DNA of 63,107 nucleotides, the filler included, from Neolecta irregularis DAH-3 (taxonomy: Eukaryota): the NCBI GenBank assembly GCA_001929475.1. It is 13 parts of 13 records of this genome, joined end to end, with 100 filler letters (N's around TTAATTAATTAA, not from the genome) between each part and the next. Parts side by side here need not be neighbours in the genome. Positions count along the whole stretch, not along the records: positions 31,519 to 34,876 come from LXFE01001311.1; positions 34,977 to 36,342 come from LXFE01001313.1; 11 more parts are not named here. One strand, given 5' to 3'. Shown here in pieces: positions 1-63,107 of this stretch. The first letter of the stretch is position 1; each line of letters begins with the position of its first letter. The notes under the pieces were generated by a model. That model saw only the letters and a program-made list of their open reading frames with translations. It was not told the DNA's origin and ran no database searches. The position numbers and the translations under genes were made by a program.

Positions 1-129
1 GCGTGTGAGCTTAGACTAAGATATGTGAGCGCAGCCTTTATATACATTTCTATCTAATGTCCCTTAAATCTTTGGACCTGCCGCGTTGGTATGGGTATAT
101 CCCGGGTAATATCCGGGTATACCCTTACA
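1..129. repeat. LTR-like dispersed repeat fragment (second copy inverted at 33647-33780)
   Basis: The reverse complement of 1-129 aligns with 33647-33780 (shared blocks aagggtata, taagggacattagatagaaatgta, cgctcacatatctt.gtctaagct.acac). Similarity ends at ...TTACA, like an LTR 3' end. Confidence 0.7.
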
Positions 130-990
130 GCCGTAGTCGCCTTTCTAGACGGAGAGGTAGTGTTTAGTAGTTACAAAACCCACTTGATAGCAGTTGTTCT
201 TGATATTTTAGTTTGTGTTACTATTCTGAATGTCTTTGTCATATGGTGTCCACAATAAAAACTTTGGTGGACTAGTTATTTGCCATCATAACCTTTTAAA
301 TGCGTATAGTACTACTAACCCTAACCACGCATTAGGCTCCGCAAATAGATTTGGCAAAGATTGACAGGCATTTAGAACGGCGGGATCACGCTGGATAGGA
401 TTTTCCACGTGCCTCCTCCATCTTATTTACTTCCCTGAACCTCAAATCTCGCTATTCCTAAGGATACAACTTGAGACAGGCTTACTGCGCTTCTTTACAT
501 ATGGATAATTTTGTACAAATATGTACTACTAGTCTCGGATTGGGGCCCTTCTAGATAAACCTTTTACCCGGTAGACATTCTCCCCACGTAGCTGAGGCCT
601 GCATGGCAAGAAATAACGTTATCCAATCTCGCGAAGCCAATACAGTATCATAGCAGTCTGTCCGGAGAGTCTGCTTGCGATCAGATCTCTGAACATGATG
701 CCACTGAATTTGGTACCCCTTTGGCTTGTAAGGCCGAGTACGGGAAAGTTAACACCTTTAAAGCCCGATTGGACGGAAATATTTGAGTGAGAAATCGCTG
801 ACTTGGCTTTCCGACGAACCAGGAGATTAGCATCCAGTACTCAAGTGTCTAGCAAAGCTTTCACGCTAACTTTCCCTGGTGGGATTGGACCCGGAGTTTA
901 AATCGATATGTCCTTAGGGTCAACCTGAGAAGTATAAAGCATTCCTCATTTCTTCAAATACCCCACATTCTGTCGTAATAAGTCAACTAT

Positions 991-3900
991 ATGTTGCTGT
1001 CTGAAAACATTAGTAATGAAGACTCACGATCAAAGGAGCTGCAGCGCACAAGAAGTTCCACAGAAAGCACGGTACTGGATTTAGGTGACACAAGGCCTGA
1101 AGAAGGTGATGGTGTAAATGTTTCCGGCGCACAACGCGACTTCGATGAGCTTGTTCGCCAATTGACTAATAAATCAAAAATCTCCAACAAAAAGTCAAGA
1201 AAATCCCAGGTCGATTTGGAGAAAGCCAATGAAGACGAGCAATTTGACCTTCGCGAATGGCTACTCCAAGCGAAGAGTCAGGCGGAGCGTTCCGGTATCA
1301 AGGACAAGCATATCGGTATGTATAAATATTTCCACTGTGGTTCACTTCAGGTGTCGTTTGGGAAAACTTGACAATCCAAGGATTTGGTGGTCATACTTAT
1401 CATGTCAAAACATTCCCTGATGCCTTTATCGATTTCTTCAACATTTTTGGCACCGTTAAAGGCCTACTGGGTATCAAACAGGGAGCAGAGTTTGATATCT
1501 TGTCTAATTTTCATGGTGTTGCAAAACCAGGTAGTCGCTCATTTTATTACTGCGCCGACTAACCACACAACAGGTGAAATGATTCTTGTACTTGGTAGGC
1601 CCGGAAGCGGATGTGAGTCGGATGATTGCATTTGCCTTGACTAGTAGGTACCTCTTTCCTCCGTGTTGCAGCGAATGAGAGAGCTGGATACTCCCATGTT
1701 CTTGGTGATGTCAGCTATGGCGGGATCGATGCGGAAACCTTTGGGAAGCGGTATATGGGCGAGGCTGTGTACAACCAAGAGGGTACCGTAAAAGATGGGT
1801 CTTCCGTTGATTTTTCAGATGACATCCACTACCCGACTTTAACTGTCGAACAGACTCTCAGTTTTGCGTGAGCATGAGTCCTTGAAAGGTTTTGACGGCA
1901 AGACTCGATTGTAAAATCCCGCACAAACGTCCTAATGGCATGTCTAAGAGCGAGATCAAGCATATGGTCATTGATACACTGCTCAAAATGTTCAATATTT
2001 CCCATACGAAGAATACCATGGTTGGTAATGCACAAGTTCGAGGTGTATCGGGTGGAGAGCGAAAGCGAGTCAGTATCGCCGAAATGATGGTCTGCCAAGC
2101 AACGATCTGTTCTTGGGACAATACTACCCGTGGACTGGGTATGCATCGCTTTTAGTTTTGCTATTTTTACATAATAGATGCTTCCACTGCTCTCGATTAC
2201 GCCAAATCGTTGCGAATTTTGACCGATATACATCGACACACCACCTTTGTATCTCTTTATCAAGCTTCGGAGAAGATTTACAAACTTTTTGACAAGGTTC
2301 TCGTGATTGACCACGGAAAACAAGTCTACTACGGCCCAGCAAATGAGGCAAGAGCTTACTTTGAGGGCCTTGGATTTGCACCCAAACCTCGACAAACTAC
2401 CCCAGATTACCTTACCGGTTGCACCGACCCTTACGAACGGGATATCGCCGAGGGAATGTATCCTAATATGGTCCCCCAAACACCTAGCCAACTCGAGGCC
2501 GCCTTCTTGCGCTCTCCGTTTAGGGAAAGACTTTCTACGGAAATTGCAGAATATAAGCAGACTCTTCAGACCGATACAGCCAAGACGGAGCAATTTGTAC
2601 AGGTACAATGCAGCCTCGATTTGAAATATTGAGTTCTAGGCCATACAAGATGCCAAACATAGGAATGTCCGAAAGAAATCACCATTTACCATTACTTTAT
2701 CAAGCCAAATAGTTGCGATCGCAAAACGACAATTCTCTCTCAAACTTCAGGATCGATTCCATCTCATCACTAGTTTTCTCACCTCTTTCATCGTGGCAAT
2801 TATTATCGCCACCTTATTTGTGAATTTGCCGCAAACCTCTTCCGGCATATTTACCCGCGGTGGAGTTATTTTTATCACGCTACTTTTCAACTGTTTCCAA
2901 GCGTTCAGCGAACTTCCAGGCGTTATCGGGGTACCGATGCTTCGAGTTACGAGATTCTAATTGTAATAGGGTCGATTACTGGTTAATAAACACAAATCGT
3001 TTGCCTTCAACCGCCCAGCAGCATTATGGATTGCTCAAATATTTGTCGATTTGCCCTTCGCCGCCTTCCAGATTTTGTGTTTTACTATCATCGTCTACTT
3101 ATCTAGTCATCTCGATCGCAGTGCCGGCGCTTTCCTCACGTTCTACATTTTGCTCGTTGTTTGCTATCTTTGTATGACTACCCTCTTTCGAATCATGGGT
3201 TGTGCGTGTCCTAACTTTGATTATGCCATGAAAATCGCCGCCTGCATTTTGACCTTATTGGTCGTCACATCTGGTTATATGATTCCATACCCAGACATGA
3301 AGCCATGGATCAAGTGGTTTTATTGGTAGCTTTCATCGCAAAAGGAATTCTAATCTTAAGGTGCAATCCCATACAATACGCTTTTGGAGGGGCGATGGTG
3401 AACGAATTCAAGCGTGTGAATTTCACCTGTACAAGTGATGCTCTTGTTCCAAATGGTAATGGATATAATGATTTGGGTCATCAAGTCTGCACGATTGCTG
3501 GTTCTGTCACTGGGTCTGATCTTATCATTGGCAAGGATTATGTTAAGATCGCCTTTGATCATGTTACTAAGGATTTGTGGCGAAATTTCGGGATTCTTCT
3601 GGCCTTTTTCATAGGTTGTCTTATGGTCAATGCCTTTCTTGGAGAGCTCGCAGCTTTTGGGGTTGGTGGAAAAACAGTTACATTTTACCAGAAAGAGAAT
3701 CAAGAGCGGCAACGACTGAATCAGGCGCTCAACGAAAAGAAAGCTCAAAGAGTCAAGGGTAAGGAAAATGAATCTCAGCTCATTATCACGTCGAAGAAAA
3801 CTCTCACATGGGAAAACCTGAAATACGATGTTCCGGTCGCTGGTGGTCAGAAACGATTGCTTGATGATATCTTTGGCTACGTCAAGCCTGGGCAACTCAC

Positions 3901-5904
3901 TGCTTTGATGGGTGCTTCTGGAGCGGGTAAAACCACGTAATCCCCCAATGTGGTGCTTCTCACTTACACACGAGTCTTCTTGATGTACTTGCAAATCGGA
4001 AGAATATCGGCGTGATTTCCGGTGATGTTTTGATTAATAACCAACCACGGGATACTGCATTTCAACGGGGAACTGCTTATGCTGAGCAACTCGACGTGCA
4101 CGAAGGAACCCAGACTGTTCGCGAAGCGTTAAGATTTTCGGCATATCTACGCCAGCCATACGACGTTTCTATTGAAGAAAAGGATTCTTATGTAGAAGAG
4201 GTTATTGCTCTTCTAGAGATGGAGAGCATTGCTGATGCAATCATTGGCGACTATGTCACTGGTTTGTCTGTCGAAGAACGGAAACGAGTTACTATCGGTG
4301 TTGAACTTGCCTCGAAACCAAAGCTCTTGCTTTTCCTAGATGAACCAACCTCGGGTCTTGATTCTCAATCTGCCTTCAACATTGTTCGCTTCCTTAAAAA
4401 ACTCGCTATTTCTGGACAAGCTATCCTCTGCACCATCCATCAACCCAACGCAAGTCTCTTTGAAAGTTTTGATCGCTTGTTGTTGCTTCAGCGGGGTGGG
4501 CAAACCGTTTATTTCGGTGACATTGGTAGTGATGCAAGCGTTATGCTGGGGTATTTTGCAAAACATGGAGCTAATTGTCCCCCAGACGCTAATCCTGCTG
4601 AGTACATGGTAAGTCTTCCCTTTTGTCACTTTCCAATGATGTAGCTCGATGCGATTGGCGCCGGGTCTATTCCTGCGGTTGGTAATCGAGATTGGGGTGA
4701 GCTCTGGAATGAATCCGTGGAACTCCAGGCTATCAAGGATGAAATCACACGAATTCGCAATGAGCAATCGCAAAATGAACAACTTGAGACTGATACCCGA
4801 GAATATGCTACTCCCCTACTTTATCAACTTAAGATTGTCTTTTCAAGGGCTAATCTCACATTTTGGCGATCGAAAGATTATGGATTCACTCGGTCGTAAC
4901 TCCATTCTGGACGAGGTTAATTTTCTAGAGTCTTTATGCATTTCATTGTCGCCTTTCTAACTGGAGTAAATTACTGGAACATCGGGAACTCAAAGGCTGA
5001 TGTTCAATACCGGGTCTTCACCATCTTTCAGGCTACCATTCTTCCTGCTCTCATCCTTGCCCAAATTGAACCAAGGTGGGATCTATCTCGAATCATCTTT
5101 CAAAGAGAAAGTTCCTCGAAGATGTACTCTCAGTTTGCTGTAAGTACAAGTTTGACCATTTCTCATTGATTCAAGTTTGCGCTGAGTATGGTTCTCGCAG
5201 AAATCCCTTATTCGATTTTATGCGCTGTCGTCTATTTCGTTGCATTCTACTATCCCGCGGGATTCAATCATGCAAGTTCACGAGCAGGGTTTCAATTCGC
5301 CATGATTTTAATCGATGAAGTATTTCTCTCCGAATTTCACATCTAACTTCTTGTAGTTCTTTTCTGTGACTCTTGGTCAAATGATTGCAGCACTTACACC
5401 AAACGCATTGATCTCTTCTTTGTTTAATCCATTCTTAATCACAGTGTTCTCGCTGTTCTGCGGGGTCCTTGTCCCAAAACCACAAATGCCAAAATTCTGG
5501 AGGTCCTGGATGTACAATACCTTTTCTAAGAGCGTTTATAACTCTACAGGTACCAATTGGATCCTTATACTCGATTGGTCGGTGGAATGGTTGTCACTGA
5601 GCTACACAACTCGCCAGTGGTGTGCAAAAATAAAGAACTTAATTTCTTTACTCCTCTCTCTGGTCAAACATGCTACCAGTATGCTTCAAATTTTCTGCAG
5701 AATGCAACTGGGTACCTCGCTAATCCGAACGACATCGACAAGTGTGGTTATTGCACATATAGCAAGGGTGATAACTTCTATGAACCGTTTGGGTTTTCTT
5801 TCTCGCATCGTTATCGCGATCTTGGGATTTTCATCATGTTTATCGGATCTAATTTGATCATCATGTTTGCAGCGAGTAGATGGCTGAGTTACGCTCGAAG
5901 GTAA
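991..5904 (+). CDS. Full-size PDR/ABCG multidrug ABC transporter (Snq2/Bfr1-like), many short introns
   Basis: NBD1 has the PDR-type degenerate Walker [21 protein letters not shown] and [13 protein letters not shown]2 has [38 protein letters not shown] and LCTIHQP. Two TMD blocks and Cys-containing extracellular loops. ATG 991, TAA 5902-5904. Confidence 0.95.
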
Positions 5905-6339
5905 AAGAGATATGTAAACCCTCCTCCTTTTGTATCGTTTTCTTTCTTTTTTTCTCATTAGTAACGACGTCGCAAGTAGATTTACTGTAATTCAGTAATA
6001 TATTTAAATTATCTCTTGAAATTTAAGAAATTGCCGTCCACAGGAGATCAAATAATATACTGAACAGCGTAAAATCTAAATTATAGTCCCAACTGTCTCA
6101 TCCGATGTCACATTTTCGCTTCAGAGTACAGAAGTTACAATGAAGAAACTGCAATCCTACTGCAATTTCGGTCTTCAAGAATATCGCACAGAATGAGGCA
6201 AATAAGATAGCTTCAAAGAATCCGCAGTAAACTACGGCAGCGTACTCTAAGCATATGCAAATACAAATAACTGAGCTAAACGCACGCAATGCACTCCAAA
6301 TTTCTTCCCATAGTAAAATATCAATGCAAGTGAAGCAGA

Positions 6340-8093
6340 TCAGTGTTTCTTTCCTGGCATTGCAGACAAAGCAGTGACACTTGATAAAGACGAAGACTTC
6401 TTTTTGATCCATCCACTTCGTTTTTGTGCCTTGAGAGATGCCGTCTTCGGGGACGTTTTTGTGTTGGTCTGGCCCTCATAGCTATTGGTATCTAGAGCTT
6501 TCATAACATCACTACTGGAAATTTCATTTCCCAATTCCGAAATTATTTTAGGAGATGTCGACTAAGAACTCAGAGACTGACTTAAAATAAGGCACATACA
6601 GAATAGATCTCAAAGGCCTTCTCGGGGGCAAGTGAAGATCTAATAGAGACTTCGATTGCGGGGGAGCCAGGCATCTTAACAATGACTCCGTCAAGCCTTT
6701 CAGCTAACCGCGACATCACTTCCTCTTTGGTCTTTTGCATCCGAAGTTCCAATTCGGTGTCGCAAACTTTCGAGTGTGTGGTCATCACAATATTCTCATC
6801 AAGTTTCTCTTCGGATAATTTCTTTTCTTGGCATTCTGTGGCGAAGAACTCTTTGAGACGTTGTTCACGCTTCTCTTTGGATTCAGCGTAACTGACGAAA
6901 AGTCTTTTCTTGCCCACAATTTGGGAGTCCAATGCTTCTTTCGCCGCGAGCGCATCTTCAGACCTGGAGAACATGACAAAACCAAATCCGCGAGAGATTC
7001 CCGTCCCGCTAACTGTTGCGAGATAACAGGAGACTATTTGCCCGTATTTCGAGAAGAAGTTCTTCAACTGCTCCTGGTTCTCAACGACTTCATCGTCGAG
7101 GTTCTTAACATATAAATTGCAAGGATTAATGGGGGTCTTTGTCTCTGGGACAGTCGGGAACACGGGAGAAACTTCCGAAGCATTTTGGGACGTTGACGAG
7201 TCGATGTCTGAGGTCGTCAGTTGAGGCGGAGATGTTGCAACATCGGATCGGGTGGCAGAATGAGACAATCCTCCAGTAGCATTGGGAGTGACATACATGA
7301 GCGGAAGGGCGACTTTGTAACCAACTTCGAGCATACAACCCTTGAAAACATGCCCATTTAAAGTTTCAAGAGCCTAATATTCATAAAATGAGCTCGAAAG
7401 GTAAACCGTACCTTTTGTGCGGCATAATGTGTAGCCATGAGACCTTCGCCAAAACGCCGGCCTTTGGCATCCCTAAACAAAAGTAAAATTCCGGAATAAG
7501 AGATATACCCGTATGCAAATATGAATGATTGTTCAACTCGGCCAAAGTTTTCGAGCAAACTGTACAAGTCCCGGGGCGCCATATCAGCAGGGAGATTCGC
7601 AACAGTAATAACTCTGCTGATAGAGATGTTGGCATCGATAGTAATAGGTTGTTGTAACGGAGAATTCTGTTCTCGTTGCTGGGTTTGGAGTTTTCTAGGA
7701 CGAATGTTGCTGTATGTTGGCAGAATGTCCGTCAAATGAACATGACATACAGCTTTCGCCCTTCAAACTCGCTCTGATCTGCTTGCAAGGCCAAGTTGGC
7801 GCTCTGCTCGCTTCTGAACCTGACAAATGCCCAATTTGTTTCTTTTCGACGGGTGACATTGAGTACTTCGCCTTTGAACAGTAAACATGCATGTATTTCA
7901 CAAAGAACATACCGCACTTTGAAAAGACCGTCGCAATGTCCTGATCGCTCAAGGTATATGGGAGGTTTCCGACGTACACCGTCGTGGCATCAATGGCCGA
8001 GATGCAGCCGTTTACCGGCGAAAGAGGAACAGCAGTCTGCTGATGGAGTGTATGCGGACCCAGAAGGGCGGATGGAGGGGCGGCGGTGAACAT
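6340..8093 (-). CDS. Multi-RRM RNA-binding protein (three RRM-like segments), spliced
   Basis: RNP motifs VYVGNLPYTL/WAFVRF, ITVANLP/RRFGEG and NLYVKNLD/SRGFGFVMF lie in successive minus-strand exons. ATG 8093; the 3' end is approximate. Confidence 0.75.
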
Positions 8094-8280
8094 GATAGAC
8101 AATAGACTAGATGATAACGTGATAGAAGAGATTAAACGACTAGGGACGCGGAGGCGGGAGGAAATCCAGAGCGGGCAGTGTAATTTATACCAACGACTGT
8201 CCAGACTGTAAAGCTGTTGCGGCGGAGATAAGAGGTGAATTGCATCATGGCTGTTTGCTGGATATATGCACTCCGCCCAG

Positions 8281-9091
8281 TCAGCTCACCACGGCGCTGA
8301 CACTGCCAACCTGCCGCTTCAGGTCTTCGTGGTCAACATCGTGGCCGTCTTCAACCTCGCCCCATCGTTGGCTCTGTAATGCCACTTCGAGCCTCGCCAG
8401 GTAGACACACTGCTCAGCCGAGATACGACCCTCGATCAACGCAGCGCCCAGTATCAAACTCTTCATCGCAATGACGCCGCGCTCCAACCCAGCCAACTGC
8501 CAGTTATCCAAACTGCAGACCCACTCGTAGACGTAGCTAGGCTTCTCGACGAAAGGCGCACCAAACCCAGTGGAAAAGCCCAGCTTTGTCTGCCACAAGT
8601 CCTCTGCCCATTCTTTTAGCCGTGGGAATTCGGCTTCCTGAATGGCTCGGAGTTTCCCATCGCACTGATCGGCTTCAGAGAGATAAAGGACGGTATCGCC
8701 TTTGAGGTATAGTAGTACTGTTTTCCGAGCCTCCTGTGGCTCCATATAAATTGCTCTCGAGACAATGCTGGTAATGGGAAGTTCGTAGTGCTTAACTTTT
8801 GAGTTCCTCAAACTATCCCATTCATGTGCAATAGCATAGGCCAGGTCCTTTTTATCGCTCGGTATCGTTAGGTCTTGCTTTGTAAGAGTTTTAATTGGAC
8901 ATGCGTCTAGTAAGACTTTGTAACCCTCTACCGGACGTGAGCTGTAGAAACACCGCTCAAATACCTAAAGAAGAGGATACATTTACGGTTTTCCAAAATC
9001 TCTGGAGAGTGGATTCATGAGACGCTCTCCGTGCTACTTTGCTAGCTCGGGTTTGCGATGGCAACTTGAGAAAGGCTCTTTGAAATATCAT
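8281..9091 (-). CDS. ATP12: Mitochondrial F1-ATPase assembly factor Atp12
   Basis: Basic presequence MIFQRAFLKL...QRFWKTV, one intron, then LLDACPIKT, IAHEWD and C-terminal RLEVALQSQRWGEVEDGHDVD, typical of the ATP12 family. Confidence 0.92.
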
Positions 9092-9780
9092 TCACAAAAT
9101 GAGTGAGCTCTGATCGAAAAATTGGACCTCATCACGTGCATATCAGTATCCACCTCACTGCTACTTAAAAACGATGCCTTTGGTCGAACGGTAGTGGCTC
9201 TAAAAATATAAGTTTGGCACCTGCCAACTCTAAATGTTGAGGAGCTCGAGCAATTAGCCAGCTCAACTGGGCTCCACCCCCCCAGTTATATGATACAGAA
9301 ATCGGTCAAGTCAACATGGAAGAAATTGAACAGATACTCGAGAAATGCGCCAGCAACTGGCCTCAAAGGATTACTGCAATGATTCGGCACTATATAACGA
9401 TGAGGGCGCAACTGTTCTGTTAAAGTCGCACATAACAGACTTTGTAGCAATGACTCCACGTTCACAGTTTGGTACGGATCGAACAGCTACAAAATCGCAA
9501 TTCCTTATCTCTACATTTAAAACGAGGCTATTATGTAGTTGACGTGAGTATAATCCGAATTTCATTTTCATGAATTCTGGTAAATCTGCAAACGCACTCT
9601 AACAAACTGAAATCCAATAATTAGGAATTTCTTGGCACATTTTACAATTTTACATAACTGGGCAAGAGCGGCTAGTCAATTTGTAAAGCCTGGAATATAA
9701 CAAGGTTAGTTTCCGTCCTTCATTGCCTTCAACCGTTTGAATCTTGAGATTGCAAACATCTTGACTATACCTATGAATGG

Positions 9781-10086
9781 TCAAAAGGGTTTACCTGGGA
9801 GAACACACAATTTGCAGTGACCCAAGGGAGGGTTTCCATCAAGGTCGCCTTCTGAACTAGAGAGCAGTCTAACCGTTTTACAGTCCTCCCTGGCAAGGCA
9901 AAGATTGGTGCAATGTTCAAGGGCTTTCTCGAAAGTTTCTGGAGGTGGAGACATGTCACCGAAATGAACCGTGTCCTTTGCGGAAGCATGAACGAAGAGA
10001 TATCCATCCGCGAACAACTTTGGCGATGCAATGACAGTTGTTGCAAAAGTGGCGAAGAGTACGGTGATAACAGCGGTGCTCTTCAT
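9781..10086 (-). CDS. Small secreted Cys-containing protein with PAN/apple-like core (101 aa)
   Basis: Signal peptide MKSTAVITVLFATFATTVIA, C-x3-C-x5-C...C-x-L spacing, and an upstream TATA-like element. Confidence 0.7.
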   Translation of the reverse strand: MKSTAVITVLFATFATTVIASPKLFADGYLFVHASAKDTVHFGDMSPPPETFEKALEHCTNLCLAREDCKTVRLLSSSEGDLDGNPPLGHCKLCVLPGKPF

Positions 10087-10795
10087 CCTTGAAATTCAGC
10101 ATAAATAGGCAAGTGACATACTTTGGTAGCGTTAGGAATGAGATGAACAATTGGGAATGCAATAGCCTTATAAGTGGATCTGTTGAAATTGAAATTTCCA
10201 AGACAATTAAATTGCGTGTCATCAGAGTGTCATGATTTAAAATTCAGGGTGGCGATGTAAAGTGGAGACGAGTGAATTATCTGAATTATCGTTTAGGGTT
10301 AAATAGCCATCATCAAACAATGCTGTGGATTTGACGGAACTGGAATTTTCATACAAGACAGATCAAATTGAATCATAGTTCCTAGTTCTTGCAGCTACAA
10401 GCCACTAAAGGTCTTAAATAACACAACATCACAGCCGGTAAAGTCTTAATTGACCAGAAGTAAGGCCGGGAGAGGCGGATCCTCTAAATTTAAGCCAAGG
10501 AAGGCGATGAGCCGTTCTGAGCTGCCGAGTCAAACATGCTGCGAGTAAAACATGTTTGGCTTTTGAGACAATTAGAATTAATTCCATCGACAGATGAACA
10601 ATGAGAAATATGAATGATTTGATGGAGATTGGCCTGCCATCAATAAATTAAGCTATGGCGCATGAAATGTGAGAACTGAAGCACGAGGTGATCATGATGA
10701 AATATTTCATTTAATTCAAGAAATGATGCAAGATAGACAATCTCCGATCTGTCATCTTTTAATCTCAGACTACCCACAACCTAGTTTGAAATGGA

Positions 10796-11798
10796 TTAGT
10801 TTCTACTAGAACACATTTGAATGAATGCCTTCATGGTATAACATGCATCGTTCCCTTGAGATGAGTGCAGTTTATGAGAATCGTACCGGCATTATGAAGA
10901 AACCAATTCTTAATCCCAAGGTGATCAAGACAATGGCCCAAGTTTCTGACTTTATCGTATTCCTTGCAATGCGCAGCGAACAATAGACGAGTATCGATGA
11001 CTGGCATTTCAGGCAGCTTGCACTTCATTTTAACCAGATAGAGTAAATCGCCCTGTGGTGCATGACCCACAAACACAACTTTTTTACCCAGGTTGGTAAA
11101 CTTGCGGAAACAATGCTGCACGGCGTCTATCGCCATTTTCTGCGATATTATTTCAGTTTTGCCAAATTTGAAGTTATCAGCGTTGTCAGGGACGAACCGG
11201 CCATTTCTGAGATGCAGGTATTCGCGTATGCGGATATGTCTTGTGGTGATTTCGGCAGCGGGGAAAGTGGTATCCAAGACGGCGATTCCAATTTCAGTTA
11301 CGCAATTTTGATTTTTTTCAAATGCTTCGATATCGATTGAAATGAAGACATGGTTATTTGAAGAGAATTTTTGGAGAGCGTCAGAGTGTTCTCTGAGAAC
11401 TTGGGCTTGTTGTTTTGCCGCCTTGTCGAGATTTTGCATACTTTTGAAAATCTTTTCGAGTTGAGAGTGTTTTTGGAGAAGCCATGGGCCCGATGTGATT
11501 TTACAGGATCGGGGTAACACGAAAACGTCGCTGTCCTGTAGCGGAATTTTCAAGCCAGTACGTTTGGTGACTAGATCAAGGAGGGATTGGGCGTCTGGTC
11601 TGGGAATGACTGCTGTTGACCTGCATTTCGATGTATCCGTCACTGATGTAAATAATAGTGGAGATGGAACTAACCTGCCGAGACTTTAATACCAGCGCCG
11701 TAAAAGCCGTCTTGAAAGATTTCCTCGGCTTTTTTCAGACCAAGACGGGAGGGTAATTCTGAATGAATTTTATAAAGGGAAATATATTCAGAATTCAT
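10796..11798 (-). CDS. Gfd2/YDR514C-like DEDD-family RNase H-fold nuclease, two short introns
   Basis: Motifs FISIDIEAFE, VTEIGIA, LRNGRFVPDNADNFKFG, FVGH..GDL and IDT. Splicing a 32-nt intron restores LHNAGNDACYT. Confidence 0.85.
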
Positions 11799-11845
11799 TG
11801 CAGAAACTGCAGAACGGCAAGAGCCGGAAAGTGATATCAAGGCCA

Positions 11846-11904
11846 GGGTGGATAGTGGGTGGATAGTGGGTGGATAGTGGGTGGATAGTGGGTGGATAGT
11901 GGGT
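11846..11904. repeat. Perfect tandem repeat (GGGTGGATAGT)n running into a gap
   Basis: About 5.4 copies of an 11-nt unit are directly visible. Confidence 0.9.
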
Positions 11905-12108
11905 NNNNNNNNNNNNNNNNNNNNNNNNNNNNNNNNNNNNNNNNNNNNTTAATTAATTAANNNNNNNNNNNNNNNNNNNNNNNNNNNNNNNNNNNNNNNN
12001 NNNNCTATGCGGATTTCAAATGCTTTATTTTATCGGCTCCATGAAGATTACGAAGGTTGCGATTGAAATTCGATGCGCTCAATCAATATTCCTGTGACCG
12101 AAAAATAT

Positions 12109-12202
12109 CGACAACGGCAGGATTCGAACCTGCGCGGGTAAAACCCAACCGCTACTCTGGGGAAGTAGCAGGCGATCGCCTTAACCACTCGGCCACGTTG
12201 TC
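12109..12202 (-). tRNA. tRNA-Ser(GCU) with ~12-nt intron
   Basis: Reverse complement reads GACAACGTGGCCGAGTGGTTAAGGCGATCGC-CTGCTA-[intron]-AGCGGT, long variable arm, GCAGGTTCGAATCCTGCCGTTGTCG. A T5 Pol III terminator follows. Confidence 0.93.
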
Positions 12203-12425
12203 TTGTCATGCAAAGCTCGATTTAGAACGTATATATACCTGTTGAAAGATCTGGCCCCAAGGTAAGATAGTCAAATTCTCTTTTGAATGAATATTCAAGA
12301 GAATCGAAGATCCTTCTGATAAAGTAGTCGTGACTTTGCGAACCCTCCAAATATGTGGAACTGATGTCATCTTTGAGGCGAGACATTCTTTATTCGAGCG
12401 CAGCTTCGCCTACTACTACCTCAAA

Positions 12426-12825
12426 ATGTCAAGCAGCGAAGTGATTAGTGAAGTACTAGCTAAGTGCGCCTCTCAAGTTCAAACCTATAATCAGTGTATT
12501 ACCGATAATCCTCATAATTGGAACAAAGCTTGTTTGGATGAGCGAGCGGCAGTAACAGAATGCGCGGAGGAGAAGTATTTCATGCTCTCCTCTACTCTAC
12601 CGAACAGTTAGGGTTGCAATACTCAAAAAGGTGAAAACCGATTGCGCATCTGAAATTGCGGCTTTCAATAAATGCCTAGAAGAAAACAGTTCAGAACTAA
12701 ATAGTTGTATTCCTGTTCAACGAGAGGTAAGTCAAAAAACATTTAAGAATATTGCTTAAGTTAAGCTGTATAACTGCACTGCGAAATCAGCTGGTCGAAA
12801 GCTTCCACCGTTCCCTCCCTCATAA
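12426..12825 (+). CDS. MIX14: Mitochondrial IMS double twin-CX9C protein (Mix14/CHCHD5-like), 2 introns
   Basis: Four CX9C motifs across three exons: CASQVQTYNQC, CLDERAAVTEC, CASEIAAFNKC, CIPVQRELYNC. Confidence 0.8.
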
Positions 12826-12933
12826 CATTCGGATATGATTTTCACATAATTACAAGGAGTCGGATGTATCTATGCTATTCGAGGATTTTGTACGTCTTCT
12901 AATACCTTTTTATTATCTTTCTAGTCCGGGATT

Positions 12934-15900
12934 TCACAGATTCATCTTTTCTAAAGACGATATTACAGCATTTAAAGAGTCAATTTGCTTTTCAAATTCT
13001 TGAAACTTTTCTTCGTTCCCTGCTCTGACATCTGCTGGCACTTTCTTCTCGTAATCTGCAGTCTCCACAACCTTCTTTAACTGTTGATGCGAACTCTGAA
13101 GTTTGGCGATCTACTATGTAAGAACAGCTGATTACTCAAGCGGTACCTTGATCTTGGCCTTTGAAATTTCTGCAGGGATATCTGCATGACCTTTTACCAA
13201 TAACGAGACACTGCATGTTCCGGAAATAGTATTGATAGCACATCCTTCGGGAGGTGTGGAATATTCTATCACAGAAACATCATTACATCCCTTGACTAAT
13301 GACATGACTGTATTGCATTGCTGTTTGATAATTGAAGAAATTTTTGGTTCGGTGGTTTGAACATATACTTTATATCAGCCAACTAGCAGCGAACTAGAAT
13401 AATACCTTGAGCGTTGATGAGCACATTGTATTCGCTCATTAAAGATCGCGAGGCTTTGACTATTGAAAATACCAAATCAAAACCAGCCTCTGCAGAAGCA
13501 TCCTCTAATCCTGCTTCATAAATGGGGTACTTTGAAAGCATTATCGTTGGGATGCCATCATTGGGTCGACGGGGCAGACGTTGCCAAAGTTCTTCGGTAA
13601 CATATGGCATGAATGGATGTATAAGTTTCAACGCGCCGTCAAGTGCAGTGTACAGTGTGTCTTGTGCCGATCGAGTTTGTTCGGGATTATCTGCATTCAT
13701 CAAAGACTTGGAATTTTCCTAGTCATTAGTGTGCTACCTGAAATTTGATAGGTACAATATAAACATCGCAGAGTTCGTACAGCCAATAGTTGTAGATTGC
13801 ATCGGTTGCAAGGCGGAAATTTCGTTCCTCGAGAGCTTTATTCACAATATCGGCAGCTTTGTTAAGTTTGTGCAAGATCCAACGTTCGCTGAGGGATTCC
13901 TTGCCTGTTCTCTAAACTATGAGATGCGTGCCAAAGACCTTGAAAATACTTTTCCAGAAGCACGAGGAACAAATCCTTCCTCAAATTTCAATAGTGCAAA
14001 CTTGGTAGCATTGTATATCTTGTTACAAAACTTTCGATAACCTTCAACTCGGAGAATATCAAGATTGATATCCCGGCCTGTGGTGATCAATGAATGAATA
14101 ACGATATGGAAAACCCAACCTCCGCTAGAGTACGCACAAAGTGTAAACCGCATGGCATCCGTTCCACATCGCGGGATTCCATTAGGATAGCTCAGTTTTT
14201 GTCCCTTTTTCGCCTTCTCCAATTCTCTGGGATCGAGGTTTCCTCCCATCAATTTCTTATGAAGTTCTTCAAGTGAAATTCCTCGAGAAACATCCAGCGG
14301 ATCAATGACATTTCCAAGACTCTTTGACATTTTTCGACCTTGAGCATCACGAATAATAGAATGACAGTAAACCTCGTTGAAGGGTACTTTTCCGGTGAGT
14401 TTGATACCAAGCATAACCATTCGAGCAACCCAGAAAAAAAGGATATCCCATCCAGTTTCTAGCATTGATGTCGGATAGAATTTAGAAAAGTCAGCTGTCT
14501 AGACATATTAACATAAGTACAGCAGATTACCAAACTTGTTTTGGCCAACCCAAAGTTGAGAAAGGCCACAGCCCGGAAGAGAACCACGTATCGAGAACGT
14601 CTTCGTCTTGTTCCAACGTGAACTTTTTCCCTGAGAACTGCGCTTCGGCCTTCTTCTGAGCTGCTTCAAGTGTACGACCTGAGATCCAAAATTTACCATC
14701 ACTCCGCTAAAATGTTACTTGTGACTGGACAAGAATAATACATCATTCTTTTCGCCTTCAATGTTGACAAAGTACACTGGAGCACGATGACCCCACCAAA
14801 GCTGCCTTGAGATACACCAATCATCAATATTCTCAAGCCATCGATAAAAATCTCGTTCTGATACTTTTGGTGCAATTTTGATTTCACCATTTGAGACAGC
14901 CTGACAATTAATTCAGCAGTCATAGTGTAGGCATACATCCAAAGCGGCCTTGGCCATTGACTTTTGATCTACCCACCACTGAGGTTTCATAATTGGCTCA
15001 ATAATATCATTGGTTTTTCCACATCTGGGTATCTTCATAGGGTTATCTTTCTGATCCACAAATAGATTCAGTTCTTTTAATTTCTCTACGACAGATCGCC
15101 TTGCGTGGAATCGCTTGACACCAGCCCATTCTCCAGCATTTTTGTTAAGAGTTCCATCGTCGTTCATGATGTTTATGAATTCGAGATTATGTCGCTTGCC
15201 TACTTCGTAATCGTTTGGATCGTGGGCAGGTGTGATTTTAACTGCACCAGATCCAAACTCTTTGTCAACAATGATATCATCGGCAATAATAGGTATCGAG
15301 CGGTTGACAAAAGGATGAAGAGCTTTTTTGCCTATTAGATGTTTATAACGTTCGTCTGTCGAATGAACCGCAATGGCAGTATCTCCAAACATTGTTTCTG
15401 GCCTTGTAGTAGCAACGACAATATATCCACCATCTTCAAGCTTATATTTGAAAGAGGTGAGTACTCCGACTTTGACAAGTTCACCATCGTAACCGGGTAC
15501 TTGTGTAAGCTTCTGCCCAGTGACTTCTTCCTGCTCGACTTCGAGATTGGATAAAGTAGTGTTCAAGTGCGTACACCAATTTACTAATCGATTTGCACGA
15601 TAGATAATGCCCTCTTCGTGAAGAACGACAAAAGTTTCAACTACAGCACGAGATAAATTCTCGTCCATCGTGAATGCCTCACGAGACCAATCGAAAGATC
15701 CTCCTAGTCGTTTCAGCTGATCGGTAATACGCTCATGATATCTAACTCATCAATATGGGCAAGTTTGAATCGTACTCTTCTTTCCATTTCCAAACAAGGT
15801 CAATGAATGGTCCTCTGCCGTAGTCATGCCTTGTTTTTTTATCTTGATACCAAATCTTTTTCTCAACTACGCTTTGAGTGCTAATGCCGGCGTGATCGAA

Positions 15901-16677
15901 ACCAGGTAGATAAAGTACGGTCTTTCCAAGCATTCGATTCCTTTAATTATTCAGTGACCTACAATGAATATACCATCGTATAAGCGAATCTTGAATAGCG
16001 ACAGTCAAAGCATGACCCATATGTAATGCCCCGGTAACATTTGGAGGTGGAGCTGTAATTACAAACGATCCTTCAGGTCGAATCTCTCCGTTGTCTGCGA
16101 ATTGTGGTTGAAAGAACCCGCTTTTCTCCCACCAGTCATACCAAGCAGACTCCACAACTTCCGGATTGTAGGATCTAACAGCATGATTCTCGAGGTCTTG
16201 AAGAACTGATATAATCAGACTTGAACATCAAAGTTGTTGTACCCTTTTTATCTCCAGGTTTAGTTCGCTCTTGATATATAAACTCCGATTGTTCTTCTTT
16301 CATGATACTCTTTTTTATTTTTTTATTTGACGCATCACCTTTGGAGGCGTTAATCTGAATGATTCAATCCCACAGGTATAAAATATCCCCTCATACTTTC
16401 TCTTTTGCCTCGTGCTTTGCCAAGAATTTTATCTTTTTCTCGGCCTTTTTCCTTTCTTTTTCCACTGAGAATGATTAAAAACGGTACATTGGCCTGATAA
16501 CTCACGCTCTTTCACTGATTTCCCACAGTCTTGGACTTGCGATTCCCTAGCATTGATAACTTGTGGCTGACCTTGAGGCACAGATGGAACACGAGGAGCG
16601 GTGGACTCTGTCATCTCGGTGATTAAAATATTCGTTGCTCTGGGGAAATTTGGTGGTGAAGGATCCTCTGCCACCAT
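12934..16677 (-). CDS. VAS1: Valyl-tRNA synthetase, many introns (start at 16677 or 16614)
   Basis: [14 protein letters not shown] (HIGH motif), [60 protein letters not shown] at 12934-12936. Confidence 0.97.
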
Positions 16678-18132
16678 CTTTCAACATCCGATCACTGATA
16701 TTTTCTTATCTCCTGAATATCCAATCATTTCATTTAGTCTGAGGCATTCGCTATCTTTCTCTAACTAAAACATCCCAACTCTCTAAATTTTGCAATATTC
16801 AAGTCTGAAACTATGCTCCAAATTACTCTAATGTCTTTTTTTCAGATCTCTAGTTCAGTGTNNNNNNNNNNNNNNNNNNNNNNNNNNNNNNNNNNNNNNN
16901 NNNNNTTAATTAATTAANNNNNNNNNNNNNNNNNNNNNNNNNNNNNNNNNNNNNNNNNNNNCTATTATATAGTTCCTTAAATGACCGTTAAACTAATAAC
17001 ATATCCACGTCATATGTAAGAACCTATATTCTTACAATAGTAATGCCAAAGGTCGGGGAGCCAACTTGATAGGAAAGCTGATATCATTTTCGGCATATGA
17101 CACCAACATCAGGATTGAGTAAACGAGACAAGTCAAAGGGTGGAACGAAAACGTTCCGCGTCCAGATGTGCTCTCCTGGATTGGTAGAACGCCGTTGGTC
17201 CGTTGCGTTATGCGCACTCCAGGCCGGATCCCGCCTGTTCCGTTCCGCTGCTGCACTCTACTTTTCTTGGCATTTTACACCTAAATGTTGGAGGTTCTGT
17301 CTCAATCACCCCTGTTACGAGTGATAAACACATGTTTAATGCTTCCTGGTAGGAAAAGAAATTTACACATATATATCTCATTTAGTTCCTATGTATTTTA
17401 TTGTGGTGACATTCAGTTATGCGCCCGGCTGGTCGTGCAAATTGTTGCATCCAGTTTCCGTTGAAAGAACTGGGGCAGTATGCGATACTTCCCATTTTCT
17501 CGTCCGGAAAAGCCAATTAAATATCCTGTCTCGAATTAAGGATATCCCATTCTCCCCCAGGGAATCTTTACGGTGATGGCCTCAACTACCGGATTAGAAT
17601 TTAAAGCTTTAAAAAAGGCTCCAAGTAACTCAGGACATCTCGTTGAATCTCATCACCTCGAGAAAAGATTTTATGGAAATTTCATTTTGAGTAGTTTAAA
17701 GCTATATAAAGTATAATTTCTTTTTAAGCGTCTTTTCGGCAAAAGCTGTATGATCAAGGTTATGAAGAACTTGCCTGATATTTTACTCAGTTGTCTCACA
17801 TGGCATTGTTGACGAGTCTCTGATATCTCGAGACGAGAATATAGATAGCTATACCTTGGCTTGAATAGAATCCATAGTTCCACTCGAGACAATGCACATG
17901 GATCTGGGCCATAATGATAGCAAGACTAGATACCAAGTTTACATTGGGTACATTGCCCGTTATTGGAATACAATCGCGATGAACATTCAGAACGAACACA
18001 ATGCCAAGATTTGTGTCTAACTCGGTTTCTGCTTGTCTTTTTATCTTGTGGTATCTTTTTGCATATGACGTCACTTATATAACATTTCTACTGAAAGCAA
18101 GTGGGGTTTTTGTTTTGTCAACGACCGCCAAA

Positions 18133-19774
18133 ATGGTCACTCACAAACTGTTTCGTTCGTCAATTCGCACCATGAGTTCCTATACAAAATTTAACATCCG
18201 CCCAAAGCCAGATAAGGTCTTAACTGACATAGCTGCATATGTTCATTCTCCATTATTTATCCCAAGTCAATTGGCCTACGATACGGCTCATCTATGTCTG
18301 CTGGATAGTCTCGGTTGTGGATTGGCGAGTCTGAAATTTTCCGAGTGTACGAAACTTCTGGGACATTTTGTTCCTGGTACTATTGTACCCAATGGGACAA
18401 AGGTTCCAGGAACAGGAGATCAAATGGATCCTGTCAGAGGTGCCTGGAACATCGGAACCATGATCCGTTGGTTGGATTTCAATGACTGTACGTTAATCGG
18501 CATCTCAGCGTATCAGTTAATGGTTCAGGTTGGTTGGCTGCTGAATGGGGCCATCCCAGTGACAATCTGGGTGGAATTCTGTGTGTTCCCCAGTTCAGCT
18601 TTGTCTCATTCTAGAGCCGTCGCCGATTGGTTATCCCGAACAAATAAAGGGAGCGTAGGACCTTCTTTCACGATCAAAGACGTGCTAAGTGTGGTGTTTC
18701 CTTTCAGTCTAATCTTATGTGTAGCCGCCATGATTCAAGCACATGAAATTCAGGGCTGTTTAGCCCTCGAGAACTCCTTCAACAGAGTCGGATTAGACCA
18801 TGTCGTCCTCGTGAAAGTAGCCTCAACCGCTGTAGTTTCAAAAATGCTCGGTCTTTCTGAATCTCAAACCACAGACGCTATCTCCCAGGTATAACAATCA
18901 ACACCTTACCGTCCTTATCATCAAGGCATTTGTTGACGGACAATCCCTCCGAACATATAGACATGCACCCAATACTGGATCTCGAAAATCATGGGCAGCA
19001 GGTGATGCCACTGCCCGAGCTGTGCAACTCGCCCTCATGGTTCAAAAGGGCGAAATAGGCCTTCCATCAGTTCTTACCGCGCCAACCTGGGGCTTCTATG
19101 ATGTCCTCTTTAATAAGCAGCCGTTTCAATTCCAACGGGACTACGGCGACTACGTAATGTCTAATATTCTCTTTAAAATATCGTACCCTGCAGAATTTCA
19201 TGCTCAAACAGCTGTTGAAGCCGCCCATAAAGTTTACGCAAGCTTGGGAATGCTTGGTAAATCAGCAGCCGAAATTATTCATGTTGAAATAAAAACCCAA
19301 AATGCAGCGATTCGAATTATCGATAAGACGGGTCCACTGCACAATTATGCTGATAGAGATCACTGCATTCAATATATGGTCGCAATACCTCTGCTACATG
19401 GTCGCCTCACCGCAGAGGATTATTCGGATGCCGTTGCATCTGATCCTCGAGTTGATGAGCTGCGAGAGAAAATGGTTTGTGTTGAAGAGCAAAGATATTC
19501 TATTGACTATCTTAACCCGGAGCTGCGAAGTATTGGAAACAAATTGACTGTCACATTGAATGATGGTACTGTTATCGAAGAGGAGGTCGAATATCCTGTG
19601 GGTCATCGATTGAGACGGGATGAAGGGAAGCCATTGCTCTGGAATAAATTTGAACGGCATTTAAAAGCATGGGGTGGCAAAAATTTTGAAAAGATCATCG
19701 AGACGAGCAGAAAGAGGGAAGAACTTGAAGGCTTGGATGTTGATACCTGGGTTGATTTGTGGTGTGAAAAATAA
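18133..19774 (+). CDS. PDH1: 2-methylcitrate dehydratase (PrpD/MmgE family), mitochondrial
   Basis: [57 protein letters not shown]. Basic N-terminal presequence and several short introns. Confidence 0.95.
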
Positions 19775-20031
19775 ATTAGAAGATATGATTACGCACTGAA
19801 GGGAAAGGACGCACTTAATATAAAATCATTCATTTCTCCGCCGGTATGACGGTAGATATGATGGATGAGCCACTCCATCACTATAATGGTACTGAAGGAT
19901 ATACAATTCATTCAGAGGATGGCATATATGAATTCGTTTACATTTGAAAATTTTTGCCAAGGATCACCTGCCTCAAATTGCATTATGCTTCATAATTTGC
20001 TTGTTTCTAGACTCTAAGGAGATCTTCGACT

Positions 20032-21151
20032 CTACCTTTTTGTTTTTCGTGGTTTTGCCCCACCATTTCTTAAAGCCTTTCCCTGAAGAATAACTCGTTC
20101 TTCTCTCAAAACTGCGGGTGTGGCAAAAAGAACAACTCTATCGCCTTCGAAACCATCAAAATTTTCGAGTGCAGTTTCTTTATATTGCGTATCAAACTGC
20201 AAGTAGGCAGGGATAGTATCAAATTGACTCTCAATGGCAAGATGATATGCTTTTCCAAGCAATTCTTCCAGCTTTTTGAATTTAGACTTCCGAGGAGAAA
20301 GGGAGTTTAGCTGAGTAGATATGTTTGTAAGGACTTGTAAAGTTATTGGATTGCTGGATTTTTTAATATCTGTATTTGAAAGACTCCTGGAAAATGTTGG
20401 ACACCAAGTATCGCGATTCCTCGATCTCCCTAAATGTATTGGCTCGGACGAAAAACAGAGAACATATACGTAACCGAGGATTGTGAGCGTCAATGCATGC
20501 TCGTAAATCAATGGTACCACCTCGTTTGAAGTCTCTGGTGAATATCTTTTCAATAAGATAACTCCAAATGAACCCTTGGATAATATAGATTCTCAAATTT
20601 TTCTCTGAACGAATCCTTTTCAAATTGATTTCAGGGCCTGTCGACAAATTGACATAATCAGTAAACTTGGTTTGAAGCCCCGGCTTCAGCAACTTCCGTT
20701 TTGAGGGTTGGCGAGAGAAGGTCTTCTTTGTCCAGTGTTGAATATCGGAAATTAGCAGAGAAAAAACATGCGAGTAGTGACCGTCAGAGTTTTGGTAAGT
20801 TGGTTTGAGAAATTCATTAGTGACGTTATTGGGAAGGTCAAAATGTTCATGAAAGGATGACTTATCCAAGTTTCCTGCCATGGGTTTTTCATTTTCTAGG
20901 AGTATATGCGTCCTTAAACCAACTTTCCCTTTTGATGTAGCAGCTTCTATCTGAGATTGTTCTTGTTTTTGTTGCCATGATTGGTCTTCTAGAAGATTCG
21001 AGCGTGAATTTGCATACGGTATCATTTCTAATGGCTCTAATCCAGATATGATAGTTGTTGCACTAGATTTATGCTGTACATTGAGGGGTGTGGACTCCAT
21101 TCTAGCGTAGAAATGGTTAGATGGTGAGTAAAAGTTGGGAACCAACATCAT
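20032..21151 (-). CDS. Hypothetical protein (spliced; boundaries uncertain)
   Basis: Overlapping 262-aa and 173-aa minus-strand ORFs that a short intron could join. No family recognised. Confidence 0.5.
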
Positions 21152-21979
21152 AGATGGGTCGTATGACTACACGCTCTGCTCACAATATCATTAGGTAAGA
21201 GTAATAAACCACGCTCTTTTGGATCAAACAACTCGATACCTTCTGTTTTTCTGGGAATTTCACAGGCTCTCCAACCACTGTCTCTTGTAAACAGGGTTTT
21301 TAAAAGTGGGAAACCTGCAAGAAAAACACTGGGAAATCAACGGAGGGAAAGCCGAAGGAATGATCATCGAGATAGTGGTAAAGTTTGCATAGTGCAGTGC
21401 GTGAGTGCAAAACAAGATTGGTCATACGCGAACTTGCCAGGTATTAGGTGTAAGAAATGATCTTGGTCACTTTCCCTGTCGATCCTTGATAGTGATAATG
21501 AGGTGTTCTTTCGAACTGTCAATGTGGTCTAAGGACCAATCAGCAATAATGGGCAATATACATAATCAGTCTATAGGATTAGTCATTTGCCCCAAGGTTT
21601 AGTGCGAATTACTACCTAGCACTCAGCACCGAGTAGGAAAACACTACAAATCTCGGTCTTAATGTACTTACTGTAGCAGCAAACGTCATCACCACATAGC
21701 CCAGTTACCTCCCACTAGATACTGCGGTTGCCAATATCAAACGAGATAGGGAAAAGTTTCGTAGGATGGAGAGAATCCCGCTGAAGAGTTGACAGGTCGG
21801 GATCAGCCCTGGTGGATAATGGAAGATAAATTTCTCAAGCTACAAAGCAAATGACTACCTGCGGAAGTAAATACTTTGGCCTCATAGCGGTGTTACGTCA
21901 TTGCTTTAATAAGCGACAGGGAAATGGCGGACATCTGACAATAAGTGTTCTAAACTGCATTCGGTGAAGGAAGGTGGTT

Positions 21980-23025
21980 GTGCCATGTTACTACTACAAG
22001 CTTGACCTATTTTCCACCAAATCTATCCGGTTCTCGTAAGACCATTATCAATTGGTCTGTCGCTTTGACGCACAGACTCACAAGGGAACTTTTGTTTCGT
22101 CAGGAATACGTCATCGCGCTTAAGTATGAAATTTTCTCGAAACTTGCCTACCACATGTTTTGGTTTTAAAGGGTGTTTAAAATTACTTGCTCTGATCACA
22201 GAGAATTTCAGAGTTTGAGTACAAACAATGTTCCAGTTATACCAAACTCTATATGTTACCCGGCAGTCTATAAATCAAACACCTGCGTTGATAAAAATCG
22301 TCTCTCAAGGCGGAGAATTGATCGTAGTTGCTCAAACGCTCATACTCATATCACTGGCTGTGTACTATCTCGTGACAGATGGTACCTGTATATCTATTAA
22401 GGAACGCATCCAACGAATTCTCTACTATGCCCTGAAACCGTAGGTGCTCCTATCAATACCACATTGTCTAATCTTTTTCAGCGAATTCACTGCGTCACCA
22501 TCGCCGATGATCGTGGAAAAGCGAGCTGTTCCAATCCTAACTTTCACCGAAATTCTTCGTCAAGCCGTTCCACCAATTAAAGTCAACATTGTCACTATCA
22601 CAAGGATGACCCATCACCTCTTTTCGATTAATCGAGCCAACTCTGAGGTTCACAAGGCCAAGTCAATATATTGGCTTCTCAACGCTCCTTCGATCACGGC
22701 TTTCACAGAAATCAAGAAGAAATCCAAACTTCCCTCTAATGAACCATCTGGTCCTCATTCCAGGACAGAAAGCAAAGGTCATCAGTCTTCACCAATCGAG
22801 GACAAGAATATGATTCTTCCAATGAGATCTCATGCATACTCAACAAGCTCACCATGCTCTATAATTGGAAGTCCTCTTATCGGTGAAGTTCCGAAAGAAG
22901 AAATCGACACCGATATATCTATTCCGGGACCTCAGGTCCCTTTTGTCCCTCGCCTGAATAATCGTAAATGGCTGAAGAAAGTTTATCTTCCCAAAAAGAC
23001 TGTTAAGCATATCACTGTCGCCTAG
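21980..23025 (+). CDS. Hypothetical multi-exon membrane protein with Ser/Pro-rich C-terminal tail (5' end uncertain)
   Basis: Hydrophobic exon-sized ORFs (e.g. LIVVAQTLILISLAVYYLV) followed by a 193-aa ORF. Confidence 0.4.
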
Positions 23026-23628
23026 TAAGATTTCTTGTTCAATAAGGAAATACAGGTATATCGCAAGCTAGACTAAACGGTTACTGCTTCTGCGTAACTG
23101 AACACATGGGGATATGTTATTGTAAGTAGTCATTTTGGGTTGAAACCTCGACACCTTTATTTACACCCTTTCGGGATCGACAGGAATCAATCATCTTTTG
23201 CAATGCTTTCCAGGTCCTTCTAGAAATTCTAGTCATTGTTTACTCTACATCCATATATTCCGTTCAGTAAATTTCGAATTTTTCAAAAGATCCGTTGGTC
23301 CGTAGATGTTTTGTCTTTGGGATGGTTGATTTTAATTTGTTAAACGATATGAAGGGAAGATTAAATATTTCGAGAAGGAGCTTGCTATCGAGAACCCCGA
23401 ATAATTTCGGGGAATTTCGGGGATGTATCTTTAGGAGGTCTCAGTGACCTCTAAACCCTGTTGCATTTCCTACGTATAATGGGATTGGAACAAGCCTTAA
23501 GTGGAACCTTTACATGCCACCTTCCATGCCGATTTCCTTGGCATCCATCACTGACTCTAGGGGGCCAATAATTTAAGGATTCAGAGAATGAAGTTCTGCA
23601 ACAAAAGATCTATCGCTCGGGAAAATAT

Positions 23629-25065
23629 TCAACTTTCCTTGCCAACGCTCTTTTTAACTTCAGCCCTTCTGGATTGTCCATACAACCATCGATCCAACAT
23701 GGTAGCGATAGTGATAACGCCACCGATAATGGCAACCACCTCCCCCAAAAACCCACCAAAAGTCCCATTACGAACTTCCTTGTTGATGACTCTGATAGGA
23801 CTGATTTCGTACTGGAAGAACAATCCTGGTATACCTCCTCGCGCATGGATGTGAGATGGATCTTCCTCGTCCTTGCCACCGACAAGTGGACGGGAATGAG
23901 AGGTTACGCTGAATTGGTTCGTTTCGAGGGCAGGAGAAGACAGATATTCATATCTTGTCGAGACTGACTTAATGAAATAAATGAATGTATAGGCCGCTGA
24001 GAGGGTTAATGTGTCTTGGAGAGGCATGAATACGGTTATTCGATTTTACTGCTTTCCCATCCAGCGGATTTTTCTGCGCTTCAGGGGGCTGAAGCCCAAA
24101 ACTAAGATGATTTATGGTATGTGAGAAATCATGCTGTGAAGAATCCATGAAAAAACTCTAATTGTCAACTTGAGTATTGACGTTCAATTACTTGGACATC
24201 GTGGATGTGGATGGTATCGGTTAACTCAATATGTCCCGGTGCAATATGAAAATTTCCCTGCACTAATAAGTGAATCATGATAGTCCCAAAATGTATAAAT
24301 ACCTTTATTGACCGTGATTACTCCAGAAATTCGGCATCCCTCTTTCGCTTCTTCCAACATCTTATCTTTATAATGTTCTCTGACGCACTGTTCGATTGCA
24401 TCAACATCTTCAATGGCCCACCCTTTCCGTCTATATCCAGTTCGCACGTCTTCACAGCTGTTACAACAACCACTGCGATGGTTAATTTTACGCCCACAGG
24501 AGAATCGTATACGATTCAGGGGTAAATCCTCCGTAACACGGCCCGCAATAATCGGAATCACTAGTCTCTGTATTCCCAAGTTCTGCACATGTTAACGACG
24601 CTTAATTGAAGGAATTGAGAACAAAGCTTAAAAAAACTGCAAATTGTTATACGTACCATTGATCAGCCCAGCTTTGATTGCACGGCCTTTATCGTCTAAC
24701 CTCGTTTTATGCAACCGATGTGAAACGTCCTGTTGCTGATCACCCGACACGTCCATCACGTCTAAACTCAGAACTATCAAAGTCAGCCGTTTTACCAGTG
24801 GATGAAAATGTAAAACCATACGCGCACAGGGAGCTTTGGGAAGAGTGACATCGAGGTTAATATCGATTTTGTCGCTTCTGCTTTGATCGACAAAGATTTC
24901 TGGGTGGACAATTACACGTCGATAATTGATGAATGACGAGAAGGATAAGATGACAATTATTGCACTGGAAGCCAAAGATAAGATACCGCCAGTATTTGTC
25001 CGTATACGCACATCCTCTGTGGTTTTTGGAAAGAGATCGAGAGTGCGGAAACGTGAACGTAACAT
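23629..25065 (-). CDS. ERV46: ER-Golgi intermediate compartment protein Erv46/ERGIC3
   Basis: LDLFPKTTEDVRIRTNTGG, LSLDVMDVSG, CGPCYG, CCNSCEDVR..Y..KGWA, EGCRISG, PGLFFQYEISPI, and a Lys-containing C-terminus. Confidence 0.93.
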
Positions 25066-25361
25066 ATTTGAAAATATCAGAGGAGGGGTTGACGGAGGTT
25101 AATGTGCCGTTCTCAAAATTTTGGTCGAATGCAACCACTTGGAATTACCGATGCACCCGCCCACTGTCCTCCTCTAGCCGCTGCGGCGCTGCCACGGCGC
25201 GCCGNNNNNNNNNNNNNNNNNNNNNNNNNNNNNNNNNNNNNNNNNNNNTTAATTAATTAANNNNNNNNNNNNNNNNNNNNNNNNNNNNNNNNNNNNNNNN
25301 NNNNAAACTTACGAAAATCTGTCCCACTCAGTGTTCAGCAAGTTTGGTTAACTTCACATAA

Positions 25362-27018
25362 CACTGATAAACATAACCACAAAATAAATTTACAGCGGCC
25401 ACATATGGAATCCCACAGTCCACATTAAGGAGACAAATCCATGACCACACAAATCAATGAATTAGCCACCAAAATCACCAGTGATTGCCACCAACACAGG
25501 AGGAGTTTCTTGTCCAATGGATACTTGAACAAGATATGCAAGGATATCCACCATCACATACTCAGATGAGAGAAATGGCAACAAGAATATTGGTTAGGAA
25601 TGGAGAAGATATTCCCCTTGGACATAAATGGGTTTCCGAGTTTATTCAACAAAATCCACAAATATCTTCCTGTATCGGTAGGCTTATTGAAGCTTCTCAA
25701 ATCCAAAATACCAATCCAGAGATAGTTCAATAGTTTTTCAATAGATTTGAACAAGTTCAACATTACCATCATATACAACAACAGAATATATGGAATATGG
25801 ATGAAACTGGTATTGCACTTGGTGTTTGTACAAATTACCAAGTGCTTGCAAGTTCAGCTAAGAAGCATACCTTTGTCAAATCACCTCAAAATCGGGAGTG
25901 GGTATCTATTGTTGAAACAGTTTCAGCCACTGGAATATTTATTTGACCATTAATTATTTTCAAAGGAAAAGACTCTCAATCATCTTGGTTTCAAGACCAA
26001 GAAATACCTGATTGGGTCTATACTACTTTAGAGAATGGCTGAACTTCAAATTGAGTAGCAATCAATTGGCTTAAGGATATATTTGTTCCAGAAACCAAGG
26101 CACCAAATGGCAAGAAATGACTTCTACTTATGGATGGACATGGCAGCCATATCAGTACTGAGTTCGCATGGATTTGCAAGCAGAATGATATTTATCTTCT
26201 CTTTTTACCAGCACATTCATCTCATGTTTTGCAGCCTTTGGATTTGTCCTGTTTTTCACATTTGAAGCCAGGATACAGAAAACAAATCTCTGAACTTGCC
26301 TATCTTGATGATTCAGCTCCAATTAAGAAAAAACAGTTTATTCAATGCTATCATCTTGCAAGGCAGGAGTCATTTACTGAACAGGTTATTCGTGGTGGCT
26401 GGAAATCCACTGGTTTATTTCCTTGGAACCTGGCTAAAGTCATTGGATCATCCCAAGTAAAGAATCAACCAAATGTTCCACCAACCACTCCACAAGCTCA
26501 GCGATTCCGAAATTCACTAGATATCAACCTTTGTCATACCCCTGAAAGGCCTCAACAAATGTATTTTGCTATGCAAAGCTTAAATAAGCAGCAAAAATTA
26601 ACTCGGGGGCATAGGATTCTTTTGGGAAAAGCTGGGAAGGCAATTGGACAGCTTAATACTCAACTAGCTCTGCAAGAATCGGTTATTAAACAGCAGAAAT
26701 CGATTATAAATCAGCTCCAGGATAAGAAGTCAAGGAAAAGGGTATCAATTGACCCAAATAGCCGATTTGCGAATATTGAAAATATTCAAGAGGTGATTAA
26801 TGAAGTAACTCAACAAAGGGCGAAATTGGTAGCTAGAGCACCAGAATTAGAAGCTAAAAAAAGGGCAAAGGCATTGCAAAGAGCTAGTATTGATATCTGC
26901 ATGTTTGAATGGCAGTCAAACTTTGAATAGAACATTGGGAAGACGAATATATGACATGCGATTTTTCTTTTTGGGTGGCCGGTTCACAGTGGTAGCCGTT
27001 TCATCGCCACCCATCTTA
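25362..27018 (+). mobile_element. Decayed pogo/Fot1-like DNA transposon (CENP-B HTH + DDE_1 transposase pseudogene)
   Basis: YGIPQSTLRR HTH, WNMDETG, IIFKGK, MDGHGSH, LPAHSSHVLQPLDLSCF. Multiple stops and frameshifts. A GC-rich TIR-like segment lies near 26970-27018. Confidence 0.88.
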
Positions 27019-30000
27019 TGTGAAGTTAACCAAACTTACTAAACCTGGTATGATTTTGCAGAACTCAAATTCCCTGGACACAACCTATAAGAGCGCTCAG
27101 ACAACCTAACAGCAACCAGACTCGAAAGATCCTACTATAGAACCTCTCAGAACCCAATCAAATACTCAGAATAAACCCTAGTAAGGGTTTACAAGTAAGC
27201 AAACTTCCAAATACCTCAAAAACCCTTTCAAATCACACAAGTAGTTCAACCAATACCCAAAATGCTTTTGGTAACTCTTGATCAATAGATAGGACCCTGA
27301 AGAGTAGACTTTGAGGCTTTGGATGTATAAAGCAAAGGGCCTTTCCTAGGCAGCCCTCAATCCCAACAGATAGCTATTAACCAAGAAGCCTGGTTAAACC
27401 AAAATACATGGATGTAATAATGGCAACTCTAGATCTACTGGTATAAACCAACTGAGTCTATGTAATTAACTTCCAAATATCAAAGAAGTCCATTTCAAAT
27501 CGCACAAGCAGTTCAACCAATACACATGCAAGCCAAGCAGGAATTAAAGCAGGCTAAGCAGGAATTGGTGCATCAATTGCGTCAAGAGAAACCCATAGAG
27601 ATTGATAAGGCTGAGAAACAAAGGATGATCACTCAGGATCAGCATGTGAAAGATAGTATGTCACAGGTCTTGAGTCAAATAATATAAAAACCATACTGAA
27701 TCTACTCTACAATCATCAGTTCTCCCAATACTGCCACCTATCAAGTGGCCAACACCTCCTACGCTCCCAAAACAGTTGAAATCACCTAAGTTCGAATTTC
27801 AACTTCCACCAGTACAATCAACATCACCGAGGTGATTGAATTGGGAGAGCATGTACAAGTTCTCCCCAAAGGCCAGATTGCAGCTCCTAGAGTTCAGTAC
27901 GATGCTGAGGGGGATGTAATCATGTCTCTACTGGCAAAGAAAACGGCCCTGGAGTCAAGAATCAGCACTGCCAAATCCCCAACCAGCAATGTTAGGACAG
28001 TTAGCACTTTTTTGGGGGATAAGCCATTCCGATACATCTGGTGTGATGCATTGGACCATTCCAGAAATAACTGCCCAGACTTCCAGGAAGTTTTGAAGTC
28101 CAGTGTAGTTAGAATTAATGAGGATAAGAAACTTGAAACTAGAGAGGGTCAGGTTATCCCTCTCTACTTTGGATGTGGTGGACAGAAGTCCAACCCCCTA
28201 CTTAACCTCTACCCTCAATGCCCGCATGATCAAGCTTGGTCAGATCACTTCAGAAGATGACATTGTTGAGACTACCACTGTAGATGTCAATGCTACTGCT
28301 GCACTACCAGATAAGCATGGGTGGCAGATTCCAGTTACTGCTGCCCCAGGTAATCCTGCTAAACCTGCACCTCAATGGACAGTCAAGCCAGCTCCCATCG
28401 CCAACGTTGAGGCATCCCCTGCATTAGTTAAGCAACTGGAGGATACCCCTTTTGTAACTACTGTGGGTACCATTCTAGGGTTATCGCCAGCTGTGCGGCT
28501 GCCTTCAGTAGAGAATTGAAGTCTTCGTGAACCCCCACATCCCATCTTGTGGATTTAATCAGACAGGAGATAGTTACTCCTATGACAGAAGATATAGATC
28601 TTACACTGGAAGATATCCAGGAGATTCAAGCCCCCATTATTTCAGTTTGTGGGGGAAAGCCAGCAGGTCAATATGGTCTGCTTCCACTCCAGTCCACACA
28701 TATGGGACTGGAGGAGGATAAAGAGTTGGGTCATCTGCAGACCCAGCCACTACATTTCATGGTTAAGTCCTCTACTATACAGGTCTTAATAAATGATACC
28801 CCTGTTACAGCACTTTTAGACAACAGCTCAGAAATTTGCATCATCTCTATGAAACTTGTCAAAGACCTTGGGTTTATGATGGATGACACACTGAACCTCA
28901 AGATGAGTGTTGCAGAAGGCCGAAGTTAAAACATTCTTGGTGTCTACACCCACAAACCAGTGCAGACTGGCGGCTTTATGATTCCAGTGCATATGGCAGT
29001 CATAGCAGACATATCGTACAATTTGCTGTTAGGCAAATCTTATATTGTGAGTGGGAGACTGGGGTTCAATACTGATGGCTCAGGGAAGACATGTGTGCGA
29101 ATTTATTTGCTTGATGGGAAGCAGCAGGTAGTATTGTTAGGTGCAAATGGCACTGGCTGTGTAGATCTTGAAGACAGAGTTCTTGCTTGTTCTTCTTACT
29201 TTGACTTGTCTTGGAATAGATCCCCATCAGCTTTCAAAACCCATACCCTCCATAAGAAAGTCTATCGGAAAGTAAAGCTGGTCAACCAAGCCTATACCCA
29301 TGGAGAGAAGCCTGAAACCTCTGATACTACCACTGCTGCCACTCGTAATAAAGGACTTGAGGTTAAAACTATCAAAATTGGAAATGGCAACTTAAGACCC
29401 AAAGAAATAGTACTGTATAGATCTGTTTTAGCTGAATTTCAAGACTCTCTTGCCTTTATCGAAGCAGACAAAGGGAATCTAAGTCCACATATAGAAGTTC
29501 CTACTAAGATCAACACAGTGCCTCACAAACCCTCGCAATCCATTAATTACCCAATGAACAAGGTTAAACAATCAGCAGCCATTGAAATATTCAAGGATCG
29601 ACTTGCAAACAGACTCATGGAATACTCATATGGACCTTATCCCAATGCCTGGTTTCTAGTAGAAAAGAAAGAGAAGGTAAATACCAGCTGATAATCAACT
29701 GCCAGCCTTTGAATAAGGTTACTATAAAGGATGCCTTTCAACCTCCCTTGGTAGACCTCATCTCTGATGAATTTGCTGGCATGCCAATTATCACCCTGGT
29801 AAATATCAAAGATAAATATGGGCAGAAAGAGATTGACTCCACCTATTGTGATCTTACTGCTATACAAACCCCCATCAGATTACTATGCTTCACTCAACTC
29901 CCTCAAGGCTGGACTAACTCAGTAGCTGACTTTAAATGCTGCATATCCAAAGTCTTGTTGGACCTGATCCTGAACACCTGCAGGGTATTTATCAATGATA

Positions 30001-30161
30001 TCGCTATTAAATTGCCTTCAGTCATTGATGAAACTTTAGATAATGGAGTTCGTCGATATGTCTTCCAACATATCCAGATGGTCGCCAATGTTTTATCTGA
30101 GTTGAAGAAGGCTAATCTCACAATAAGTGTCAACAAATCTCAGTTTGGACATGATACTTAG
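27019..30161 (+). mobile_element. Decayed Ty3/gypsy LTR retrotransposon (possible LTR ~27019-27526; gag, protease and RT remnants)
   Basis: Degenerate zinc knuckle WCDALDHSRNNC, protease ALLDNSSEICII, RT motifs LPQGWTNSVADF and FINDI (mutated F/YxDD). Many stops. Confidence 0.85.
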
Positions 30162-30179
30162 AGACACTAAGTATCATGT

Positions 30180-31418
30180 ATATATAGCACCTATGTGGAA
30201 GATAGCCATCATCCTTATGGTGATGACTAATTGCCACATAGGTATGAAATAGATACTTGACTAACTGCCACATAGCTAGTCCTCAGTTACAGTTGGGGGT
30301 TCGGCATAAAGATACTGAAACACTGATAACTGTAACCTAGACAAAAATGGACCAGAACCAAATCCAACAGATGATGGAAGCTTTTGGACAGCAAATGGTA
30401 ACCAGCATCTGCACTCTCACAAAAAACCTAGCTGACCAGATAAAACCACCAGGACAAGCAGAGCAATTGAATATTATGTGACAAGCAACATATAAACCAA
30501 GATTGAAGAAATTCGATGGAACCAGACCTGACCAAGTGGAAGAGTGGTTACAGATAGCACTATGAGAGTTAGACACTGCAGCCTTCTCCCCAGATGATGG
30601 TATGAGATTTCTTTATGGAAGAATGTCAGGCCTGGCACAAACATACTTTGAGGCAAATTATGATAACCTAGTTAATGGATCATGGGAGGAATTCTGCAAA
30701 TATATAAAAAACTGTTTCATCCTGGAATCATTCACTTTTGCTCAGCACCAATGCCTTACAGAAGTAAAAATCACAACATCATTACAAGCATATATTATAT
30801 TGTTCCAACACCTGGCCACTTAGTTTAATGAAGATGTCTTCAAAGAGAAACAGAATGTGTTCTTCTTCATTAATGGGTTGCGAACTCGGAAAACACTTTT
30901 TCAACATGTATTGAAAAAGAACCCAAACTCATAATTGAAGTAATTGATATCTCATCCAACTTTGATGGAGAATGGTTCCTCTCCATAAAAAGGTTTGATA
31001 AAAGACTTTCTAGCTCAGATGAATTAGCTGGACATACCCTGATGGAATTGGATAATATTGGAAAAACATCCAAGAGCCAAAATAAATTACCATGCAATTA
31101 CTGCAAGAAAAGGAACCATAAGGAAAAAGATTGTTGGTTCAAATCAGGCAAATATAAGAAACTGAATGTGGCTGAGAAGGAGAGCCTACCTTTAAACAAA
31201 GAGGCAGAAGAATGAAGGAGAAGTCTTCTTCTGGCATTGTAACTAGAGGAAATAATAAGCCCAACATTACTAACAACCCTTCTCTTCAACAATCAAAATC
31301 TGAAACCACAATAATTAAATGATTCATGAGCACAGAAGTAGGAAATAGTGAATGTAATGAGATAGCCTTACCCTATAGCTGGATAGTGGAGGTTAGGCTG
31401 ATGTGGCTTGATATGATC
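30180..31418 (+). mobile_element. Second LTR retroelement remnant: LTR end, PBS and gag pseudogene
   Basis: ...AGTTACA (30291) is followed by TGGGGGTTCG (30294), resembling a tRNA-Pro primer-binding site. The gag-like frame from 30347 has KFDGTRPDQVEEWL and the CCHC knuckle CNYCKKRNHKEKDC, interrupted by stops. Confidence 0.75.
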
Positions 31419-31593
31419 NNNNNNNNNNNNNNNNNNNNNNNNNNNNNNNNNNNNNNNNNNNNTTAATTAATTAANNNNNNNNNNNNNNNNNNNNNNNNNN
31501 NNNNNNNNNNNNNNNNNNCCGACCCCCGACCCCACACCCCAAACCCCAAACCCCAACCCCACACCATCATCCATCATCCATCCTCCATCCGCC

Positions 31594-32456
31594 ATGGCCG
31601 CAAACCCCTGCAGCGGCATCACAGGCGCAGTCTCCCTCGCCTGCTGGGTCGTCGTCCTCGCCCCGCAGCTCCTCGAAAACTACTCCCGCAAATCGTACTC
31701 CTCTCCGTGGCCTGCACTCACCCTAGCGCCCACGGCATCAGCCTCGCCTTTATCTCCCTTTGGCTCGCCGGCGACTGCCTCAGCTTCCTCGGGTACGCTG
31801 TTCTTCCCGCACCCTCCCCTGACACTAGCGCCCTCAACGGCCATCTCATCTCCACCGTCCTCTTCCTCTCCGTCTACTTCATGGTCTCCGACGCTGCCCT
31901 CATCTGCCAAATCCTGTACTACAGACGCAGACCCCCCTCTCCCTCTCCAGACTCCCAGCCTCTCCTCCCCCAAAAACAAACTAGCCAGAATAACATCCTG
32001 TTCAACTCGGCCGCCATCGCTCTCGCCATTCTCGCCGGCATGCTCTCCTGGTTCATATACTCCCGCCTCCAACAGCACTTTGGTTCCCCGCATCCCCCAG
32101 CAATCCCGCCTGTCTCAAACGATCTCGTAACACAACTATTCGGCTGGTCAAGTGCTCTCCTCTATCTCTCCGCCCGCATCCCCCAAATAATCCAAAACCA
32201 TCACAATAAATCTTGCAAGGGTATCTTGTTCTTTTGGCCATTTGTTCACTTAATAATAGGACTGGCCTTCTTATTTGTCGCTTTTTCTACATTGGGAAAC
32301 TTATCCTTTGCAGCAAGTATTCTATTCGCCAGTACTAGTAAAACTTATATCCTCGCAAATTTATCGTGGTTGGTCGGTTCGGCTGGGACTATCTCAACTG
32401 ATATCATCATTTATATTCAGTTTATCTTGTATAGCGATGATCGTCAAGGTGGATAG
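31594..32456 (+). CDS. PQ-loop vacuolar amino-acid transporter (Ypq1/Stm1/PQLC2-like), short introns
   Basis: Two PQ loops, WVVVLAPQLLENYSRKS and YLSARIPQIIQNHHNKSC, plus WLAGD and NLSWLVGSAGT. Confidence 0.9.
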
Positions 32457-32499
32457 ATATTTATTGTTCATACATGGGTTTTAATTTTTATTTTCCATT

Positions 32500-32665
32500 T
32501 TATTGGATTTATTTGTCTATGTATTTCATTGATTAGATTTGTTTGTGTCTTTCTTTGATTGGATTTATTCATGTATTTCTGATTGGATTGTTCATGTATT
32601 TCTTTGATTGGATTGTTCATGTATTTCATTGATTGGATTTGTTGTGTACTTTATTGATTCGATTT
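32500..32665. repeat. Degenerate AT-rich tandem repeat (gattggattgttcatgtatttc-like, ~24 nt)
   Basis: Several visible imperfect copies between convergent gene ends. Confidence 0.7.
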
Positions 32666-32773
32666 AATTTCTAATGACAAATGTATTTGTGCAACAAATG
32701 GCAATATAGGTATCTATCAATAACAGCTCTTGATACACACCCATGATGCTGTTGCCAAAACTTTCAAAAATGG

Positions 32774-33065
32774 TCATTCAAGCCATTCTTTAGGGTGATG
32801 CCACCACCAATGACGATGTCCTTCTGCTTGTTCATGATCATCGTGACCTTCGGAGCGCTTGTGATGTTCGCCGCGACCATGGGAATGACCATCGTGATGA
32901 CCATCTGGTTTTCTGTGAGGTTTATTTGGCCCAACATGAGGTCCCCCGACAGCTGCAGTAGCTTCAGGTAGAGCAACTATCCCATGTAAATCACTGGCTT
33001 GAAACTGACTTACCGGCAAATGCACTTGCTATAAAGACCGACAAACAGATACTGAGGAGTTTCAT
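32774..33065 (-). CDS. Secreted His/Trp-rich prepropeptide A (84 aa; intron 32977-33013)
   Basis: Spliced translation: MKLLSICLSVFIASAFA/VALPEATAAVGGPHVGPNKPHRKPDGHHDGHSHGRGEHHKRSEGHDDHEQAEGHRHWWWHHPKEWLE. Canonical GTAAGT donor; TATAAA about 40 nt upstream. Confidence 0.8.
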
Positions 33066-33216
33066 ACTGATTTTCTTATTCAGATTCAGCCAAAAAGTCG
33101 TCCTTTATAAAGATAAAAAATGATCATTTGATCAATGCGTATCACCGATATTTACCTTTCATTTACAGTTGTCAGAAGAACTGATTAATTTATCGATGCT
33201 GATCTCTACTTTATGT

Positions 33217-33295
33217 TTGCAAGCGCCAAGCTGGATCGTCGTGCTCGCTCCGAGGCACTTCGGAAATTACTGCCGCAAATCATACTCTCCTTCTG
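33217..33295 (+). pseudogene. Duplicated fragment of PQ-loop gene exon 1
   Basis: SWIVVLAPRHFGNYCRKSYS matches CWVVVLAPQLLENYSRKSYS at about 31640-31705, at both DNA and protein level. Confidence 0.75.
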
Positions 33296-33340
33296 CCTCT
33301 CCGGATGTCTCATCTCACTGTCTTGTTCCTATCCATCTTA

Positions 33341-33533
33341 TTATCGTTTAGGTATGTTTCCCGAGTGCTCGTGATGGACAGGACCGTTATCTCCAGAGTG
33401 CCCGTGATGGTCAATGATATTCATCTACTAGCGTCACTCGACGAGATCAGCAGTCCCAAATCGCCTGCTTTAGGATAATGGGATACAAGCAAATAAATTT
33501 ACATAGAGACAAGCAGACGATGGAGAATTTCAT
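33341..33533 (-). pseudogene. Degenerate paralogue B of the secreted prepropeptide family
   Basis: Starts MKFSIVCLSL, retains intron-derived and GCTGATCTC..GTCGAG blocks, then TGA. A His-rich tail DHHGHSGDNGPVHHEHSGNIPKR* remains; the acceptor and TATA box are lost. Confidence 0.7.
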
Positions 33534-33646
33534 GTTGATTGTGTATCCTAGATTCAGCCAAAGACTCGTCCTTGTAGACATTAAGTGATCATTTGATCAT
33601 TTTTGTAGTACCAGTCCAGCTTTGTTTATACAGTCGAACCTGGTTA

Positions 33647-33780
33647 CGCAAGGGTATATCTGGGGTATTACCAGGATATACCCGAACCAATACAGCAAGT
33701 GGCGGAGATAGAAATAAGGGACATTAGATAGAAATGTAGATCAGAGCTCCGCTCACATATCTTGGTCTAAGCTTACACGT
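33647..33780. repeat. Inverted copy of the LTR-like repeat at 1-129
   Basis: Direct sequence similarity to the reverse complement of 1-129. Confidence 0.7.
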
Positions 33781-34547
33781 CTACAAGCTTAGATTAAGGT
33801 ATGTGAGGCTTACATGTATACAAACTTAGATTAAGGATATATAACCTGATCTTATTGTACCCGAGCTTCAAGACCTGTATAACGAATTCCTCCTTATAAC
33901 GATTCAAACTAGCTTCCAAAATTGATTTGTACGGGGTCTGAACCTTCCTACGAAAATGGTTAGATTAATGCGAAACCGTTGTAAAATAAAGAAATAACCG
34001 CCGTTCCGTTATTTTAAACGAGCAAAAGATTGCTCTGCATGCTAACCACCAGCAATATAAGGGTTTAAACCAGTAGTTTGTTGAACTTTTGCTGCATTCT
34101 TTTGACTCTGGAAAACTGATGAGTTATCTCGACATATAAAGACCAAGTAAATTTCAACCAAGGCCTTTAAAACTATTGATGACTGTGAGATCAAAGTACA
34201 GATGCTTTCAATAGATGTATAAACTGAATGTGAGATCAGTCGGAAAGGGTTGACAATAATCTAGGCAACCTGAATATCCAGGCAGCAAGATCTGGCGCAG
34301 GTACCACTTTTCGAATCCCAGCAAGAGATTCTGAAGCAAGTTCATTGGATAACGTCCGGTTATGTTGCAATGGAAACATATGAATTCAACGAACGAGTCA
34401 GTGCCATTACACTCGGGTTCAATGGATGTGCAGTTCATATTTGGAACAGAAGTTTCACATGCGCGTTTATTCTATCTGATACTCAGCATGTTACAGGTGT
34501 CGCTCAACAGTCGATTCTCGATGACCAACCCCGTTATTCTTCCATCA

Positions 34548-34756
34548 TTATTCAGGAATAGGCCTGGACCCCCAGGGACGCCACGGCCAGGGTCGCCAGG
34601 GCAAATACTCTGGAGCTTGTTCATCGCGCTCGACAAGGAGATCAGCAGCTCCATCTGCAGGAACTATCCAATGTAAATCTCTGGCTTTGGGGATAGTGGG
34701 ATACCGGCAAATGTACTTGCAATAAAAAGCGACAAGCAGACAGTGAAGAATTTCAT
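34548..34756 (-). CDS. Secreted Trp/Pro/Arg-rich prepropeptide C (55 aa; intron 34664-34704)
   Basis: Spliced translation: MKFFTVCLSLFIASTFA/VPADGAADLLVERDEQAPEYLPWRPWPWRPWGSRPIPE. Same 52-nt exon 1, intron phase and intron 3' end as peptide A. TATAAA at 34795-34800. Confidence 0.8.
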
Positions 34757-35108
34757 GCTGATTGTATGATTCACATTCAGCAAAAAGGTCTCCTTTTATA
34801 AAGAAAAGTCAGCTGTGTACCACAATTCAGCTTTTGTTTATAGTTTATTCGATTCTGGTATTCAGCTGTCACAAGANNNNNNNNNNNNNNNNNNNNNNNN
34901 NNNNNNNNNNNNNNNNNNNNTTAATTAATTAANNNNNNNNNNNNNNNNNNNNNNNNNNNNNNNNNNNNNNNNNNNNTGGCGTTCTTGGTTCATTACTTTA
35001 GTCGAATAGTTATTCAGGGTGATGTGATTTGCGGATGTGGTCCTGATGCCAGCATGATATTAAAGTGAACTAGGATCATCAACCCGTTCTGATCAAGATT
35101 CTGTAACT

Positions 35109-35544
35109 TCAAAACAGCCAAACATAAAGAAAAAAACAAAATGCAATGGCTAAGAAACACATAAACATGAACCAACCCACCCCTTGTTGCCTAGCCATGC
35201 GTTCCATTCTACGCATCGTACCACCAAGTAAAGTCTTTGTCGAATCAAATGCATCATTCTGATATCAGTACTCGAGTAGTTTGGTGGAGGAGACCATGGA
35301 TCCCAACATTTTCGACGATTCTCGAACCTCGTCTCCAATAGCAACTGTAATCTAAAGTCAATGCAAACTTCCGTCATGGCTTTACGTCTTTGAGCATTCG
35401 AACCTTTGCACCGAGGCCTTCGATCCGCTCATCGTTCTGACTCTCCAGCGAGTCTAAAGTGGCCATGTTGAATGAAGCAGGTGAAGCATTACGAGATCGC
35501 TCGTTGGGTTGGTTGCGCAAGTCTCGATGACTGAGGTGGTTCAT
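35109..35544 (-). CDS. BET1: Bet1/Sft1-like Qc-SNARE, 2 introns
   Basis: LESQNDERIEGLGAKVRMLKD/ITVAIGDEVRESSKMLGSM/NDAFD...MRRMERMA plus a C-terminal TM helix. Confidence 0.85.
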
Positions 35545-36442
35545 TGGATATAACAAGGTATCAGAGCTGTATCGACGATACAGGCATTATCCGCTTTGAA
35601 TGGGCTTCTAAGGACGTCTGCGACGTGGATATTAACGATCACGAGAATCGGCCCTACCAATGAACCTGAATGATATGACCACCCGAGGCCGAAGTTCTAT
35701 CTATCAACAGCTGCCCCATCCCTCGTAATATGAACTTGAACCCTAAATCAGCCTCACTTCTTCCCTTCGCATGATCCAGTGGTTAGATTCGACCTTGGTC
35801 ATAAATATCTGCCTAAAATATCGCCAGACTATCCGAGTCATCATTATCGCACACATTCCAGAACATGGTTATTTTTCCCTCGATATAAATTAGTGAGCTG
35901 TCAAGCTGTTTTCTCTAAAAATTGTATTCGGCTATAGTACTCAATAACGGTCATAGCAAGATTAATGGCATTCTTTCGGGAAGTAAACAGACTTCGTCCA
36001 TGGGCCAAGTCCATGGTCCATCCGCAACACTTGCCTAGGACGCTCCCATTGTCCGCCTGTCTTAGCCGCCTGATTTGCTTTTTATCATATTCCTGGCTTG
36101 GCCTGTCCACAACACTGGGTTTGAGAACTATTTTCAAAACGGGGTAAATCCTTACTAGTTAATATCACGTGATATGATCCACCTGGCTGGGCCCGATGCA
36201 CCTGGCTTTCTCCCAAGTCCAGTCCATGGGCCGGATTAAGTCCTTGGTCCACTTGCAATACTAGCAACACCCCCATCCAGTCATTGGTGGCTTGTGGTCT
36301 TTGGCAATGTTACTCGTCTCCCGACATCAGCGCATCGGACCANNNNNNNNNNNNNNNNNNNNNNNNNNNNNNNNNNNNNNNNNNNNTTAATTAATTAANN
36401 NNNNNNNNNNNNNNNNNNNNNNNNNNNNNNNNNNNNNNNNNN

Positions 36443-36650
36443 AGCCGCCGAGGGGATCATTTGGTTTCCATTCGGTAACCTTTAGTAACTTCTTTTTATC
36501 TTCATCGTTAAGCGATCGAGTGGGATAATGTGAGACATTATTCACAGCGTCATAAATGCGCCAAGTTGCGTGCTTGATAGGATCGTAGTTGGAACAGTCT
36601 ACCAGTCGAAAGAATAAACCGACAAATATGCAAAGACTATCAAGTTGCAT
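36443..36650 (-). CDS. Possible secreted protein, 3' end lost in gap
   Basis: Hydrophobic N-terminus MQLDSLCIFVGLFFRLVDCS; frame is open to the gap. Confidence 0.35.
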
Positions 36651-37314
36651 AAGAATATTTGACTCACAGATATGGTGTAGAAAAAGGTACGGATATGTTT
36701 AGGAACAGTTCAACGAGAGAATTTTGCAATCGTGGAAATTTTCTGTCATTTATACCCGCAATATTTAAATAAATGTCATTTGTAATTCAACTGGTTCAAT
36801 CTAATCTGTCTCAGCCGACATATTAAGGCACTTCATATTACATACTATGAGATAATACCAATATATTACCGACAGTATATTACCGATACTATTTGGCACA
36901 CAATTTACTGCAGCAATGTGGCCAGGATTTGTATGTACCCATTAACATTCGGTTTCCAACGGCAGAGAAAATTAGGCATGGTGTCGTGTTTTCAGTTTGC
37001 TCTAGCTGGATTCCCGATAATTTGAAAGCCCTCATCAAGGCGCATGTGTTCGTAGAAATTATATCTTCCTATGATGTGGTTTGAATACTAAGTGTTATGT
37101 GTGCTTCCCTAAAGGTGACCCTTTGACTTTCTTGAATCAGGTTTTTTGGTAAACCATTAGTTTCACCTTTAAATTCGGATCTTGATAGTTGTTTTTGCGT
37201 TTGAATCCGTTGATTGGTTGTATAACTATATAATGATTTCCATTTGCTTGATGTTCTGCTCGCAAGATTCGGCGAGGGTCACGTGATACCGTGAACTGAT
37301 TATCATAAAATTGA

Positions 37315-37660
37315 GTGTCTCCCGCTCAGTCTGCCCTTTCGCTCTCCCGCTCACTCTCCCGCCTCTCTCCCGTCTCTCTCCCGTCTCTCTCCCGTCTCTC
37401 TCCCGTCTCTCTCCCGTCTCTCTCCCGTCTCTCTTTCCCGCCCGTCTTTCCCGCCCGTCCCGTCCACCTCTCCCGCCGTTCCCGCCCGTCTCTCCCGCCC
37501 ATCCCGCGTGCCTCTTCCCAGCGCCTACCTCGCCCGCCAGTCCCGCTCGCTTTCCCGCCCTTCTCTCCTGCCCATCCCGCACGCCTCACCCGCATCCGCC
37601 CATCCCGCGCGCCTTGCCGGTCGTCTCCTGCCCATCCCGTCCACCTCTCCTGCCAGTTCA
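37315..37660. repeat. Pyrimidine-rich low-complexity/minisatellite tract (CTCTCCCGT-like)
   Basis: Visible degenerate 11-nt repeats. Confidence 0.8.
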
Positions 37661-37827
37661 GACACTATTCTCGCCTACTCTAACTATGAGGCATTGCACC
37701 GCCCATTGCGCACGCTGCCCCACACTGNNNNNNNNNNNNNNNNNNNNNNNNNNNNNNNNNNNNNNNNNNNNTTAATTAATTAANNNNNNNNNNNNNNNNN
37801 NNNNNNNNNNNNNNNNNNNNNNNNNNN

Positions 37828-39176
37828 TACTACTGGGTTCCCTTAGACATACCTAAGGATAATTTAAGCCCAGACATAGCTGGTGTCTTACACTGACAAA
37901 GAACTTTCCTAGTCAACATGAGATTGTTTTACTAGACCCTAATTAGAAAATTAATTCGCCAGTAATCCAGAAACCACTAGCACACTTGCCATTCCTGAAA
38001 TGGTATTTCGAATGAGAAGTGGAAGAGGGACTGTGTAATCATAATTTCTTGCTTACTATACTGTCAACTCCTTGGGAGTTCTGAATATCTCACTACCTTC
38101 GACTGTCCTGAGGGAATAGCTACATGATGTTGTTGTACATATTTCTACACTTGCTGCGCATGCATTGACCCTTAGGTTACAAGTTAGTAGGACGTAAATG
38201 ACATCTATGAAGCTCTGAGAGATGTGCACTCAGAGGTGTAGGTATGCAAGAGGATGAGAACTTGGATAAGTTCTGGATGAGAGGGCTCGACTTGCACAAT
38301 AAGTAAAAGACTTTATGAAGTAAAAGAATCAATAATTTCCAAGTACAAATACCACGTATTTATATGAATACAAAATTTCCTGATTTGGTAGTCAATAGAA
38401 GTTACACTTTGAACAGGACTTAGCAATTACTCTGTTAACTCCTATTAGGCCTGTTATCTTAATTCCATAATCTCTGCTTAACTCCCTTATCACCACCATT
38501 GCTGTCATACTGGTTCTAACTCGCCATGGATCGTTCCAGTGTAACTAGGGATCCAAGGGTGACTACACATGATCTCTTCATATTTTTGTGCAGGTACAGA
38601 TATTGCCAGTCTATGATTCCTTAGATTATTCCAGTCCAGAATTGGTGTTGCATAATTAATAGGTATCCACCACAATGCATTCCAGTGCAGTTCATCATCC
38701 AAGCAAGGAAACTTAACATGCATTTCCGTTAAATATAGTAATCCATAATTAAATTCAGGAATTCCTCGCAGTGCTTTATGACACTGCTCATAACTCATGC
38801 ATATTCAATCAAAGTTGGTCAAACTCAACCAAGCCCTATATACTTCATGTTGCCTGCACAGTGCAACCACCCAGCTATCGTAATCTTCCTTAATGCCTAG
38901 TCAATAGAGTTGATCGTTTAACTGTTGAAAGAAATATTTGTGAATTTGGTGATGATTCTCACTGGCCCTTTGCCCCAATACCTAAGGGCATGAGACTCCA
39001 CTTCAATCCAGGTGCACCGAGTACATTCTTGAGTGCTGTTAACTTCATCCAATATATACTATGAGGCCTGGGATGAACATGAGGTATCATCCAGACTTTC
39101 CTCACTACACTGGGTAGTTGAAGATTATCTAAAGATGTTCATTGGAAAAGATGCCAATTGGTTATCTCTGCTAGGA
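37828..39176. mobile_element. Probable ancient repeat/TE remnant
   Basis: Gap-bounded, visibly CpG-poor, only broken ORFs, and an LTR-end-like ...GGTTACA near 38181. No diagnostic domain recognised. Confidence 0.3.
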
Positions 39177-39497
39177 NNNNNNNNNNNNNNNNNNNNNNNN
39201 NNNNNNNNNNNNNNNNNNNNTTAATTAATTAANNNNNNNNNNNNNNNNNNNNNNNNNNNNNNNNNNNNNNNNNNNNTTTCCTTTTTTGACCTGCTAGCAT
39301 ACCCGTTCCAGCAGGATCGTTACTGAGAGAGTTCTGGAAACCCAAGATACGCCAATAGTATCCGCCGAACTTTTTAACGGTAAATATATATCTCCATTGG
39401 CGATTTGATATCATATCTCAATACAAGAAATGTACTCTTTTCTTTTCTTTTTGGCTTTAGTTCAACTACATCTGATAGCTAGCTCCCAACCCAAAAA

Positions 39498-42476
39498 TTA
39501 TAGCTCATCGTGATCCGCTGACATAGTCGATGTCTGTGAGGAAGAAGCCGATGATGAAGTGACTTTCTTCTTAGGAGTTGGCTTTTTCTTTTTATTCATT
39601 AATGCATCCAGCAAAATCCTTTGAATTTTCTCCGCTTGTTGTTCAATGTCTTTCACAGTGAGAACAGGATCTTGATATGGTTTGAGGATATTTTGTCTCG
39701 TAGTTCTCTCTTCTAGCCAGATTTCGAGTTCGGTGATCTTGCCGATACTAGATACAAGATCCTCAATGTTCAATGGCGGCAAGAAGGATGACGGAGCACT
39801 CGGTTCTGGAGAAGCATTCCATTCTGGAGATGCATACTTATCTGGTGAATGACTTTCCATTTGGCGGGGACTTGACGCTAAGAGAGGACTAGACAGTGGA
39901 TCCATTGGGGAAAGGAGAGGTGCTTTGTCTGACGATGATTTAGTTGTTTCTTTCTCAGCAGCCTGTTGAGCACTCTCCAGCATAACCTCGAAATAACCTT
40001 TCGTAGATTTAAGCGTGTCCGCCAATTTCTTTAGTGCTTCCGGTCGATTTGCGTTTTCTAATTTGCGGAGCGAAATGGGTGATTCAATATTACTGATGTA
40101 AGAGCCAGTTTAGTTATGGTGACTCACATCAGTTCTTTCATATAGGATTTCAATTCTTTCAGTGAGGCCACATCGCCCTTCATATTAATCCAATCATTCG
40201 CTTTGTCGATCTTTTGTTTGAATATTTCAATGGTCTCGGATGTAGTTGCTTCAATGAATCCTTGGTCATCAGAGTATTCTCGGACCCGGTAAAGATATCC
40301 TTCAAGCGAATTTCGTGCTTCTTCTCGATCGACGCGTTCTTTATCTTTCTTTTCAAGTGCCCGTAATCTGTAGTGTAAGTCCTCGAATTTCTGGCGCGAA
40401 AATACTTGGCAGATGAAGCCCGCTGCTCAGCAGCATTGAAAGCCCGAATCGGCTGGTTCTCACAAAACCATTTGAGAGGAATGGTAACTGATTTTTCAGG
40501 TGGTCCAGTATCTTCTACCTGATCCTCTTTCTCGTTATCGGCCACAGCAGTTTCTGTTAACGATTCAGTTGTAATCGATGAAGTAGTTTTCTTATACCAG
40601 TCAGTGCGGGTCAAGAATGGTAGACGTACCGGTTTTTTTCCCTTTAAGCCAAATAGGCTCTTCACTTTATCTAATGCTTAACAAAGCTGTCTAAGAGAGG
40701 AACAAACCTGAAAATCCGGTCTCTTCATCAGTTTCACAAGTCAAAGTGGAATTTAACACATTTAAAATCCCATTTTCGTTAATTTCGATAGTAACATCCA
40801 CATTAAGCTCTGTGAATTTGCCTTCTTTCTTGATCTTTTCCAGAGCGTCGGTAATACCAGTAATAGTTATAGTCAAAAGTTCATTGTTTGTATCAGTTTC
40901 GAATAAACTGAAACTGAAATCTACATTCTTTTCGAAAGAGATTGTTTTGCTTGTTCCAAGGTCTGTTGAAACCCCAAACAAGTTTTGCGTCATTTTATCC
41001 CCATCTGTATATTAGAAGAATTGCAGATCATACTCTTACTATCGAGATCGTGAGTCAAAGATACGTCGTATTGAGCTTTATCATGGATTCGAACATCCTT
41101 GGTCTTGAATTGACCGCTCAAAACAGCGGCTCTGAATACAGCACCCATTACGGCGGCTTCGTCAGCATTGATATTTTTCGAGATCTTTGATTCGCCAACG
41201 TGTTCCTCTAATATCTTTTGTATGAAAGGAACCCGGATACCGCCACCCGCTAAAAGAACACTATCGATATTGGAGAGTGGGATGCCGGCAACTTTGAGAG
41301 CGTCATCTATCGGTGCTACGACTCGAGTGGTTAGTTCAGCGAATGTAATTTCGAATTCCGAACGGGTTACTTTAGCTCTGAAATCAATATCTTCGTGGAG
41401 CGATTCAACCTGTGTGTAAATTATAGCAATAGCATGACATACCGATGCCGCAACTTCCTGGTTAGCACTCAAGATCTGCTTGACTCTCAATGCTTCTTTT
41501 CTCAATTTTGAAAGAGCTTTCGGACTATCTCTAATAGAAACCTTGACTTTGGGTCCATGCATTTCTTCGAATTTCACGACAAGGATCTCAGTCAACCGGT
41601 CAGTCAGAAGATCACCGCCCAAAGATCTATCCCACGCAGCTCCCAAAACATCAACGGCGACAATATTTTTGGTGTATTTCCCGACATCCGGAACGTCAGT
41701 TGTCTTGAATGAGACAAGAGTAGCAGATGTGGATCCAGCACCCATATCATAGACAATATGGTATCGCTCTTCAGGGTCCCAGGATCTACTATAGGCATAG
41801 TTGAGTGCAACTAGTTGTGAACCGAATTTCCAATAAAAATAACATACCGGCTGTTCCGTCATTTATTAGCGCGAGAAGTTTCAATCCTGAAATCTGAACC
41901 GCATCGATGATGGCTTGTCTTTCTGATTGAGAGAAGAACGGAGGAACGGTGACCACGACCTTTTTCACAGCTTCTTTTGCGGTATTTTGGACAAGGGCTT
42001 TAGAATTTGCAAATTGCAAGGCAACAAGTTCTTCGATAGCTAAGAACTCATCTTCGCGAGACAGGGAGATGGCGGGTCTTTCAAGTTGATCTTTGACAGA
42101 TATTTGTGGATTCATTCTTTGAAACTCTGTTACCTCTCTCTGGCCGATTGTTTTTCCAACAAGGGGTTTTAATGAGATGTAGACAGTGGAAGGAAACCGC
42201 GATGCCTGATAATTAGCAGGCTGTATATTCAAGAGGAACCAAATTTGCAGCATCAGATCCGTACGAGAGTTCTTCACCTTTAAAGGCTATGACGCTTTGT
42301 TCTTTTCGCTTTGAATCCTTGGTGAGGACGATATCGAGAGGTGATCCGTGCTTCACCATCGCCTGTTTTGTCCATTCTTGACCATAGTCGATAGCCATAG
42401 CTGCTGCTTGAGCAACATGAAACAGCAAAGAAAAGACGAATAAAGATAAAAGTAGTTTATTTCGGTGGTCAGTCAT
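39498..42476 (-). CDS. LHS1: ER lumenal Hsp70-family nucleotide exchange factor Lhs1/Grp170
   Basis: Signal peptide, AIDYGQEWTK, SKRKE, VTVPPFFSQSER, YDMGAGSTSAT, LAGGGIRVPFIQ, NINADEAAVMGA, and C-terminal HDEL. Confidence 0.95.
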
Positions 42477-42682
42477 TTTGACTGCGATGGGGGGGACACG
42501 TTGAGTGCAGGGATAATGATATATAGTCCGCTATATTCTTCCCAATGCGGGCCGTCGTTTGGAAAATAAGGGCAATTAAGGANNNNNNNNNNNNNNNNNN
42601 NNNNNNNNNNNNNNNNNNNNNNNNNNTTAATTAATTAANNNNNNNNNNNNNNNNNNNNNNNNNNNNNNNNNNNNNNNNNNNN

Positions 42683-43640
42683 TCCTTTCGTATATAAATT
42701 TGTTAGTTTTCGTTCGAAAAGCTTATTCTTGGTATCGCTCGAAGCCTTTAACGCAGCAGTTTCAACTTGGCGAACAACACCGACTTTATGCCCCGCGTTA
42801 ACCAGACTTACGTTAGAGTAGAAGACAAAGAAAATGGTACTTCCGGACATGAATTGACAGACGGTGGACTGGTATACTGGCGCTGAAGAAATTCCCCGAC
42901 ATGAGACAAGCTATATTGAGGATTTGGGAAGCAATCTTGCAGAATGAGCCAGAACGAATGCAAACTAAGGTAAAGTACTTTGGCATCATCTCCATAAAAT
43001 CTTTCGTATTAGAAAAAGTATTGCGGAAGAGAGATATACTTGAATTTATAGCCGACTTCGATGATCAGTAAAACACCAGGATTTTCCTCCCTGAATTTAA
43101 GATATTGTCTATCCGTAGGTGAGATTTCATATGAGGGTTGCACCTTTCCAATGGGGTAAGAGTTGAGATTATCTTCGATTCGACAGCCTTTGAATTTGAT
43201 ATCCGGGCTTTTCCAGGAGCTGCGAATTTCTTTTGTAATTCTGTGAGTTTTGATGATTCTTCCTCACTCTCATCATTTTCCCCATCTGAAGGTCTCTCGC
43301 TATCATCATCATCTCGTTGCGATATCTCCGAAACGAGATCTTTCCCAAGGAATCTTTTCACGAACTTTTGGTGCCGTTGCTTTTTCTCCTTAATTTCACT
43401 GGAAGTACGAGTCAAATCATGCGGGCCTTGTGGGGCGATGAATATAAAATCTGACGCCCGAGCAGATGAAAGTGTTTTTGGAACGGAAGTAGCAGGGGGC
43501 CCAGAGTCAACCCGGGACTTCTTCGAAAGGGGACATGATAACGAAGAGGACTCGTCAGCAGGCGCTTTGCGCTTGAAGAAATTGCTGATAGTCGCCTGTT
43601 TTGCGACCTGCGATGGGCTGGAGCCGCTGGGTACGACCAT
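42683..43640 (-). CDS. MSH3: MutS homolog 3, N-terminal part (rest lost in gap)
   Basis: PIP box [56 protein letters not shown]. Confidence 0.9.
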
Positions 43641-44127
43641 CTACAGTAGCAGAAACGAAGCGGAAACAAGCAGGCAATGCGACCCGGATAAATCAATTGA
43701 ATGACTGCTTGATTGATTGATTGATTGGCTGATTATTCTGCCTGCCGAGCTTATTGCTTTCGATGTGGGTGTATTAAAGATGGAGATGTATTTGCAAGAT
43801 TGGATTTGACTGCACGCACTGACGTTGTGCGAGTAGAGTAGCGGTGCACTGCGATCTGCCTCTAACCCTAATCTTGTATAGAAGTAACTCACAAGCAACA
43901 ATTATTCTGGTTGGACCTACATTCAGGCTAGTCTCGCGTCGCCCCGGATAGAAGAAGGCCCCATATCAGTTGATCTTACATTCTTCTCCCCAAATGTCTT
44001 ATGGCACATTTCCCACCAAGATCGGTCAGAAAAGATGCCTGCAGCAACGCGCAACTACCTCGTGTCTGGACTACTTCCGAAGAGGCTCGGGGCATTATTC
44101 TTTGGAACGACTCGGTTTAGTCGCCTT

Positions 44128-44192
44128 CAGACTTGCTAACAAGTAAGTCGTTCAAGTCAGACTTGCTTGCTTACTTGTTTATAAGCAAGTAA
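44128..44192. mobile_element. DNA-transposon/MITE terminus (CAGACTTGCTAACAAGTAAG) with ACTTG/CAAGT subrepeats
   Basis: Exact 20-bp reverse complement at 47937-47956 with the same subterminal repeats. Confidence 0.6.
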
Positions 44193-44310
44193 NNNNNNNN
44201 NNNNNNNNNNNNNNNNNNNNNNNNNNNNNNNNNNNNTTAATTAATTAANNNNNNNNNNNNNNNNNNNNNNNNNNNNNNNNNNNNNNNNNNNNTAAGAATT
44301 CAAAATAAGA

Positions 44311-44400
44311 AGGTCCTACCGGGATTCGAACCCGGGTTACCGGAATGTTTATCATAAGAAAGGATCAAAATCCGATGTGATGCCGCTACACTATAGAACC
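44311..44400 (-). tRNA. tRNA-Gln(UUG) with ~19-nt intron
   Basis: Reverse complement reads GGTTCTATAGTGTAGCGGCATCACATCGGA-TTTTGA-[intron]-TTCCGGTAACCCGGGTTCGAATCCCGGTAGGACCT. Confidence 0.92.
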
Positions 44401-45201
44401 TATATATGCTTCCTCAAGCAAATTGCCAATCTAAAGCAAACCTATCTCCATTTTCAACCGCCGTAGTCCAACTATCACTTTCTCTGTGAAAGACAAGACT
44501 CCAGGTACCTCAGTTTGCCAAGAGGAAACTTTTAGTTCACATAAATTCCAGCAATTAGGAATATCCTGGAAATTTAGCCGTCGACTTTATTTCAAAATCT
44601 CACCTTGCCTCCACTTATCACCCACCACTCCAGCCTCAACTTCCAGGACATTATATGTCTATGTTCCACTGAGCGGATAGACTGGATGGTTCCAGCTAGT
44701 TACTCCTTTCACTTCTCCTGACTCCTCCTCGTTTCTACGGACTGACTACTTTGTCACCTTCGATTATATTGCTCCTACTTCTCTGCATATTTCTCTATCG
44801 GTTACCTGTCCAGTATCCCTCAAGCCTGCCTATAAATACCAGGTGGTCTTCTAGCATCAGAAATTTATCTTAGAGCTCCTGTCCTAAGTTTTCTCGTCCT
44901 CCCCTTGGAAAATGTCCCCAGTTTGTGGTGTTGCTCTACTGCATTGGCATGCACTGGCAGAATCTATACGTCTAAACGAACGTCTAAACGAAGACCTGGC
45001 TAGTTCCTTCACGCAGGTGTCACCTTTCAATAAAAATAAGCTTTTGCAAATTCGTTTGAAGAGCATATGTCGGCGCAGTATCTCTTAATGAGACTTCACA
45101 ATATGCAAATATGATATTTCAAAGTTGGGCCAACTTTACGTGAAATTATTGGTCCGCAAGATGTATCATTACCACTGTTCAAATTCAGGTATTTCGTATC
45201 G

Positions 45202-47186
45202 TCATTCAGAATCTTGCTCCCTTTCCCTGAAAGTCACTGAAATCCCGACTCGACCGTCTTCAAAATCAAGAACCTTCTGCACAGGAACAAAACAACAGCC
45301 ATCGGGAACAAGGCACTCGGATGTAGAGAACAAAAATACAGGATTTGTAGAGCGGATGTCTCGAACTACTTCAAACTTGGTGCCTTCTGTACCCACAATG
45401 CTCACCCACTCAACTCGAGAATTTCGAGGAAGCTGGTCGACTACAAGGATGATAAGCTCTGCCGAGGGCAGATAACTCGTCCATACATGTCTTATCAAAT
45501 CCCGGTATGCCTCATTCGTCGTATAGCATATCATAACTTCGATTAAGCGCGAACTTACATTCTCTGCTTCAAGAATTCGATGGAAAGAACGTAATGCAAG
45601 AACCGTTTCCAATCGAATGTCCTCGGGAAAATCCATAGTAGAAGGAACAAGTCCAATCTGGCCTGCAATGAAGATAATCTCATTGGTCTATGAATGAGGT
45701 CATAGTGAAAGACCCAATAATACCCTTCGAAGCTGAGAATAAGGGCCAATATTACTCGGAGCCCAATAACTTCGACTTTGTACGTGCAGTCCACATTTTT
45801 TCGCTGTCGTCTTTGCCTTTGTTATCACCGACACCGAGACTTGTGTAGGAAGGGAGCAAGTCGCAATACATGCTCTTGAGGGAGGAAGAGGTTCACTGAA
45901 CCATTTCGAATAATACGAGTTAACATTGGCGAACAAATGCATATTTTGAAGAACAATGGTAGTATGAAGAATAGAATTGAAATTTTGACCATGCATATTC
46001 AAGAATTCTATATGGTAAGTTTGCTGAATACACAGAATATTCACCATCGATCTGCTTATGTATTTCAATCATAGCATCTTCGAGAACAGGGCTAAGTGAA
46101 GTAACGTTCGCAATGAACACATATCCGTTTAATTCCATATAGGAAAAAGACAAATTGGAAAAGCTTGAGTTCCCATTTAAGTGTTCCAAGTTTTCATTAC
46201 GGTCTTTGACTAGTGCTGCCCTACCATATATATCATGAAAAAACATATCCTCGTCGAGGACATGTTTTGGTTGGATGTATGCATTCCATGCGGATTGCGG
46301 TGAGTATCCTTTGGCTTCGGTGTGCGCTTTGAGCTTAAGATAATAGACTCCACCTAGATCGTGCTTTATTGTTTCCGATGAATCCCTAGAATATCAGTAG
46401 TTATTAAGCGAACCTATATACAACACGATGCGTTTCTTAAAAATGGGGCAGTCCAGCACGATGGTTTCATATTCTCCACCTTCACCGCAAGTGTTCAATC
46501 CATATCTATTTTCCTAAAGTCTAAATTTTTAACGAGGCCCAGATTACCAATTCCATAAGATAGTCATGCATCTCTGTCAACGACTTGCCGAGATGTCTTT
46601 CATTGAGCCCTAGAGATACATTGGTTGCCTTCTTATGAAGAGATTACCCAACGCGGCTACTTTTATCAAGATAGCATCCAGAGAGCAAGCAATCATATTT
46701 TTCAATAATTCATTCTGTGCTCTCTGCCAAAGAAATCCATAACATAACAATCCTAATCGCGAGCATACGTTTTCTACTCGAGTCCGTTGATAGTTTGAAA
46801 GAATAGCACCCACAGACACCCCCTCGATTTCAGGTCTATGCATCTCTTCGATCATTCAATGTATAACAAGATCAGAATACCATTACTTCTTGCAGTAGAA
46901 GATATAGGTCTTCTGTTTCATCCTTTTCAGTGACTGAATAATTCAGGTTCTGATCGAGACTTGCTCCAGTGATCTCCCTTCTGTACAATGGAATACCCAT
47001 CGCATCAGCAATCAATTCAGTAATATTATGACCGACAGTCTGGTACATGAAACTGTCCATTTCATCTGCGTCTGAAGCAGGAGGGTATAGGTTGGCAAGA
47101 GCATCAATCGTATGACCATTCTTCACACATTCCATCATGTTGAAGCAGCTATCCTTTCCTCCAGATACAAGTGCTACAAGTTTCAT
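45202..47186 (-). CDS. DPH6: Diphthine-ammonia ligase with C-terminal YjgF/RidA-like domains
   Basis: MKLVALVSGGKDSCFNM, DSFMYQTVG, GAILSNYQRTRVENVC, CGEGGEYET, LHVQSRSYWAPSNIGPYSQ, LPRNSRVEW. Confidence 0.95.
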
Positions 47187-47623
47187 CTAAATCGAGTTAA
47201 TATAACCTTGAGACTATAACGGTAAAGAATAGAATGATCCAATACGTCTCAAACGACAGGATTTTGATCTAGCAAAGTATATTATGATGCGTAACATATT
47301 CCAGAAACGAGCTCTGAAACTGACCGCTAATTTGCAGATGAATTGAAACTAATGACTTACATTGTGAGATGATAATGAAGACGACGAGCAGACCGACCAA
47401 GATGAAAAATAGCTAAAAGTTTCACGTGATCTGTGAGGTCCGGTATCAAAGAGTGCTTGTGGTACGAACATGATATACCTGGTTCTTTTTACTGTAGAAG
47501 ATATTTTGGGAGTCTTTTGTTTTNNNNNNNNNNNNNNNNNNNNNNNNNNNNNNNNNNNNNNNNNNNNTTAATTAATTAANNNNNNNNNNNNNNNNNNNNN
47601 NNNNNNNNNNNNNNNNNNNNNNN

Positions 47624-48237
47624 TGGCCAGATAGAAATCATTTTATGTTAGCAATTTTGGTTATTTAGTGAATATTGTATTGCACCTATTCTAATTGTCA
47701 AAAAAGACGAGCCGCCCACCTGCCCGCCCGCCTGCCGAAAACGTTTTGACCCGGCCGCCCACCCGCCGGAGATTGATTGACCAGCCCATCCGCCGGAGGG
47801 TCTCCGGTGGGGTCGGGCGGGAGGGTGGACACACTGTAAAAATTTATCAACCAAGTTCATACAAGCAAGTTCAAGTTTGCAAGTAAAATAGCAAGTAAGT
47901 CCAAGCAAGCAAGTCCAAAGTCCAGACTTGAACTTTCTTACTTGTTAGCAAGTCTGGTAGTCATTGGAAAAGAACTGAAAGGTACATGGAATTCGGCTCT
48001 GCGCAAACGCACCATTTCTCTGCGGAACTCGCCTCTGAATAATATAAACAAGAAACATGTCTACAACGCAGTCCATCACGTTAATATCAATGGACATGGT
48101 GAGATCAATGTGATAGAATTTTTAATCTATATATAAGTATATAGCACTTACAATTTCCTATATTCATTTATATAGATGCAATACCAAATTCACTAAATAA
48201 CCCAAATTACTAATATAAAATGATTTCTATCTGGCCA
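47624..48237. mobile_element. MITE-like element with ~67-bp imperfect terminal inverted repeats, containing nested TE ends
   Basis: 47624-47690 is the reverse complement of 48171-48237 (first 23 bp exact). Inside lie a GC-rich end reading TACAGTG on the minus strand and the CAAGT-repeat end at 47850-47956. Confidence 0.65.
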
Positions 48238-48329
48238 TTTCTTTCTTTGGTGAGGTATGCTGCACATACTCACAAAGTCACGTCGAATCATCCTGATCAG
48301 TGTGTCACGTGATAAGAGAGAAGCAGCGT

Positions 48330-48472
48330 TGCGGATGGGCGCCACCGCCGGAGGCTTAGTCAGCTTTCCCATGTGCCCGTAAGCCTAAATGGGCAGTCGG
48401 CGGACGGCTTTGTGGCCCATTTAAACGGGCGCATGGGCTGGCTAAGCCCTACGGCAGCGCGCCTACCCTGTA
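48330..48472. mobile_element. Palindromic MITE-like foldback (~140 nt)
   Basis: ggcttagtcagc..cccatgtgcccgt..taaatgggc pairs with gcccattta.acgggcgcatggg.ctggctaagcc. Confidence 0.6.
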
Positions 48473-48597
48473 ATAAACAGGTGTGTCGGAAGCGTTGTAT
48501 CGTTACACCGCACACATTATCTTATAGAAACATAGCAAGATGAAGCAAAGTTTAAGATATAAACATAATGCAATCAAGACTGCCCTAAATCCCAGTC

Positions 48598-49752
48598 CTA
48601 TTTCAAAGTAACCCATTCCTTAATCCAGTACCGATCCAAAATAACCTTCTTTTCAATCGACATATTGTGACCACTACCAACAACGACATTCATTCGTTGA
48701 AGCAATGGTAAGTGATCATCGACAAGAGCAATCCCAATTAGATCACAAACAGATGCTGGAACATTCCCAATGTATAATGTGTCAAGTTGGAGAAGCCGAA
48801 AACTCGGACACGTCTTGGTGTTCCTGCTATGATCGACCATGCCAACCAACTTGAAGACAAGCTTCCGCAAATTCAAGCAGCTGCAAAATATTTCCAACAA
48901 AGTATCTATGGAGAAGGCATACCGACATCGATCAATTTGAATATCGACAAGTCGATCACCGTAGGTGCTAATGTACCGACTAAAGCCCCGCTCTGCATTT
49001 CCGGCTTGATTTACTGGGAATGTGAGATTTCGCAACGTCAGTTTCTGTAGCGGAGGAAGTACGTCAAAATGATCTCCGGTGAAATGACGAATCATAAGCA
49101 ACGATAGATCCTCTAAATGTGTCCTCGGTTCCAGAATTGTACGAAGGCGATTTGAATCCAAGATCGATACCGAAATCTCCATTGTTCGTAGTCCTTTCCA
49201 TGCTTTATGAAGGATACGACATTCTTTGTCTGTGCCGTAGATCTGTACTCCCGTATTATGTGTTAACCAACGCATTGTTTGAACATGTTTTAGCATCCCG
49301 AGGGCGACTTTGACATTTGTTGAGCCTGCGAAGAAATCCACTGTACGAACCTTTGGCGTAAACTCCAAAAACTCTATGATATAATGTTCGCTGGCTTCGT
49401 TGGGTGCGATAGAGAGCACTGACCCTGGAACTAGTTGGATAGTAGTTACTCTATTGCCATTTGGCCTATTTGGCGTTCGCTGTCGAGAAAGAAAGAAGTA
49501 CGGGATAATCCGAATCGCAAATGCCGTATCCACGACGAGGATTTCATAGAGCTTGTCAAGACAGGGGTTCAAAAAAGCAGAATTTGTCAATGACAAGTCG
49601 ATTAACCAGCGACACCTTCTTCCAAGCGGTGCTTCAACCAGAAGCTCTGCAATACGAGAGAGAATCTCAGGAGGAAGGTAGGGAACTCGACGATCTAGTT
49701 AGATTAAGTCAAAAAGCTCAGTTGTAGATTGTATACCTTGAGCAACGGACAT
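48598..49752 (-). CDS. F-box-like protein with LRR-like C-terminus
   Basis: Short exon 1 (MSVAQ), intron with CTAAC branch site, then YLPPEILSRIAELL (F-box pattern) and LxxLxL repeats. Confidence 0.65.
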
Positions 49753-51687
49753 GACAACACGCAGATATTTGTCAAGCTTTATCAGATCTGATATATGTTG
49801 AGATAGCCTAGTTTAGACGAGAAGGATGAGGGTAAATAAAACAGATGGAGACCATCGGTTCTTATAAGGTGTTGCTATAACTGGGAAGAGCAAGGCCTCA
49901 GCAACTGCGCAGTTTCTAACCCACCAATCAAAACAGTCCATTGACTTACACGAAACTTTTCTTTCCACGCCCGCGCAGTTCAGCATCGGCAGGATTTCAG
50001 ATATGTATTTATTTGTTCCTCATTATCGACAGTGAGTAAAGAGCGAAATCTTTTTCGGAAGAAAGCCATGGTGGATCAATACTGGAACGAGCAGAAGTCA
50101 GTAAGAAAACTGCATCCCGTATACCTGTGGTATATGGAGACACTAAAATGGGCCTGAGGGAACAAAACAATTAGAACCAGACTCTATTCACTTGACACCG
50201 GGAACCATTATAGGTAACGGTTCCCACTTCTATATCCAAAGTTGTGAACTCGAGAATGCTCGTAATAGTAAAATTCCCTTCGTCTTTTACGGTTATGGCC
50301 AGAAGCTCCTAAATGTCAATTCATAAAATCATTCTGTGATGGTATTTTATTATATATTGTACTTTACTTTAACTGAGGCTAGATGAAATCATATACATTA
50401 TACGTACTATGGCCCTTCACCATATTGTGTCTACTATGAGAAGATATCAAGAATTATGAGATTGGGTTCATTAGAGGGTTAGTAGTGTGTTTGTATATAA
50501 TCGCCATGCTTACCTATACTCTGTTAGACTGAAAATGCAGGCTGTTTGATATTTACTTCATCCTCTCAGCTCTCTAGGGGAGCTAGTCTACTGGTCCGGT
50601 TGACAAAATTACAATAGACATGTCCTTCAGGCTTCATTAAATCATCATAAAAGCAACATCGGAATATCTATATAATGGGAGACTCAGAGGAGAATGGGTA
50701 CATCAATGCAATCAATACCAGGCACATGGAATCAATTTCATGATCATTTAATGTAAGCGTTGAAGCTCGAGTTCGAATAAGACCAGGTTATTATACTAGC
50801 CTAAGTGACTGAACTTGACTAGGTAATGAACGCCTATCTACTTTATATAATACAAATTATATTGCCGCAATATTATTGCAAGCCTTCCTTCCGTAATGGT
50901 AAGCTCTACCCGATGGTATATTCTTACATTTACATTTTCAAAGTTAACTCGGCAAAACAATAAGAGTCTCTATAACAAATTTCAGATTTTAATTCATGTT
51001 TCCATCTTAAACAATGACATCTTAAACAATGATGTTTACCTCAGCATCGATTAAGCTTGCACCTTCACCAAGAGATCCAAACCACCCACATGAAGAGTGC
51101 TCTGGCAAGCGGCTAGGTTGTATGGCGGTTTGGCAGGTTTGATAAAAGGAAAATAGTGATAAAATGTAGAGTATGGAATATTATTTCAAATTGTTTCGCC
51201 TCAAAAGAAATTGCAATAGTCTGCCAACCTATCGCTCAAAGGAGTGCTTTTTCACTCCAGTAGAGCAGCAGCCTTCATTTTCACCAACACCATCTTCATT
51301 GGCAACCTCAGAATATTTACCAGCTTCAATCAACTCGCAGCAAAGCGGCACACCATCACCAAATATTGAAGAATCTGAAAATGACCAAACTACTTGCATC
51401 TGGAATCCAAAATGTTTTTCTGCAATTTCTGCATCTTCCATTGCTCCAATCTCAATGATATTGGTACCGTTGGAAAGCCCTCGTTGAGACACATCCGCTA
51501 GTGGTAATTACGTATTCCTGTGATGTGTTTGGTGGTGAAGTTAGGCGATTCCACAGGTGGGACAGAACACATGCAAATACACCATGATTAATGGAGCATG
51601 ACTTAAGTTCTTCTCATAATCATGAGCTTATTCGTACTAATTCCACAAGAAAAGATACAGCTCCATATATTCTTGACTCTGATGAAA

Positions 51688-53942
51688 TCAACTCATTTCG
51701 TCGTTCTCAAATGCGTCCAGACACGCAGCGCGATAAGCCTCATCTAGATCTGTATGAAAATAAGGTGTTTCACAACTCAATAGCCGCTTCTCACTTCCAT
51801 CTACATCATCCTCTGCGCCAAGCGCAACACTAAATATAGTTTCCTTGCCGCCTTCACTTCCGAATCCGACCGTCTTTAAAGCCCGTGTGATCCAAGGATT
51901 GTTAACACCTGCAAAATGCCAACGTACAGTCCGGCCGGAATATCGGTCGAGCTGTTTTTTGACGTCCACAAGGTTTTGAAGGCCTGTGATATCGAGGTGA
52001 GGTACGCCTTGAAAGTCCAAGACAATTGCTTTAAGAATTGGTCGAGTGTCGAGATTAAGCTCTTCAGGATCGGCATGTCGTGGCCCAGGCTGATTCCATG
52101 CCAGACTACCTAGATCATCAGGAGGATATCCTGCCCTAGTTTGCTGCAAGATATTTGTTACCATGTGATCTGTGAAATGATTCGCGTTAGGGTATAGAAA
52201 TCCCTCATTGAGACGATAAATAAATACACCTTCAACCGGTTTGCGTGGTTGCACTGAAGGATTTGAACCATCCGAATGATCGAGAGGGATATAAACGTTT
52301 CTGGGTCCGCTATCAGTTCCAGGTATGGCGACGTTGACTTGACCAAGAAATGTTCCTTGAGCTTTCGCTAAGCGGAAAAGGAGAAGGGCAGCGGAAATTG
52401 CGATAGTTGTATAAATTCCGTTTTCGATAGAACTGAAAACCGTCACAAAGATACCAACCCAGAAGATAAAAAATTCCAGAGCTGATTTGAAATTAGACTA
52501 GAAGGATAAAGGAAAAGTACGCGACACTCTGTAGAAATGGAGTAGCGTCTTGGGACTGACAATAAGATCTCCGACTGCATGAATAATCACCTAGGCATTA
52601 GCTAGTTCATCTAAAAGGATGAAATATACAGCAGCAAGTGAAGCGTTAGATATATAAAAAAACATCGGAGGCAACAGGTAGATTGCCAAGATAACAAGGA
52701 ATCCAGTAATTACTCCAGCCAAAGGAGTCCGTACTCCTGCTTTTGCCTTGATCGCTGTTCTCGAGAAAGATCCAGTAGCAGGGTATGCGCCAAAAAAAGG
52801 GCCAAAAATGTTTGCAATTCCAATGGCAATCAATTCCTGATTTGGATCAACTGGAGAGATCAGTAAAGGTCATCTGGAGAGCATATACTTGTGTAATTAT
52901 TGATTCGCCCAAAGCTTTTCGAAATTGCGATATGTTCGATTAAGAGGACGATAATTGCACTTGGAAGATATGGGACCAATGAGAGGAAGAGCGTTCCGTC
53001 GATTGCAGGCAAGCCGACGTTTTGGAATCCTCGGGGAACCTTTCCCAGAATCGAGATTCGGGGGTGTTGACGATGATTACGATTGATGAGATACGAAACC
53101 AATGTGTAAAGAAGAATAACGAAGACAGATCGAAGGGTATTTATGAAAAACCATATCCGTTCTCTTGAGGGTTGTCTTTTTGCCATATAGGTTGCTCCAT
53201 AACGAAGAGCGTATAAAAGGGAGAGAGCAGTAAGACCAACTGCAGCATTTAGGTCCGACCGTCTGAAATATTTAACTGAGTTGATGATAACCTTGAATGT
53301 CGCTGTGCGGGTGTCGAAGCCCGAAATCCCCATTAGTGCAGGAAACTGTCCAGCCGCAATGGATATAGCTGATCCTGTCATAAACGCTGCAATTGCAGGC
53401 AGCGGGATAAAATCAACGATGAAGCCAAGCCGAACAACGCCGAGAAAAAAGACGATGCAGCCGCAAACCAATGCAACAGCTGAGGCGATAACATGATTCT
53501 CGTATTGAGGATGTTTTGCACGTACCGAATCGACAATATTACCAACAAGAAGAGACATGACTGCGACTGGACCGATAGTGATATCCTTGGATGTCGCAAA
53601 GGCAAAATAAATCATAACGCCTACAAACGATGAATACAACCCAAATTGCGGTTCAAGCTGAGCGATCTTTGCATACGCCATTCCCTGAGGGACAACAACA
53701 AGTCCAACAGTTAATCCTGCAACCAGATCTCCAAAAAACCACTGGATATTATAACGATGTATCCAGGTTAAGATCGGAAAAAAGGAGAGAAAGTAGGATT
53801 TCGCCTGCTTCCCCGGACTAGACGTATTTGCCCGTAACCAGCTTATTACCGTCGGTTCTGGGGCCATATAAGAAGATTGGTGGTAAGTGAAAGATACAGG
53901 TGAACCCCCGGTCGAGGAAAATTTCTTTTTGATGCTGGACAT
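51688..53942 (-). CDS. SUL1: SulP/SLC26 sulfate permease with STAS domain (Sul1/Sul2-like)
   Basis: GDLVAGLTVGLVVVPQGMAYA, GLYSSFVG, EHIAISKSFGR, YPATGSFSRTA, and STAS motifs YPNANH and IVLDFQGVPHLDITG. Confidence 0.93.
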
Positions 53943-55189
53943 GTTGCCTTATGGTGGACCAGAGGCAGGAGTTTGGAAGAGGAAATGATATGATTGCTTT
54001 TGTATCATGGTGGGGCGGCTGAATAATATCACAGAGAAATGGCGTCATTCAGTCTACTCAAACATTATTGGCCTTCTTTTTTGACACATTGACCATGGTC
54101 AGGGATATTCATCAGTTCACATATAAAAGGCGAATTAGAGACTAGCTGTTAGATATTCATAGAAACATAAATTATATCGCGCTTCCTTGAACCAAGAGTC
54201 CAAAGTATCGCGAAGCTGCGTAACTCCCCTTTATTACCATGACAAGACTATCTTCTATAGACTGTAAACCGGGAGACAGAATTTTGCTCGTGGCGGATCT
54301 GACCGTAAAAGAAGCAATTATGTATCGTATAATATTCCCATGTCACACAATAAAGCATCAACACTTGGTCTGCCCCGGCAAGAAGCCAAAGTTTCCAAAA
54401 GATAATTCACATACTAATTTTCCTGGAATTTCCCGTACAGGGTTCTGATGCATCCTATCTGTAAAACAATGTAATAAAGTGACAATTTTAAGGGGGTAAT
54501 AGATGTAGGGGTTTGATAGGTTCTTTATCGGATATTGCTCTGCCTAACATGACATATGTGACTCGGATAACAATCTACTATCTTCGTTCTGACAATTCGT
54601 AATATTATCGCAGAGACAGACGCAATTTGAGTCAGTATAATTCCGATAAACAGCTTTCCCATGCAATCTCTTCCTGTGGTCCATATTCTATCTGTAAGTA
54701 TTTGGCCAAAGTACACTAACACTCGGTTTCATTCTAACCTAAGTATGTGAACTTGGTTAGGTACGTGTGATCCTACAAGACTATATACCCCAAATAATGT
54801 CCGTAATAAGATAAGGTCTTCACGTGCATGGTAAAAACTATTGTTCTTGCAATATCCATACAAATAGGAGAGATCCTTGTCAATCAAAAACAATCCGACC
54901 TTAAAATTCTTATTCTAGCGCACAATAAAATTAACCCTATCGGTCCGTCCTGATTCGATTGGAACTTTTGACATATGGGAAAAGTAATTACGATCGACAG
55001 GCAGACCGTTACTTCGAGGCGGAACATCTTTCAAGTAAGGTTTTTCATGCTTAACTTCTATCAGTGAAACAAAATAAAATATCTTTTGTACACATTATAC
55101 TACAACCCGTTGTGTTTCCGCCCTATTATTTCTCCAAGAACTTGGAAATCAAGAGATAATTGAGTCGGAGACTTGATTGGGCCCCTTGT

Positions 55190-55752
55190 CTGTTACATCA
55201 TATTCGTAAGCCTTCATGCATTCGTAAAGATGTCGAAGACGATCTGCATATTAGTATCTAGTGAACAAATGAATGCTTTACCTATAGGAAGACCGTCGGT
55301 GTACATTTCTCCATGTTTGGCGAAATAGCCCTCTTTATAAAGATACCATTCAAGTTGGGCATCCTGCAATGTCACATGGACTTCGAACTTTGAAGATATT
55401 TTTCCTGATATCAGTTAGATCGAGTAATAAAAATACTGGCTGTCTGTCTCCATTTGTCCTTGCATTCGGGTGAACCTGAGCATACTATGTAGGGATCCAG
55501 CCCGATAAAGGGGAATTTAGAAGTTATTTCAACTCTCAAAAATTCTGTCATTTCGAATGTCCACTCTAGCTTGGGGGCTACACGTGGTCTGGCGGACTTG
55601 GTGTCAACTGTTGGAGAATGCGACCTTTTGCGCTTGACCCTGTGGGATTCAGTCGGGACAATTGATTGATTCGAGTCAGAACTGTTGGCAGAGAGCTGTC
55701 GGGATCGACTTCGAGTCAACATTCTTATAGGAGAAGCAACAAATTTGACCAT
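55190..55752 (-). CDS. Hypothetical protein (spliced, 3' end uncertain)
   Basis: Basic Ser-rich ORF starting MVKFVASPIRMLTRSRS, with likely further exons. Confidence 0.35.
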
Positions 55753-56606
55753 TTTTGCAGAGTCCAAACAAATTGCAAGTAGAAGAATAAAGAATGAGAG
55801 GAGAGGTGGCGATTTAAGCAAATGAGGACCTGCAGGCAAACCCCATTGGAATGCGAGAGAAATTGTGTCAATGATGCAGTTTTACTGCAGGAATGCAAAA
55901 AGGTTATCAGAAAAGCAATCATGTCCATTGGGTATCCATCAATCTTGGATCGAAAGTCCCTTATTCCTCGAATAAAAAGAAAATATGCAAAACTTTTGAT
56001 GGTCATCACAAATTAGAAATCCATGTAACCATATCAAGAAAGAAATCCAAAATCCGAATATACTCAGAAGTAGCGAGCGCAATTAAACATTGGGTGTGGT
56101 CATTCAAATGATAAGACGCCGTGGAGGTGATGTGTCAAAAAGAGCTTGGAGGTTCATAGGATCAGCTTAAGTCAGGTGTGAATTATTCGGTGGAGTCCAA
56201 CTTGAAAATCTTTTGCCCACTCACCACTTGCGTTCTCATAATTTTAATCACTCCCAAGTCAAATCCCTCAATAGGTATGTCATTTCTCTTTCAACGACGG
56301 CTGTTGTGATGATAAAACATCTCAGACCTGTTCTGATTTCTGTGAGGATATCCGTTATATTGCCAATACCTGACTAGCCGGCTTGAGACTCGCTTTTCTT
56401 TCCCGCTTCACATTATAACAGTCGCTGACTTATCAAGATATATGGGTACTGAAAGCGGTTCTCTCGCATCTTATTCTTAAGAAGACAAGGATTTGGGGCG
56501 TGGTCTGGTCTGTGGTATTCAGTAATATGAACAACTATAGCGTACTCGCAATCTAGTTTCCTCTCAATATACATGATCTACCTTTGATATTTACTTGATA
56601 TTTCTC

Positions 56607-58254
56607 TCAAAACACTGACGCACCGATGGCAATAGCCAACAAAGCTGAAATATATATCTTCATAGAATTGCTCTTTCGACCCTTGGTGCTGCCACTCGTC
56701 AAGAGTGGCAAGGCTGGTCCCTTCTGGATACCAGGTACTGGTTCATTTTGAGACACAGTAGGTCGTGAAGAATTAAATTGCATTCTGAGTGGGGCAAGAA
56801 CATGTGGAGATACAGGCAGAGGAAGCCCGTGTGGGATCCCAGATTGAGTTTTAAGAGGGCGAAGACTACTAAGAAGACCGGTTTGATTTGCTGCGATTCC
56901 GAGAGCTTTTTGGGCTACAGGGAGAATCTGAGGCTGAAGATTCCTTTGAAGTTGATTTTTAGTGAATATTCGAGTCAGCCTTAGAGCAGGAGAATCGTCT
57001 TCATCCCCGGAGTCTTCAAAGTCTTCTTCCGATATCTCCAAAACCTGTGATCGTCGAGGAGAACCAGGTCGCGTGATAATCATAGATCGAGCATTAGTTT
57101 TGGCCATGGTTCCAGCTTGCGGGGGCATATTCAAGTCTTCTTCAAAGTTCTCTGAATATAAAGAAGGTCGAGTATTGAATGTTGCCTGAGCTCGACTCTT
57201 GGCAACAGCTTGAATTCGTAACGGCATTTCAGAGTTCTCCTCTTCATCTAACAAAGATTTGAATTCTGCATCGGCGAATGTAACCATTTTGCTTTTAGCA
57301 GAAGCCATTGCGTAGGTAGTTGCTTTAGTTTCAGTTTCTGGAATTCCAGTTGGAATGTCGAACTCAACCCCCGGATTTACCGAGCTCTTGGCAATCGCAG
57401 AAGCAAAGATGGTCTGTGAACGTTGGGTGCCAATAGGTCTTTCGACTTTATTTGAACTTTGCGCCAACGCCGTGAGTGTTTTGGGCCATTTGATCTCGGG
57501 ATCTTGAATGTCAATGGTAGTAAACGCAGATTGAGTAACAATCATCGATCGAGGAAAGTTACCAGGTGTGAAAGCGGGAGCTTGGCCTGTTTTAGACAAC
57601 CGGTCGCCGTTCTCCCCGACAAGGGAAGAAGATTGGGAGTGTGCGGTCGTTTTCATGGCAGGGTTTGGGGTCTTCTGTTCTTTCAACGCATGTCCGGAAA
57701 GTCGAAAAGACGAGGATTTCAAGATTGCTGAAGATTTGAGCGAGATAATGGGTCTAAATGTTTCGACTTCAATATTAGCTTCAGCTTCAGCTTTCGTTTT
57801 CTGCGGACCATAAACAACATGTGCGCGAGAAGTAGCCACTAGATGCTGACGAAGGATTGTTTTCGCTCGATTTGATTTCTTAGGCGCAGTAACTAGACTC
57901 TTGGGAAGGCCAAGGACAGAAGACTCTCGTTTGAGCGGAATAGTCTCAATCTTCACATCTGCTGATGATGTTGCTGTAATTCTGCTAAGAGGAAGATTTG
58001 GAAAAGGAAAGATTGTGACAGGGGGATCCGACTCAACATTCGCCGTAGACATTGTTTGCATTTTAATATTAAGTTGAGGGAAAGATTTGGTTTGAGATGA
58101 TTTCTTAGGTATCGAGACCAGGCTGTTAGGAAGAGCAAGGACCGAAGGCTCTGATTTGACTGGAACAGTTTCAATATTCACGTCTGCAGACGATGTGGCG
58201 GTAATTCTGCTACGAGGAAAACTTGAAAAAGGAAAGACATTGACAGGTAAATCT
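56607..58254 (-). CDS. Ser/Pro/Thr-rich repetitive protein with C-terminal hydrophobic segment (5' end lost in gap)
   Basis: Open frame of more than 524 aa, internal repeats FPF...SRITATSSADV.IET.P, and terminal IYISALLAIAIGASVF. Confidence 0.65.
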
Positions 58255-58450
58255 NNNNNNNNNNNNNNNNNNNNNNNNNNNNNNNNNNNNNNNNNNNNTT
58301 AATTAATTAANNNNNNNNNNNNNNNNNNNNNNNNNNNNNNNNNNNNNNNNNNNNCATGCTGCGAGTGAAATTCAATCACTCTGATACTATCCGTTCCGAG
58401 GATGGTTGTAGTGTACACGTTAGTGGGGGATCCGCTTGTTAGCCAACAAG

Positions 58451-59196
58451 ATGTCTTTTTCTAACGTATCCACCGAAATCGCGGATTTTCTCAAGATTCT
58501 TGAAGAATGTCCGGAATACACAAAAATGCTCAACGGGGAAATGTACAATGCGATGAATGATACTCTTTTTGACGCTCGACATCGAGCTAAACAGATCCTT
58601 CGGGGTAGGATCTCGTTTGGAAAAAAAGACTTACAGACAAGAATATAATGCAACTTTTGGCGATTCAGGATCGGCTAGAGATACACATACCAAACGACTT
58701 TTAATATTACGGCGATTAATCCCACTAGTTGACGATAGTACAATTATCGAACCTCCGTTTCTTTGCGACTATGTCTAGATGCCTTTTTACGGTGGTTGAC
58801 CGTTGCAGGGTGTCTCCATTTCGATAGGAAAAGAATTCTATGCAAACTACAATTGTACAATTCTAGATTGCGCTTCTGTGAAGATCGGGGATCGAGTAAT
58901 GTTTGGTCCAAATGTTAGTTTATACACTGCGACGTAAGTGTTTGTGCAGTACAATTTAACAAATTAGCCATACGACCAACGTTCAGCCTCGAAGAGAAGG
59001 TGTAGAACTTGCCTTGCCGATTTCAATTGGAGACGATTGCTGGATTTGCGGGAATGTGACGATTGTAGCTGGTGTGAATATTGGAAGGGGATCGACTGTT
59101 GCGGCTGGAAGTGTGGTAACAAAAGATGTCGACGAGTTTACTGTAGTTTCTGGGATTCCGGCTAAATTTGTTAAAAGACTCGAACATATTGATTAG
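58451..59196 (+). CDS. Maltose/galactoside O-acetyltransferase-like (Mac + hexapeptide repeat), 3 introns
   Basis: KMLNGEMYNA, IEPPFLCDY, YANYNCTILDCA.VKIGDRVMFGPNV, PISIGDDCWICGNV, AAGSVVTKDV, GIPAK. Confidence 0.92.
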
Positions 59197-59307
59197 CACG
59201 GGTCATAGATGACGTGGGCCGTTGCAAATGAACGTTGTCACTATGTATACAGTGATTAATGTCTATCTTACTAATACTACCGTACCCTTTCCATTACCTA
59301 ATTTCGC

Positions 59308-60337
59308 TAAAGAACCGTTTCCAAGATCATATTTTCATAACCAATTCCGAAAAAGACGCCACTCACACTACAATTCTACAAATTAATTTCCAGAGTTGAA
59401 GGTAAACAAACCTGGTGAATCCACCTACGGGAAACATATAAATTCCCTTGACTATACGATCTTTTTGGTCTTTGCATTTAGAGTTCCAGTGGCATGCAGA
59501 AGCCATGCTAGTCGACGTATGCGTAAAACAATCTCCACAATATACATTTTTGCAGAAGAAACACGAGACTTTCATGCATGCTCGACAACATATTTTTTCG
59601 CACGCAAAGCATGGAAGAGTTTTATAGCGAGGATACTGTTTTGAGCAGTGCGAGCAGGGTGCCTTCGAGGTACACGATGAGCAGAGATGCTTTGCATCGA
59701 GAAGAGTGGTGGGTCCTGTGGTGGCAGTCATACAACCGTTGCAGATCTTTGACGGAGATTGTCCCTTGACTACAGGGCAATTAACAACGACGTTTGATGC
59801 ACCTGTATGTTCATCGACGCAAAGATATCGGTTTACTTTGAGAAGCGGTGATTGTATGGTTTCAAGTTCAGAGACTTTTACATGTGACGACTGAAACTTG
59901 AAATTGCGAACGGATGGGCCGAGGTTTAGGGTAATCGACTGGGAAAAGGGGGTTGATTTGAACATGGCTATAATTGCGCTTTCTGGAGCATTGATGAGAC
60001 GAGATAGGACGAGATGCTGTAGCCGAGGATGTTGTTTGAGAATCTTCTCAATCGAGCTTATACTAACGAGTGTTCCCGACAAATCAATCTTCCGACTTCG
60101 GCGAATAACGCGAGATAACCAAGACATCTCGTTGTCTAGAATTGTGCAAATGATGTCATCAGTCAATTTGTGGCGACAAGCGACGTCTAAGCTTGAAAAA
60201 CGAACAACTTTTGGATTCCAGAATGTGCAGACGTATAGGTAAACGGAGCGGTTAACACCGACGAGGTTTTGGATACTGTTGATGTCGAGGTATTCGAGGA
60301 TAGAAGGGAGGATGTTGTGACTGATTGCTCGATGCAT
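59308..60337 (-). CDS. F-box-like/LRR-like protein with Cys-rich C-terminal region (3' end uncertain)
   Basis: N-terminal ILPSILEYLDINSIQNLVGVNR, LRR-like IDLSGT/LQHLVLS, and multiple CxxC pairs. Confidence 0.6.
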
Positions 60338-60837
60338 AGTTCAAGTTCTAATTGTCAATTATAAAAGCAACATTGACTTACAGAGGAAGCAACAAACAGA
60401 GAACTGAATTTCAAGACGGGAGGGAGTAGACTTTATATGTATCTACAATTATGATTACCTAGCAAGTTTTTTTTAGCGTCTAGTGGATAGAATGTTTATA
60501 AACATGCACAGGCCTGATCAGACTTGGCACAATCGCGAGGCTAGACCAAGTGTAACCTCAACACCTGCCCAAAATGGGGGTTGATAGACACAGCCTGAGG
60601 ATTGCAAGCCACAGCAGATTACAACCTAACCATCTTAACGGTTACCGGAATAACCACGAATGGCAAAGTCCACGTCACCGGAAAGTGCCCTATGGAGAAA
60701 AGCATGATTTCTATATTAAACAGGTTTTGCATTGTCAAGCAGGTTTGCTATATCGAGGTGTTCGTCCTGTACGGGGTGATCGGAACCCCGAAACAGTCGA
60801 GTCTGTCGCAAGAAAGCAAGCATCGACTTTATTACAA

Positions 60838-61045
60838 CACAATTCATAGCTGGGGTATCGAATTCATGACTGGGAGTTCATTACAAACAATTCGTGACTT
60901 GGGTATCGTATTCATAGCTGGAGTATTGTATTCATGGCTGGGGTATCGAATTCATGACTGGGAGTTCATTACAAACAATTCATGACTTGGGTATCGTATT
61001 CATGGCTGGAGTCATGACTGGAGTATCGAATTCATGGCTGGGTAG
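60838..61045. repeat. Minisatellite of ~20-nt units (ggctggggtatcgaattcat-like) with higher-order repeat
   Basis: Visible repeated blocks gggtatcg.attcat and gactgggagttcattacaaacaattc (x2). Confidence 0.8.
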
Positions 61046-61456
61046 CGTTACAAACAAATATATTACTGAAAGTTGATCACAAACATTGAAAAAGCCGTCT
61101 ATCTACGGGAATCCGTGGAAGCGAACGGGAGATCTAGGTCGATCTAGCAGGACCTGCCATTGATTTCCAAAGGTCGACAACAGCAGCATGGATAACCGGG
61201 GTAAGCGTTGACAATCCCGAGTCTCGATTGCAGATAACTGACAAGCCGATCGCGATTCACGATCGCGAAGTCGGCACGGGAGAAAGGGAGGGCTGTGATA
61301 CGGTTTGATATCACCCGATGGAAATATCTAAGCGAACAAGAAAGGACAATATCGCGTATAAAGACATTTAGCAAAAATAAAAGGTATGATATAAAAAACG
61401 AAAAGTACAATATAAAGCATTTTAGCCAAATAAAAGTATAAATAGAGCGATTCAGT

Positions 61457-63107
61457 CTAAACATTTAATGGTGGAGAAGTTCCAACGACCAATTTAGCGA
61501 TTCCGTTGATGAGTCTAGTAGTTTCGGTGATGGGTCCAGTCTGTATAATTGACGACGGGGGATTTTTAAAAGAGGTATCTGCAAGATCCACTGAATCTCG
61601 AAAAGGATCGTCACGTGCGAGGGAATCAGAACCAGAAGTTCTATCTCGAAAAGGACTGTCACGTGCAAGGGAATCAGAATCACAAGTTCTATCTCGAAAA
61701 GGACCGTCGCTTATGAGGGAATCAGAACCGGCAGAAGTTCTAGGACCATGATTGGGTGGGGGCGACCGTAGACTCTGCAAACTGCCATATTTAATTGTTA
61801 CCGAGGGGTTTTTCGTATTGATGGGCTTTGAAGCCTTATTACTCGGGGCAAGGGGCTTTAAGGGTTGATTTTCGGTATTTCTTGGGGGGAATTTGTACGA
61901 ATAGGGGTGTCTTTTCAGACCGCGGGGGATATCGATGAAGACATCAGTTTCATCGACTATTTCCTCGCCGATGAGCTCTTCAATTACTGAGAGTGAGAAT
62001 GAGAGAATGCAGGGGGGATAGGTACCGTCTTCGAGAGTCAAGACTCCTAGTGCGCCGTGGGATTCTCCTGGGAAGCGGGAGACTAGGACCATGTGGCTTT
62101 TCCCTTCCTGAAAAAAGTTTAGGATGTCGAGGCAAGATGTGTCTGGTTTTGTTTCCGGGAGGGTGGCGAGGGCGAAGGAGCTGACGGGGAGAGCGTCTTC
62201 CGGGTCGTATGTGATTAGCGTTTTGACGAGGAGCATTCCGACAAAGTCGAGCGGGCGGCCGGGGGCGTGGATCGGGATTCTGGAGTACCCTGCGGACAGG
62301 ATCTGGTAGTCAGTGCGGGGGAGGGGGCGATGGCAAGCGTGCCTCGTCGACGGCCTGTTCGTTCATGACGGTGTCTGCGGCCATGGTGAAGACGTCGAGC
62401 ATGGGGGTCATGATGGTGCCGACGGGTTTTTCCCTGAGATCGAGGACGGCCTGGATGATTGTGACTTCGTCCTGGTTGAGCCTGTCTGCGCCAAAGGAGT
62501 GGTGCAGCATGACCAAGTGCTTGAGGCCGGCCTTCTTGTACAGGGTGCCGTGGGAGTCGCCGAGGAGGCAGTCGAGGAGGAGGGCGGCGGGGTAGGAGAC
62601 GGGGAAGGAGAGATACATGAGCGCGAGGACGATTCTGGATCAGCGGGGAGGGCGCAGCAGGGGCGTACGGGGCGAAGAGGGCGCCGATGCGCAGGCCGTA
62701 GCGCACGCACACCGCCTGCGGCACGACTCTGCGGCGGTCAGCGCGCGGCCGACGCACAGCAGCGGTACTCGCCCACGACAACGACCAGGCCGACGGAGAG
62801 CAGCACCGCCGGCCAGCCGCCGCCCAACACGCGGTCCATGACGACGGGCAGCGTCTGCGGTCAGCTGCGGATGCCGCAGAGCGCACCTCGTTCGTCGCAA
62901 CGTTGCTGAGCAGCAGCGTCACGAGCACCCAGTGTTTGCCGCGCTGCAGCAGCCGCAGCACCCGCGCGGCGTGTTTCTGCTCGCGCGCATCGCCCGAGGC
63001 CCGCAGCACCTGCAGCTGGCCGGTCAGCACAGCAGTCGCAGGCGCGGCACCGTCACCGTGTCCTGGCCCATCAGCGCAATCGTCAGCCCGGCAAAGAGGC
63101 CGCCCGC
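61457..63107 (-). CDS. MAM3: Mam3/CNNM (DUF21 + CBS pair) metal transporter; 5' end lies beyond the window
   Basis: [93 protein letters not shown]. Confidence 0.93.

Follow-up and report, generated by a model that had tools for sequence, protein, structure and literature searches.

Known gene-encoded defence peptides of fungi are mostly cysteine-stabilised or derived from repeat precursors. Peptides of the indolicidin type are cationic, and the precursors of MSDIN/cycloamanide peptides have a conserved follower and no signal peptide. Neolecta irregularis, the species studied here, is an uncultured, early-diverging ascomycete that forms fruiting bodies. Peptides that Kex2 frees from secreted precursors occur widely among fungi and are mostly genus-specific (PMC7329392, PMC6339444), and most kinds of repeat protein processed by Kex2 (KEPs) are reported to be restricted to one genus (PMC7329392). 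Extended antimicrobial peptides include Trp-rich, Pro-rich and His-rich types, with anionic ones also listed, and among them indolicidin and tritrpticin are cut from cathelicidin precursors with a cathelin-type pro-domain (PMC6017362). In Taphrina, which belongs to the same subphylum as Neolecta, clusters of candidate secreted effectors are made up of tandemly multiplied genes for small secreted proteins (PMC7036362).

We tentatively propose that N. irregularis has a lineage-specific tandem family of tiny two-exon genes that encode secreted, cysteine-free precursors, possibly for defence. The locus lies on a contig of strain DAH-3 and is fungal; this contig takes up positions 31519-34876 (3358 nt) of the whole stretch of DNA that was analysed (the window, 63,107 nt), and contains only a YPQ3-like gene and three minus-strand copies, with ATG at 33065 (A), 33533 (B) and 34756 (C). 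The copies have about 150-165 nt in common, comprising a TATA promoter, a 5'UTR, a 52-nt exon 1 and a phase-1 intron of 37-41 nt, and their likeness stops about 20 nt inside exon 2 (Table 1). To judge from their sequences, copies A and C are intact and copy B is a pseudogene. When A and C were spliced by script at these coordinates, each gave one open coding sequence, of 84 and 55 codons, respectively. The frame that stays open after the intron spans 67 codons in A and 38 codons in C, with chance probabilities of 0.013 and 0.087 at the composition of the contig. The exons, introns, basic sites, EQA motif, Trp-rich cores and final Glu described in the sequence-only reading were all found to be correct.

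Table 1. Positions in the window of the features of genes A and C, copy B and the neighbouring gene fragment
Feature	Position	Strand	Remarks
Gene A TATA box (TATAAAG)	33103..33109	-	44 nt 5' of ATG; conserved with C
Gene A 5'UTR conserved block TTTTGGCTGAATCTGAAT	3' of TATA box	-	read from sequence
Gene A exon 1, 52 nt	33014..33065	-	17-residue signal-peptide-like segment and first base of split Val codon
Gene A intron, 37 nt, GTAAGT...ATAG, phase 1	32977..33013	-	prediction and RNA contig junction
Gene A exon 2 including TGA	32774..32976	-	P0001; RNA contigs with 0 mismatches
Gene A 3'UTR, minimum extent	32691..32773	-	run X1 contig, from 32925 down to 32691
Copy B, pseudogene	33341..33599	-	5' module 33599-33458, ATG 33533
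YPQ3-like PQ-loop gene exon 1, pseudogene fragment	33230..33287	+	between A and B
Gene C TATA box (TATAAAA)	34794..34800	-	44 nt 5' of ATG
Gene C exon 1, 52 nt, MKFFTVCLSLFIASTFA	34705..34756	-	signal-peptide-like segment, from sequence
Gene C predicted intron, 41 nt, GTATCC...ATAG, phase 1	34664..34704	-	from sequence
Gene C predicted exon 2 including TAA	34548..34663	-	P0002 = PADGAADLLVERDEQAPEYLPWRPWPWRPWGSRPIPE

Gene A is transcribed and spliced. A 219-nt RNA-seq contig from run X2 maps to 32780-32976 and 33014-33035 with 0 mismatches and joins 32976 to 33014, omitting exactly the 37 nt predicted as intron (CT..AC on the plus strand). The junction proposed from the sequence is thus joined in this contig, with an anchor on the exon-1 side of just 22 nt, shorter than the 31-nt rule of the tool. 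A second contig of 235 nt, from run X1, spans 32691-32925, also with 0 mismatches. The RNA support consists of contigs, not reads, from two runs of one study with a share of 0.06 each; contigs were found over gene A only, and missing cover on B, C and the PQ-loop gene is uninformative. Introns of this size are normal in the genome of N. irregularis, given that the neighbouring annotated YPQ3-like gene has an intron of 32 nt and a PrpD gene of the same genome one of 37 nt. Genes A and C are absent from a protein collection that includes the annotated neighbour gene on the same contig. Gene A is probably a real secreted-peptide gene.

The N-termini encoded by A and C are laid out much like textbook signal peptides, with Met-Lys followed by a 15-residue stretch of mean Kyte-Doolittle hydropathy 2.0-2.4 and A-x-A or T-x-A at positions -3/-1, and both introns fall exactly at the predicted signal-peptidase site. 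The unspliced reading frame of A begins MKLLSICLSVFIASAFA and continues with G. Exon 2 of A, read from 32974, encodes P0001 (ALPEATAAV...HHKRSEGHDDHEQAEGHRHWWWHHPKEWLE*), in which a His-rich pro-region, encoded over a 12-nt tandem repeat at 32875-32905, is followed by KR and by a 26-residue His/Trp-rich tail that ends in Glu; four of the last 11 residues are Trp, and the DNA of the Trp-rich part contains (TGG)3. AlphaFold, run on P0001 without an alignment, returned mostly coil at low confidence (pLDDT 62, pTM 0.14), with a low-confidence hint of one helix at residues 47-59 (the HEQAEGHRHWWWH stretch). In C, exon 2 specifies an acidic pro-piece and then a Pro/Trp/Arg core, in which a 15-nt tandem duplication gives PWRPW twice (TRF, 34572-34602, period 15, 2.1 copies), with four Trp among 10 consecutive residues near the C-terminal end. 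Neither precursor contains cysteine. Such Trp-rich segments are rare: at least four Trp were found in 48 of the 55119 stop-free 18-residue segments read in six frames of the window, and these 48 fall at 11 places, two of which are A and C.

A gap of 5 nt interrupts exon 1 of copy B, whose frame ends after 28 codons. Copy B carries CTACAAGG in place of TATAAAGG in A and TATAAAAGG in C, its TATA box is mutated, and about 21-22 nt that match the 3' end of the intron and the start of exon 2 in C are missing, falling in the gap between the B-C alignments. The 3' splice site is lost, and a remnant of a His-rich open reading frame remains downstream at 33424-33341. Between A and B, the fragment of the YPQ3-like gene matches 31643-31700 (blastn, 81% over 58 nt, E 9e-10) and residues 18-34 of P0003 (tblastn, 65% identity, E 8e-4), and marks a segmental duplication. 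We predict one more copy upstream of the YPQ3-like gene, in head-to-head orientation, past the left end of the contig.

Relatives were absent from every protein, Pfam and metagenome search made, so that within the reach of these searches the family is lineage-specific, as had been suggested from the sequence. Word-indexed protein searches with P0001 and with the exon-2 frame of C (plus 4 codons of its intron) gave no homologue, phmmer of P0001 against 1,835,955,588 representatives gave zero homologues, and a Pfam scan of three proteins at E up to 10 gave 0 families. The word-indexed and phmmer searches gave no orthologue in which purifying selection could show. No usable match came from an ESM Atlas search (recognition 1347), and neither a degenerate exon-1 pattern nor the 3' end of the intron had any match (0 each) when metagenomes were scanned. 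These searches cover the unannotated DNA of few fungal genomes, so that the absence of homologues is weak evidence. Searching the 63-kb window by nhmmer with a profile built on the 5' module gave A, B and C alone, which match by construction, and the next best of 14 matches had an E value of 0.13. The family is not described in the literature searched on the Neolecta secretome and on hypervariable antimicrobial peptides; the supplementary gene-model tables of PMC5309816 may bear on an earlier prediction or filtering.

The likeness between the copies is confined to their 5' part. Between A and C, 70 of 83 aligned upstream columns (84%, z 11.3), 43 of 52 positions in exon 1 (83%, z 16.3) and 30 of 37 in the intron (81%, z 10.7) are identical, compared to z 2.8 for exon 2 and z 1.9 for the 150 nt downstream (200 shuffles each). 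In the 3' part of the intron of C, AAGCCAG.GATTTACAT.GGATAG, 22 of 24 positions are the same as in A. By blastn, A and C share 77% over 165 nt (E 2e-33), B and C 74% over 126 nt, and A and B 70% over 151 nt. Exon 2 and the 3' flanks are unalignable as DNA between the copies, with 27, 121 and 36 of 300 shuffles reaching the observed local scores. The EQA that A and C have in common is encoded by one exact 10-mer, and any 10-mer was shared in 22 of 2000 shuffles.

Thus, as in gene families with a conserved signal and a hypervariable peptide, the signal exon is conserved among tandem paralogues and the C-terminal peptide is unalignable; in A, the pro-piece likewise ends in KR. Those families differ in being from another kingdom, without homology to A and C, which have no cysteines, and in these copies alignment fails in the non-coding 3' flanks as well, so that faster evolution of the peptide does not follow from the data. 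A diversifying family was proposed in the sequence-only reading, but diversifying selection is not borne out: divergence in the 5' module is about equal in coding and non-coding parts, and the 3' flanks are as unalignable as exon 2. Since neither exon 2 nor these neutral flanks can be aligned, dN/dS of exon 2 is not computable. A mosaic history, in which the 5' module underwent gene conversion or partial duplication, together with repeat slippage in exon 2 would explain the pattern equally well, and the Trp-richness need not be selected, as it lies in slippage-prone DNA, (TGG)3 in A and the 15-nt duplication in C.

These observations bear on a different explanation, which we consider rather unlikely: that this is a transcribed locus without function, a young or decaying proto-gene family in which a duplicated 5' module stands before unrelated, repeat-derived sequence left open by chance, and that A is expressed since its promoter works, not since its peptide matters. 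A proto-gene family would fit the unalignable exon 2 and 3' flanks and the Trp-rich cores made of short tandem repeats, yet both A and C close with a Trp-rich segment and a final Glu, and retain the 10-mer encoding EQA. One of three copies (B) is already dead and chance would leave the frame of C open with a probability of 0.087, whereas A and C both keep their frame across an intron and a signal-peptide-like exon. Changes in exon 1 between A and C are chiefly non-synonymous (6 codons, versus 2 synonymous), as would suit a locus without function, but all six amino-acid changes retain hydrophobic or small character, and the 3' part of the intron is conserved as well. The messy segmental duplication seen in the YPQ3-like fragment and the failure of the searches made to find homologues can also be read in favour of a proto-gene family.

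The composition of A raises the possibility of a secreted peptide that binds metals and serves to take up or buffer Zn, Cu or Ni, and whose Trp-rich tail would be secondary. After the signal peptide, 14 of 67 residues of A are His, with HH and HxH patterns alongside Asp and Glu. This cannot be a function of the whole family, because C has no His, and the His-rich part of A coincides with its 12-nt tandem repeat; phmmer and Pfam revealed no similarity to known metal-binding families. We regard metal binding as improbable.

It is also improbable that A and C are precursors of signalling or modified peptides (RiPPs), in principle akin to alpha-type pheromones or KEPs, with a core that is excised and perhaps modified. 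The locus shares with KEPs (including alpha-type pheromone and ustiloxin-type RiPP precursors) its fungal origin and the KR of A, its N-termini fit the rule-based features of the ER signal peptide found in KEPs, and a similar release of peptides in the secretory pathway is proposed for A and C; the genus-restricted occurrence of Kex2-released peptides would be compatible with this as well. The repeated cores between Kex2 sites that define KEPs are, however, missing: a single KR without any repeated core is present in A, no dibasic site occurs in C, and the internal DNA repeats of 12 nt (A) and 15 nt (C) are not separated by basic pairs. Membership in the KEPs was rejected on the absence of repeats, and phmmer and Pfam gave no sequence similarity to them. 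The earlier description of the family as Kex2-processed holds for A, with its one KR site, but not for C, whose ER is not a canonical Kex2 site. Moreover, paralogues with unrelated cores are unlike a pheromone gene, and on the contig, which at only 3358 nt contains just the YPQ3-like gene and the copies, neither a DUF3328 (UstYa-type) gene, the neighbour in the ustiloxin-type RiPP pathway, nor a tailoring-enzyme gene was seen. The MSDIN/cycloamanide type was rejected as well, in view of its lack of a signal peptide and its conserved follower.

That the peptides are effectors directed at some other organism (a plant root or a competitor, for example) is very improbable: the tandem duplication of small secreted-protein genes recalls the Taphrina clusters, but Neolecta is termed saprophytic (PMC7036362), and no likeness to effector families was found by phmmer or Pfam. 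Neolecta is not known to have a host, its lifestyle differs from that of Taphrina, and general word-indexed and phmmer searches gave no similarity to the Taphrina clusters.

Under the explanation that we favour, a secreted family that may serve defence, each gene would be driven by its TATA promoter 44 nt 5' of the ATG, with exon 1 encoding the signal peptide and exon 2 a disordered pro-region that leads into a Trp-rich tail at the C-terminus. The precursors would enter the ER and be cleaved after AFA or TFA. A Kex2-type protease would cut A after its single KR, releasing a 26-residue His/Trp-rich peptide, and C would yield a peptide of 38 residues, or a trimmed form, around its PWRPWPWRPW core. 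The peptides would act extracellularly, most likely in defence, by insertion of their Trp-rich segments at membrane interfaces, and A may be activated by low pH or metal binding; switching of A at low pH is proposed on the basis of its computed charge, which is -2 at pH 7 and rises to +12 for the whole pro-peptide at pH 5.

Like indolicidin, tritrpticin, the puroindoline domain and histatin 5, A and C would give short, cysteine-free, extended peptides. Both are short and linear with a high share of Trp, as indolicidin and tritrpticin are; the core of C is rich in Trp, Pro and Arg, as in these two and the puroindoline domain, and A is His-rich, as is histatin 5. In contrast to these known peptides, which are cationic, the tails are computed to be net acidic at pH 7, at -5 for A and -1.2 for C, which weakens the antimicrobial reading; the inner LPWRPWPWRPWGSRPIP stretch of C, taken alone, has three Arg and no acidic residue. 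A cathelin domain, present in the precursors of indolicidin and tritrpticin, is absent from those of A and C (Pfam, E up to 10). A role of the peptides in defence is put forward as somewhat less likely than not. That N. irregularis produces cysteine-free, linear, His/Trp-rich and Pro/Trp/Arg-rich defence peptides as an independent counterpart of the histatin and indolicidin types is a bolder idea, and an unlikely one.

The annotation of N. irregularis is reported to be 99.4% RNA-supported (PMC5309816), and very small two-exon genes with introns of 37-41 nt were nevertheless missed by it. As such genes escaped annotation, the count of 5,546 genes in this unusually gene-poor complex fungus may be incomplete and may omit a class of short secreted peptides. 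The family would evolve as a mosaic, in which the 5' module, whether conserved or homogenised, is combined with 3' parts turned over by tandem-repeat slippage and indels, and new peptides would arise by joining a fixed cassette of promoter, signal exon and mini-intron to repeat-generated 3' exons. The locus would thus be a compact example of a constant promoter and signal-exon cassette whose peptide-coding exon is remade by slippage. If true, a secreted family of linear, His/Trp-rich peptides would broaden the picture of fungal defence peptides and give new peptide scaffolds.

The sequence-only reading had described three minus-strand paralogous peptide genes (A, B and C), two of them intact, and all of its sequence statements on these copies were correct on re-check. 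Coordinate-based splicing yielded one open frame each for A and C, of 84 and 55 codons, respectively, in both of which a Val arises from the split codon G/TT at the exon junction, and exon 2 is translated as ALPEATAAVGGPHVGPNKPHRKPDGHHDGHSHGRGEHHKRSEGHDDHEQAEGHRHWWWHHPKEWLE in A and PADGAADLLVERDEQAPEYLPWRPWPWRPWGSRPIPE in C. Copy B is dead: its exon 1 contains a 5-nt gap, a deletion of approximately 21-22 nt (the gap separating two B-C alignments) covers the intron 3′ end and the exon-2 start, the TATA-box position is occupied by CTACAAGG, and the frame reaches a stop after 28 codons. A and B contain, 5′ of the TATA position, TGATCAAATGATCA, two TGATCA palindromes absent from C, which could be a shared regulatory site. 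Gene C has a one-codon upstream ORF (ATG-TGA) 20 nt 5′ of its start codon, where A reads ATCTGA.

Coordinates of the peptide genes, neighbouring features, repeats and linkers
Feature	Position	Strand	Remark
Gene A start	33065	-	ATG
Gene A exon 1	52 nt from ATG 33065	-	encodes MKLLSICLSVFIASAFA plus one base
Gene A intron	33013-32977	-	37 nt, GT..AG
Gene A stop	32776-32774	-	TGA, end of exon 2
Copy B start	33533	-	ATG
Gene C start	34756	-	ATG
Gene C exon 1	52 nt from ATG 34756	-	encodes MKFFTVCLSLFIASTFA plus one base
Gene C intron	34704-34664	-	41 nt, predicted
Gene C stop	34550-34548	-	TAA, end of exon 2
TGATCA pair, A	~33136-33123	-	
TGATCA pair, B	~33600-33587	-	
Upstream ORF, C	34776-34771	-	
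WRPW x2, C core	34572-34607	-	
12-nt repeat, A	32875-32905		x2.6
15-nt repeat, C	34572-34602		x2.1
YPQ3-like ORF	31881-32453	+	
YPQ3-like intron	31695-31726		32 nt
YPQ3-like exon 1 fragment	33230-33287	+	58 nt
C/A-rich repeats	31519-31595		
25-nt tandem array	32511-32665		6.2 copies, 83% match
Direct repeat, B-C interval	~33836-33763	-	~37 nt, two copies
PrpD intron	18889-18925		37 nt
Linkers (1)	11905-12004, 16862-16961, 25205-25304, 31419-31518, 34877-34976, 36343-36442		N44-TTAATTAATTAA-N44
Linkers (2)	37728-37827, 39177-39276, 42583-42682, 44193-44292, 47524-47623, 58255-58354		N44-TTAATTAATTAA-N44

Two RNA-seq runs of one study (X1 and X2), each with 6% of the sampled words, gave one assembled contig each. 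The X1 contig spans 32691-32925 and the X2 contig spans 32780-32976 and then 33014-33035, both with 0 mismatches. The latter omits precisely the predicted intron of A, whose ends read CT..AC on the plus strand, that is, GT..AG on the minus strand, with just 22 nt on the exon-1 side of the junction, under the 31-nt rule. The splicing proposed earlier for A is thereby borne out, in contigs rather than reads and in one study. Among the three copies the RNA contigs cover A only and are no evidence either way for B and C. Introns this tiny are ordinary in this genome, as found in the neighbouring YPQ3-like gene (tblastn of its PQ-loop protein P0003 plus sequence reading) and, on another contig, in a PrpD (2-methylcitrate dehydratase-like) gene. 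We regard A as a working gene, C as a plausible gene and B as a relic.

The window of 63,107 bases consists of 13 contigs joined by linkers, so genes on either side of a linker are not true neighbours, and the true neighbours of the peptide locus are the genes of contig 31519-34876 (3358 nt) only. On this contig, the YPQ3-like ORF shares 100% identity with the NCBI entry 'putative vacuolar amino acid transporter YPQ3, partial [Neolecta irregularis DAH-3]', which ranked first among 66 proteins at E up to 1e-5 (from 447 candidates), followed by a match from Terfezia claveryi (41% identity). Judged by sequence, the peptide locus is fungal, from Taphrinomycotina. N. irregularis is described as an uncultured species, with DNA and RNA obtained from fruiting bodies collected in the field, an assembly of 14.5 Mb (N50 16 kb) and 5,546 predicted genes (PMC5309816). 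Short C/A-rich repeats of the CCCCAA-like and CCATCAT types extend from the first base of the contig up to the YPQ3-like ATG and probably represent a pyrimidine-rich tract of the promoter or 5′UTR. A 25-nt tandem array occupies the gap that separates the YPQ3-like gene from A at their 3′ ends.

The peptide genes A and C are unannotated and not previously known. The protein collection includes the YPQ3-like product, and no entry in it has even three 5-residue words in common with the exon-2 products of A or C. A phmmer search with the A product (P0001) against 1.84 billion representatives gave 0 matches at E up to 0.001, Pfam assigned no family to the three proteins scanned, ESM Atlas returned no usable match, two metagenome pattern scans gave 0 matches each, and no description of this peptide family was found in the literature. 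Unannotated fungal DNA is scarce in these resources, so 'lineage-specific' here means that no relative is visible in these searches.

By alignment, the similarity among the copies is a 5′ module (promoter, 5′UTR, exon 1 and intron) with sharp edges. Between A and C, 70/83 aligned columns are identical in the upstream segment (z 11.3), 43/52 in exon 1 (z 16.3) and 30/37 in the intron (z 10.7), while z is only 2.8 in exon 2 and 1.9 in the 150 nt 3′ of it. Blastn gave single alignments for A-C (77% over 165 nt, 33116-32956 vs 34807-34643) and A-B (70% over 151 nt); B and C matched at 74% over 126 nt and have in common a collinear 24-nt piece directly after the intron. Local alignments 3′ of the module were at chance level, their scores being reached by 27/300, 121/300 and 36/300 shuffles. 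Within exon 2, A and C share an exact 10-mer encoding the common EQA (any 10-mer was shared in 22/2000 shuffles), the sole trace of common descent left there. In a profile search, the remaining 12 contigs of the window yielded no further 5′-module copies.

Between A and B, and head-to-head with A, lies a pseudogene fragment of YPQ3-like exon 1 (81% to 31643-31700, E 9e-10). This arrangement suggests an ancestral duplicated unit of peptide gene, divergent promoter and transporter gene, from which we infer a further peptide-gene copy 5′ of the actual YPQ3-like gene, just past the left end of the contig; such duplication would account for the assembly breaks at both contig ends. Identity between A and C is nearly equal in coding and non-coding parts of the module (exon 1 83%, intron 81%, upstream 84%), and such even divergence makes the module look near-neutrally diverged and fairly young. 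Exon 1 carries six non-synonymous and two synonymous codon differences, and hydrophobic or small character is retained in 6/6 amino-acid changes. The 3′ parts, flanks included, have nothing in common among the copies, and the family is, on these comparisons, a mosaic. Either a cassette may have been kept alike via gene conversion or partial duplication, or the 3′ parts may have been remade at a rate above what point mutation allows. The second option is supported by repeats detected with Tandem Repeats Finder, a 15-nt unit in the C core (PWRPW twice) and a 12-nt unit in the His-rich stretch of A; the three consecutive Trp codons of A are (TGG)3. The diversifying selection suggested earlier is possible. 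The B-C interval contains an imperfect direct repeat (ccttaatctaag.ttgta.ac.tgtaagc...), read in the sequence and not among the Tandem Repeats Finder results at score 30.

The N-termini of A and C have the layout of a classical signal peptide: they start basic, continue with 15 residues that are hydrophobic or small, and have A-F-A or T-F-A ahead of the exon junction. Secreted proteins commonly have a phase-1 intron where the signal peptide is cleaved. Past this segment, A has 67 residues with 14 His, 4 Trp and 0 Cys and a calculated charge of -2 at pH 7 and +12 at pH 5, and cutting at its one KR is predicted to leave a 26-residue tail of charge -5. The corresponding part of C has 0 His, 8 Pro and 4 Trp (charge -3.2), with a charge of -1.2 in the tail following ER. 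Such Trp density is rare, occurring in 48/55119 windows at 11 places (six frames, 63 kb), two of which are A and C. The AlphaFold model of the A exon-2 product is low-confidence coil plus one helix across the HEQAEGHRHWWWH stretch. WRPW occurs twice within the C core. Animal Hairy/HES repressors use this tetrapeptide to bind Groucho/TLE, and its occurrence in a predicted secreted fungal peptide is probably coincidence.

In our interpretation, the locus carries a small gene family encoding predicted secreted, unstructured, cysteine-free peptides. Their most likely use would be defence. Established antimicrobial classes include extended peptides rich in Trp, in Pro/Arg or in His, and some antimicrobial peptides are anionic (PMC6017362); given the acidic net charges and repeat-derived cores, the defence reading is rated at roughly one chance in three. 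Owing to its His content, A would be cationic only in acid or with metal bound. Against defence stand a proto-gene or decaying family, transcribed but functionless; the precursor of a signalling peptide or RiPP; a metal-binding peptide, for gene A only; and an effector. A Kex2-processed repeat protein is ruled out: that class is defined by repeats between Kex2 sites (PMC7329392), which A and C lack, A having one KR and C no dibasic site.

The earlier observation was correct and the peptide locus is real. The family is new, but its kind is familiar: tandem, lineage-specific genes encoding small secreted peptides. Detection of the peptides and proof of their activity would make it markedly more significant.
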